Below are positions 1 through 32,000 of a stretch of 32,000 nucleotides of DNA, piece by piece. Both the position numbers and the translations under genes were made by a program. The notes below the pieces were generated by a model. The model ran no database searches. It was not told where the DNA came from and worked only from the letters and a program-made list of their open reading frames with translations. This DNA comes from Candidatus Baldrarchaeum yapensis (lineage in GTDB: Archaea > Asgardarchaeota > Baldrarchaeia > Baldrarchaeales > Baldrarchaeaceae): assembly GCA_016840465.1 (NCBI GenBank), contig JAEOSH010000015.1, forward strand, positions 1 through 32,000. Direction: 5' to 3'. Every line of letters begins with the position of its first letter. The first letter of the stretch is position 1.

Positions 1-26
1 GGCTCGGAGATGTGTATAAGAGACAG
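1..26 (+). other. Nextera/Tn5 adapter remnant (library artefact)
   Basis: GGCTCGGAGATGTGTATAAGAGACAG is the 3' part of the Nextera read-2 adapter, including the 19-bp Tn5 mosaic end AGATGTGTATAAGAGACAG. Confidence 0.97.
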
Positions 27-309
27 CCTCCTACACTAACCTCCTTTAATTCGTTTAACTAAAACCTTCATTAGCAGATTAAATGTTCGTCCCAAGATGC
101 AGAGTATTGCTGACGAATATTTTGAGGGATTTCAACCAAGTTTGCCATATTTGATTATTTATAGCCATCAATGGCAATTTTTAGCTTATTCAGCGTCCAT
201 TAAATGTTTTTGATGCTGAATTTACCTCGTGCACTTTCTGCATTTTTCACACACTTAACAATTATTAAAAATCTGACACAATAATATGAAGTTGTAAAGA
301 ATTAGTTAT

Positions 310-540
310 GTGATAAAAATGACCGATGTGATAACAATATATGATGAACAGGGGAGAACTAAACTGCCTGCACGTGTTCTTAGGAAGTTGGGACTGGGAA
401 AGAATTCAAAGCTGCTCGTAAAAGTATCAGGAGATAGCATAATTCTGACGCCTTTGAGGGTGAAATGGCCAAAGAAGGGGAAAATCGATGAGGATAAAGT
501 TTTAGAGGAAAAACATCTCGCATGGTATGAGGTGCCGTAA
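310..540 (+). CDS. vapB: AbrB/MazE/SpoVT-family antitoxin
   Basis: DEQGRTKLPARVLRKLGLGKNSKLLVKVSGDSIILTP fits the swapped-hairpin AbrB pattern. It abuts a PIN-domain gene. The start may be the ATG at 319. Confidence 0.8.
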   Translation: MIKMTDVITIYDEQGRTKLPARVLRKLGLGKNSKLLVKVSGDSIILTPLRVKWPKKGKIDEDKVLEEKHLAWYEVP

Positions 541-1050
541 TTGATAATACTTCTGGACACGATTGCCCTCTGGGCCCTTGTATTTGAGGATTCTAAGTAC
601 CACGAGTTCGTGATAAAGGAGTTGGAGGGAAAGAGGGCCTACATACTTGACATACAACTTTTAGAACTCCTCAGGGTGATCTACAGGTCATTTTCGCAGA
701 ATGGAACGGATTATGATGCTGGAGTTAATAAAATGCTTGAGATCTCCGAATTTATCAGGATGAAGGGGTTCTCGCTTAAGAACATAGATCTGAGGTATAT
801 GAGCACGGAGGCTGATGACTTCGTTGGAGGGGTGAAGATTCTAAACTCAGAAAGAGAGTTATTTAAGAGGGTCGGTCCAAGAGACACTTGGTGGCCTGAA
901 ATCGTCGATGCCATTATCGCGTATAAGTGGAAATCCCTCAATGCACTGCTCTATACGAGAGATTCCGCCCTCATAGCGTACGGAAAGAAGAACGATTTAC
1001 AGTATAAGATCATAAGGGCAATTCAATCAGATTTTATGTATCGAAGGTAA
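541..1050 (+). CDS. vapC: PIN-domain ribonuclease toxin (VapC-like)
   Basis: N-terminal IILLDT, central LLELL, DAIIA and LYTRD give the four acidic PIN positions. The TTG start directly follows the antitoxin stop. Confidence 0.8.
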   Translation: MIILLDTIALWALVFEDSKYHEFVIKELEGKRAYILDIQLLELLRVIYRSFSQNGTDYDAGVNKMLEISEFIRMKGFSLKNIDLRYMSTEADDFVGGVKILNSERELFKRVGPRDTWWPEIVDAIIAYKWKSLNALLYTRDSALIAYGKKNDLQYKIIRAIQSDFMYRR

Positions 1051-2018
1051 GTTTCCGGTGGTTCCATTGCGAGGCCGAGCGCTCCTAGGAGTACCACGTC
1101 CTCTCTCAGGGTGGTAATTTCTATCCGGGGTATCCTATTTATTGCATATTCTCCGATATTTTCAATTATGGGGTTGAGGACAAGGTGCTTTGGGTTTTTT
1201 AGTGCCACCGCGCCGCCTATCGTTATCAACTCCGGGTCGTACATGTTCACCAGCACCGAGAAACCGATCGCGTTCAATCTGCCTACTTCATTCACTATAT
1301 TCCTCGCAAGTTCATCGCCCTTGTCTGCCAGCCTAAAAATCATCTCAGCGGTCAGTTTAGAAAAGTCCCCACCGGTTTCTTTGGTCAGTAAGCTTCTCTT
1401 GACGAGTTCTTCATCCGACCTGCTGATGAGGTATCTTGCAAAATTGGGTATATTTTTCCCGGAACAGTACGCCTCCCAGTGTCCGCGCTTGCCACAGCCG
1501 CACACAAGTTTCCCCTCCATGTCTATCACCATGTGGCCTATCTCGGCGGCGTTTCCATCCTTTCCTATCAGAAGGTTCCCGTCGACGTAGACTCCTCCCC
1601 CTATTCCTGTACTGAGTGTGACGTAAACGATGTTTTCGTACTTTTCTCCTCGTCCGTACATTTTCTCACCAATGACGCCGGCGGTGGCGTCATTGACTAG
1701 GTAAACAGGCACCGAGAACTTTTTCCTCAATGGAGAGACCAAATTTACGTTTCGCAGTGGTGCGTTCACTGGAGTGAGTATCATTCCACGCCTTATGTCC
1801 AGTGGCCCGATGGAACCTATACCTATTCCCGAGATCTTTTTAACACTAACTTTCTGCATCAATGCACTTATTGTATCTGCAAGCCATCGCACGATGTCGG
1901 TTCCCGGGAATTTGCTCGTTTTCTCGACGACCCTTCCCAATAACTCGCCATCCTCACTACCAATAGCAACTCTGACCCACGTTGCGCCGATATCTATTCC
2001 TATCGCAAATCTGGTCAT
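1023..2018 (-). CDS. ROK-family sugar kinase (glucokinase-like)
   Basis: IGIDIGAT phosphate-1 motif, VNDA, LSTGIGGG and the ROK Zn signature EIGH...CGCGKRGHWEAYCS. Confidence 0.93.
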   Translation of the reverse strand: MTRFAIGIDIGATWVRVAIGSEDGELLGRVVEKTSKFPGTDIVRWLADTISALMQKVSVKKISGIGIGSIGPLDIRRGMILTPVNAPLRNVNLVSPLRKKFSVPVYLVNDATAGVIGEKMYGRGEKYENIVYVTLSTGIGGGVYVDGNLLIGKDGNAAEIGHMVIDMEGKLVCGCGKRGHWEAYCSGKNIPNFARYLISRSDEELVKRSLLTKETGGDFSKLTAEMIFRLADKGDELARNIVNEVGRLNAIGFSVLVNMYDPELITIGGAVALKNPKHLVLNPIIENIGEYAINRIPRIEITTLREDVVLLGALGLAMEPPETYLRYIKSD

Positions 2019-2153
2019 ACCATCTCCTCACATTTTTTCCAGTCGTGATTTGCGTTGAGCGTACTACATGTTTTTATGGAGTTGCAAAGGAGTATACGCC
2101 TTTCCGTAGGTGGGAAGGAAACACTCATTTAGATGTGTTGAGAACGTAGGCAT

Positions 2154-3167
2154 ATGACGAGAGAAACCATACGTGTGGTAATATACGGGCTTGGCGCGAT
2201 CGGTTCCCTGATAGCAAGGCGCGCGCTGAGGAGGAAGAACCTGGAGATAATCGGCGGGATTGAGATAAATCCCGAAAAGGTCGGGAAGGATCTCGGTGAA
2301 GTGCTCGGTTTGGGCGAGAAACTTGGAGCCAAGGTTGTACACGACAAGGATGCGCTCGACTTCCTGATGGAAAATCGTCCCGATGCCGTCATACACTCCA
2401 CGCTCACCTTCCTTGATAAGATATACCCTCAGCTTGTGCGTTGCATAAAAGCGCGCGCCAATGTTGTCTCAACCGCCGAAACGCTGGCTTATCCCTGGTA
2501 CAGGTACCCCGAGCTTGCCACTCTGATAGACGAGATGGCAAAGAAGTATGAGGTTACGGTTCTGGGAACAGGAGTGAACCCCGGGTTCATATTCGATAGT
2601 TTACCTGCCTTTCTGACATCCGTTTGCGTGGATGTAAAGAAAATTCACGTAATAAGATCGATAGACGCTGCGAAGAGAAGATTTCCCTTCCAAAAGAAGT
2701 ATGGTCTAGGTATGGATCCCGAAGAGTTCAGAGAGAAATTATCTCGGGGTGAGATAACGGCGCACGTCGGCTATGCCGAATCGATACTGCTGATAGCGTC
2801 CATGATTGGCGTGGAGTTGGACAGGGTCGAGGAGGGTCAGGAGCCCGTGATTGCCGATAAAGCTATGGAGACTCAGTATTTCAAGATAAAGCCGGGTCAG
2901 GTTTGCGGGATCAGGGGGTACGGGATCGGGTACCACAACGGTGAGGAGTTCATAAGGTTGGAGTTGCTCGCCGCCGTCGGGAGGGAGGATTACGATGAGA
3001 TAGTAATAGAGGGTGAGCCGCCAATGAAGTGGAGGAACGAGTACGGAACATCTGGAGATATAGCGACGGCCGCTATGGTTATAAACATGGTACCGAGAGT
3101 AGTACGCGCCCCGCCGGGGTTGCTGACAATGAAGGATATGCAAATACCATCGCTATCTCTGAAATGA
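2154..3167 (+). CDS. 2,4-diaminopentanoate dehydrogenase (Ord)-like NAD(P)-dependent amine dehydrogenase
   Basis: Rossmann GLGAIG, plus LGTGVNPGF and HVGYAES motifs typical of the Ord/native amine dehydrogenase (DapB-like N-terminus) family. Confidence 0.78.
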   Translation: MTRETIRVVIYGLGAIGSLIARRALRRKNLEIIGGIEINPEKVGKDLGEVLGLGEKLGAKVVHDKDALDFLMENRPDAVIHSTLTFLDKIYPQLVRCIKARANVVSTAETLAYPWYRYPELATLIDEMAKKYEVTVLGTGVNPGFIFDSLPAFLTSVCVDVKKIHVIRSIDAAKRRFPFQKKYGLGMDPEEFREKLSRGEITAHVGYAESILLIASMIGVELDRVEEGQEPVIADKAMETQYFKIKPGQVCGIRGYGIGYHNGEEFIRLELLAAVGREDYDEIVIEGEPPMKWRNEYGTSGDIATAAMVINMVPRVVRAPPGLLTMKDMQIPSLSLK

Positions 3168-3176
3168 TGTGGAGGG

Positions 3177-4496
3177 ATGAGGATGGATTACGTGGAATTT
3201 ACTCCCAAATCTAGGGAGTTGTTCGAGAGAGCAAGGAAAGTGCTTCCGGGAGGAGTATCCTACGTCATAAGGTACGTCGATCCGTACCCATTTTATGTTG
3301 TCAAGGCGAAGGGTTGCAGGTTGTGGGACGTGGACGGCAACGAATACATAGATTTCTGGATGGCGCATGGCGCGGTTGTCACCGGGCATGGCTACGAGCC
3401 CGTAATAAATGCTGTGAGAGAACAGTTGGAGTACGGCCTCCATATGGGATGGTGTAATGAGTGGGAGATCAAGTGGGCGGAGGCCGTATGCAGGTGGTTT
3501 GATGCGGATATGGTGCGCCCCACAAACAGTGGTACGGAGGCAAATATGTACGCGGTAAGATTGGCGAGGGCGTACACTGGAAAGGAGAAGGTGGGAAAAT
3601 TCGAGGGAGGTTGGCACGGAGGTTATGACGGTCTCCACAAGGCGGTTACCTATCCCTATGACAAGCCCGCATCATTGGGTTTGACCGAGGGGGCATTGAA
3701 ATACATTATAACCCTTCCGTACAATGATCTCGACGGTGTCCGTAAGAGAATAAAAGGAGAAGATGTCGCATGTATAATAATAGAGCCCGTATTGGGCGCA
3801 GGGGGATGTATACCCGCTGATAAGGAGTTCTTGAAGGGATTACGCGAGTTGTGCGATGATATGGGAATTTTACTAATATTCGACGAGGTTATAACTGGCT
3901 TTAGATTCTACAAGGGCGCTCAGCACTACTATGGTGTGAAACCGGATCTCACGACGCTGGGTAAGGCTGTGGGTGGTCAGTTCTTCCCCGGGGCTGGGGC
4001 ATTCTGCGGGCGTGAGGACATAATGGAACTTCTCGATCACATTAAGAGGCCGAATTTCTGGGAGAGGGCCTTCCACGGCGGAACCTATGTTGGGAACGCA
4101 CTCACCATGAGGGCAGGATGTACTCTCATAACCGAGTTGGAGAAAAACGCCGATAAGTTCTATCCCTATATGGACCAGTTAGGAGAGAGATTTAGGAAGG
4201 GTCTTGAGGATGTATTCTCCAGTTACGGGTTCGAGGCTTACGTTACCGGCGTCGGTTCAATGATAGGGATACATTTCACAAGGGAGAAGCCGGTCGACGG
4301 CATCACTTCGGAGCGGACGAAAGATGTGGAGATGTGCAATAAGTTCTTCCGGCACATGCTGAACAACAAGGTCGTTTATGTATCAGCGCTGAAACCCCAT
4401 CTGTTCATTTCAGTTGCCCATACTGAGAAGGAGATCGACACCTTTGTGTCACTGACGGAGGAGTTTGTGAAGAGAAATGTTAAGGAGAAAAAGTAG
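3177..4496 (+). CDS. Class III PLP aminotransferase, glutamate-1-semialdehyde aminomutase (HemL)-like
   Basis: DVDGNEYID, NSGTEA, KFEGGWHG, LIFDEVITGFR and the PLP lysine in TTLGK. True HemL function is not established. Confidence 0.85.
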   Translation: MRMDYVEFTPKSRELFERARKVLPGGVSYVIRYVDPYPFYVVKAKGCRLWDVDGNEYIDFWMAHGAVVTGHGYEPVINAVREQLEYGLHMGWCNEWEIKWAEAVCRWFDADMVRPTNSGTEANMYAVRLARAYTGKEKVGKFEGGWHGGYDGLHKAVTYPYDKPASLGLTEGALKYIITLPYNDLDGVRKRIKGEDVACIIIEPVLGAGGCIPADKEFLKGLRELCDDMGILLIFDEVITGFRFYKGAQHYYGVKPDLTTLGKAVGGQFFPGAGAFCGREDIMELLDHIKRPNFWERAFHGGTYVGNALTMRAGCTLITELEKNADKFYPYMDQLGERFRKGLEDVFSSYGFEAYVTGVGSMIGIHFTREKPVDGITSERTKDVEMCNKFFRHMLNNKVVYVSALKPHLFISVAHTEKEIDTFVSLTEEFVKRNVKEKK

Positions 4497-4498
4497 TT

Positions 4499-7258
4499 TT
4501 ACTTTCCCCTCATTCCGAAAATTTTTCCTCTTAGGAGGTACTTCTCCGCCTCGAACGCTACGAGTATGGTCGCGGCAAACGGTATTGCCAGTAGCAATGA
4601 GTAGAGCGAGAGGGCTGTCATCTTGAAGAGCATCTGGAATATTGGCATGTATATGAAGATCAATGCGAAGATTATCGATGATGCAACGGCCGCAACCAGG
4701 TACTTATTCTTAAACGGTCCTATTTCGTGTAGAAGATGGCGTTCGGATCTAGCCGTGAATGCCGCGAACATCTCGAGCATTGTTATGTACCAGAAGCACA
4801 TTGTTCGTGCGTATATCTCGTTAAAGGACAGCAATGACCAGTAGAACAGAAGTATTCCCCAAGTTGCGAGCACGATTCCGCCGGTTGCAATGAATATTTT
4901 CACCATGGGGGTGAAAATGCTCTCCTCCGGGTCCCGAGGTGGACGCTCCATAATATCTGGGTCGTAGGGGTCCACACCGAGGGCTATTGCCGGAAGTCCG
5001 TCAGTTAGCAGGTTTATGAGCAGTATCTGTATTGCTACGAGCGGTAGCGGCAACCATAGCAGTCCGGCGACAAACATTAGCAAAATCTCGCCGACATTAC
5101 ATGCGAGGAGGTACATGAGGTACTTCTTTATATTTTCGTAGGCCCCTCTTCCCTCCTCGACGGCTGCAACTATCGTTGCAAAGTTATCATCAGCTAGTAC
5201 CATGTCCGCTACCTCTTTTGTCACATCAGTACCCTTTATTCCCATTGCAACACCCACATCGGCTCTTTTAACTGCAGGGGCGTCGTTAACGCCATCGCCC
5301 GTCATTGCAACGACGTGCCCTCTCTTCTTAAGCGCGTTCACTATACGTAGCTTGTGCTCTGGGGAGACGCGAGCGAACACCACAACATCCTCTATAACCT
5401 CTTCCAGCTCCTCATCGCTCATCCTGTCCAGATCCCTACCAGTGAGCACCTTACCCTCCTCGCTACCCTCGAGTAGCCCTATTTCTCTTGCAACGGCGAC
5501 CGCGGTCAGTTTATGATCGCCTGTTATCATTTTCACTTTAATACCTGCCTTCTTACACTTCTCTAGCGCGGGAATTACTTCCTCACGAGGTGGATCGAAC
5601 ATTCCCTGAAGTCCCACGAATATTAGTCCCTCTTCCACGCTTTCATCTACTTTCTCGACTTCCGGCCCAAGTTCTCTGTAAGCCATTGCAAGTACTCTTA
5701 GTGCTGACCCCGCCATTCTCTCAACCGTATCTAGTATTCTTCTTCGATCCTCTTCGCTCAGCACCTCCACCCTTCCGTTCTTTCGGATGTGCGAGCAGAG
5801 GTTCAAGACGACCTCGGGTGCCCCCTTCATGTAAAGTATCGTTCTTCCGTCCGGCATTCTATGTACGGTTGACATCCTCTTCCTCATGGAGTCGAACGGG
5901 ACTTCTCCGATCCTTGGGAACTTTTCGGGGAGTTTCTCCACGTCGATGCTCGCTTTTGCCGCAGATACCAGCAAGGCTATCTCGGTCGGGTCTCCCACCC
6001 ATTTAATGCCCTGCTTGTCCCTGATCATTTTCGCGTCGTTGCACAGCGCCCCTATCTCCAGCAGTAATATGAGGTCTTCGTCCTCCCGCGGGTCTATCCT
6101 CTCGTTCTTCTCATTTAAAAACTCTCCCGTGATCTCGAAACCGGTCCCAGTGACTTTATAAGTTTTTCCTCCCACGAAAATCTCTTTAACTGTCATTTCG
6201 TTTTTCGTTATAGTCCCCGTCTTATCGGAGCATATCACGGTGACGCATCCTAATGTCTCGACAGCATATAGTTTTCTAACGATGGCGTTGCGTTTTGCCA
6301 TACGCTGTACACCCACCGCTAGTGAAATGGTAACTACGGCTGGTAGTGCCTCTGGGACCGCTGCCACCGCTAGGCTTACGCCCCAAATGAACATCTCGAC
6401 GGTCACTTCAAAGGGTGGTCGCTGTTCGAAGACTACTCCACGCACCATACCGAGGCCCGCAACCACGAAACATACGATTAAGCATATCAGGCCGAGCCAC
6501 TTTCCAACTTCTTCCATCTTTCTCTGGAGTGGGGTCTTTTCTATCTCCACCTCCTGCAACATCGCCGCTATTTTTCCAAACTCGGTGTTCATGCCAGTAG
6601 TGGTAACAACAGCCTTGCCCCTTCCCCTCGTAACGAATGTCCCCATGAACACCATGTTTTTCCTCTCGGCAACCGGAATGTTAACGTCATGGAGGGGAGA
6701 AGTTGTCTTAGGAACTGGGACGGATTCTCCTGTTAGGACTGCTTCGTCAACCTCCAGATTTACTGCCTCTATCAGTCTCGCGTCAGCGGGAACCCTATCA
6801 CCGGTTTCCAAAACTATTATGTCTCCGGGGACTACCTCCCTAGCAGGTATTTCCACTATTTTACTATCTCTGAGGACTCGCGCCCTAGGTGCCGCCAGTT
6901 CTCTTAGGGCCTCTAATGCTTTCTCGGATCGATACTCCTGTACGAATCCCAGAACCGCGCATGCAATTACTATTGCGAATATTACTGTTGCATCTAGGAT
7001 TTCTCCCAGAGCCAGCGATACCAGTGTCGCTATTAGCAAAATTATGATGAGGACGTCCTTAAATTGGTTGAGGAACATCATTAGGGGGGATACTTTCTTT
7101 CGCTCCTCTATCTCGTTATATCCAAAGACTTCGAGCCTCCTTTGCGCCTCTTCCGATGAGAGGCCGTCCTCTCTTGTGTCGAGTATCCTCATGACGTCTT
7201 TTATTCCCATTGCGTGCGGATGCTCCACCCCAATCCTTTTGTGCTCCTGCATCTCCAT
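4499..7258 (-). CDS. P-type IIA cation (Ca2+)-transporting ATPase
   Basis: TGES, AAVPEALP, DKTGT phosphorylation site, KGAPE, MITGD, GDGVND and M6 INLLTDGLPA. Start placed at the ATG at 7258 (ORF is open to 7303). Confidence 0.93.
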   Translation of the reverse strand: MEMQEHKRIGVEHPHAMGIKDVMRILDTREDGLSSEEAQRRLEVFGYNEIEERKKVSPLMMFLNQFKDVLIIILLIATLVSLALGEILDATVIFAIVIACAVLGFVQEYRSEKALEALRELAAPRARVLRDSKIVEIPAREVVPGDIIVLETGDRVPADARLIEAVNLEVDEAVLTGESVPVPKTTSPLHDVNIPVAERKNMVFMGTFVTRGRGKAVVTTTGMNTEFGKIAAMLQEVEIEKTPLQRKMEEVGKWLGLICLIVCFVVAGLGMVRGVVFEQRPPFEVTVEMFIWGVSLAVAAVPEALPAVVTISLAVGVQRMAKRNAIVRKLYAVETLGCVTVICSDKTGTITKNEMTVKEIFVGGKTYKVTGTGFEITGEFLNEKNERIDPREDEDLILLLEIGALCNDAKMIRDKQGIKWVGDPTEIALLVSAAKASIDVEKLPEKFPRIGEVPFDSMRKRMSTVHRMPDGRTILYMKGAPEVVLNLCSHIRKNGRVEVLSEEDRRRILDTVERMAGSALRVLAMAYRELGPEVEKVDESVEEGLIFVGLQGMFDPPREEVIPALEKCKKAGIKVKMITGDHKLTAVAVAREIGLLEGSEEGKVLTGRDLDRMSDEELEEVIEDVVVFARVSPEHKLRIVNALKKRGHVVAMTGDGVNDAPAVKRADVGVAMGIKGTDVTKEVADMVLADDNFATIVAAVEEGRGAYENIKKYLMYLLACNVGEILLMFVAGLLWLPLPLVAIQILLINLLTDGLPAIALGVDPYDPDIMERPPRDPEESIFTPMVKIFIATGGIVLATWGILLFYWSLLSFNEIYARTMCFWYITMLEMFAAFTARSERHLLHEIGPFKNKYLVAAVASSIIFALIFIYMPIFQMLFKMTALSLYSLLLAIPFAATILVAFEAEKYLLRGKIFGMRGK

Positions 7259-7554
7259 CAACACGCATACTCCCAGTTTGAGAAATACTATCGAAAGGCG
7301 CACATATTAAGCATTTCCCGGGTCGTGGGCCCTCCTCTTATTAATTTTGTAAAGTGTTATCTTTTCGTGCAGATGGTCCACAGACTAGAGTTCGATAAAA
7401 ATTTGCAACATTGTGGTAGCGGTGATAATCCGCCTGTTCGGTTATCCCTTCTGCAGTGATCCGCCGTATTCTAACACGCTACATTACACGGTTTTCCGAG
7501 AGTTTCATATGTAGTTATCTTAAGAACGACGAGCAGGTATTCTTGCCCATAAGG

Positions 7555-7560
7555 TTTAAA
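7555..7560 (+). promoter_or_regulatory. Putative TATA box of the his operon
   Basis: TTTAAA preceded by purine-containing CCCATAAGG, about 125 nt upstream of the hisG ATG. Confidence 0.4.
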
Positions 7561-7684
7561 TTCCTATGTGCTGTGAAGATGTAGGGTGGAAAGGATGAGA
7601 GGTCGTCGAGTTCACGAGTGTTAGTTGTTCGGTTTTCCTACTTCTGTCCGAAAAGGGTGAGCCGAGCCTCCGGGGGTGGAGGCG

Positions 7685-8686
7685 ATGAAGCTCAGGTTTG
7701 CAATACCGAAGGGTTCCTTGGGCGAGGCAACACTAAACCTTCTGAGCGAGGCCGGTTATAAGCTAAGGGGGCACGAGAGGTCTTATAGGCCGGTGATAAA
7801 CGACCCGGACATCGAGGTCAGAATTTTACGCCCTCAGGAGATACCGCAACTTGTGGAGGAAGGGTATCAGGATATCGGAATAACGGGCATCGACTGGGTT
7901 ATCGAAACGGGTGCCGACGTTCTTGACCTCCAAGATCTGGAGTACGGCGCGGTGGACATAGTTCTCGCGGTGAGCAAGGATTGGAGAGATGTTAACAGTT
8001 TCGAGGATCTGCTTAACAGAGTTCTACGCGAGGATAGACCCTTGAGGATATACACCGAGTATCTCAACATCTCCAGCAGGTGGATACACAGTCAGGAAGC
8101 CTATAGGGAAAAGTTCGGAGACGTTGAGCCGCAGGTGATAACGCCTTGGTTAAAGCGAGGGGATAACCCGAGAGTGAAGATATACCTGAGCTTTGGAGCG
8201 ACCGAGGCAAAGCCCCCAGACACCGCGGATGCGATAATAGATGCCACAAGCACCGGAATAACGCTCGAACAAAACAATCTCAAGCCAATAGAGGTACTTC
8301 TGAAGTCCACTGCACACCTCATTGCAAATAAGGACGCTATGCGGGACCCCAACAAGAGGGAGAAGATCCTAGATGTATTGAGTTTGCTAAGGGGCGTCGT
8401 GGAGGCGCGCAAAAAGCTGCACATATTCGTTAATGTCAGAGAGGAGAACCTCAAGAAAATAATACCTCTTCTGCCCGCGCTCAAGAGCCCGACCATAAGC
8501 CCGCTCTCAAAGAAGGGATGGTATGCGATAAACACCGTGATAGACGAGGAGCAGTTTCTCAGGATTTTACCGGTCCTGAGAAGGTACACCCAGGGGCTGG
8601 TTGTGCACAAGCCCAGACAGGTTCTACCGCTCGATGAGATCATGAAAGAGGGGGCGAGCGGCACTGAAAATGATAGTTCTACATAA
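7685..8686 (+). CDS. hisG: ATP phosphoribosyltransferase (long form)
   Basis: FAIPKGSL, RPQEIP, DIGITGIDW, DLEYG, GATEAKPP and a C-terminal regulatory domain (LPALKSPTISPL...WYAINTVI). GGAGG precedes the ATG at 7685. Confidence 0.95.
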   Translation: MKLRFAIPKGSLGEATLNLLSEAGYKLRGHERSYRPVINDPDIEVRILRPQEIPQLVEEGYQDIGITGIDWVIETGADVLDLQDLEYGAVDIVLAVSKDWRDVNSFEDLLNRVLREDRPLRIYTEYLNISSRWIHSQEAYREKFGDVEPQVITPWLKRGDNPRVKIYLSFGATEAKPPDTADAIIDATSTGITLEQNNLKPIEVLLKSTAHLIANKDAMRDPNKREKILDVLSLLRGVVEARKKLHIFVNVREENLKKIIPLLPALKSPTISPLSKKGWYAINTVIDEEQFLRILPVLRRYTQGLVVHKPRQVLPLDEIMKEGASGTENDSST

Positions 8687-9935
8687 GGAGAACGCTGGCT
8701 GGATTGCTAGAAGGCTTAGGACCGAGGTACATAGCGGGTTGCCGTTGGAGGAGGTCATTGAAATAATAAATGAAGTCAGAAGGAACGGGGATGATGCCAT
8801 CATTCGCTTCGAGGAAATGTTCGATGGAGTTAAGTTATCAAGGGATAGTATTGCGGTTGATCCGAGTGAAATCGATAGGGCCGTGAAGGCGCTGCCAGTA
8901 GATCTTCTGAGGAGCATAAGGACCTGTATTGAAAGGTTGGAGCAGGTTGAAAGGAAATTCATGGAAGGGCTCGTAAAAGAGGTCAAAATAGAGTTTGACA
9001 GCGTGGCTATAACGTACGAGTTTGCTCCCTTGGACAGAGTTGGGGTGTATGTTCCCAGAAGCAGATTCTCATACCCGAGCAGCCTGATAATGGCGGCGGT
9101 TCCCGCAAGGGTTGCTGGAGTTCGGTCGATAGTGGTAACAACACCGCCCGACAGGAACAGGAATGTGGATGCCGCGGTCCTAGCGGTTTGCAAGATGCTA
9201 GAAATAGAGGAGGTTTATAGGATCGGGGGAGCCCAGGCAATTGCGGCGTTAGCATATGGAACCGAGACGATAAAGCCGGTGCAGAAAATAGTGGGACCGG
9301 GTGGCAGGTATGCAACGGTTGCGAAGTTCATAGCCTCAATTAATACCGATATAGAGTTCCTAGCTGGGCCGACCGAGTTGCTAGTGCTCGCAGATGGTAG
9401 CGCGGATCCGAAGTTTGTGGCATACGATTTACTTTCTCAGGCGGAGCATGGCCCCGACTCGATAATAGTGCTTGCCGCAACTTCGGAAGATGTCGCGAAT
9501 TCCGTAATTTCTCATTTGAGGCAGACGGGATTCGGAGTGGAGGTTCTGGATCGATTGATAGTGGTTATAGGAGATCTTGAGTCTCTTATAAAGTTCGTTG
9601 AGGAGTTTGGGCCGGAGCATGCACAGATAATGACTAGCAACGCGAATGAGGTTTCCAAGAGGATAAAAAGCGCAGGGGTTGTGCTCATCGGGGACTACAC
9701 GCCCAGCGCCGCGAGTGATTATATCCTCGGGACAAATCACATATTACCGACGTTCGGATTGGCTAGAGGAAGGGGCGGTCTTTCTCCACTGGACTTCATG
9801 AAAAGAGTCGCGAGGGTGCAGGCATCAAGGGAGTTTCTTCTTAAGTATGGTGATGACATAATGCGTCTAGCCAAGTACGAGGGGTTCTTGTGGCACAAGA
9901 AGGCGGTAGAGGTAAGAGTTTATGAGAGGGGGTAA
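8670..9935 (+). CDS. hisD: Histidinol dehydrogenase
   Basis: RVGVYVP, KIVGPGG, AGPTE, DLLSQAEH, PEH and GTNHILPT motifs; lies within the his operon. Confidence 0.95.
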   Translation: MIVLHKENAGWIARRLRTEVHSGLPLEEVIEIINEVRRNGDDAIIRFEEMFDGVKLSRDSIAVDPSEIDRAVKALPVDLLRSIRTCIERLEQVERKFMEGLVKEVKIEFDSVAITYEFAPLDRVGVYVPRSRFSYPSSLIMAAVPARVAGVRSIVVTTPPDRNRNVDAAVLAVCKMLEIEEVYRIGGAQAIAALAYGTETIKPVQKIVGPGGRYATVAKFIASINTDIEFLAGPTELLVLADGSADPKFVAYDLLSQAEHGPDSIIVLAATSEDVANSVISHLRQTGFGVEVLDRLIVVIGDLESLIKFVEEFGPEHAQIMTSNANEVSKRIKSAGVVLIGDYTPSAASDYILGTNHILPTFGLARGRGGLSPLDFMKRVARVQASREFLLKYGDDIMRLAKYEGFLWHKKAVEVRVYERG

Positions 9936-11034
9936 ACTGGAGCGGGTCCTCAGGCGCCTTGAGAGCTTAGAGTTCTACAATCAGGGGGCGCCTAGAAGGC
10001 TGCAGAGCGCTATGGGCAGAGGCAGGGTTCCCATTAGATTGAATGTTAACGAGAATCTGTTTGTACCGAGGGAAGTTACGATAGAAGTCGCAAGGAGAGC
10101 GGCCGAGAGTTTAGATCATAGGCTGTACCCTGATGGTATTGGGAAGCCCTTACTGGAGAAATTGGCTGGGTATTTGGGCGTGGATGAGGAAAATATAGTG
10201 CTGGGATGCGGGTGTGACCAGTTGGTGGATCTGTTGATCACAACGATTGGAAGGGGTGGCGTCTGTACCGTTCAACCGACCTACGCGTTTTATCGCGTGA
10301 GATGTGCACTTTATGGCGTCCCCTACAGGTATACTTTCTTCAGGGACGATTTGAGTGTTGACGTAGATCATCTGCTTGCCCTTCTCGGGTCATCGGATAT
10401 GCTCATCTTGTGTTCACCGAATAACCCGACCGGTCATAAGGTATCGAGAGAAGTGATAGAGGGCGTTGCCGAATCTTTCGACGGCGTAGTAGTGATAGAT
10501 GAGACGTACGCGGAATTTTCCGATGAGCAGTTACACAGGATGCCGCTAGACTTTGAGAATGTGATCGTGATGAGGACCTTCTCCAAGTCCTTTGCAGCGG
10601 CGGGCATAAGGCTGGGGTACCTTGTGGCGCCGGAGAGGATTGCCTCAGTGCTTCGGAGATTACAGATGCCGTACCCGGTTCCGGCCTTTTCTCTCAAGTA
10701 TGCGGAGATCCTCTTAGATATGGTTGATTATTTTAAAGCTGTGTGGGATGAGGTGAGGAGAGTGAGATCATGGTTTTATAACGTGCTAAGATCTGTCAGG
10801 GTCCCCAAGTTCAGAGTATTTGAGTCATATGCGAATTTTGTGTCGGTGGGAATCGACGTGGACGGTTCTTACATCATTGAAGAGCTTATGCAGAGGGGCT
10901 ATCTTGTCAGAGTGTTTCCCGACGTTCTGGGGCATAAGACCCTCGTGAGGATAACTCTAGCGCCCAAGGAAATCTTAGAGGGGTTCGTGGGTGCGTTTCT
11001 CGAGGTGTTAAGCAATGCTGTACGAGAGAATTAA
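9922..11034 (+). CDS. hisC: Histidinol-phosphate aminotransferase
   Basis: IRLNVNEN, LYPD, CSPNNPTG, IDETYAEF and the RTFSKSF...GIRLGY PLP motif. Confidence 0.93.
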   Translation: MRGGKLERVLRRLESLEFYNQGAPRRLQSAMGRGRVPIRLNVNENLFVPREVTIEVARRAAESLDHRLYPDGIGKPLLEKLAGYLGVDEENIVLGCGCDQLVDLLITTIGRGGVCTVQPTYAFYRVRCALYGVPYRYTFFRDDLSVDVDHLLALLGSSDMLILCSPNNPTGHKVSREVIEGVAESFDGVVVIDETYAEFSDEQLHRMPLDFENVIVMRTFSKSFAAAGIRLGYLVAPERIASVLRRLQMPYPVPAFSLKYAEILLDMVDYFKAVWDEVRRVRSWFYNVLRSVRVPKFRVFESYANFVSVGIDVDGSYIIEELMQRGYLVRVFPDVLGHKTLVRITLAPKEILEGFVGAFLEVLSNAVREN

Positions 11035-12136
11035 GACTCCCGCCGGAGTTGCATTTTACAGAGAGGACGTTATTGAGTCGCTTAGGAGTGTCGATGCGGT
11101 TGTAATGGATGTAGACGGCACGCTAGTAGACACCACAGAATCCCTCACAGAGGCGATAATCAGTACTGTGAATACTATCATGGGATGGCTTACTGGTATC
11201 CGTCTTACGGGTAAGGTTATCAGGAGGGCAATAAGCGAGTTGCGCGGCTCGGGTGGGTTTAATAATGACTGGGATACTACGTATACTATAATAATCGCCG
11301 CGTTGAGTGCGTTGAGCGAGAATTTATTGGAAGGTGCACTGGCCAGACTGAAGGAGGGCAAGCGTCCGGAAGCGAATGACAGGAACATAAATGAAGATGA
11401 GGATACTATTTCTTTCGAGGTTTTGAGAAGAATTGAGGATGCGGTGAAAGTTGCTGGTGGAGAGGGCATTATTGAGGTCGAGAAGAAGATATTGGACTCT
11501 TGTGGCGGTGTGAGAAAGAGAGGTCTTCTGATGAAAATAAGGGAGGCGTTAGGATATTCTTTTGATAGGCAAAGCAGTTTATTGGTTTCGATATTCGATG
11601 AAATTTACTGTGGGTCGAAGTTGTACTCGATTCTTTATAACAGAAGTCCTATACTCGGGAATGAGCCCGGCCTTATATTTACCGAGCGCGTAATAGTTGA
11701 TAAGCGTGTTTTGAGATTTCTCTTTGAGAGAGCCGATGGGAAGCTTGGAATAGTGAGCGGAAGGCCGAGATTGCAAGCAACACTCGTCTTAAAGGATTTG
11801 CTGACAACGTTCTTCGACGATCGAGCCGTATTGTTTTATGAAGATCTCATATTCTCCGATGATAATGGTAGGGCGAGAAAGGCCCTGAAACCGCATCCTT
11901 ATGGTCTCATAAGATGCCTAGAGGCGTTATCTCCGTTCGAATTGGCCGTTTATGTAGGGGATTCTGCCGAAGATGCCCTTCTTGTCGAGAATACTCGCAA
12001 GCTCTATAGGAATGTAATGTTCATTGGGGTATATGCTTATACTCTGGATCCTCCTAGTGCGATAAAGACTTTCATGAGGTTGGGGGCCGCGGCAATTCTT
12101 CCAACGGTGAACGAAATTGTGGAGGTGCTGAGGTGA
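11015..12136 (+). CDS. HAD-superfamily hydrolase, candidate histidinol-phosphate phosphatase
   Basis: Motif I DVDGT, motif II IVSGR, KPHP and motif IV YVGDSAED. Overlaps both hisC and hisB. Confidence 0.75.
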   Translation: MLYERIKTPAGVAFYREDVIESLRSVDAVVMDVDGTLVDTTESLTEAIISTVNTIMGWLTGIRLTGKVIRRAISELRGSGGFNNDWDTTYTIIIAALSALSENLLEGALARLKEGKRPEANDRNINEDEDTISFEVLRRIEDAVKVAGGEGIIEVEKKILDSCGGVRKRGLLMKIREALGYSFDRQSSLLVSIFDEIYCGSKLYSILYNRSPILGNEPGLIFTERVIVDKRVLRFLFERADGKLGIVSGRPRLQATLVLKDLLTTFFDDRAVLFYEDLIFSDDNGRARKALKPHPYGLIRCLEALSPFELAVYVGDSAEDALLVENTRKLYRNVMFIGVYAYTLDPPSAIKTFMRLGAAAILPTVNEIVEVLR

Positions 12137-12711
12137 GGATTGTGGAAGGATTCATTGAAGTGTCACGTGAGACTTTGGAGACAAGGGTCAGGGTGAGGGT
12201 GAGGCTTCGCGGAACGGGAAAGTTTGAGATAAGGACCACAATCCCGTTTCTTGATCATATGCTCAAGACCCTAGCGCTTCATAGCCTAATGGATCTGTAT
12301 ATCGATGCGGAGGGGGATCTGCACCACCATATTGCCGAGGATGTTGCCATAACCTTAGGGCAGGCGATAGGGAGGGCGCTGGGCAAAAGGGAGGGGTTAA
12401 GGAGGTTCGGCTATGCAAAGGTTCCCATGGATGAAAGTTTAGCGGAGGCGGCGGTGGATCTTATAAGTAGACCTTTCGCAGTCGTCAACTTGAACCTCTC
12501 GGCGGGGAGTATCGAGGGTTTTGATGCCAAGCTCTTAGTGCACTTCATTAGGAGTTTTGCATGTTCAATACCGGCAACGGTGCACGTGAACGTGATTTAC
12601 GGAGAGGATGACCACCACAAGGCGGAAGCCGCGTTTAAAGCGCTCGCCCTTGCCCTAAGGGATGCCTGGTCAAAGGTCAACTTTCCCACAACCGTGAAGG
12701 GGGTCTACTGA
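12133..12711 (+). CDS. hisB: Imidazoleglycerol-phosphate dehydratase (monofunctional)
   Basis: FLDHML, DLHHHIAED, VPMDES and DDHHKAEAAFKA signatures. Confidence 0.96.
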   Translation: MRIVEGFIEVSRETLETRVRVRVRLRGTGKFEIRTTIPFLDHMLKTLALHSLMDLYIDAEGDLHHHIAEDVAITLGQAIGRALGKREGLRRFGYAKVPMDESLAEAAVDLISRPFAVVNLNLSAGSIEGFDAKLLVHFIRSFACSIPATVHVNVIYGEDDHHKAEAAFKALALALRDAWSKVNFPTTVKGVY

Positions 12712-13310
12712 TGCGCATCTTCATTGTGAATACGGGAGTCGGCAACATCTTCAGTTTGAAAACGGCGTTTAAGAGGTTAGGACATAAAACCACCATAAGT
12801 TTGTCAGAGGAGGAGTTGAGGACCTCGGATGCCATCGTTATACCGGGGGTCGGCAATTTCGAGAGCGCGGTGAAAAGGATAGAACACATAAGGGTAGCTA
12901 TCATCGATGAGGTGCTTTCGGGGAAGCCTTTGTTGGGGATATGTCTCGGATATCAGTTATTGTTTGAGAGTAGTGAGGAGGGTCGCGGGAAAGGTCTTGG
13001 CATCTTCAGAGGCAGGGTTATGAGGCTTCCAAACACAGTAAGGGTGCCACATATGGGCTGGAACACGATAGAGAACTTAAGACCTAGTCCTTTGGTCGAT
13101 GGCATCCGGGATGAGAGTTTCGTGTATTTTGCACATTCTTACTACCCGGTCCCCCGCGAAAACATTACAATCGCGGAAACGACATACGGCGTCACGTTTC
13201 CGAGCATTGGCGGACGAGAACCCGTGTATGGGGTTCAATTCCACCCCGAGAGGTCCGGTAAAGTGGGTTTGCAGATACTCAGAAACTTCTGTGAGGTGGT
13301 CCACCGGTGA
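12711..13310 (+). CDS. hisH: Imidazole glycerol phosphate synthase, glutamine amidotransferase subunit
   Basis: GNIFS, IPGVGNF, LGICLG nucleophile, VPHMGWN and QFHPE triad. Confidence 0.96.
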   Translation: MRIFIVNTGVGNIFSLKTAFKRLGHKTTISLSEEELRTSDAIVIPGVGNFESAVKRIEHIRVAIIDEVLSGKPLLGICLGYQLLFESSEEGRGKGLGIFRGRVMRLPNTVRVPHMGWNTIENLRPSPLVDGIRDESFVYFAHSYYPVPRENITIAETTYGVTFPSIGGREPVYGVQFHPERSGKVGLQILRNFCEVVHR

Positions 13311-14050
13311 TGGTGATTCCCAGTATCGATTTGCTTGGTGGCCGCGTGGTGAGACTTGTTAAGGGTAGGGTGGAGAACGTCAAGGAGTACGGCAGGAATC
13401 CCTTAAAAATCGCGGAGGAATTTCTCGATGCGGGCGCTGAAATAATCCATGTGGTGGATTTGGATGCTGCCATGGAGAGGGGATCAAATACCAGGATAAT
13501 TTTGGAGATGGCGTCCGCGGGGGTTCCAATGCAGGTCGGCGGTGGAATAAGGTCGCTCGACCGCGCGCTTGAATTAATAGAGGGAGGGGTTAGGAGGGTG
13601 ATTCTGGGAACTGCTGCTATAAAGAGCCCAAACATGGTGGAAGAATTGCTTAATATGGTATCTGGGGACTGTGTAGCCGTGTCAATTGATTATTCGGGCT
13701 CTAGAACCATGATCAGAGGATGGATGGAGAGCGTGGGGCTTCCTCCGTTGGAAGTGGCGAGGCGCCTTGAGGAAATAGGCGTGAGGTGGTTCATTTTCAC
13801 CTCAGTTGACAGGGATGGAACGTTAATGGGACCGGACGTTAGTGGCATGATGCTCGTTAGGAAGACCATTAAGGGGAAGGTTATTGCCTCGGGCGGAATC
13901 TCATCGATTGGGCATATTCTTGATCTTAAGAGGATAGGGGTTGATGGCGTGGTACTCGGTAAAGCCATCTATGAGGGAATTATAGACCTGAGAGAGGCGA
14001 TAAGGGTGGTAACTCGTGCCGCTGGCGAAAAGGATAATTCCCTGTCTTGA
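13307..14050 (+). CDS. hisA: ProFAR isomerase
   Basis: [46 protein letters not shown] and IASGG. Confidence 0.95.
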
Positions 14051-14822
14051 TGTGGACAAGGGACGGGTGGTAAAAGGGGTAAAATTTGTGAATTTGAGAG
14101 ATGCTGGGGACCCGGTGGAGCTTGCGTCATATTACAGCGAGGAGGGTGCGGACGAAATAGTATTTCTGGACATAACGGCATCCGTGGAAGGGAGGAAAAT
14201 CATGGTTGATGTTGTGAGGAGGGTTGCGGAAAACATAGATATACCCTTCACGGTCGGCGGGGGAATCAGAACTGTCGATAACGCGAGAGAGTTGCTGAGC
14301 AGTGGTGCGGACAAGGTTTCGATAAACACCCTTGCCATTAGAAGGCCGGAGGCGATCACCGAATTATCCCAGGAGTTTGGATCCCAGTGCGTCGTTGTGG
14401 CGATAGATGCGAAAAGGAACTTCGACACCTCGGCCCCTGTGCCCAAGGTAGTAATCAGGGAGGGCGATCAAGAGTTCTGGTTTGAGGCGTACATCTATGG
14501 TGGGAGGGTGCCCACCGGGATAGATGCAATACTCTGGGCTAAAAGAGCGGAAGAGTTGGGTGCGGGCGAGATCTTATTAACATCTATCGACAGGGATGGA
14601 ACTGGACTCGGTTATGACATTACCCTCTTGAGGGCGGTTGTGGGCGCGGTGAACATACCGGTCATTGCGAGCGGGGGTGCAGGGAGGCCTGAGCACCTAC
14701 TTGAGGCTTTCAAAGCGGGGGCTGATGCTGCTCTTGCTGCGAGTATATTCCATTATAGGAGGTATAGCATCCGCGACGTTAAGATGTATCTCAGGAGGGC
14801 GGGGGTGGTGGTTAGACTATGA
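14016..14822 (+). CDS. hisF: Imidazole glycerol phosphate synthase cyclase subunit
   Basis: [44 protein letters not shown] and AALAASIFH. Confidence 0.97.
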
Positions 14823-15166
14823 GGAAGTTGAAGGTCGTTGGTGTGGATGAAATAGATTTTGAGAAGGGAGGTGGGCTCGTACCAGTCGTTGTACAGGATG
14901 TAAAGACAGGTGAGGTTCTGATGCTCGCTTATATGAACAGGGAGGCTCTTAAAAGAACTCTGGAGACGGGGCTTGCTCATTATTATAGCAGAAGTAGAAA
15001 AAGACTGTGGATGAAGGGAGAAACTAGCGGAAACATACAAAAGGTAAAGGAAATACTGGTGGACTGCGACAACGACGCCATACTTCTCAAGGTGGAGCAG
15101 GTGGGCGTTGCGTGCCACACTGGCGAGTATTCATGCTTTCATAAGGCGCTCAAATTGAGAGGCTAG
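14819..15166 (+). CDS. hisI: Phosphoribosyl-AMP cyclohydrolase (monofunctional)
   Basis: [27 protein letters not shown] and [10 protein letters not shown]. No HisE domain is attached. Confidence 0.96.
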
Positions 15167-15278
15167 ACACACATTTTCCCATGTAATACGAATTTATTTT
15201 TGTCTATTCGATTCTTTCACGGCTACTTCTTTTAAGACGATTTTGTCACCATTATGGCATTGTATCATTTTAGAAATG

Positions 15279-15295
15279 TTTAACAAAATGTTAAA
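15279..15295. promoter_or_regulatory. Inverted repeat TTTAACA-AAA-TGTTAAA upstream of the AbiE-like pair (putative operator)
   Basis: Perfect 7-bp arms with a 3-nt spacer, about 20-35 nt upstream of the likely ATG (15313/15319), overlapping a TATA-like TTTAA. Confidence 0.5.
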
Positions 15296-15312
15296 TGTTC
15301 ATAAGATTGGTG

Positions 15313-15918
15313 ATGCCAATGTTGTCAAAGGGAGTTATGAGAGTACTGGAGGTTTTGGTGGAGGAGGGCAGGCCTCTTAGGAAGGTTGAAATTGCGAAAA
15401 AGGCAGGAATCACGCCGGCTGCGGTTACGAAAATTATAAGAAAGTTGCGTGAGTTCGGGATTGTCAGGAGGGATAACGGTGCGTATTCTTTGAACGAAGT
15501 GAACCCCCTCGCATCGGTTCTGCGGGATTGGATCGTGGCTATGAAAATGCCGGTGGTGGAGGTGTTTCGGATCCTAGACAGGGCGGTCTTTAAGTATGGG
15601 TGCTATGCGGGGAAGTCTGCACTTCTAGTTTTCCAGAAATACCTAAAATCGGGTGTGCGATACGAGGGAGAAATAGAGGTGCTCGTGCGTAGGGACAGAA
15701 TTGAAGACTTCTTGAGAGAAACAAAGATTCCGAGGTTGAGACTGACATTGAGGGTGATTCCATGCGACCCCTCCGATATTTCCGATTCTGTTGAGGAGGT
15801 AGGAGTGAGTGGGGAACTCACAAAGGTAATTCCCCCGTGGAGGCTTGTGGAGGAACTCAAAAGACACGGCATCATTACAATAGCGGAAGAACTGGAGGAA
15901 GTTTTTCTTGCACGATGA
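15313..15918 (+). CDS. wHTH antitoxin, AbiEi-like (type IV TA)
   Basis: N-terminal wHTH (LRKVEIAKKAGITPAAVTKIIRKLREFGIV) plus a C-terminal domain (YAGKSALL...EIEVLV). Overlaps the downstream nucleotidyltransferase. Confidence 0.7.
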   Translation: MPMLSKGVMRVLEVLVEEGRPLRKVEIAKKAGITPAAVTKIIRKLREFGIVRRDNGAYSLNEVNPLASVLRDWIVAMKMPVVEVFRILDRAVFKYGCYAGKSALLVFQKYLKSGVRYEGEIEVLVRRDRIEDFLRETKIPRLRLTLRVIPCDPSDISDSVEEVGVSGELTKVIPPWRLVEELKRHGIITIAEELEEVFLAR

Positions 15919-17092
15919 TCTTAGGTCCGAGATTGAAAGGTTTCTCGAGTGGCTGAAGGGAGATAGGACAGAAGAGGAGGAAAGTGATTACGCCAAGGCT
16001 ATCGCACTAAAAATACTGAACACGGCCGCCCGAGGGCAGATGTCTCTATCGGGAGGAACCGGGCTGTACTATTTCCTAATACCCGAAGAATGGAGATTTT
16101 CAAGAGATCTGGACTTTGAGGTCGACAAGCGCCGAGTTAGGAGCGTCAGGAATTTTGCAGAGAGTATTGTGACATCCGCGAATGACGTTCTGAAGCGGCT
16201 AAGCTTGTATAGAGAAATAGTTATAGGTGACGCCACCATTACAGTACTGGGCTTTGTTCTCAAGGAAAGCAGAGGAATAACTGCCAGAATGGCATTTCAA
16301 TTCCCAAGTCCACGGGGTAGAGATTTATCGACGTTTGTTCCTCGGTCGGAGAGAAAGAGGCCCGATCTTGCGGGGGCGCTGATTACGCTCAAAAGAGAGG
16401 TTGGAAGAATAAAGGAAATCGAAGTATCCATTACATCTACAACAATTATAAGAAGTGAAGAGGTGGAGAGCAAAAAATTGCCCCTTTCCGTAAGAGTTTT
16501 GTGCAACAGCCTTGAGGATCATCTCTTTAACAAATTAATGGCCGTATATCGTGGTGCCGTCATAGAGGGAATAATCAGGGAGGAGGAAAAGGTTCCCTTG
16601 GGGGCAAGTGGTAGGAGGAGAGTGCATGGCAGAGACATATATGACCTCTACGCAATTCTTAGAAGAGGACAATTGAACCCACAAGCCGTGAGAGCAAAAT
16701 GCTGGCGTGAGGGTGTCTCCTATCCTCACCTATTGTTATCAGTAGTATGGGCGTTGGAGAGAATAAAGATGCGTCATGATCTTTTAAGGGACGTTGAGTG
16801 GAGAGTGCCTCCCGAACGCCGTCCGACCGACCTATCCTCAATGTGTGATTACATTGCCAATAGGTTGCGTCTCCTCCTCCCTCTAAGATTCTACATATTA
16901 TCAAAATATGCAGTTACAACAGGGGAGCTTCTCACCCTGGCGCCCAAATCAACTGTATACTACACCCTAGCGAGATTGAAAAAAGAGGGGCTGCTGGAGG
17001 AAGTTGTAGATGAAAGGGATGAACGTAGGAGGATCTGGATTGTAAAGTTCCGTCCGTATCCTGAAAAACGGCATTCTGAGATTGATGCTTGA
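15908..17092 (+). CDS. AbiEii/AbiGii-family nucleotidyltransferase toxin with C-terminal wHTH extension
   Basis: LSGGTGL...RFSRDLDF and RDIYDL motifs of the DUF1814/AbiEii family. The C-terminus PKSTVYYTLARLKKEGLLEEVVDERDERRR is MarR-like. Confidence 0.8.
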   Translation: MHDDLRSEIERFLEWLKGDRTEEEESDYAKAIALKILNTAARGQMSLSGGTGLYYFLIPEEWRFSRDLDFEVDKRRVRSVRNFAESIVTSANDVLKRLSLYREIVIGDATITVLGFVLKESRGITARMAFQFPSPRGRDLSTFVPRSERKRPDLAGALITLKREVGRIKEIEVSITSTTIIRSEEVESKKLPLSVRVLCNSLEDHLFNKLMAVYRGAVIEGIIREEEKVPLGASGRRRVHGRDIYDLYAILRRGQLNPQAVRAKCWREGVSYPHLLLSVVWALERIKMRHDLLRDVEWRVPPERRPTDLSSMCDYIANRLRLLLPLRFYILSKYAVTTGELLTLAPKSTVYYTLARLKKEGLLEEVVDERDERRRIWIVKFRPYPEKRHSEIDA

Positions 17093-17275
17093 TGAGAAGT
17101 ATTTGTAATCGCCAATGCCATTATCAAGCACTCTTAGCAGGAACAACTTGCTTTTTTCGTTGAAAACCGATTATAAACGGCAAACAGCCATTGCCTCGGC
17201 ATCTTTAAATAAAGGATGAGGTATCGCTATCATTTAGTCACGTTCCTATGACTGCTTCTGAGAGGAGAAAAGAGA

Positions 17276-17758
17276 ATGAGTGCAAGGTATTGCCCGTACT
17301 GTGGATCCGTGTTGCCGCCGGGGGCAGCGTTCTGTCCGGTTTGTGGGGCTAATATCGCTCCACCTGAGGCAGTTCCTCCCGTTCCTTATGCTCGACCAAC
17401 TCAGCAACCCAGCCCAGTTGCTCCCTCACCACCTCCATCACCTACTATTATGATCGACACAAAGAGCCCTGAACTTGCTGCCATCCTGTCACTGATAATT
17501 GCGGGTCTCGGACAAATATATGTTGGGAGAATCCTCAGGGGCCTCATTATAATGTTTGTCCTGGTGCCATTGTTATGGGGGTCGATAGTACTAGGTGCAT
17601 TTATGCTGATATTCGCTTTTTGCGTTGCCAGATTTATATTCTCGGTGGTATTCGCTCTGATCACCTTTGTTGTATGGATATGGCAAATAATCGACGCCTA
17701 TGAGCTTGCCAAGCAATATAATAGTATTCTGATGGCCACTGGGCGGCCACCATGGTAA
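17276..17758 (+). CDS. Zinc-ribbon / Pro-rich / TM2-domain membrane protein
   Basis: CPYCG...CPVCG, a Pro-rich linker, then KSPELAAILSLIIAGLGQIYVG (TM2-like) and hydrophobic helices. Confidence 0.8.
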   Translation: MSARYCPYCGSVLPPGAAFCPVCGANIAPPEAVPPVPYARPTQQPSPVAPSPPPSPTIMIDTKSPELAAILSLIIAGLGQIYVGRILRGLIIMFVLVPLLWGSIVLGAFMLIFAFCVARFIFSVVFALITFVVWIWQIIDAYELAKQYNSILMATGRPPW

Positions 17759-17814
17759 AATCGAGTTGAGGACAGAGATTGAAATTTGCAGAGCGAAATC
17801 TCCGGTGGTGAGAA

Positions 17815-18462
17815 TTGCCTTTCGTAATTGTCCTGCTATATTGGACGATTGTGGTAATACTTCTATGGGCGTTCACCGTTCAGGTGGTTCTCAGAATAAT
17901 CCGGCGATATGTCCACTTTCCGATGCCTGCATTCTTTAACCGCCTGATTGATAACCCTCTGAGAAGGAGAATACAGTCCCCACGAAAGATAATCGATTGG
18001 ATGGGGCTGTCACCTAATACGGTAATCCTAGAGATTGGGGCAGGACCTGGAACCTTCACCATAGAAGCCGCCAGACGTATCGAAAATGAGAGGAGGGTCG
18101 TGGCTCTGGACGTACAACCCGCAATGATATCAGTGCTTGTCAAAAAACTAGAAAAAGAGAAGATGACGAATGTCGAGTCAATAATAGGATCCGCTCTCAG
18201 CCTACCATTTTTAGACGATTCTTTTGATGGAAGCTTCATGATTACGGTCTTAGGGGAGCTCCCAGATAAGAGTGAGGCATTACTGGAAGTGAGGAGGGTT
18301 TTAAGAGGGGAAGGAGAACTTGCAATAGGAGAGCTTTTATTTGATCCCGATTACCCGCGGAAAAAGACAATATTGCGGCTGTGTAAAGATGCGGGATTCG
18401 AACTTATCAGTGAGTACGGTCGATTTCTGCATTATCTGCTCGTATTTCGAAAGCCCGCATAG
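17815..18462 (+). CDS. Class I SAM-dependent methyltransferase (UbiE-like) with N-terminal hydrophobic segment
   Basis: ILEIGAGPG motif I, VALDVQ, GSALSLPF...SFD and VLGELPD...EVRRVL. Confidence 0.85.
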   Translation: MPFVIVLLYWTIVVILLWAFTVQVVLRIIRRYVHFPMPAFFNRLIDNPLRRRIQSPRKIIDWMGLSPNTVILEIGAGPGTFTIEAARRIENERRVVALDVQPAMISVLVKKLEKEKMTNVESIIGSALSLPFLDDSFDGSFMITVLGELPDKSEALLEVRRVLRGEGELAIGELLFDPDYPRKKTILRLCKDAGFELISEYGRFLHYLLVFRKPA

Positions 18463-18474
18463 GAGGGAAAAGCT

Positions 18475-19167
18475 ATGCCCATTTCCTTAGAAGAGGCCAA
18501 AAGGATAAACCCGGACCTCAACCCTAAGTTGTTCCTTCCGGATCCTAGGGACGTTCTGAGAGCATTGGACGAGACTCCGGTCAAGGAGTGGCTTGAGTTC
18601 ATAGCGGAAGAACACGTTCCTCCCGTTGAAAATGCACGATTGGTTTTCGTCCCGTGTGCAGCCAAGAAGCCTTATGATCCTCCTAGAAATATCTTACATA
18701 GGAAGTTAATAGAACTGGAAAAGGAGCATCCTGACCTGTATTTTGTCGCAGTATCGGAGCCCCTCGCCCTCGAGCCCCGCGAATACTGGAATTTCAAGTG
18801 GCGCGGTTACAATCTGATATATGATGCACCGTTCTTCCCGTGGATCGAAAGATACGGCTACAAGTGGGATGAGAAGATAGCGGAGGAGGTCTGGCGGAAG
18901 CTCTCACTCGTGGCGGAGAAGTGGTACCGCAGGAATCGCCATCTTTTCAGAGTGGTGATATGTTACGCCGCACCCGGATCCTCATATAGAAGAATCCTGA
19001 GCAAAGTAAAAGCCGACTACTACATCCCCGATAAGGAACCATCGGTCGAGATTTCGTACGAAGAAAACGTAGAACGAATATACACGCACCCCTACTCCTG
19101 GTCGCAACTACTCAGAGTATTAGAGATCACGAAGAGAAATGCGCCTAACTCAGTACCTTCTCCTTAA
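18475..19167 (+). CDS. Stand-alone DUF5591/ArcS-like domain protein
   Basis: LVFVPCAAKKPY...H resembles the ArcS PCx3KPY motif, followed by AVSEPLALEPRE and YDAP. No TGT barrel or PUA domain is present. Confidence 0.6.
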   Translation: MPISLEEAKRINPDLNPKLFLPDPRDVLRALDETPVKEWLEFIAEEHVPPVENARLVFVPCAAKKPYDPPRNILHRKLIELEKEHPDLYFVAVSEPLALEPREYWNFKWRGYNLIYDAPFFPWIERYGYKWDEKIAEEVWRKLSLVAEKWYRRNRHLFRVVICYAAPGSSYRRILSKVKADYYIPDKEPSVEISYEENVERIYTHPYSWSQLLRVLEITKRNAPNSVPSP

Positions 19168-20370
19168 ACGGCCATAGCTGTTCGACATAAAACCTCTTCC
19201 TTGAGAAGATATCGGGAATCGCACCGTATATTATGCTCTGAACAACATACTTCCCAACCTCCTTGTGACGCACTACAGGCCTCTCCCCCGTCGCGCAGCG
19301 CAAAAAGTCCATGACATGATATATCTGCATCCCCGTCCTGTAAAGCCACATACCTCCCGACTGCGTTATCAGGCAACCGAGGCAGTAGGGCACAAGTATC
19401 TCCGCACCCGTTTCTCTGGCCTCTCTGAGCCTCTTCAGGATCCCGTATACAAGATCAAAAATGTTGTACCTCCTCACGCCATAACCCAGCCCGCAACACA
19501 TCGCACGCATCTTTGCGTTTTTCATCTCCACTATTTCCAGCCCTAGCCCCTCCAGAATCCTTCTCTGCCCCTCCATGAACTCGTCTCCGAGAATCTTCGC
19601 ATGACAGGAATCCTGAACGGTGATGGTCCTCCTTATTTTCCTCTTAACGTCAACTCGCCCCTGTTCCCAGAGCCACTCAGTTAGATAATGCATTTCTGCA
19701 CCTATGTCTATCCCGAAACGCGATGGGTATATTTTCGAGAGCATGTCGTAACATCCGGTACATAAGAAGAGAACAGTCCGTACATCGATCTTCCTGAAGA
19801 AGTCTTCAACCATTGTCGCCGCTTTAAAGGCTAGGTCTAGCATTCCCATCCTGTAATACATTTCTCCACAGCATATCTCAGGTGCCGCGATGACCGGAAT
19901 TCCATCTAGAAGTTTCGTATAGGTCAAGTACGGAAGGGTCATAAGATTGCAGCCTGCGTATATAACCTCCTTTCCGCGTATTTTCAACCTCCTAGTACGC
20001 TCAACCCATTCCAAAATAGTCCTCCTATCTTCGGGAGGAAGTCTTCGGTGACGACGCTCCTGAAGTTCGGAAACCTGTGTGGAAGCATATATCTGACCCT
20101 TAGCGGCATTCCTCTCCTTCTTATGGATTCAAATTTGTTGTAAAGGATGAGTTCATATGGATTGCATCCCTCAGGACATAAAACATCACAGGTGAAACAA
20201 CTAATGCATTTAGAAAGCGTGTAGCTTCTCTCTATCCCCTCTATTAGCAGTTTTATTTCTCCTCTCGCGAGATCTCTTGGTAAGTTTAATACCTGACACT
20301 CACTAAGACACGTGCCACACAAATTGCACTTGTCGTTCGAGAAGAACCTTAATTTCCAGGTGCTCAACAT
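19145..20370 (-). pseudogene. Fe-S oxidoreductase (4Fe-4S dicluster + two CCG domains; HdrD/GlpC-like), split by a frameshift near 20043
   Basis: ORF 19984-20409 has CNLCGTC and CISCFTCDVLCP. ORF 19145-20014 has CCG, CTGC, QDSCH, CCG and PYCLGC. Adding one base at GAA^GA joins them as ...VVTERLPPEDRRTILEWVER... Confidence 0.75.
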
Positions 20371-20588
20371 TACAACACACGATACCAGTTTTTTGAGCAT
20401 AAGCCTCACATTTTTATTTAGAATATGTTTTTCGATATTAAAACGTGTACGGCGGTCGCCGATTAATATTGTGATTTCGACTCGAACTTTCCCACTCTCG
20501 GGCCTCTATGGAAAATTTTGTAAATATTCACACAAAGATTACGCCCGATGTCTAAATGTGGAATGCTTATAATGTAGAGGTGGCATGA

Positions 20589-21980
20589 ATGAGATGGACA
20601 TGGAAAAGGGCATTAGCCGGCCCGCGTGGTGTCGCAGTGGTCGGTGCCTCCAGAAATCCGCTCAAGTTGGGAACAAGGGTAATGTCTCAACTTATAAATC
20701 ACGGATATCCGAAGGATAGGGTCTTCCCCGTGAACCCTCGGGAACGAGAGGTCATGGGAAGGGAGTGCTACTCGTCGGTCAAGGATATCCCTGAAATCGT
20801 AGATATTGCATGTATTGCCACCCCAGCTCGTACGGTACCCGATATTCTGAGAGATTGCGCTGATAAGGGAATAAAACTCGCAATAATATTTTCTGCCGGA
20901 TTCTCCGAAGTAGGGAATGTTGAGCTTGACAGGAAAATTATGGAAATTGTGAACGAATACGGAATACGGGTGTGTGGCCCTAACTCTCAGGGAATCATTT
21001 CCACTTATAATAATCTATGTGCGACCTTCAGCCTAAGCACCGAACTTCCAAACACACCAATAAAGGGAAACGTCGCAATAGTTTCCCAAAGTGGCGGGAT
21101 CGGCGGCTCCATGCTAACCCACCTCTGGGACTCCAAGGTCGGAATCAGCCACTTCATTTCAACCGGAAACGAGTTAGATCTCTCCCTCGCGGACTTTGTG
21201 GACTTCTTGGCGGAGGATATAAACACGAAAGTTATCATACTGCTCTTTGAGGTAATAAAGGACGTTGAAAAGTTCAAATTTAGCGTCGAAAACGCTAAGA
21301 GAAGTGGCAAGACAATCGTTGCGCTATGGGTCGGTCGAAGTAAGAAGGCTCGTGAACTCATAAAGTATCATACTGGTCTTAAGCCCCCAGAGGACGGGTA
21401 CGAGGACCTTTTAGATGAACTAGAAATAATAACTCTCGAAAATGTAGAAGACTTGTGGGACTCTGCAATTGTGCTTTCGTGGCAACCGCCAGCACTTGGC
21501 AACAGGATCGGCGTTATATCGACCAGCGGCGCTTTATGTTCGGTGATAACAGATTTGTTGGAGAAATATGGACTTTCGCTAGCGGATTTCGATGAAGAGA
21601 CCAGAAACAGGCTCAGAAAAATTCTCCCGGAATTTTCTATACCAAAGAATCCGATTGACATGACCGGACAGATAATGTTAGATATTCTGATGATGAGAAG
21701 GACCTTAGAAACACTTTTCGAGTGCCCTGAGGTTGATGCAATATTGATTGCAATAACAACAGCAGTCGGTCCGTTAGCTGAGAGGTTTATAAAAGATATC
21801 ATGATAGATGTCGGAAGCTTGCGCGAAAGATTTAATAAACCATTAATCGTATGCTGGCTCGCATCTAGGATGTTCTCCGAGAGAGCTTGGCGTATTCTGT
21901 TAGAAAAAAAGATTCCGGTCTACCCAACCCCTGAGAGGGCAGTAAGGGCGTTAAAACTTTTAACTAAAAAATATGAATAA
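20589..21980 (+). CDS. ADP-forming acyl-CoA synthetase alpha subunit (CoA-binding protein)
   Basis: VAVVGAS, VFPVNP, SAGFSE, GPNSQG, IVSQSGG, STGNELD, the phospho-His in YHTG and NPIDMTG. Confidence 0.9.
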   Translation: MRWTWKRALAGPRGVAVVGASRNPLKLGTRVMSQLINHGYPKDRVFPVNPREREVMGRECYSSVKDIPEIVDIACIATPARTVPDILRDCADKGIKLAIIFSAGFSEVGNVELDRKIMEIVNEYGIRVCGPNSQGIISTYNNLCATFSLSTELPNTPIKGNVAIVSQSGGIGGSMLTHLWDSKVGISHFISTGNELDLSLADFVDFLAEDINTKVIILLFEVIKDVEKFKFSVENAKRSGKTIVALWVGRSKKARELIKYHTGLKPPEDGYEDLLDELEIITLENVEDLWDSAIVLSWQPPALGNRIGVISTSGALCSVITDLLEKYGLSLADFDEETRNRLRKILPEFSIPKNPIDMTGQIMLDILMMRRTLETLFECPEVDAILIAITTAVGPLAERFIKDIMIDVGSLRERFNKPLIVCWLASRMFSERAWRILLEKKIPVYPTPERAVRALKLLTKKYE

Positions 21981-21995
21981 GGAGTCAAGTGCTGG

Positions 21996-22469
21996 TTATT
22001 CCTCTATTGGTTCAAAGTACTCTATGTTTAGTATGCTTCCCGTCCTCTGCTCTCTCCCCACTTCGCCTTTACCCTAGCGCCCACCTTTATCTTCTCAAGT
22101 GCCTTCTTCGGATCTGATAGGTCAACTCCTCCAACGAAATGTGGTATTCCCTCATCCGCGTCATCGAGTTTTATCCAAGCCACACAGTACGGAGGATCGG
22201 GAAGCCTCGTGAACTCCAGTAGCAAATAGTAAATGTAACGATGGTGTCCGTGTCCTTGACCTCTACCCACTCCTCCATTGGAACTAGGCATCTGTCACAG
22301 AACAACCGTGGAGGCACTATTACTCTCTTACACTTAGGGCAACGCAATCCTAGAATCTTCTTCTGCTTCATGCCCTCGTAAAAATTTGTTCTAATTTGAT
22401 CCGCAGAGTGTCTGTATGGAATCTCTACTTTGCGGGGACAACCACAAACTCCTCCTTCTTCCCTCCTAT
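21996..22469 (-). pseudogene. DUF35 Zn-ribbon/OB-fold (acyl-CoA-binding, thiolase-associated) pseudogene
   Basis: Reconstructs as KKEEFVVVP/KVEIPYRHS...CPKCKRVIVPPRLFCDRC...TFTICY/LEFT.LPDPPYCVAWIKLDDAD...KAKW/REQRTGSILNIEYFEPIEE* with three single-base frameshifts (~22433, ~22219, ~22055). The start codon appears to be ATA behind an AGGTGA RBS. Confidence 0.85.
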
Positions 22470-22490
22470 TAAACTCACCTCTTAACGTAA

Positions 22491-22505
22491 GGCAGAAACG
22501 TATAG
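22491..22505 (+). repeat. 15-bp exact copy of the left end of the 24191-24413 element
   Basis: GGCAGAAACGTATAG occurs at 22491-22505 and at 24191-24205; the flanks differ on both sides. Confidence 0.7.
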
Positions 22506-23067
22506 TGTTGCATTCGTTGCTTTTATGCACTTTTCCATGAGCCAAGTACGATGCGAGATTATCTACTCAATTTCCAAAATTGACTCACATCCAGCCGATA
22601 TTTCTAAAACATGGATTATTGAAAATAGATGGTGTCTTTACCTTGAGGTACATGGCCACGAATATTCCCTATGCTACCAGTAAACCAGAAATCTTCATAC
22701 GCAACCCTTTCAGGAATAATAGAGAGGATTTGCGAGAGAGTTCTCGAAAACTTTGGATGAATTTCCCAAGACGACCCATATTGCAAGTTCTTAAGAAGAC
22801 TATTTAAGTGACATCCTATTAGTTCTCTTTTTTTAATCGGTTCGAAAAAACATTTAATGTTCGATTTTTCTTTAAGAATTGACAGGAAAATGTGCGTAAT
22901 AAGAATCATATAGTCATCGGAACGAGCCGCTAATTCGATAACAGTCCTTACGACATTTATAAAAAATCTTGCTTGGCTCCTCAGATAACATTTATTTTTT
23001 GCAAGAGTGTGCATATTATTGGGGGCGTGATAAGGAATACTATACATTGTTCGTGGAGGACTATAGC

Positions 23068-23664
23068 ATGAGCAATAAAAGCGCGATAGGAGAACAGGCG
23101 CAAGAGCGAGGCTTCCCAGTGGGCAAACTTAAGGAATGGATAGAGAAAGGCCACCTTAGATACGACGAGAACGGGAGGCTAATTCTCGGAGTCCCAGTTG
23201 TGATAATTCCACGTGAGGATCTTGCGGAAATTCAAAAAGCGGCGGAAGAAATCCTAGGAGAAAATGGGGCCGCCGTGATAATGTACAGGGCTGGCTTTAA
23301 GCATGGTTACCGACATGCCGGAATTTACAAAAATAATTTTGGACTAGAGCAATTTGATATATTAGATAAACATCTCTCGGTGACCGCAGCGACAGGATGG
23401 TGGGGAAAGCACGAAATCGTGGAAAAGTCCCTAGATCCCCTGAAGGTCGTTATTCGCTTCTATAACAGTATCGCAGAGGAATGGAAAGGTACCGACAGAA
23501 GTGTATGTCACATATGGCGCGGAGTCATCGCAGGGATTCTGACATTTATTGCCGAGAGCATGGGGAAACAGGTGAAAATCCGGTGTTACGAATCAAAATG
23601 TGTGGCAAAAGGCGACCCCTACTGTGAAATAGTTGCAGAGGAGTTGTTTGAGGTTAAAAAATGA
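23068..23664 (+). CDS. V4R (4-vinyl reductase) domain protein
   Basis: AAVIMYRAGFKHG, GWWGK, CHIWRGVIAGIL and CYESKCVAKGDPYCEI are the V4R Cys/His pattern. GGAGGA RBS precedes the ATG at 23068. Confidence 0.88.
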   Translation: MSNKSAIGEQAQERGFPVGKLKEWIEKGHLRYDENGRLILGVPVVIIPREDLAEIQKAAEEILGENGAAVIMYRAGFKHGYRHAGIYKNNFGLEQFDILDKHLSVTAATGWWGKHEIVEKSLDPLKVVIRFYNSIAEEWKGTDRSVCHIWRGVIAGILTFIAESMGKQVKIRCYESKCVAKGDPYCEIVAEELFEVKK

Positions 23665-23734
23665 TCACACGGCTCAAAGTATCATTTTCATGTTTTTATA
23701 GAACTGGAAAATAAACGTTGAGCAAGAAAGTACG

Positions 23735-24131
23735 TCATATGCGAAATCTTACGGAGGTCAATGCGCCCAGAACAAATAACTCCATAAGGGCTTGGAGCAG
23801 CCCGGGAAGCCTCTCAATCGCAACTTCCCCAACGGCCTGAGCATGTGCGATGTCTCATTCTCCCTGAAGAATCTCTTTCCACAGTTTTGCGGTGGTCTTT
23901 ATTGTATAGTTTGGCTTCTCAGCCTCCCCTTCGTAGAACTCCGCCTTTCCGTCCTTCAGATCTATATAGAATGGATCCTCTCCCTCAAGCTTTAGTTGTA
24001 TTACTCTGTTTATTGATACTGTTTTTCTGAAGATCCTCATGAGCATCTTGAGTTCTCCCCTCAGAATCCTTTCTGCAGTCTCTATCCTATTCCACTTTCA
24101 CATTTTTTGTGAGTTCATTCACCTCGCCCAT
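23735..24131 (-). pseudogene. SCP2 sterol/lipid-binding domain pseudogene
   Basis: VIQLKLEGEDPFYIDLKDGKAEFYEGEAEKPNYTIKTTAKLWKEILQGE*DIAHAQAVGEVAIE is SCP2-like, with an in-frame TGA at 23855-23857 and a disrupted 5' end. Confidence 0.7.
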
Positions 24132-24144
24132 CCTTATCACCACC

Positions 24145-24585
24145 ATCACTTGACCTTCCTTAAATTTTAGCATTTCACGCATGTCATCTGGGCAGAAACG
24201 TATAGAACTTTTGCGGCTCAGAACCTTTATAAAGGAAGGCCACGTTACGCCAAGTGAGCTCCGCCCGGGATGTGGGAAGGGCGGGGTGAAGGAGTCAGAT
24301 GGATGTGCGGAGTCATCGTTCCCCGCGAAAAGCCCATCGATGAGGCTCGAGGCGGGAAGGCTCTTTGTCATGCGTGCATCAAAAGTTATGAAAGTGGCAG
24401 AGAGTCAGAACGGTTGCAATCTCCCTATCAAACTCCTTTGCAGTCCTAACGACCTTTTCTACGAGTTCAGCGTTGCTCCTTACCAGAACTCCCTTCTTGA
24501 GGAAAACGTTATCCTTAAGTCTGACCTTCACGTGTCTTCCCATGACGATCGAAAGCGTCGCCATCGGGAACTTATACGCACCAAT
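24145..24585 (-). pseudogene. kce: 3' relic of a BKACE/Kce (3-keto-5-aminohexanoate cleavage enzyme, DUF849) gene, interrupted by an insertion
   Basis: IGAYKFPMATLSIVMGRHVKVRLKDNVFLKKGVLVRSNAELVEKVVRTAKEFDREIA | PDDMREMLK matches the family C-terminus (GGHVRVGLEDN...SNAELVE...REIATPDEAR). The two halves flank 24191-24413. Confidence 0.78.
24191..24413 (+). mobile_element. Non-autonomous ~220-bp IS607/TnpB-derived element (MITE-like) with omegaRNA-like 3' part
   Basis: It interrupts the kce relic, has GG at both junctions and repeated AGAAC-type motifs at both ends, and contains a palindromic TATA CTTTATAAAG and a GC hairpin. Its 3' 120 nt are repeated at 31882-32000. Confidence 0.7.
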
Positions 24586-24830
24586 GTTGCTATAGTAAAC
24601 TACTCCTATGAAGGACAACCGATGAAACCACCGTATGTACTGGGAATGGTGAGGCTTGACGGGGCGGATAATGACTTTAGGCACTTCATAGGTGAGGTCG
24701 ATCTGAGCGACCTAGAGAAGGCCGCAAAGTAACTTGGAGAGTAAGCTTGGCGCGAAAGTTGAGGTTGTTTAGAACGAAGAAAGGAAAGGGATTTCACTGA
24801 TATTAGGTACATCATAAGGATTAATCGAGT
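24586..24830 (+). pseudogene. 3' fragment of a second DUF35 OB-fold gene
   Basis: AIVNYSYEGQPMKPPYVLGMVRLDGADNDFRHFIGEVDLSDLEK, then degraded KLGAKVEVV*NEERKG/TDIRY. It is a paralog of the 21996-22469 relic and lacks the 5' half. Confidence 0.75.
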
Positions 24831-24899
24831 GAGAAAAATACTATTAATGCAACAATGGTCGAACTTCTCTCAACACCATTTTTATACGGAGGTGCGAGC

Positions 24900-26012
24900 A
24901 TGCCGGAGAAGACAATATGGACCCCCCTATGTGATCTCCTAGGAATAAAGTATCCAATAATACAATCGCCAATGGGACCTTTTGTCACAACAAACTTGTG
25001 CGCAGCTGTCTCGAACGCTGGTGGCTTGGGAACCATCAGCCACTCCGGTGTCGGTAAAATTCTGATGATGTGTGCTCCCGAACTCTATGAGGCTGCAAAG
25101 AAGAGCATGTTAATGCCTGATCTTGACGCCGAGAGCGAAATAATGAATAGAGATCCAATAACGGAGCTCCGAAAAGTGACTAAGATGACGGACAGACCAA
25201 TAGGAATTAATGTCAGAGTTTCAAGTAGAGAGGTAGATGCCCCTTACCTTATAGATATGATTCTCGACGAGTATGAGAACAATCCGAATGTTAGGAGAAT
25301 CCTGAAGGTTGTCATAACGTCCGCGGGGAATCCCAAGAGATTTACGAAGAAGTTGAAGGATGCAGGACTTATAGTCTTCCATGTGGTCCCCTCAACATAC
25401 CACGCGAGAAAAGCCTTAGAGGCAGGTGTCGATGGTGTAATTGCGTCGGGGCATGAAGCAGGTGGTCACGTATCGTATGATCCGGTTCACACGAGTGTTT
25501 TGTTACCAGCAGTGGTCGATATTGTTAAGAAGGAAAACCCGGAGATGCCAGTGGTCTCCGCGGGTGGATGGTGTGATGGGAGGGGGCTTGCAGCTGCGTT
25601 AATGTTGGGTGCGGATGGAATTGCAATGGGAACGAGATTCATAGCGACGAAGGAGAGTGACTTCGCACAAGGTTATAAGGAGAAAATACTTGAGGCCTCC
25701 GACAGAGACACCGTGGTCGTTCCTGGGATTTTAGGTCCGATCAGAGGAATAAAAAACAAGTTCGTGATGACGTTGCTAAAGATGCTGGAGGAGGGAATGA
25801 AGGAGGACAATCCGGAGTTCCTGAGGTTCAAAAACGATCCTAAGAAGTGGGAGGCTTCATATGTGCATGGAGACAAGGAAAACGGCCCAGTGTGGGCAGG
25901 AGAAGTATCTGGTAGGATAAAGGATCTTCCATCCGTGAAGGAGTTAATAGAGAGGATAATAAGGGAGGCAGTTGAGGTTCTGGAGAGCATTCCATCGAAA
26001 GTTATTCGCTAA
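24900..26012 (+). CDS. Nitronate monooxygenase / FabK-like FMN-dependent oxidoreductase
   Basis: LGIKYPIIQSPMG, AVSNAGGLGTI, PIGINV, SGHEAGGH, SAGGWCDGRGLAAALMLGADGIAMGTRF and AGEVSGRI. GGAGGTG RBS precedes the ATG at 24900. Confidence 0.9.
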   Translation: MPEKTIWTPLCDLLGIKYPIIQSPMGPFVTTNLCAAVSNAGGLGTISHSGVGKILMMCAPELYEAAKKSMLMPDLDAESEIMNRDPITELRKVTKMTDRPIGINVRVSSREVDAPYLIDMILDEYENNPNVRRILKVVITSAGNPKRFTKKLKDAGLIVFHVVPSTYHARKALEAGVDGVIASGHEAGGHVSYDPVHTSVLLPAVVDIVKKENPEMPVVSAGGWCDGRGLAAALMLGADGIAMGTRFIATKESDFAQGYKEKILEASDRDTVVVPGILGPIRGIKNKFVMTLLKMLEEGMKEDNPEFLRFKNDPKKWEASYVHGDKENGPVWAGEVSGRIKDLPSVKELIERIIREAVEVLESIPSKVIR

Positions 26013-26329
26013 ATTATTTTTTCCAATTTTTATTTGCGCTCTTCGATTTCCTTTAAGCGTGATAGGTTGGGTGAAAACGGCGAAGTCAAGTATTATATTT
26101 CGCTAATTAAATTAATTTGTTGTTGAATATTATATTTACAGAACTTTTGAACTCTCATGTTTATTTTGTTGTCATATGGTGACGAGACAGGTATCTGAAA
26201 TATGCATTTTTGTTTTAAGACCTCAAATTTATAGCCTCTTCCCGCTCTTAGAGCATAATAATAAAATACGCAATATCCGGTCGTAAGGATGAACTCTCGT
26301 CTTAAAAAGAGGCGTTGGAGGATCAAGGT

Positions 26330-27346
26330 ATGGTCGAGGTGCTTTATGAGGGAGAAGGAGAGCTTTTGGGCTGGGAAGATCCAGACGAAATGAGAAAATG
26401 GATCAGAGAGAATAAGCCGAGGGAGATGGTTGACAAGACGATGGACCTGAAGGAGGCGATTTCGAAGTTCGTGAGAGACGGGTGCTACATAGCGTTTGGC
26501 GGATTCGGACACATTAGGGTGTCCATGGCAGCCATTTACGAGATAATAAGGCAAAAGAAGCGGAACCTGATAATGGCGGGGAAGACCGCTGTCCATGATG
26601 TCGACATACTGGTGGCAGCTGGATGTGTGAGCAAGGTCGAGGTTGCATATTGTTTCGGGCATGAACTGAGAGGTTTGAGTCCCGCAAGTAGGAGAAAGGT
26701 AGAACATGGTGAGGTCAAGGTTGCAACCGAGTGGAGCAACGCCGGCTTCCAATGGAGGTTCCTAGCGGCGGCGATGGGACTTCCGTTCATACCCACTCGT
26801 GTGATGCTCGGAACCGATACTTTAAGGAAAAGTTCTGCCAAGGTGATAAGAGATCCGTTCAGCGGAAAGCCAATTGCGCTATTGCCGGCGTGTTATCCAG
26901 ATGTTGTGATAATGCACGTCCATAGGTGTGACATTTACGGAAACGCACAGATAGATGGAATCCTTGTGGAAGACTTTGAACTTGCGAGGGCTGCGAGAAG
27001 GCTTATCATCACCACTGAGGAGATCGTAGACCACGAGCTTATAAGGAGAGAACCATGGAAAACTGTGATTCCGTACTTCTTAGTAGATGCTGTTGTCGAG
27101 GTTCCGTGGGGATCACACCCATGTAACATGCCGTACCTGTACTATTTCGATGAGGAGCACATTGCCGAGTGGTTGCGGATGTCGAGGACCGATGAGGGGG
27201 TCGAGCAGTACCTTGAGAAGTACGTTTACAGTGTGGACTCATTTGAGGAGTACCTTGAGAAGATAGGCGGAATTAAGAAGTTGAATTATCTTAAGAAGTT
27301 GGAGCATCTTAGGGCACCATTAGTTGCGCCGTGGGCCCAAGGGTGA
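26330..27346 (+). CDS. Family I CoA-transferase subunit A (glutaconate/3-oxoadipate CoA-transferase alpha-like)
   Basis: IAFGGF, EWSN, AAAMGLPFIP, PDVVIMHVHRCDIYGN and AVVEVPWGSHP. Confidence 0.9.
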   Translation: MVEVLYEGEGELLGWEDPDEMRKWIRENKPREMVDKTMDLKEAISKFVRDGCYIAFGGFGHIRVSMAAIYEIIRQKKRNLIMAGKTAVHDVDILVAAGCVSKVEVAYCFGHELRGLSPASRRKVEHGEVKVATEWSNAGFQWRFLAAAMGLPFIPTRVMLGTDTLRKSSAKVIRDPFSGKPIALLPACYPDVVIMHVHRCDIYGNAQIDGILVEDFELARAARRLIITTEEIVDHELIRREPWKTVIPYFLVDAVVEVPWGSHPCNMPYLYYFDEEHIAEWLRMSRTDEGVEQYLEKYVYSVDSFEEYLEKIGGIKKLNYLKKLEHLRAPLVAPWAQG

Positions 27347-27359
27347 GGAGGTAAGTGAG

Positions 27360-28136
27360 ATGGGTGAGAGGAAGTATACAACTCTTGAGTTGATGGCGTG
27401 TGTTGCTGCAAGATTATTAGAGGACAAGAAGGCAGTATTTGTAGGGACAGGACTTCCAATGATTGCAGCGTCCCTTGCACAGAGAATGCATGCACCAAAT
27501 CTTCTGATAATTTTTGAGGCTGGCGGCATAGGGCCGCAGATACCAGTACTGCCAATATCCGTTGGTGATTCTAGAACGTTCTACAGGGCAATTGCAGCGT
27601 CAAGTATGCATGATGTGATGTCACTCTCACAAAAAGGGTATGTCGACTACGGGTTCCTCGGTGCTGCCCAGATAGACATGTACGGGAATATAAACACCAC
27701 CGTGATCGGAGATTGGGAAAGACCCAAAGTCAGGCTTCCAGGTAGTGGTGGTGCAAACGATGTCGGGTCCCTCTGCCATAGGACTATCATAATAATGAGG
27801 CAAGATCCCAGAAGGTTCGTGCCCAAGGTGGACTTCATAACCACCCCTGGGTACTTAGATGGACCAGGTGCTAGGGAAAAAGCAGGACTTCCGGCAGGGT
27901 CAGGACCTTACAGGGTAATAACACAGTTGGGCGTTTACGGCTTCGATGAGAAAACAAAGAGAATGAAATTGCTGTCGGTGCATCCGGGTGTTACGATAGA
28001 GGACATTAAGAAAAACTCAAGCTTCGAAATTATAATTCCGGACGAGGTCGATACCACAGAGCCACCGACTGAAGAGGAGCTTAAGATACTACATGAAATT
28101 GATCCAGTGGGCATGGTTCTCGGAAGAAAGAAATGA
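27360..28136 (+). CDS. Family I CoA-transferase subunit B (glutaconate CoA-transferase beta-like)
   Basis: FVGTGLP, IFEAG (catalytic Glu), GFLGAAQIDMYGNINTT, RLPGSGGAND, VDFITTPG and LLSVHPGVT. Confidence 0.92.
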   Translation: MGERKYTTLELMACVAARLLEDKKAVFVGTGLPMIAASLAQRMHAPNLLIIFEAGGIGPQIPVLPISVGDSRTFYRAIAASSMHDVMSLSQKGYVDYGFLGAAQIDMYGNINTTVIGDWERPKVRLPGSGGANDVGSLCHRTIIIMRQDPRRFVPKVDFITTPGYLDGPGAREKAGLPAGSGPYRVITQLGVYGFDEKTKRMKLLSVHPGVTIEDIKKNSSFEIIIPDEVDTTEPPTEEELKILHEIDPVGMVLGRKK

Positions 28137-28181
28137 ATCACGAAATTCCTCATCACTCTTTTTGCCTGGAATCGAAATCGC

Positions 28182-28342
28182 TTAATATTTTTTTATTTTT
28201 AAGTCTGGCACTCTGAAGAAGTGCCGAATATTTCGGGTAACGAGGCGGAGATCGTGCACGAGTGCTGTTGCCGCGATGAAGAGGATGTCCTTCAGATCTA
28301 TATGCTATATGCTATTAGGAAATCGGTATCGAAGAGGTACAT
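28182..28342 (-). pseudogene. vapC: Internally deleted VapC (PIN) toxin
   Basis: MYLFDTDFLIAY (PIN start) is joined out of frame to IDLKDILFIAATALVHDLRLVTRNIRHFFRVPDLKIKKY* (PIN end). The middle of the domain is missing. Confidence 0.82.
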
Positions 28343-28418
28343 TAATCAGTCATCCATTTCTCGAGAATCTCCGATTTTCACCTTTTATAAAGCTTTGTTC
28401 TCATCTCTCTCGTCCTTT

Positions 28419-28598
28419 TTAGAAATTTCTCAATTTTTCTGCTTCTTCACGACTTAGAATATTCATCTTGGCAATATCCGCGATCTTCGGACGTGATTTT
28501 ATCAACCTTCTTATTACATCACTAAAGCTCTCGCTCGGTAGTTTTGGTCTTCTTAGCATGTTATAGACATCATCGGCAATTGTAATAGCGCATGCCAT
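28419..28598 (-). CDS. vapB: Archaeal VapB-family antitoxin (DUF217-like)
   Basis: AITIADDVYNMLRRPKLPSESFSDVIRRLIK matches the TITIS.EVY..L...K...ESFSDVIRRL pattern. It may be truncated by a lost A near 28435. Confidence 0.75.
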   Translation of the reverse strand: MACAITIADDVYNMLRRPKLPSESFSDVIRRLIKSRPKIADIAKMNILSREEAEKLRNF

Positions 28599-28701
28599 CT
28601 CTGACTTCCTCCGATTGGAACATTTCTGGCCTTTCATGTTATCATATTATGCATCTTCACGTTACTCTTGAGAAGTGATGAGTGGTGCAATTTTATTTTT
28701 G

Positions 28702-30252
28702 CTACTTGTACGGGGCAATCGAGCGGTTTGATGGACATAATGGACGGACTTCTACGTCCCCCCGGATCTTCTTGAACTGCTTTATGAACTCCTTGGAGTG
28801 TTGCGGTGTTATGAACAGATATATCTTCTGGAAAGATCTTATGATTCTGTGCACATCCTTATTTCGTGAGAATACCTCCATATCGTGGATCTTCCCGTCG
28901 CTTATCACGACAAGAATCTCCTTCTTCACTTCCTTATCCACAAGCCTAAATGCGGGGGTAAACATCGTTCCGCCATGGGTATATATGCCCTGTATTCTCT
29001 CCAGCGCGTAATAAAGGTTCTGCGTCGGTTTCACTATGTACCGGGAGTACTCTCCGAACCCTATTATGCTTATCTCACTGGGCTTTTCGTTCTTTATGAG
29101 GGAGGCAAGCATCCTGACAAGGTGGTATTCGTAGCCCGCCATACTTCCTGAAAGATCCAGCAGGACGGTTATCTTCCTCTTTCTCTTCTTTCTGCGGACG
29201 GTGTTGTATCCGGGAATCACCGGGTAGCGGGTGAAGGTCTTGGGGAGATCCAACTCAGATGGCGGGTCGCCACATCTCCAGATGGTGTACTCGTAATCGG
29301 GCACGTCCCTCGACTCGTCGAGTTCCACGGTTGCGAGGATCTTCTCTATCTTGTATCTCGGTTGGAGAGGTTCTTCCTTGTCGATCACCTTCAGTGTTCC
29401 CATTCCCACGCCTCCGCCCCTCTGGAGCAACGCCTTCAGTTTCTCCTTCTCATTACCGAGCATTCCCCGTTTCTTCAACTCCTCTAGGATCTTTCTGACG
29501 ATGTACGGTGCGGGGGTGAGACGGGATCTCAGGTTCTGCTCGAACTCCTTCCTCAACTTGTTGAAGAAGTCCTCGCCCAGTTCCTGCAGTGCCTGTTTCA
29601 GGTCGCTGAAGTTTCGGGAAAACATGTTGTAGAATCGCCAGTGCGTGTTGTACCAGAAGAGCCTGTAGAGTTCGGGGAGGTTTCCGAACATCATGAAGAG
29701 TTCGTCGAGTATGTAGGCGAGAAGTGCGGCCTTTATTTTCACGTTAACGTCCGCATTCAGCACTTCCTTTATTGCATTGTAGTAGGGGACAAACTTGTCG
29801 GGTATTCGGAACTTCTCGCCGTACAGGGAGTTATAGGTGATCTCATCGACGAGTTTCATGTAGTAGTTTCGCGAGCGCACTATGCACTCCTCGAAGCACT
29901 TCACGTAGTGTTCAAAGATTCTGGGGGACTTTTCGCCCAGTATTTTCCTGCTCATGCTCTCGGCGAGCATCCCGTAGACTATATACCTCACCATGTAGTT
30001 CTTCTTCGAGAGTATTGGAAAGGCGGGCGTGAGATTCTTCTGGGCAATGAGATGCAGTATTCTGTTCCAGAACTCGTAAAACAGTGCGAACTTCGGAAGA
30101 CGTTTTACAACAGCCCGCGTCATGTGTATTACGAGTGGGTTATCGCTCTTGTCTTCACTTTTCTCCGTAATAATTAGCCTGAATGGCTTTTTGTAGAGTT
30201 TCCTTGCGAGCATGGTCATGAAGTCCAGGTAGCTTTCATTACTTAGTTCCAA
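28702..30252 (-). CDS. vWA-domain protein (MoxR partner) with long helical N-terminal region
   Basis: C-terminal MIDAS DLSGS, HGGT and ISDG are intact. It overlaps the MoxR stop by 14 nt. Confidence 0.85.
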   Translation of the reverse strand: MELSNESYLDFMTMLARKLYKKPFRLIITEKSEDKSDNPLVIHMTRAVVKRLPKFALFYEFWNRILHLIAQKNLTPAFPILSKKNYMVRYIVYGMLAESMSRKILGEKSPRIFEHYVKCFEECIVRSRNYYMKLVDEITYNSLYGEKFRIPDKFVPYYNAIKEVLNADVNVKIKAALLAYILDELFMMFGNLPELYRLFWYNTHWRFYNMFSRNFSDLKQALQELGEDFFNKLRKEFEQNLRSRLTPAPYIVRKILEELKKRGMLGNEKEKLKALLQRGGGVGMGTLKVIDKEEPLQPRYKIEKILATVELDESRDVPDYEYTIWRCGDPPSELDLPKTFTRYPVIPGYNTVRRKKRKRKITVLLDLSGSMAGYEYHLVRMLASLIKNEKPSEISIIGFGEYSRYIVKPTQNLYYALERIQGIYTHGGTMFTPAFRLVDKEVKKEILVVISDGKIHDMEVFSRNKDVHRIIRSFQKIYLFITPQHSKEFIKQFKKIRGDVEVRPLCPSNRSIAPYK

Positions 30253-31450
30253 TGGCCAGCCCCTCTAAAAACTCCTTTGAGAAGATCTTCTCCAACTCGG
30301 CGAGGATGTCATTATATATGTGTCTCACACTTAAATCTCTGTCTGCAATTTCGGCGAGTGCCTCTACGAGGGGTACGACCTCGGCTCCCTCGACGCCCTC
30401 CTCTATTTTCGCCATTATCTTCTCGACTATCGCAATGGCCTCGCGCCAGTCGTCCATGTGCTTCACAATATAGTCCCTGACGAGTTTGTAGTCCCTGACG
30501 TGCTGAGTCAGCAGAACCTCCGCCGCCTTTCTTACATCCTCCTCGGAAACCTCCTTGCGCGAATACATCCAAGCCAACGCCTTTGAGAGTCTGGCTATGT
30601 TTATCGCGAGCCTTAGGCCGACAGGCTCATCAACACGGGAACATAGACCCTCCTCATATTTACAGACCTTTCTGCGCCCGCCGTAGAAGTCGCTAGATAT
30701 GGTGCTACATATTCTCTCGTCATAGCAACATTGTAATGAGCGGCTCACGAGCGTGATGAGCAACTTGCAATGTTCGGGGATTGTGACCTTTGTTACGTCC
30801 TCCTGTGCCTCTTTTAATTCCTCATAACTTATGATTTCCTCCGTTATGAGTTCGGACACATCCACTATGTCCTTACCATCAAATCTCTCCTTTAAAACTT
30901 CGAGTTCATCAAATGCCCGTGGAACATCGAGAGTGAGTTTAATAAACCTATCAGCGAGGGCCTTATCGAGAGGGCCGCGATAGGGGTTGCCATCCGCTAT
31001 CACTATTATATCCTTACAGACTTTCTTCTCGCCGTACGCTATTATTTCCCTCTCCTGGAGCAACCTGAGAAGTTCGTCCTGTACCGCTTGGCTTGCTCGG
31101 TTCAATTCGTTAAAGAATATGAGTTCGTTTCCCTTTATTTCCCAAATTACCTCTTTACGCCCCTGCTTTATCAATTCGGGTATGTTGAGGCGGTACAGGT
31201 GGTTTTCTAGGCTGACCATCGAGGGATTGCAGAATATTATCTTCTTCTCGACACCAAGCGCCTTTTCGAGACACCTGACGATCTGGGTTTTTCCTATTCC
31301 CGGAATCCCCTCTAGGTATATGTTTGCCTTTATCAGGAGGCAGGCGACAAAAGCGTCCTCTATGTGGTATTGTCCCTTCACCATGTTGAAGAGAATGTCC
31401 CGAAGCTTCAGGATTTTGTCCTGATGTACGAATTTTGGACCGTCATACAT
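30239..31450 (-). CDS. MoxR-family AAA+ ATPase
   Basis: Walker A GIPGIGKT, Walker B-like FFNELNR, LLQER, GNP and ADRF. AGGTGG RBS precedes the ATG at 31450. Confidence 0.88.
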   Translation of the reverse strand: MYDGPKFVHQDKILKLRDILFNMVKGQYHIEDAFVACLLIKANIYLEGIPGIGKTQIVRCLEKALGVEKKIIFCNPSMVSLENHLYRLNIPELIKQGRKEVIWEIKGNELIFFNELNRASQAVQDELLRLLQEREIIAYGEKKVCKDIIVIADGNPYRGPLDKALADRFIKLTLDVPRAFDELEVLKERFDGKDIVDVSELITEEIISYEELKEAQEDVTKVTIPEHCKLLITLVSRSLQCCYDERICSTISSDFYGGRRKVCKYEEGLCSRVDEPVGLRLAINIARLSKALAWMYSRKEVSEEDVRKAAEVLLTQHVRDYKLVRDYIVKHMDDWREAIAIVEKIMAKIEEGVEGAEVVPLVEALAEIADRDLSVRHIYNDILAELEKIFSKEFLEGLAIGTK

Positions 31451-31881
31451 GAGATGAAACCCCACCTGATCGTAAAAATTAGGTGATATTGTAGTATATA
31501 AAAATAAGCATCGCACCAATTACTGCTCACGGAAAATTCTGGGATGAGCAGTGTATACACGTATTGGCGAATTTGCATTTTAGGAGATGTCTTCCTTCAT
31601 TTTCCAGCGGTGGTAGAATGTCCGTATTTGTATGTTGTGCTCGGAAGTACCAATAACAGCCTCATCTGAGGAAATGAAAACCTTTTACTCCGACATGCGA
31701 GTTTTACATTCTTTTGTTCCGTAAAATGCGATGATAGATTTTCTAGTGGTTTCTTTGTATTAGTGCGTTCCCGGTGAGTTTATCCGGCGCATTTTGCAGG
31801 TTTATCAATACTTTGTAAGAGGTGGAGATTACTTTCTCTGAGGAGGCCTTGTTGAGAAATATGCTCGTTTCCCCTTTTGGA

Positions 31882-32000
31882 CCGTTCTGACTCTCCGCCA
31901 CTTTCATAACTTTTGATACACGCGTGGCGGGGAGCCTTCCCGCCTCGGGCCTCATCGATGAGCCTTCGCGGGGAACGGTGACCCCGCACATCCATCTGAC
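31882..32000 (-). mobile_element. Right end of an IS607/TnpB-family element (tnpB 3' tail/omegaRNA-like), running off the window
   Basis: Aligns to 24294-24413 with 12 substitutions and 1 indel (hand alignment) and ends in CAGAAC-GG. It translates as MCGVTVPREGSSMRPEAG, which I recall as resembling the C-terminal tail of archaeal TnpB proteins. Confidence 0.65.

Follow-up and report, generated by a model that had tools for sequence, protein, structure and literature searches.

The 32-kb window analysed here, the whole stretch of 32,000 nt from a contig of Candidatus Baldrarchaeum yapensis, carries on its forward strand two overlapping genes that together span positions 15295–17092. The first (15295–15918, + strand) encodes a protein of 207 aa, or of 198 aa if translation starts at the TTG at 15322, and is a putative antitoxin and autorepressor; the second (15908–17092, + strand) starts with a TTG and encodes a protein of 394 aa, referred to below as the toxin, in which a nucleotidyltransferase of the AbiEii type appears to be followed by a winged helix-turn-helix (wHTH).

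The operon and its surroundings

The two genes overlap by 11 nt (15908–15918), which suggests that their translation is coupled, and a Shine-Dalgarno-like GGAGG (15894–15898, + strand) lies within the end of the upstream gene, 9 nt 5' of the TTG of the toxin. This organisation, in which a protein made of a wHTH and a C-terminal domain is encoded directly 5' of the nucleotidyltransferase by an overlapping gene, is the bicistronic layout of AbiE systems. The promoter region is AT-rich, and a palindrome scan located an inverted repeat there, TTTAACA-AAA-TGTTAAA (15279–15295, assigned to neither strand), a candidate operator that overlaps a TATA-like TTAAAT box, 24–27 nt 5' of the alternative starts 15319 and 15322. 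The exact 17-mer occurs once in the 2.27-Mb genome; however, 12% of shuffled versions of the intergenic sequence carry a 7-bp inverted repeat of some kind, so that the palindrome is statistically ordinary and lends little support to an operator. At the other end, a consensus scan found a stem-loop followed by a T6 run (17136–17158, + strand), 44 nt past the stop of the toxin, which is likely the end of the transcription unit, and no meaningful repeat was found 3' of the toxin. The module is flanked by a histidine operon and by ordinary genes, outside any defence island, and no mobile-element or defence genes were found within the window.

The toxin protein recurs at the same 394 aa in four independent assemblies (NCBI, JGI, ENA and Logan), with Q131R as the sole variant, and this recurrence excludes an assembly artefact. 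The ORF ends with a double stop (TGATGA) and none of the reading frames over 17093–17275 shows a coding remnant, so that a simple read-through was rejected as the origin of the fusion. Met312 is preceded by no Shine-Dalgarno-like motif, and nothing pointed to internal initiation from which a free wHTH could arise.

The upstream protein consists of an N-terminal wHTH (residues ~10–70) and a C-terminal domain of 127 aa. Residues 15–66 match the Pfam families HTH_IclR (5.8e-7), HTH_24 (2.5e-6) and MarR (1.2e-5), and none of the AbiEi families (PF13338, PF09407, PF11459, PF17194, PF09952) is found in the protein at E≤1. The C-terminal domain is an orphan: it matches no Pfam family, and a search of 5.8 billion proteins gave no homolog for it. 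Of 26 AbiEii loci from Asgard archaea, all with an upstream partner of 170–300 aa, the same Pfam search recognised AbiEi_1 in nine, AbiEi_4 in eight and AbiEi_3 in one, so that in architecture these loci resemble the present one; when these 26 partners were compared with the upstream protein (hhalign), the probability was 5% and the alignment covered the wHTH only. Judged from its sequence, the upstream protein is not a recognisable AbiEi/COG5340 antitoxin.

The nucleotidyltransferase domain

Pfam and the AlphaFold model place the AbiEii/DUF1814/MenT-fold nucleotidyltransferase domain in residues 1 to ~325 of the toxin (15908–16882, + strand). An earlier note on this DNA had identified the protein as an AbiEii-like nucleotidyltransferase, and profile searches bear this out well above chance: PF08843 (AbiEii) matches residues 42–265 with 49.6 bits, beyond the curated cut-off of 22.5 (E 6.6e-13), so the protein belongs to that family, and the best of the PADLOC AbiEii models gives E 3.4e-10. 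The three motifs that the note had listed are all present, GGT at residues 49–51, RFSRDLDF at 63–70 and RDIYDL at 242–247. Motifs I and II (G49 G50 T51 ... R63 F S65 R D67 L D69 F; 16052–16117, + strand, from the alignments) follow the pattern hG[GS] ... R-x-[ST]-x-D-h-D of a pol-beta-type metal site through G49, G50, R63, S65, D67 and D69, and thus contain the metal-binding aspartates together with a serine at the phospho-acceptor position; G49, R63, D67 and D69 are invariant in both AbiEii alignments (35 and 63 proteins). Motif III (LEDHLFNKLMAVYR; 16514–16552, + strand, also from the alignments) includes K209, which is invariant in the 35-protein alignment and at least 90% conserved in that of 63 sequences. 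The pattern of this motif is K-L-x-A-a-x-x-R, and AbiEii of S. agalactiae needs both its Lys and its Arg; in the toxin the Arg stands at +6 (R215) rather than at +7, and in the alignment it is R224 that falls into the column of the conserved Arg. Motif IV (R242 D243 I Y D246 L; 16631–16648, + strand, from the same source) conforms to [KR]-D-x-Y-D, D246 being invariant and D243 at least 90% conserved in the alignments of 35 and 63 sequences.

In the AbiEi/AbiEii systems of S. agalactiae and Lactococcus (PDB 9hlo; PF08843), as here, the operon is bicistronic, with the wHTH gene first and the DUF1814 nucleotidyltransferase second, and the start of the toxin lies within the end of the first gene. 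The likeness between AbiEii and the toxin is detectable by profiles only, and it includes the same numbers for motifs I and II (G49, R63, S/T65, D67, D69) and the conserved Lys and Asp of motifs III and IV: in S. agalactiae AbiEii the counterpart of K209 is K173, and that of D246 is D192 (counted in the 9hlo_B alignment). In that enzyme, mutation of the residues that match the catalytic positions of the toxin abolishes toxicity (PMC3985639). S65 of the toxin aligns with T65, which is the phospho-acceptor in AbiEii (bioRxiv 10.64898/2026.01.19.700257), and stands at the position of the MenT3-type phospho-Ser78. Unlike AbiEii, which has 287 residues, the toxin has 394, with insertions between the motifs and an additional C-terminal wHTH of 60 residues; and unlike the partner in AbiE, that of the present module matches no AbiEi/COG5340 profile.

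The AlphaFold model of the toxin (alignment of 63 sequences, pLDDT 78.8, whole-chain pTM 0.78) matches MenT3 (6j7q) with Z 17.9 and an rmsd of 3.8 Å over 253 residues. The whole MenT3 fold is contained in residues 3–328 of the toxin, residues 7–328 of the model being matched to 7–292 of the 290-residue MenT3 chain, and other DUF1814 folds follow at Z 12.7–15.3 (MenT4, Z 15.3; JHP933, Z 14.3; MenT1, Z 13.2). The best structural matches are MenT proteins of M. tuberculosis, namely MenT3 (Rv1045/TglT, which is paired with MenA3), MenT1 and MenT4, at 12–18% identity, and in a Foldseek search with the model the best 15 matches are all DUF1814 structures. In the predicted model, the product of the second gene contains a complete bi-lobed MenT fold. 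A fold search against BFVD gave low-TM, nucleotidyltransferase-like matches only, and the sole match of the whole toxin in a phmmer search of the PDB, to a globin, was dismissed as chance.

The C-terminal winged helix and its distribution

Descriptions of AbiE/MenAT toxins present them as bi-lobed enzymes that stand alone, with DNA binding assigned to the antitoxin. MenT proteins terminate where the wHTH of the toxin starts and, unlike the toxin, none of the solved MenT chains has a DNA-binding domain. The MarR-like wHTH (residues 325–385; 16880–17062, + strand) was delimited from the AF2 model, VIA, Pfam and a phmmer search of the PDB. Its predicted topology is H-S-H-H-S-wing-S with a pLDDT of 83–93, and its elements are a helix at 326–332, a strand at 335–337, a helix at 338–342, the recognition helix at 347–359 and a wing with strands at 363–367 and 375–379 that carries D368-x-x-D371-x-R373-R374-R375. 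There is no linker, the wHTH beginning where the MenT fold ends, and the ORF stops 15 residues past the wing. With VIA, ZitR (5yi1) and AdcR (5jls) match the domain at Z 8.0–8.1 and an rmsd of 1.4 Å over 56 residues, and more than 25 chains of the MarR family, HpaR, MepR, MarR and BldR included, do so at Z 7.2–8.1, every alignment beginning at residue 325.

The tail alone has MarR_2 as its best Pfam match (E 9.5e-4; its 19.7 bits fall short of the cut-off of 27), with further matches to HTH_20 (2e-3), PadR (5e-3) and HTH_27 (0.012) and, in NCBIfam, to MsvR (4e-4); no Pfam family is reached at its gathering threshold. All seven Pfam matches and all four PDB matches found by phmmer (MarR/PadR in the latter) are winged-helix regulators, and the alignments centre on the recognition helix and wing. 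Nine other AbiEii proteins from Asgard archaea served as a control, and none of their C-terminal tails matched a wHTH. In the AF2 alignment no member sequence shares the wHTH domain. The claim of a wHTH made in the earlier note thus stands as regards the fold, that of a predicted model (MarR Z 7.2–8.1, pLDDT 83–93), and is weakly backed by sequence matches (best E 9.5e-4); the string that the note had quoted for it lies at residues 337–379, the C-terminus, which the note had proposed to model, is predicted to fold as a wHTH from residue 325, and profiles, alignments and the fold all support the overall architecture, in which an AbiEii/MenT-type nucleotidyltransferase is followed by a MarR-like wHTH.

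Domains of the MarR type dimerise to bind DNA. In the MarR regulators (ZitR/AdcR, MepR, HpaR, OhrR, E. coli MarR and Sulfolobus BldR), the core alpha2-beta1-alpha3-alpha4-wing superposes on the toxin domain with an rmsd of 1.4–1.9 Å, and both have the recognition helix and the acidic/basic signature of the wing. The N- and C-terminal dimerisation helices of MarR are absent from the toxin, the aligned MarR ranges being ~31–118 of 124–161 residues; the domain is therefore a MarR-like wHTH core rather than a MarR regulator, only the core (~residues 31–113) being retained and attached to an enzyme, and its scores fall under the thresholds of the MarR family. No paralog of the tail was found in its own genome, and the tail is not related to the wHTH of the partner.

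Searches for relatives of the two proteins returned little beyond themselves. For the toxin, a phmmer search of 1.84 billion representatives yielded nothing but the protein itself or near-identical copies in one species, and all members of its cluster are near-identical; for both toxin and partner, a word-indexed search of 5.8 billion proteins gave only near-identical copies from one species. No homologs of the toxin were found beyond itself in 61 relatives or in 400 genomes from the same phylum, nor by tblastn in plasmid and phage collections, and in the ESM Atlas the whole toxin gave sub-threshold leads only (0.85) and the tail nothing. Toxin and partner are sequence orphans, without detectable homologs outside one species. 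Four genomes of the same order are too distant for synteny (hisF is 28% identical, and the DUF5591 protein was not found). A profile search with the Asgard alignment recovered 36 AbiEii proteins, none of the 36 with an HTH domain, and in the longest Asgard AbiEii ORFs the extra length is an N-terminal frame extension or an unrelated tail. The fusion is absent from ~130 other AbiEii proteins examined and is so far a one-off; at the level of sequence, the added winged helix of the toxin is a new layout, absent from every relative searched.

Fusions of other kinds exist in the family. The WYL-AbiGII-like nucleotidyltransferase is another DUF1814 fusion (PMC4012209), and among the matches of the profile search is P0025, in which AbiEii is joined to the S subunit of a type I R-M system; partnerships of the DUF1814 nucleotidyltransferase with domains that bind nucleic acids or ligands thus do occur. 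The added domains of those fusions are different, whereas here the regulator is encoded by a gene of its own and a wHTH forms the C-terminal part of the toxin itself.

Interpretation and alternatives

The reading that we favour, with a probability of roughly 60%, is that the genes at 15295–17092 form a very divergent, species-restricted AbiE/MenAT (DUF1814) toxin-antitoxin or abortive-infection module whose toxin has gained a nucleic-acid-binding domain. It is favoured because all the catalytic motifs are intact and because of the MenT fold, the wHTH and the AbiE-like layout of the operon. Several observations count against it: the partner fails all AbiEi profiles and ends in an orphan domain, the wHTH scores below the Pfam thresholds and its structural support is a predicted model, no dimerisation element is visible although MarR domains dimerise on DNA, the palindrome is statistically ordinary and the location is outside a defence island. 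The earlier note had spoken of a type IV system, a label that is now dated, since AbiE/MenAT toxins are now described as neutralised through phosphorylation that the antitoxin induces, which makes the systems type VII (PMC11375011; bioRxiv 10.64898/2026.01.19.700257).

The anatomy could be the same and the purpose of the wHTH another, namely a substrate-recognition module that grips tRNA or another RNA and sets target specificity. MenT toxins vary in tRNA specificity and hold the acceptor stem via electropositive surfaces (PMC7450476), the wHTH is net basic (12 K/R against 8 D/E), the missing linker and the whole-chain pTM suggest a fixed place beside the catalytic lobes, and a single wHTH without dimerisation helices would be a poor sequence-specific binder of DNA. 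Weighed against this are the structural and sequence neighbours, all of them DNA-binding regulators of the MarR/PadR/ArsR type with no tRNA-binding wHTH among the matches, and the MarR-like D-x-x-D-x-R-R signature of the wing, which is used in DNA contacts; this alternative is possible, and clearly the less probable of the two. It is unlikely that the operon is not a toxin-antitoxin system at all and that the second protein is a one-component transcription factor, whose nucleotidyltransferase fold would serve to sense, or to modify, some ligand or partner, acting alongside a second wHTH regulator. The presence of two DNA-binding-type domains in one small operon, the adjoining housekeeping genes, the window free of mobile-element or defence genes and the lack of AbiEi character in the partner would fit such a regulator; yet every residue required for nucleotidyl transfer and toxicity in AbiEii/MenT is intact, the bicistronic order and the overlap match AbiE/MenAT, and orphan genes confined to a single species typify fast-evolving conflict genes rather than core regulators.

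Less likely still is that the fusion is a functionless evolutionary accident, produced, for example, when a deletion brought the toxin together with the wHTH core of an adjacent regulator or second antitoxin. Such an event would agree with its occurrence in one species only and in no other AbiEii examined, and with a GC3 that is somewhat lower in the wHTH segment (0.41) than in the nucleotidyltransferase part (0.48). However, the wHTH core is cleanly trimmed, confidently folded and starts exactly at the end of the MenT fold, the double stop is followed by no remnant of a regulator, and the fused ORF is intact in 4/4 assemblies with no start signal before M312. As for the possibility that the wHTH call is mistaken and that residues 325–394 correspond, in variant form, to the helical lobe at the C-terminus of AbiEii, all wHTH sequence matches do fall below curated thresholds and MAFFT aligns the tail under the C-terminal helices of other AbiEii; this is nevertheless very improbable, given that MenT3 is exhausted by residue 328, that both the single-sequence model (pLDDT 35) and the alignment-based one show H-H-H-strand-strand, that MarR chains superpose at 1.4 Å and that the nine control tails have no wHTH match.

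Returning to the module with a toxin that has gained a nucleic-acid-binding domain, the mechanism likely shared with MenT proteins would be nucleotidylation of tRNA 3' ends, neutralised by antitoxin-induced phosphorylation. By analogy with MenT1, MenT3, MenT4 and S. agalactiae AbiEii, the toxin would add nucleotides to those ends and translation would stop. The upstream protein would, also by analogy, act as repressor of the operon, for which the TTTAACA-N3-TGTTAAA repeat that overlaps the TATA-like box is a possible site, and would neutralise the toxin, possibly by inducing the phosphorylation of S65. The wHTH of the toxin would most likely bind double-stranded DNA, and it could recruit the toxin to the operator, there to serve as co-repressor, or retain it on DNA; its main alternative role would be to recognise the tRNA substrate. 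More tentatively, the locus may be a DNA-coupled AbiE/MenT system, in which the wHTH binds DNA, the toxin sits on the operator (as co-repressor) or on chromosomal or invading DNA, and its release or activation is tied to occupancy.

To our knowledge, no DNA-tied regulatory or sensing logic has been described for type IV/VII nucleotidyltransferase toxins. The present finding carries limited weight, since it comes from one uncultured species and its function is inferred. AbiE/MenAT systems are among the commoner defence and toxin-antitoxin modules of archaea and bacteria (PMC12988326). The locus illustrates how far AbiE-like modules can drift, both toxin and partner being invisible to searches of billions of proteins; the partner, moreover, is invisible to every AbiEi profile, and finders that demand both components would overlook such modules. 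If the toxin indeed has its own domain of a DNA-binding type, this would be a new point of control or targeting, through co-repression, tethering or substrate selection, and the protein would be a natural construct for probing how MenT-type enzymes select their substrates.

A MenT-fold nucleotidyltransferase with an attached winged helix

The predicted toxin gene (15908-17092, + strand, 394 aa) begins with a TTG codon that has a GGAGG 9 nt before it and lies 11 nt within the 3' end of the preceding gene (15295-15918), and it closes with two stops (TGATGA), followed by a stem-loop with a T6 run; no coding remnant was found in the 183 nt between it and the next gene. A 394-aa protein of identical length, with Q131R as the sole difference, is present in assemblies from NCBI, JGI, ENA and Logan, where the contigs reach 206 kb, and the fusion is therefore not an artefact of assembly or frameshift. 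The earlier note described this ORF, from sequence, as an AbiEii-like nucleotidyltransferase (NTase) joined to a C-terminal MarR-like winged helix-turn-helix (wHTH). The motifs on which it relied were found (GGT at residues 49-51, RFSRDLDF at 63-70, RDIYDL at 242-247), the wHTH string that it quoted lies at residues 337-379, and the observation of the fusion is confirmed.

The NTase domain matches Pfam AbiEii (PF08843) over residues 42-265 (E 6.6e-13; 49.6 bits, with a cut-off of 22.5), and ten AbiEii models of PADLOC match at E <0.01 (best 3.4e-10). The toxin was aligned first with 34 AbiEii proteins drawn from a set of 400 genomes of its phylum and then with a total of 62 sequences. Five positions (G49, R63, D67, D69 and D246) never vary, K209 and D243 are fully or almost fully conserved, and the arginine of motif III is shifted by one residue (R215). 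The toxicity of Streptococcus agalactiae AbiEii is lost when G49, R63, D67, D69, K173 or D192 is mutated (PMC3985639); the N-terminal catalytic positions carry identical numbers in both proteins, and K173 and D192 correspond to K209 and D246 of the toxin, counted through the 9hlo_B alignment. S65 occupies the position of AbiEii T65, the phospho-acceptor by which AbiEi neutralises AbiEii (bioRxiv 10.64898/2026.01.19.700257), which corresponds in turn to Ser78 of MenT3 (PMC7450476). Whereas the S. agalactiae protein has 287 residues, the toxin owes its surplus length to three places: sequence inserted between motifs II and III (with a loop at approximately 134-167), a second insertion between motifs III and IV, and some 55-65 additional C-terminal residues. 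The loop (residues 134-167, positions 16307-16408) is a basic, Arg/Lys/Pro-rich insertion within the NTase lobe, modelled with pLDDT <50 and without a counterpart in the other aligned AbiEii proteins.

By sequence, the signal for a wHTH in the toxin tail is weak, though coherent. The tail alone (residues 301-394) matches MarR_2 best in Pfam (E 9.5e-4), followed only by HTH_20, PadR, HTH_27, TrmB, HTH_IclR and F-93 WHD, and the same stretch is matched by NCBIfam MsvR and one PADLOC Csa3 model. A phmmer search of the PDB with the tail returned only four sequences, all of them MarR/PadR regulators whose alignments cover both the recognition helix and the wing, where the D-x-x-D-x-R-R signature lies. 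The corresponding C-terminal tails of nine further Asgard AbiEii proteins, used as controls, gave no winged-helix match at E<=1.

Structure prediction points in the same direction. A single-sequence AlphaFold model (pLDDT 35 overall) already drew the C-terminal end as helix-helix-helix-strand-strand, and a model built on a 63-sequence alignment (pLDDT 78.8, pTM 0.78) reaches pLDDT 83-93 across residues 310-380, with predicted helices at 326-332, 338-342 and 347-359 and strands at 335-337, 363-367 and 375-379. In Foldseek, JHP933, MenT3, MenT4 and MenT1 rank first and the MarR protein OhrR ranks 36. On realignment, model residues 7-328 account for the entire MenT3 chain (residues 7-292 of 290; Z 17.9, rmsd 3.8 Å, 253 residues), and more than 25 MarR-family chains, including ZitR, AdcR, HpaR, MepR, MarR and BldR, match residues 325-380/394 (Z 7.2-8.1), with ZitR and AdcR at 1.4 Å over 56 residues. 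Since MenT3 is complete within residues 7-328 and the MarR chains begin at 325, the winged helix is additional to a whole toxin fold, which it joins without a linker in the model; unlike MarR proteins, the toxin has only their wHTH core, without the dimerisation helices. The proposal of a MarR-like C-terminus is thus borne out by the predicted structure, and the protein is a MenT-fold NTase whose catalytic residues, the shifted motif III arginine apart, are intact, with an attached MarR-like wHTH core.

The partner gene and the operon

The coupled gene that precedes the toxin (15295-15918, + strand) encodes a wHTH protein of 207 aa, or of 198 aa from a TTG at 15322 in the call of one source. 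The N-terminal domain is clearly a wHTH (Pfam HTH_IclR 5.8e-7, HTH_24, MarR); the 127-residue C-terminal domain matched no Pfam family, and neither 5.8 billion proteins nor the 400 phylum genomes yielded a homolog of it. The partner is not recognisable as an AbiEi: no AbiEi profile matched it at E<=1, and its hhalign probability against the partners of 26 Asgard AbiEii proteins was 5%, spanning the wHTH only; in those 26, Pfam detects AbiEi_1 in 9, AbiEi_4 in 8 and AbiEi_3 in 1.

The gene pair is preceded by a T-run after hisI and then by an AT-rich region, in which the inverted repeat TTTAACA-AAA-TGTTAAA (15279-15295) overlaps a TATA-like TTAAAT box located 24-27 nt ahead of the alternative partner starts. 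The 17-mer occurs once in the genome; some 7-bp inverted repeat appears in 12% of shuffles of this region, and the site is therefore only a candidate operator.

Surroundings and distribution

The module lies directly 3' of a complete histidine operon (hisG, hisD, hisC, HAD-like gene, hisB, hisH, hisA, hisF, hisI), in which the HAD-hydrolase-domain gene between the hisC-like aminotransferase and hisB (11015-12136, + strand, 373 aa) may encode the histidinol-phosphate phosphatase of this archaeon. On the 3' side, beyond a terminator-like site, comes a 160-aa protein (17276-17758, + strand) that combines a zinc ribbon at its N-terminus with a Pro-rich linker and a membrane segment resembling DUF5683; the next genes encode a methyltransferase and then a DUF5591 protein. 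No tRNA genes occur in the window, nor was any integrase or defence gene seen among its annotated ORFs.

Neither toxin nor partner has a detectable homolog outside its own species, whose genome is 96% complete here. No AbiEii with an HTH was found in those examined among 93 PF08843 matches from the 400 phylum genomes and 36 proteins from a global profile search, and a limited literature search, which is not proof of absence, turned up no AbiEii/MenT toxin that ends in a winged helix; WYL-DUF1814 fusions are on record (PMC4012209). One protein of the global search (P0025, JGI metagenome, 777 aa) joins AbiEii (PF08843) to a type I restriction-modification S-subunit domain (PF01420). In another genome of the phylum (G186), a 461-aa AbiEii (L040:331-1713, + strand) carries a C-terminal extension of ~200 residues with a Cys-rich stretch (C-x2-C ... 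C) and no Pfam match, possibly a further accessory domain in an AbiEii of this group.

The window's own genome contains a weak third AbiEii match and, on contig 15, a second pair of canonical length (+ strand): a 209-aa partner (L002:250-876), likewise without a Pfam match and resembling the partners of Asgard loci L028 and L029 (37-38% identity), followed by a 308-aa AbiEii (L002:863-1786, E 9.6e-28). In four genomes of the same order (G001-G004), the best counterparts of the window's HisF share 24-38% identity over partial alignments (28-29% in the best of these genomes), and a search for the DUF5591 protein found nothing; among the genomes compared, even the nearest are very distant, and none is a close relative of this lineage.

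Possible roles of the winged helix

By analogy with the AbiEii/MenT family (PMC7450476, PMC10435456, PMC11375011, bioRxiv 10.64898/2026.01.19.700257), the toxic act would be nucleotidylation of tRNA 3' ends, and the partner would neutralise the toxin, possibly through phosphorylation of S65, and repress its own operon. The additional wHTH most likely binds DNA, a reading favoured because all structural and sequence neighbours of the domain are regulators that bind DNA and its wing keeps their signature; it could then act in co-repression at the operator, or in tethering. The main rival is that the wHTH recognises the substrate (tRNA), for which the rigid attachment and the missing dimerisation helices speak. 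Less likely are a regulatory, non-toxic role, against which the conserved catalytic residues speak; a functionless accident of fusion, which the occurrence in one species would favour, and against which the neatly bounded wHTH core and the two stops with no coding remnant behind them speak; and a mis-called fold, for which the sub-threshold Pfam scores speak and against which the superposition of MarR chains does.

The interpretation offered earlier is partly supported: its architecture, an AbiEii NTase with a wHTH, holds, the partner is not recognisable as an AbiEi, and the label 'type IV' is outdated. Known from one uncultured species only, the protein is an unusual case of a domain added to toxins of a well-studied family.

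Follow-up and report, generated by a model that had tools for sequence, protein, structure and literature searches.

The 221-bp insert at positions 24193-24413 (plus strand) of the window, by which we mean the whole 32,000-nucleotide stretch of Candidatus Baldrarchaeum yapensis DNA analyzed here, is, judged by its sequence, a non-autonomous mini-transposon (MITE) of the IS607 family that lacks both tnpA and tnpB. It is a decayed copy of a protein-less family with about 20 copies, and the 3' segment that it retains is, in our assessment, a TnpB guide-RNA (omegaRNA) scaffold. We propose as the probable mechanism that such elements are mobilized in trans by TnpA, make a transcript of their own, and have that transcript used in trans by TnpB.

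The insert splits a minus-strand relic of kce (BKACE). The kce portion upstream of the insert (24414-24684) ends ...REIA, aligns to a paralog, and matches Pfam PF05853 (E 8.5e-16) over profile positions 205-265 of 274, the C-terminal part. The part downstream (24087-24191, minus strand) starts PDDMREML... and aligns contiguously with the paralog on contig C47 (RDIAAPDDVRKML). Because this intact paralog aligns without a gap across REIA-x-PDDM, the insert sits precisely between the two halves, in agreement with an earlier note on this DNA that had placed an insert of about 220 bp exactly there. At the left junction, ...CATCTGGG gives way to CAGAAACGTATAG, with 24193 as the first base of the element. 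The preceding TGGG (24189-24192, plus strand) is a target/TAM-like motif, and its last two bases (24191-24192) form the GG crossover core. At the right, the element ends with CAGAACGG (...GAGAGTCAGAACGG) at base 24413 and is followed by TTGCAATCTCCC. The junctions as previously read, (T)GG^... and CAGAAC^GG (where ^ marks the junction), are present in the window at these coordinates. Assignment of the insert as a protein-less, IS607-derived MITE draws on alignment with 11 other copies and a full-length IS607 element, as well as on a score of 115 bits with R1, the covariance model built on the 3' module.

Contig C76, to which the window belongs, comes from a 2.27-Mb assembly (100 contigs, 96% complete), in which BLAST, motif scans, and alignment recovered 10 complete ORF-less copies of 266-279 bp, together with partial copies and copies cut by contig ends, a recurrence well beyond chance. 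R1 has 21 matches on 18 contigs of this genome. Complete copies begin (G)GGG^CAGAAACGTATAGTGTTGCATT and finish GAGAGTCAGAACGG, with similarity spanning C[A/T]GAAACG to just after CAGAACGG. The copies are dispersed, and neither a conserved ORF nor a transposase gene lies inside the family elements (221-279 bp). Beyond this genome, the RNA module is present in 18 of 151 sampled Asgard genomes, among which the Baldrarchaeum genome has the highest number of matches, and metagenome contigs carry further copies as well as a tnpA-bearing element (L113) that has the exact MITE terminus (CAGAAACG...) and a tnpA 87% identical. In a different genus of this order, a MITE (G003) is only 69% identical overall. 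A full-length parent was also sought in relatives; in one (G002), the copy is a truncated tnpB comprising residues 276-404 only, and in the others the contigs stop too early. The proposal to count copies and look for tnpA- and tnpB-bearing parents was rewarded in the same assembly, with about 20 copies and one tnpA-tnpB element. With the covariance model, these repeats can be annotated, and the annotation accounts for broken contigs and disrupted genes both here and in related MAGs.

Two further pieces of the family lie in the window. One is a second copy of the same subfamily on the minus strand (31882-32000; R1 120.7 bits), which continues past the window end to about 32118-32150 and has a degenerate left end from which GG is absent. 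It accounts for the ~120-nt 3' segment that the earlier note saw recur, found at 31881-32000, inverted and 88-94% complementary. The other is a solo left end of the family (22493-22537, plus strand; AAGG^CAGAAACGTATAGTGTTGCATTCGTTGC...) with no right end. The insert at 24193-24413 is itself a shortened variant. Its left end (24193-24223, plus strand) keeps the terminal CAGAAACGTATAG and, relative to the family consensus, lacks ~22 nt just after GTATAG, including the subterminal motif GTGTTGCAT; a second deletion took ~28-40 nt from the interior of the 5' hairpin, H0. Because of the left-end deletion and one missing G (see below), this copy may no longer be able to transpose; its scaffold still folds.

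The assembly holds a single cognate full-length TnpB element (C96:26179-28026, 1848 bp), which starts GGG^CTGAAACGTATAGTGTTGCATT and ends ...GAGAGTCAGAACGG. Its left terminus, C[A/T]GAAACGTATAGTGTTGCATT, is also that of the MITEs, and an alignment over ~117 nt gives 81% identity between the window copy and the final ~116 nt of the full-length element. Its TnpA (C96:26236-26850, 204 aa) combines an HTH_17/MerR domain with a Resolvase domain (PF00239, E 6e-26). Its TnpB (C96:26822-28132, 436 codons, with the right end of the element at about codon 402) matches Cas12f1-like_TNB (E 1e-21) and has intact RuvC motifs, GVDVN, ALESL, and ADRD (D/E/D), which align to solved TnpB/Cas12f structures. No match to the Y1 transposase (PF01797) was found in the 96%-complete genome, in a search in which control genomes scored. 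With a serine recombinase (Resolvase and HTH domains) as its TnpA and no Y1 transposase found, the family is IS607 and not IS200/IS605. Thus, a tnpB-bearing relative does share the ends of the insert, and the element class is serine-recombinase IS607, two points on which the earlier reading had been staked. That reading, of a tnpB element that lost nearly its whole coding region and kept its ends, RNA scaffold, and promoter, is supported, with qualifications. Ends and scaffold are common to the full-length element, but the TATA block is separate from the parent's tnpA promoter; the genes are gone, but not through one simple internal deletion, a ~90-nt coding linker between RNA modules having been lost as well. 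The full-length element differs from most MITEs in the H3 loop and in the left-end sequence beyond the first ~30 nt, and compatibility is therefore assumed.

GG is found at both junctions (GG^C[A/T]GAAACG ... CAGAAC^GG), without target-site duplication or terminal inverted repeats. Sequence outside GG^...^GG differs in every copy, and similarity stops exactly after GG. Of the 15 left flanks in the family, 10 read GGGG, 2 read TGGG (those of the window copy and of the full-length IS607), and 3 have GAGG or AAGG, which gives KGGG in 12/15; the right end reads ACGG throughout. At the copy on C89, removal of the element plus one GG restores in frame an archaeal ATPase gene, the halves of which match PF01637 at profile positions 1-56 and 109-224, and the copies on C92 and C69 obey the same removal rule (occupied minus empty = 2 G). 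In the window copy, this removal leaves GGG, one G short of the GGGG that the kce frame needs, and the full-length element, which lies in a sulfatase gene, has the same one-G offset. Applied to all G runs as one register, the 2-G rule fits the copies on C89, C92, and C69 and fails for both TGGG-flanked copies, in which one G must be gained on balance. An alternative GC-core rule fits the window copy and the full-length element and fails for C89. In CboIStron, TnpA_S inserts at TGGG with a strict requirement for GG, its TnpB has TGGG as its TAM, and the scaffold ends UCGG, so that the occupied site is uncut (10.1101/2023.11.20.567912). TGGG, likened in the earlier note to an IS607 TnpB motif, is indeed both the published TAM and the published target motif of that element, and its contrast with the UCGG end is paralleled in the MITE family by KGGG at the left versus ACGG at the right.

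The core of the putative omegaRNA scaffold (24297-24413, plus strand) consists of three stems defined by folds and pair counts, H1 (24306-24310 with 24323-24327), H2 (24333-24338 with 24351-24356), and H3 (24359-24371 with 24394-24406), followed by a terminal AGAACGG (24407-24413). A 5' stem, H0 (24259-24286, plus strand), pairs CUCCGCCC with GGGCGGGG in the minimum-free-energy fold; it includes the CCGCCC/GGGCGG hairpin spotted previously, with arms at 24261-24266 and 24279-24284. The window copy folds with 8-9 bp in H0 and 13 bp in H3, where it has U-A at a position at which other copies have C-G. Across 15 sequences from five genomes, RNAalifold and pair counts found 95.6% of H1-H3 cells paired and compensatory changes in 12 of the 24 pairs. 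None of 500 shuffles reached these values, and slid controls paired at 38-54%. A 37-sequence alignment of TnpB loci of many archaeal phyla (A4), which was fitted to the model, raised the compensatory pairs to 22/24.

At no fewer than 20 TnpB loci, which span several archaeal phyla, R1 and TnpB matches end together, at about residue 402, and in TnpB homologs of 57-81% identity from Bathyarchaeia, Archaeoglobaceae, Thermococcus, Thermoproteota, Baldrarchaeota, and Asgardarchaeum, the module lies exactly at the end of that match. In full-length tnpB genes, H0 spans the first CxxC of the zinc finger with 9-12 bp and several pair types per position, and it is 79% paired in register versus 26-48% when shifted; compensatory changes in H0 are also seen in the G003 MITE. 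The MITEs keep H0 and H1-H3, retaining ~185 nt of RNA modules, and the ~90 nt between them, which in full-length genes comprise the second CxxC and the RuvC-III DRD motif, are gone. The H1 loop UCGUUC (24316-24321, plus strand) may form a pseudoknot with GAACGG at the 3' terminus (24408-24413), a pairing present in the minimum-free-energy fold; because both strands are near-invariant and thus show no covariation, this pseudoknot (CCGUUC/GAACGG) is a candidate only.

Rfam (4227 families, RAGATH-type models included) gave nothing in the window at the gathering threshold; when four loci were searched at E up to 5, the hits were chance-level and to unrelated families. Because no Rfam family matches, the omegaRNA assignment rests on position and covariation and not on a curated model. 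The check proposed earlier, a covariance model combined with an Rfam comparison, gave a positive answer in its first half and an empty one in its second. Together, the natural deletions mark H0, H1-H3, and AGAACGG as the parts kept and the ~90-nt linker and H0 interior as dispensable, a natural minimal scaffold design that could guide work on thermophilic archaeal TnpB.

Upstream of H0 lies a promoter-like block (24220-24235, plus strand) in which a BRE-like AGAAC precedes a palindromic TATA box, CCTTTATAAAGG, the palindrome previously described and located at 24224-24235. The block, AAAACC(C/T)TTATAAAGGA, varies less among the copies than any other 5' segment (0.046 versus 0.184 in the adjacent spacer), and it is intact in the MITE of another genus with 69% overall identity. 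Archaeal promoter geometry predicts a transcription start at 24256 (+/-2 nt, plus strand), 27 nt downstream of the TATA center and 2-3 nt before H0. In the consensus copies, the equivalent position is the G before GCUCCGCCC. From the center of the block to the start of H0 there are 27-30 nt, and this is the usual archaeal TATA-to-start distance. Moreover, four other protein-less subtypes (G001:C110 and G004:C291; C75 of this genome; C82:5707 of this genome with L114 and L115; and the metagenomic L106) have TATA boxes of unrelated sequence, located 27-33 nt upstream of the first RNA module. The conserved block is a predicted archaeal promoter that would read toward the right end. TATA hexamers upstream of 1059 long ORFs show weak, broad enrichment at -40 to -60, which is no help in calibrating promoters here. 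Because the TnpA_S binding sites of CboIStron contain a TATA portion, the palindrome could also, or instead, be a protein-binding site.

A TATA portion in TnpA_S sites would suit an element that acts as DNA only, that is, a substrate for TnpA whose scaffold is just right-end baggage, with no transcription from the TATA block and no use by TnpB. GAACGG at the terminus and, within the H3 loop, motifs of the TTGCAAC type could likewise be DNA sites for TnpA. We regard this explanation as unlikely. It sits poorly with the compensatory changes between MITE lineages (H2 and H3 of this genome's copies versus those of G003:C92, and the U-A for C-G in H3 of the window copy), with the loss of the coding linker while all four stems stayed, and with the unrelated TATA boxes at a fixed distance in several subtypes. 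A minimal CboIStron design is excised by TnpA_S with ends of 60 bp. That the MITEs hold all of their RNA stems through compensatory changes though such ends suffice argues that the RNA itself is under selection.

In the mechanism that we prefer, the TnpA of the full-length IS607 element would move the MITE in trans, with insertion after (G/T)GGG and no target duplication. The TATA box would start a transcript of ~160-190 nt at the foot of H0, and transcription through H1-H3 and AGAACGG into the flank would join the scaffold to each copy's own 16-20-nt guide. For the window copy, the guide equivalent, if transcription crosses the right end, would be the right flank TTGCAATCTCCCTATCAAAC (24414-24433, plus strand), which begins where similarity among copies stops. 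The TnpB of the full-length element would bind the MITE RNA in trans and cut the element-free site (KGGG plus flank), and recombination repair from an occupied copy would restore the element; the occupied site would be spared because the scaffold ends ACGG, not GGGG or TGGG. Promoter activity, read-through into the flank, and binding and cleavage by TnpB are steps that we infer from sequence features. A homing or retention role has been shown for IS605 and IS607 TnpB (10.1101/2023.03.14.532601; 10.1101/2023.11.20.567912). More speculatively, and with the balance of our judgment against it, the elements might be guide-RNA genes that evolved as RNA-only hyperparasites of TnpB homing, in which selection streamlined the scaffold by removing the ~90-nt coding linker but no stem and added a promoter exactly at the 5' end. 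On that view, about 20 loci in an Asgard archaeon would each program one shared nuclease, and this dispersed multi-guide arrangement would be, conceptually, a step toward trans-acting guide modules.

The flanks also bear on whether the RNA might be a domesticated guide that programs TnpB, or a nuclease-dead relative, against a host or viral locus, in the manner of TldR or of CRISPR-like defense. A promoter-like block of its own and many copies with different guides would fit such a role. However, a search with the 15 guide-equivalent flanks found no second match of at least 16 nt in the genome (the best, 14/15 positions with one mismatch, has E 3.5), the guides are whatever adjoins each insertion, and the cognate TnpB retains its RuvC motifs. 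We thus consider domestication very improbable, and a host-regulatory guide in particular is ruled out by the lack of any credible second genomic target among the 15 flanks. Because the flanks have no second genomic match, the only target would be the element-free allele of each site.

Two other explanations have practically no chance of being correct. An IS200/IS605-type PATE, moved as single-stranded DNA by a Y1 tyrosine transposase, would look broadly similar (no ORF, and a 3' part resembling an omegaRNA) but is contradicted by ends held in common with a serine-recombinase element, by the GG core at both junctions, and by the absence of Y1_Tnp noted above. A small protein, whether from the 59-aa frame (24270-24449) that an ATG in the H0 loop opens in the window copy or from the GTG AAG start-like site pointed out in the earlier note, is contradicted by lack of conservation, as the ATG frame, the sole ORF through the element, stops after 5 codons in consensus copies and in the window copy runs out into unrelated flank.

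Among known systems, the IS607 tnpA-tnpB-omegaRNA elements (CboIStron, 10.1101/2023.11.20.567912; ISFba1 with its reRNA, PMC11061315) are alike in the GG core, in a G-rich TAM that equals the insertion motif TGGG, in a scaffold ending NCGG at the right end with the guide taken from the flank, and in ends that the MITEs have in common with a MerR-HTH/Resolvase TnpA plus TnpB element of their own genome. The MITEs differ from them in having no tnpA, tnpB, or intron, in being archaeal (Asgard), and in matching no Rfam family; moreover, the MITE RNA would arise as a primary transcript of its own TATA box and not be processed from tnpB mRNA. Altae-Tran et al. reportedly described, in 2021, omegaRNA loci of OMEGA systems that stand alone without an effector and presumably act in trans. 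They likewise have a scaffold without an adjacent nuclease gene, whereas the MITE scaffold lies in a mobile unit with both transposon ends and verifiable empty sites. TldR proteins, which are nuclease-dead TnpB repressors with fixed guides (10.1101/2023.11.30.569447), also use a TnpB-type scaffold away from a canonical transposon. In contrast, RuvC residues are retained in the TnpB described here, the host genome has no target for the guides, and the elements are still transposon-like.

A further comparison is with PATEs, ORF-less IS200/IS605 derivatives described in Haloquadratum (PMC3119063), from which RNA is expressed in Halobacterium (PMC4615843). According to Meers et al. (10.1101/2023.03.14.532601), PATEs "often encode omegaRNAs" and need TnpB in trans. 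Like the MITEs, PATEs have fused left and right ends, have lost their protein genes, have kept the scaffold, and depend on TnpB supplied in trans. PATEs, however, are mobilized by Y1 as single-stranded DNA and have hairpin ends, whereas the MITE family has serine-recombinase ends and a GG core. No classical BRE/TATA was seen in the sotRNA study, whereas a conserved BRE/TATA precedes the scaffold in the MITE family. No description of an IS607-derived, promoter-bearing version was found in the literature searched, the coverage of which is incomplete. The family represents, within IS607, a clear case of an element type known previously from the related IS605 family. A guide RNA without its nuclease, as noted for the IS605 PATEs, has arisen also in the mechanistically different IS607 family, and the Asgard case has about 20 RNA-only copies per full-length element.

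The tnpB open reading frame of the full-length IS607 element, which lies outside the window on contig C96 of the source genome (26822-28132), contains no stop codon before the right end of the element; it spans the entire guide-RNA scaffold and then continues through 106 nt of flanking host DNA. In TnpB homologs from other phyla, the alignment likewise extends as far as the right end, which falls around residue 402. Because the C96 frame is open past the right end and homologs align up to it, the TnpB C-terminus and the guide-RNA scaffold are dual coded, and the tail of the protein is set by the insertion site.

In L049, L073, L077, and other tnpB loci, the RNA stem H0, of 9 to 12 bp, is located ~215 nt upstream of the right end. 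Its sequence overlaps the codons for the first CxxC of the TnpB zinc finger and, 29 nt downstream, those for NG(Q/H)R. H0 shows covariation in tnpB loci, so the part of the gene that encodes the zinc finger is under constraint from RNA structure. In one full-length tnpB (L084, ~590-610; "Candidatus Asgardarchaeum"), the N-P-Y-K codons immediately 5' of the zinc finger are identical to the promoter core of the MITE consensus, AACCCTTATAAA. Given this match, coding sequence is a possible source from which the MITE TATA box was recruited.

All MITE insertions that interrupt a recognizable ORF are antisense to it, albeit in a small sample (4/4; contigs C89, C92, and C69 of the source genome and window 24193-24413). 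For the two TGGG-flanked elements (window 24189-24192; C96, 26176-26178 and 28025-28027), the frames of kce and the sulfatase gene, respectively, are regained only if insertion added one G, not two; the canonical two-G gain fits the GGGG-flanked copies on C89, C92, and C69. The one-G offset may reflect a crossover register specific to the subfamily, single nucleotides lost afterward, or a homopolymer error in the assembly.

Gene relics form a patchwork over window 22000-24800. A solo left end of the MITE family, AAGG followed by CAGAAACGTATAGTGTTGCATTCGTTGC, occurs at 22493-22537 without a right end and adjoins truncated ChsH2/DUF35-type zinc-ribbon and OB-fold fragments. The same-subfamily copies at 24193-24413 and 31882-32000 (continuing to ~32150) are inverted, with right ends facing inward, and bracket 7.5 kb of metabolic genes; this segment could be invertible via recombination between them. 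Elsewhere in the source genome (C39:1-30 and C69:3436-3470), the copies on C39 and C69 have identical left flanks and different right flanks. Metagenome contig L110 and contig C27 share a right flank and not a left one. Such mismatches resemble the outcome of rearrangement at MITE copies or of chimeric assembly there.

The source genome also carries three further IS607-type tnpA/tnpB loci from other subfamilies (C96:31800-35400, C55:20800-23200, and C23:735-2628), with identities of 36 to 54% for TnpA and ~27% for TnpB. Four other Asgard genomes (G069, G020, G081, and G075) contain 9 to 14 matches to the scaffold model, many of them at contig ends, which suggests similar expansions there.

Follow-up and report, generated by a model that had tools for sequence, protein, structure and literature searches.

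A Probable Stand-Alone Omega-RNA Cassette Derived from an IS607 Element in the Asgard Archaeon Candidatus Baldrarchaeum yapensis

Introduction

CboIStron, an IS607 element of Clostridium botulinum, is the natural point of reference for the locus described here. The TnpA and TnpB proteins of this element both select the sequence 5'-TGGG-3' and depend on a strict GG core, and mismatched core dinucleotides abolish excision. The omega-RNA scaffold of CboIStron ends in ...UCGG, and self is distinguished from non-self at position -3 (10.1101/2023.11.20.567912). TnpB proteins of IS607 elements have also been described together with reRNAs derived from RAGATH-18 (PMC11061315). Elements that carry no protein-coding gene are known from the IS200/IS605 group, in which the protein-less PATEs encode omega RNAs that are acted on in trans (Meers et al., PMC10055086). 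Mobilized stand-alone omega RNAs of the OMEGA systems likewise work in trans, according to the part of PMC10691335 that recounts Altae-Tran 2021. In the literature searched, there is no description of an IS607-derived, promoter-bearing, protein-less version in Asgard archaea.

Here, we describe an element of this kind at the end of a 32,000-nucleotide stretch of DNA, referred to below as the window (G000:C76:1-32000). The window belongs to contig C76, which is 43.8 kb long, in an assembly of 2.27 Mb that comprises 100 contigs and is 96% complete. The element, called copy B, occupies 31882-~32161 of C76 on the minus strand, and a sister, copy A, lies at ~24.3 kb. Copy B is a real conserved RNA element of a kind that has already been described. 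Very probably, the part seen in the window is the right-end portion of an IS607 element that was reduced by deletion to ~280 bp without protein genes, that is, a PATE- or MITE-like stand-alone omega-RNA cassette.

Position and Anatomy of the Mini-Element

The window ends inside copy B and holds 119 of its ~280 nt, the 3' 43% of the element (Table 1). A repeat search of the window pairs 24294-24414 with the minus strand of 31881-32000 (88-94% identity; blastn E = 2e-39) in two arms, 24329-24414 with 31881-31966 at 88% and 24294-24329 with 31965-32000 at 94%. This likeness of copies A and B is far beyond chance, because blastn finds ~17 copies of the element in the genome and a covariance model finds 20. 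The model matches C76:31882-32073 with 184 bits in copy B, compared with 146 bits in copy A and 211-229 bits in young copies. A preliminary description of the window had presented the distal locus as a second, less decayed copy of a scaffold, and the repeat match and these scores show that it is real and less decayed.

Alignment of the copies with long flanks defines a unit of ~271 nt, which is 280 nt in copy B. The unit begins with a left end (GG followed by GCAGAAACGTATAGTGTTGCATT...), continues with a TATA box, AACC(C/T)TTATAAAGGA, and a GC-rich scaffold of ~188-190 nt that starts ~23-25 nt past the TATA box in the aligned copies, and closes with the right end. Identity ends exactly after CAGAACGG in every copy and gives way to unrelated sequence, just as the preliminary description had it when it noted where copies A and B part and proposed that they carry different guides. 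Contigs of other copies aligned to the copy B locus break at the exact same base as the right end.

It had also been anticipated that the contig past base 32000 would reveal the left end of an element and a tnpB-like gene with a tnpA. The left end is present in a degenerate form (~C76:32152-32161); in place of tnpB and tnpA, the contig continues beyond copy B with the genes for the alpha and beta subunits of a pyruvate/2-oxoacid:ferredoxin oxidoreductase (POR-type) operon. Apart from a ~40-codon remnant within the scaffold, no tnpB or tnpA occurs on C76, including the 11.8 kb past base 32000, and copy B, without any ORF for TnpB or for a serine-recombinase TnpA with its MerR-like HTH and resolvase domain, is not an autonomous IS607 element. 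On its other side, a MoxR-like AAA+ ATPase gene lies at 30239-31519 on the same strand as the putative copy B RNA, which would run toward this gene. In the intergenic stretch between the mini-element and the ATPase gene, a low-depth contig (4.7x) of run X6, from a related population, skips 101 nt (L039:1291-1393, equivalent to C76:31672-31774).

Table 1. Features of copy B and of related pieces on contig C76; positions up to 32,000 are those of the window.
Feature	Position	Strand	Basis or remark
Guide-equivalent flank, 20 nt directly 3' of the scaffold, RNA sense TCCAAAAGGGGAAACGAGCA	31862-31881	-	homology among copies stops at 31882
Scaffold, 3' 119 nt, including right end ...GAGAGTCAGAACGG	31882-32000	-	covariance model and copy alignment
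Terminal stem, 13 bp, with variable loop; 5' arm GGCUCCCCGCCAC (31924-31936), 3' arm GUGGCGGAGAGUC (31889-31901)	31889-31936	-	
Middle helix, family consensus CCCGUC/GACGGG	31939-31962	-	
Hairpin GCGGGG (31982-31987)/CCCCGC (31968-31973), family form GCGG.G/C.CCGC	31968-31987	-	
Stem 1 of copy B	C76:32007-32066	-	beyond window
TATA box of copy B	C76:32089-32098	-	beyond window
Decayed left end of copy B	~C76:32126-32161	-	beyond window
Copy A, more decayed sister of the same subfamily	24191-24413	+	copy alignment; covariance model
Solo left-end fragment of the IS/mini-element family, GCAGAAACGTATAGTGTTGCATTCGTTGC...	22492-22540	+	motif scan and sequence

The Mini-Element Family and Its IS607 Parent

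About 15-20 copies of the mini-element are present in the genome, with sharp ends, unrelated flanks, and no common ORF. Ends and scaffold are kept without genes at many unrelated sites in a genome that also contains a cognate autonomous element, the pattern of a protein-less derivative, with the caveat that the left end of copy B itself is degenerate. The term MITE is only loosely apt, since the ends are not inverted repeats (left GCAGAAACG..., right ...CAGAACGG, in direct orientation) and the family copies have no target-site duplication beyond the common GG.

Copies A and B belong to an older subfamily that resembles the mini-element of a sister-family genome (L023), the layout of which is the same as that of copy B. 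Copy A has suffered deletions of ~25-30 nt in the left end and of 29 nt within stem 1. A 101-aa ORF at 24379-24684 (-) abuts this copy and matches only positions 205-265 of the 274 positions of the BKACE profile, so that it looks like a truncated gene remnant. The solo fragment listed in Table 1 consists of ~50 nt that resemble the left end and then runs into unrelated sequence instead of a scaffold. Counting copies A and B, the family is thereby represented by three pieces in a span of 10 kb. Elsewhere in the genome, the mini-elements at C39:1-296 and C69:3170-3464 are 98.5% identical and agree fully over a left flank of at least 45 nt, yet their right flanks are unrelated, a pattern that could reflect recombination between copies, duplication, or chimeric assembly where a contig ends. 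Weaker covariance-model matches of 35-56 bits (C23:23327-23516, C1:27147-27244, C82:5817-5958, and C30:2561-2641) come from more diverged or fragmentary relatives of the scaffold, and C82 carries a second variant element of ~250 nt with the terminus GGAGAACCAGAACGG.

The sole autonomous parent is an IS607-type element at C96:26175-28026. This element encodes a TnpA of 204 aa with HTH_17 and Resolvase domains (6e-26) and, in an ORF that overlaps tnpA, a TnpB of 436 aa (PF07282, 1.4e-21). It possesses both the left end and the right end of the mini-elements, its scaffold overlaps the 3' end of tnpB, and it shares the 3' ~115 nt with them. The TnpB protein keeps GVD, ALE, and ADRD motifs, which can be read, by eye and from an alignment with solved relatives, as the RuvC triad, together with the CxxC...CxC zinc-finger cysteines, and the gene is apparently intact. 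The best solved relatives of this protein are TnpB, Cas12f, and Fanzor-like proteins. Together, tnpB and tnpA of C96 are the only cognate pair in the 96%-complete, 100-contig assembly. Two further pairs of a serine-recombinase tnpA and a tnpB are located at C96:32153-33800 (-) and C55:21079-22687 (+). Compared with the C96 parent, their TnpA proteins are 49-53% and their TnpB proteins ~27% identical, and these pairs represent other IS607-type lineages without a match to the mini-element scaffold.

Comparison with the parent indicates that the mini-element is a deletion derivative of a C96-type IS. The first ~50 nt of the IS left end are kept, stem 1 of the mini-element corresponds to the zinc-finger-coding segment of tnpB, in which two blocks match at 19/21 and 20/22 bases, and ~85 nt of coding sequence between this segment and the final ~115 nt are missing from the mini-element. 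Split covariance-model matches in tnpB-bearing loci agree with this deletion.

Association of the Scaffold with TnpB in Other Archaea

The scaffold is not confined to a single genome. Among 35 tnpB loci of Bathyarchaeia, Thermoproteota, Archaeoglobi, Thermococcus, Korarchaeia-like, and Asgard MAGs with TnpBs 55-81% identical to that of C96, ~26 have it at the tnpB 3' end, in the orientation of the gene. Within the Asgard archaea, it was found in 10 of the 151 genomes searched, where it accompanies full tnpA-tnpB elements in some cases and truncated tnpB genes in others, or else stands alone. Position at the 3' end of tnpB and strand define an omega RNA, and the scaffold, which in C96 and in other archaea lies at or overlaps this end on the same strand and terminates at the right end of the element, is therefore of the TnpB omega RNA (reRNA) type. 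The location of the scaffold at tnpB 3' ends beside a serine-recombinase tnpA, on C96 and in many other archaea, bears out the earlier proposal of a conserved functional RNA or end structure. The closest relatives of the C96 TnpB include proteins from Baldrarchaeota and other Asgard MAGs, and the top relative (81%) is encoded in a Bathyarchaeia MAG, a sign that this IS607 lineage may have moved between phyla. TnpBs in the same range of identity also occur in Undinarchaeota, and the carriers are mostly hydrothermal or hot-spring MAGs (L061-L107). Rfam returned zero matches to the window at gathering score, and six intact copies searched at E <= 1 yielded only a chance miRNA match; as no family in Rfam matches, RAGATH-18 included, the scaffold constitutes a different RNA family.

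Conserved Fold of the Scaffold RNA

The fold was evaluated on a structure-blind MAFFT alignment (A3) that covers the 3' ~122 nt of 27 copies and draws on 10 genomes; relatives were included because the within-genome copies are too similar for a test of pairing (mean column identity 88%). Taking all helices together, 84% of cells are paired compared with 40-57% in slid controls, and 84 cells carry double changes compared with 11-17 in these controls. None of 500 shuffles reaches the observed value, a figure that overstates significance because of the relatedness of the sequences. When all column pairs are scanned without bias, the same helices come out on top. The secondary structure is thus supported by compensatory changes, as in an omega RNA, and alternative helices, which served as a negative control, failed. 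The covariation that the preliminary description proposed to test for in a larger set of copies is present in the 27-copy alignment.

The terminal stem has 85-94% of its cells paired, and 10 of its 13 pairs have changed on both sides; in the model-fitted alignment, the stem is 90% paired, with 59 double-change cells against at most 7 in slid controls. In the middle helix, 89% of cells are paired and 5 of the 6 pairs carry changes in both partners, and the model-fitted alignment gives 94% and 24 double-change cells against at most 3 in controls. In copy B, this helix is formed by CUCAUC (31957-31962) with GGCGGG (31939-31944) and includes one A.C mismatch and two G-U pairs. The GCGG hairpin is 74% paired. 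Its second pair has switched from C-G to G-C in 8 sequences, and its fifth is A.C in 24 of the 27 sequences, copy B being among the three with G-C. The near-invariant loop of this hairpin, CCGUUC (31973-31978), is complementary to GAACGG (31882-31887), which directly precedes the guide, so that a pseudoknot is possible, on which covariation is silent because both segments are near-invariant. Many pairs of the family are G-U and are workable only on the scaffold strand. Stem 1 sits beyond the window, and part of the covariation that it shows in the model-fitted alignment is artificial, because the model placed a different stem, from the coding region of tnpB-bearing relatives, in its columns. 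The folding energy of copy B (z = -0.8 relative to shuffles) is not significant and is uninformative for a GC-rich RNA. Two helices proposed by RNAalifold, GCGG with the proximal CCGU and CCCG with CGGG, were replaced by alternatives that covary better.

The motifs on which the preliminary description had built its fold all occur on the minus strand as quoted, namely GCGGGG and CCCCGC, the palindrome CTCATCGATGAG (31951-31962), GGCGGG, CCGCCAC (within 31924-31936), GTGGCGG (within 31889-31901), and the flank TCCAAAAGGGGAAACGAGCA. Some of the pairings drawn between them have to be redrawn. A hairpin formed by the palindrome is 46% paired and one between GGCGGG and CCCGCC is 69% paired; neither does better than controls, and both are limited to the subfamily of copies A and B. 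In copy B, the middle helix takes its 5' arm from the palindrome and its 3' arm from GGCGGG; the CCCGCC side is part of the terminal stem. Pairing of CCGCCAC with GTGGCGG, which had been viewed as an alternative or competing interaction, is real and covarying, but the main terminal stem, of 13 bp, has this pairing at its core and does not compete with it. The single C-G to U-A double change and the three G-U wobbles reported for this stem in copy A are exact and fall at column pairs 148/181, 147/182, 150/179, and 153/176.

Flanks, Guides, and Mobility

The left flanks of the family end in GGG, with G at position -1 in 17/17, at -2 in 14/17, and at -3 in 13/17 copies, and the scaffold ends in ...ACGG. 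These two features together point to a flank logic like that of CboIStron. A GG core at both junctions and an NGGG left flank, as in IS607 ends, are thus typical of the family. Copy B conforms at its right end and has TT at its left, where the junction reads TGTT followed by CAGAAAC, compared with GGG followed by GCAGAAAC in the family, and contains a 5-6-nt insertion. With the left GG core gone and the core rule of CboIStron applied, copy B is probably immobile. The last ~10 nt of the element (CAGAACGG) resemble the left-end motif CAGAAACG.

The TATA box, stems, and right end of copy B are intact. Relative to a young copy, identity amounts to 15/15 nt in the TATA core and 85-86% in the scaffold, compared with 61% in the left end and 47-60% in the spacers, and by this conservation the promoter looks functional. 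The only 20/20 match of the copy B guide in the genome is its own site, the next best being 14 nt with one mismatch. Likewise, each 20-nt guide of the family copies matches its own flank only, with partial matches at chance level elsewhere, which fits selfish retention or homing and not the targeting of other loci. The insertion of copy B is in place in contigs of two runs from separate studies, X5 and X1, the latter perhaps the source of the assembly, and a short X7 contig crosses its left junction. Among the public-run contigs, of which those of X6 and X7 leave parts uncovered, none joins across copy B and none represents an empty-site allele.

Proposed Mechanism and Alternative Explanations

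Under the favored reading, a stand-alone omega-RNA cassette derived from an IS607 element, the TATA box would drive a minus-strand transcript that serves as a guide RNA for TnpB, its last ~16-20 nt being copied from the adjoining host DNA. For mobile copies, the serine recombinase TnpA encoded on C96 would excise the mini-element at the GG cores. The C96 TnpB, loaded in trans with mini-element RNA, would then cut the emptied site, which now presents NGGG followed by the guide-matching flank, and repair from the sister chromosome would restore the mini-element. Copy B, with its left GG core changed to TT and the 5-6-nt insertion, would be stuck in place with its promoter, scaffold, and right end kept.

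The unequal preservation of copy B could also be viewed as the mark of an exapted guide-RNA gene, in which the host keeps immobile copies as TnpB guides or regulators that act in trans in a TldR-like manner, for example, at the promoter of the AAA+ ATPase gene. The promoter core (15/15) and scaffold (85%) are kept, in contrast to the decayed recombination end (61%, GG lost), the RNA would run toward the MoxR-like gene on the same strand, and mini-elements outnumber tnpB ~15-20 to 1. However, gene conversion or a dead copy of moderately young age would be expected to leave the same pattern of conservation, and no conserved orthologous insertion has been seen in other species. Moreover, the guide matches only its own flank, which is preceded by ACGG and not by a GGG TAM, and the cognate TnpB keeps its catalytic motifs, unlike TldR. 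A TldR-type regulator as such, a nuclease-dead TnpB homologue guided to a conserved host promoter instead of its own flank, is at odds with the GVD, ALE, and ADRD motifs and with guides that match their own flanks only. Host retention is very unlikely. The broader form of this idea, that the mini-elements are a dispersed repertoire of promoter-driven guide-RNA genes whose immobile copies are kept for their RNA in an early host use such as regulation or defense, is just as improbable; if it were true, it would show in a TATA box and scaffold that are conserved preferentially relative to the recombination end.

A reading purely at the DNA level, in which the stems are recognition features for TnpA at the right end and no functional RNA is involved, draws on the resemblance of the last ~10 nt to the left-end motif and on the finding that IS607 excision needs sub-terminal end sequences (10.1101/2023.11.20.567912). 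Conservation and covariation nevertheless extend ~190 nt inward, far past the end motifs common to both termini, and the many conserved G-U pairs would be A.C mismatches in DNA and on the opposite strand. The TATA box is conserved at a fixed upstream distance, and the homologous region is an experimentally shown omega RNA in related IS607 elements (10.1101/2023.11.20.567912), which together make this reading very unlikely. Finally, the C96 element has homology to the scaffold in the 3' end of its tnpB and in its right end, which might have meant that copy B is the right end of a complete tnpB-encoding IS607 with genes just past the window, a reading with next to no probability left now that the contig sequence has refuted it, the further 11.8 kb being without tnpB or tnpA and the element having its own left end 280 bp away, followed by the POR genes.

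Comparison with Known Systems

The current view of how TnpB systems work is unchanged by this finding. What is added here is a structure-blind test of the helices, a link of the scaffold to tnpB across phyla, and a diagnosis of the dead left end of copy B, along with a covariation-supported fold for an RNA family absent from Rfam. In addition, the natural deletion marks a stretch that the mini-elements dispense with in the longer RNA region embedded in tnpB, knowledge that could help in the design of compact guide RNAs for thermophilic archaeal TnpBs.

Like CboIStron, the C96 parent combines a serine-recombinase TnpA with TnpB and has a scaffold that overlaps the 3' end of tnpB and the right end. 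The GG core, the NGGG left target or TAM, the CGG at the end of the scaffold, and a guide taken from the DNA past the right end are shared as well. Unlike CboIStron, copy B has no genes and carries its scaffold behind an archaeal TATA box of its own; it has no group I intron, resides in an archaeal host, and shows no T preference at -4. With the RAGATH-18 system, the elements share the combination of an IS607 TnpB and a conserved structured RNA at the right end, but that family does not match these copies even at E <= 1.

The closest parallel in lifestyle is offered by the PATEs and the stand-alone omega RNAs of the OMEGA systems, which are likewise gene-less, keep ends and scaffold, occur in many copies compared with few effector-encoding elements, and need TnpA and TnpB in trans. 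These were described for IS605, with its Y1 transposase and single-stranded DNA hairpin ends, and for IscB systems, whereas the mini-elements described here come from IS607, with a serine recombinase, a double-stranded circle intermediate, and a GG core, and have an explicit internal promoter. They provide a clear example, from IS607 and from an archaeon, of a transposon offshoot that is reduced to a guide RNA and carries a TATA promoter of its own.
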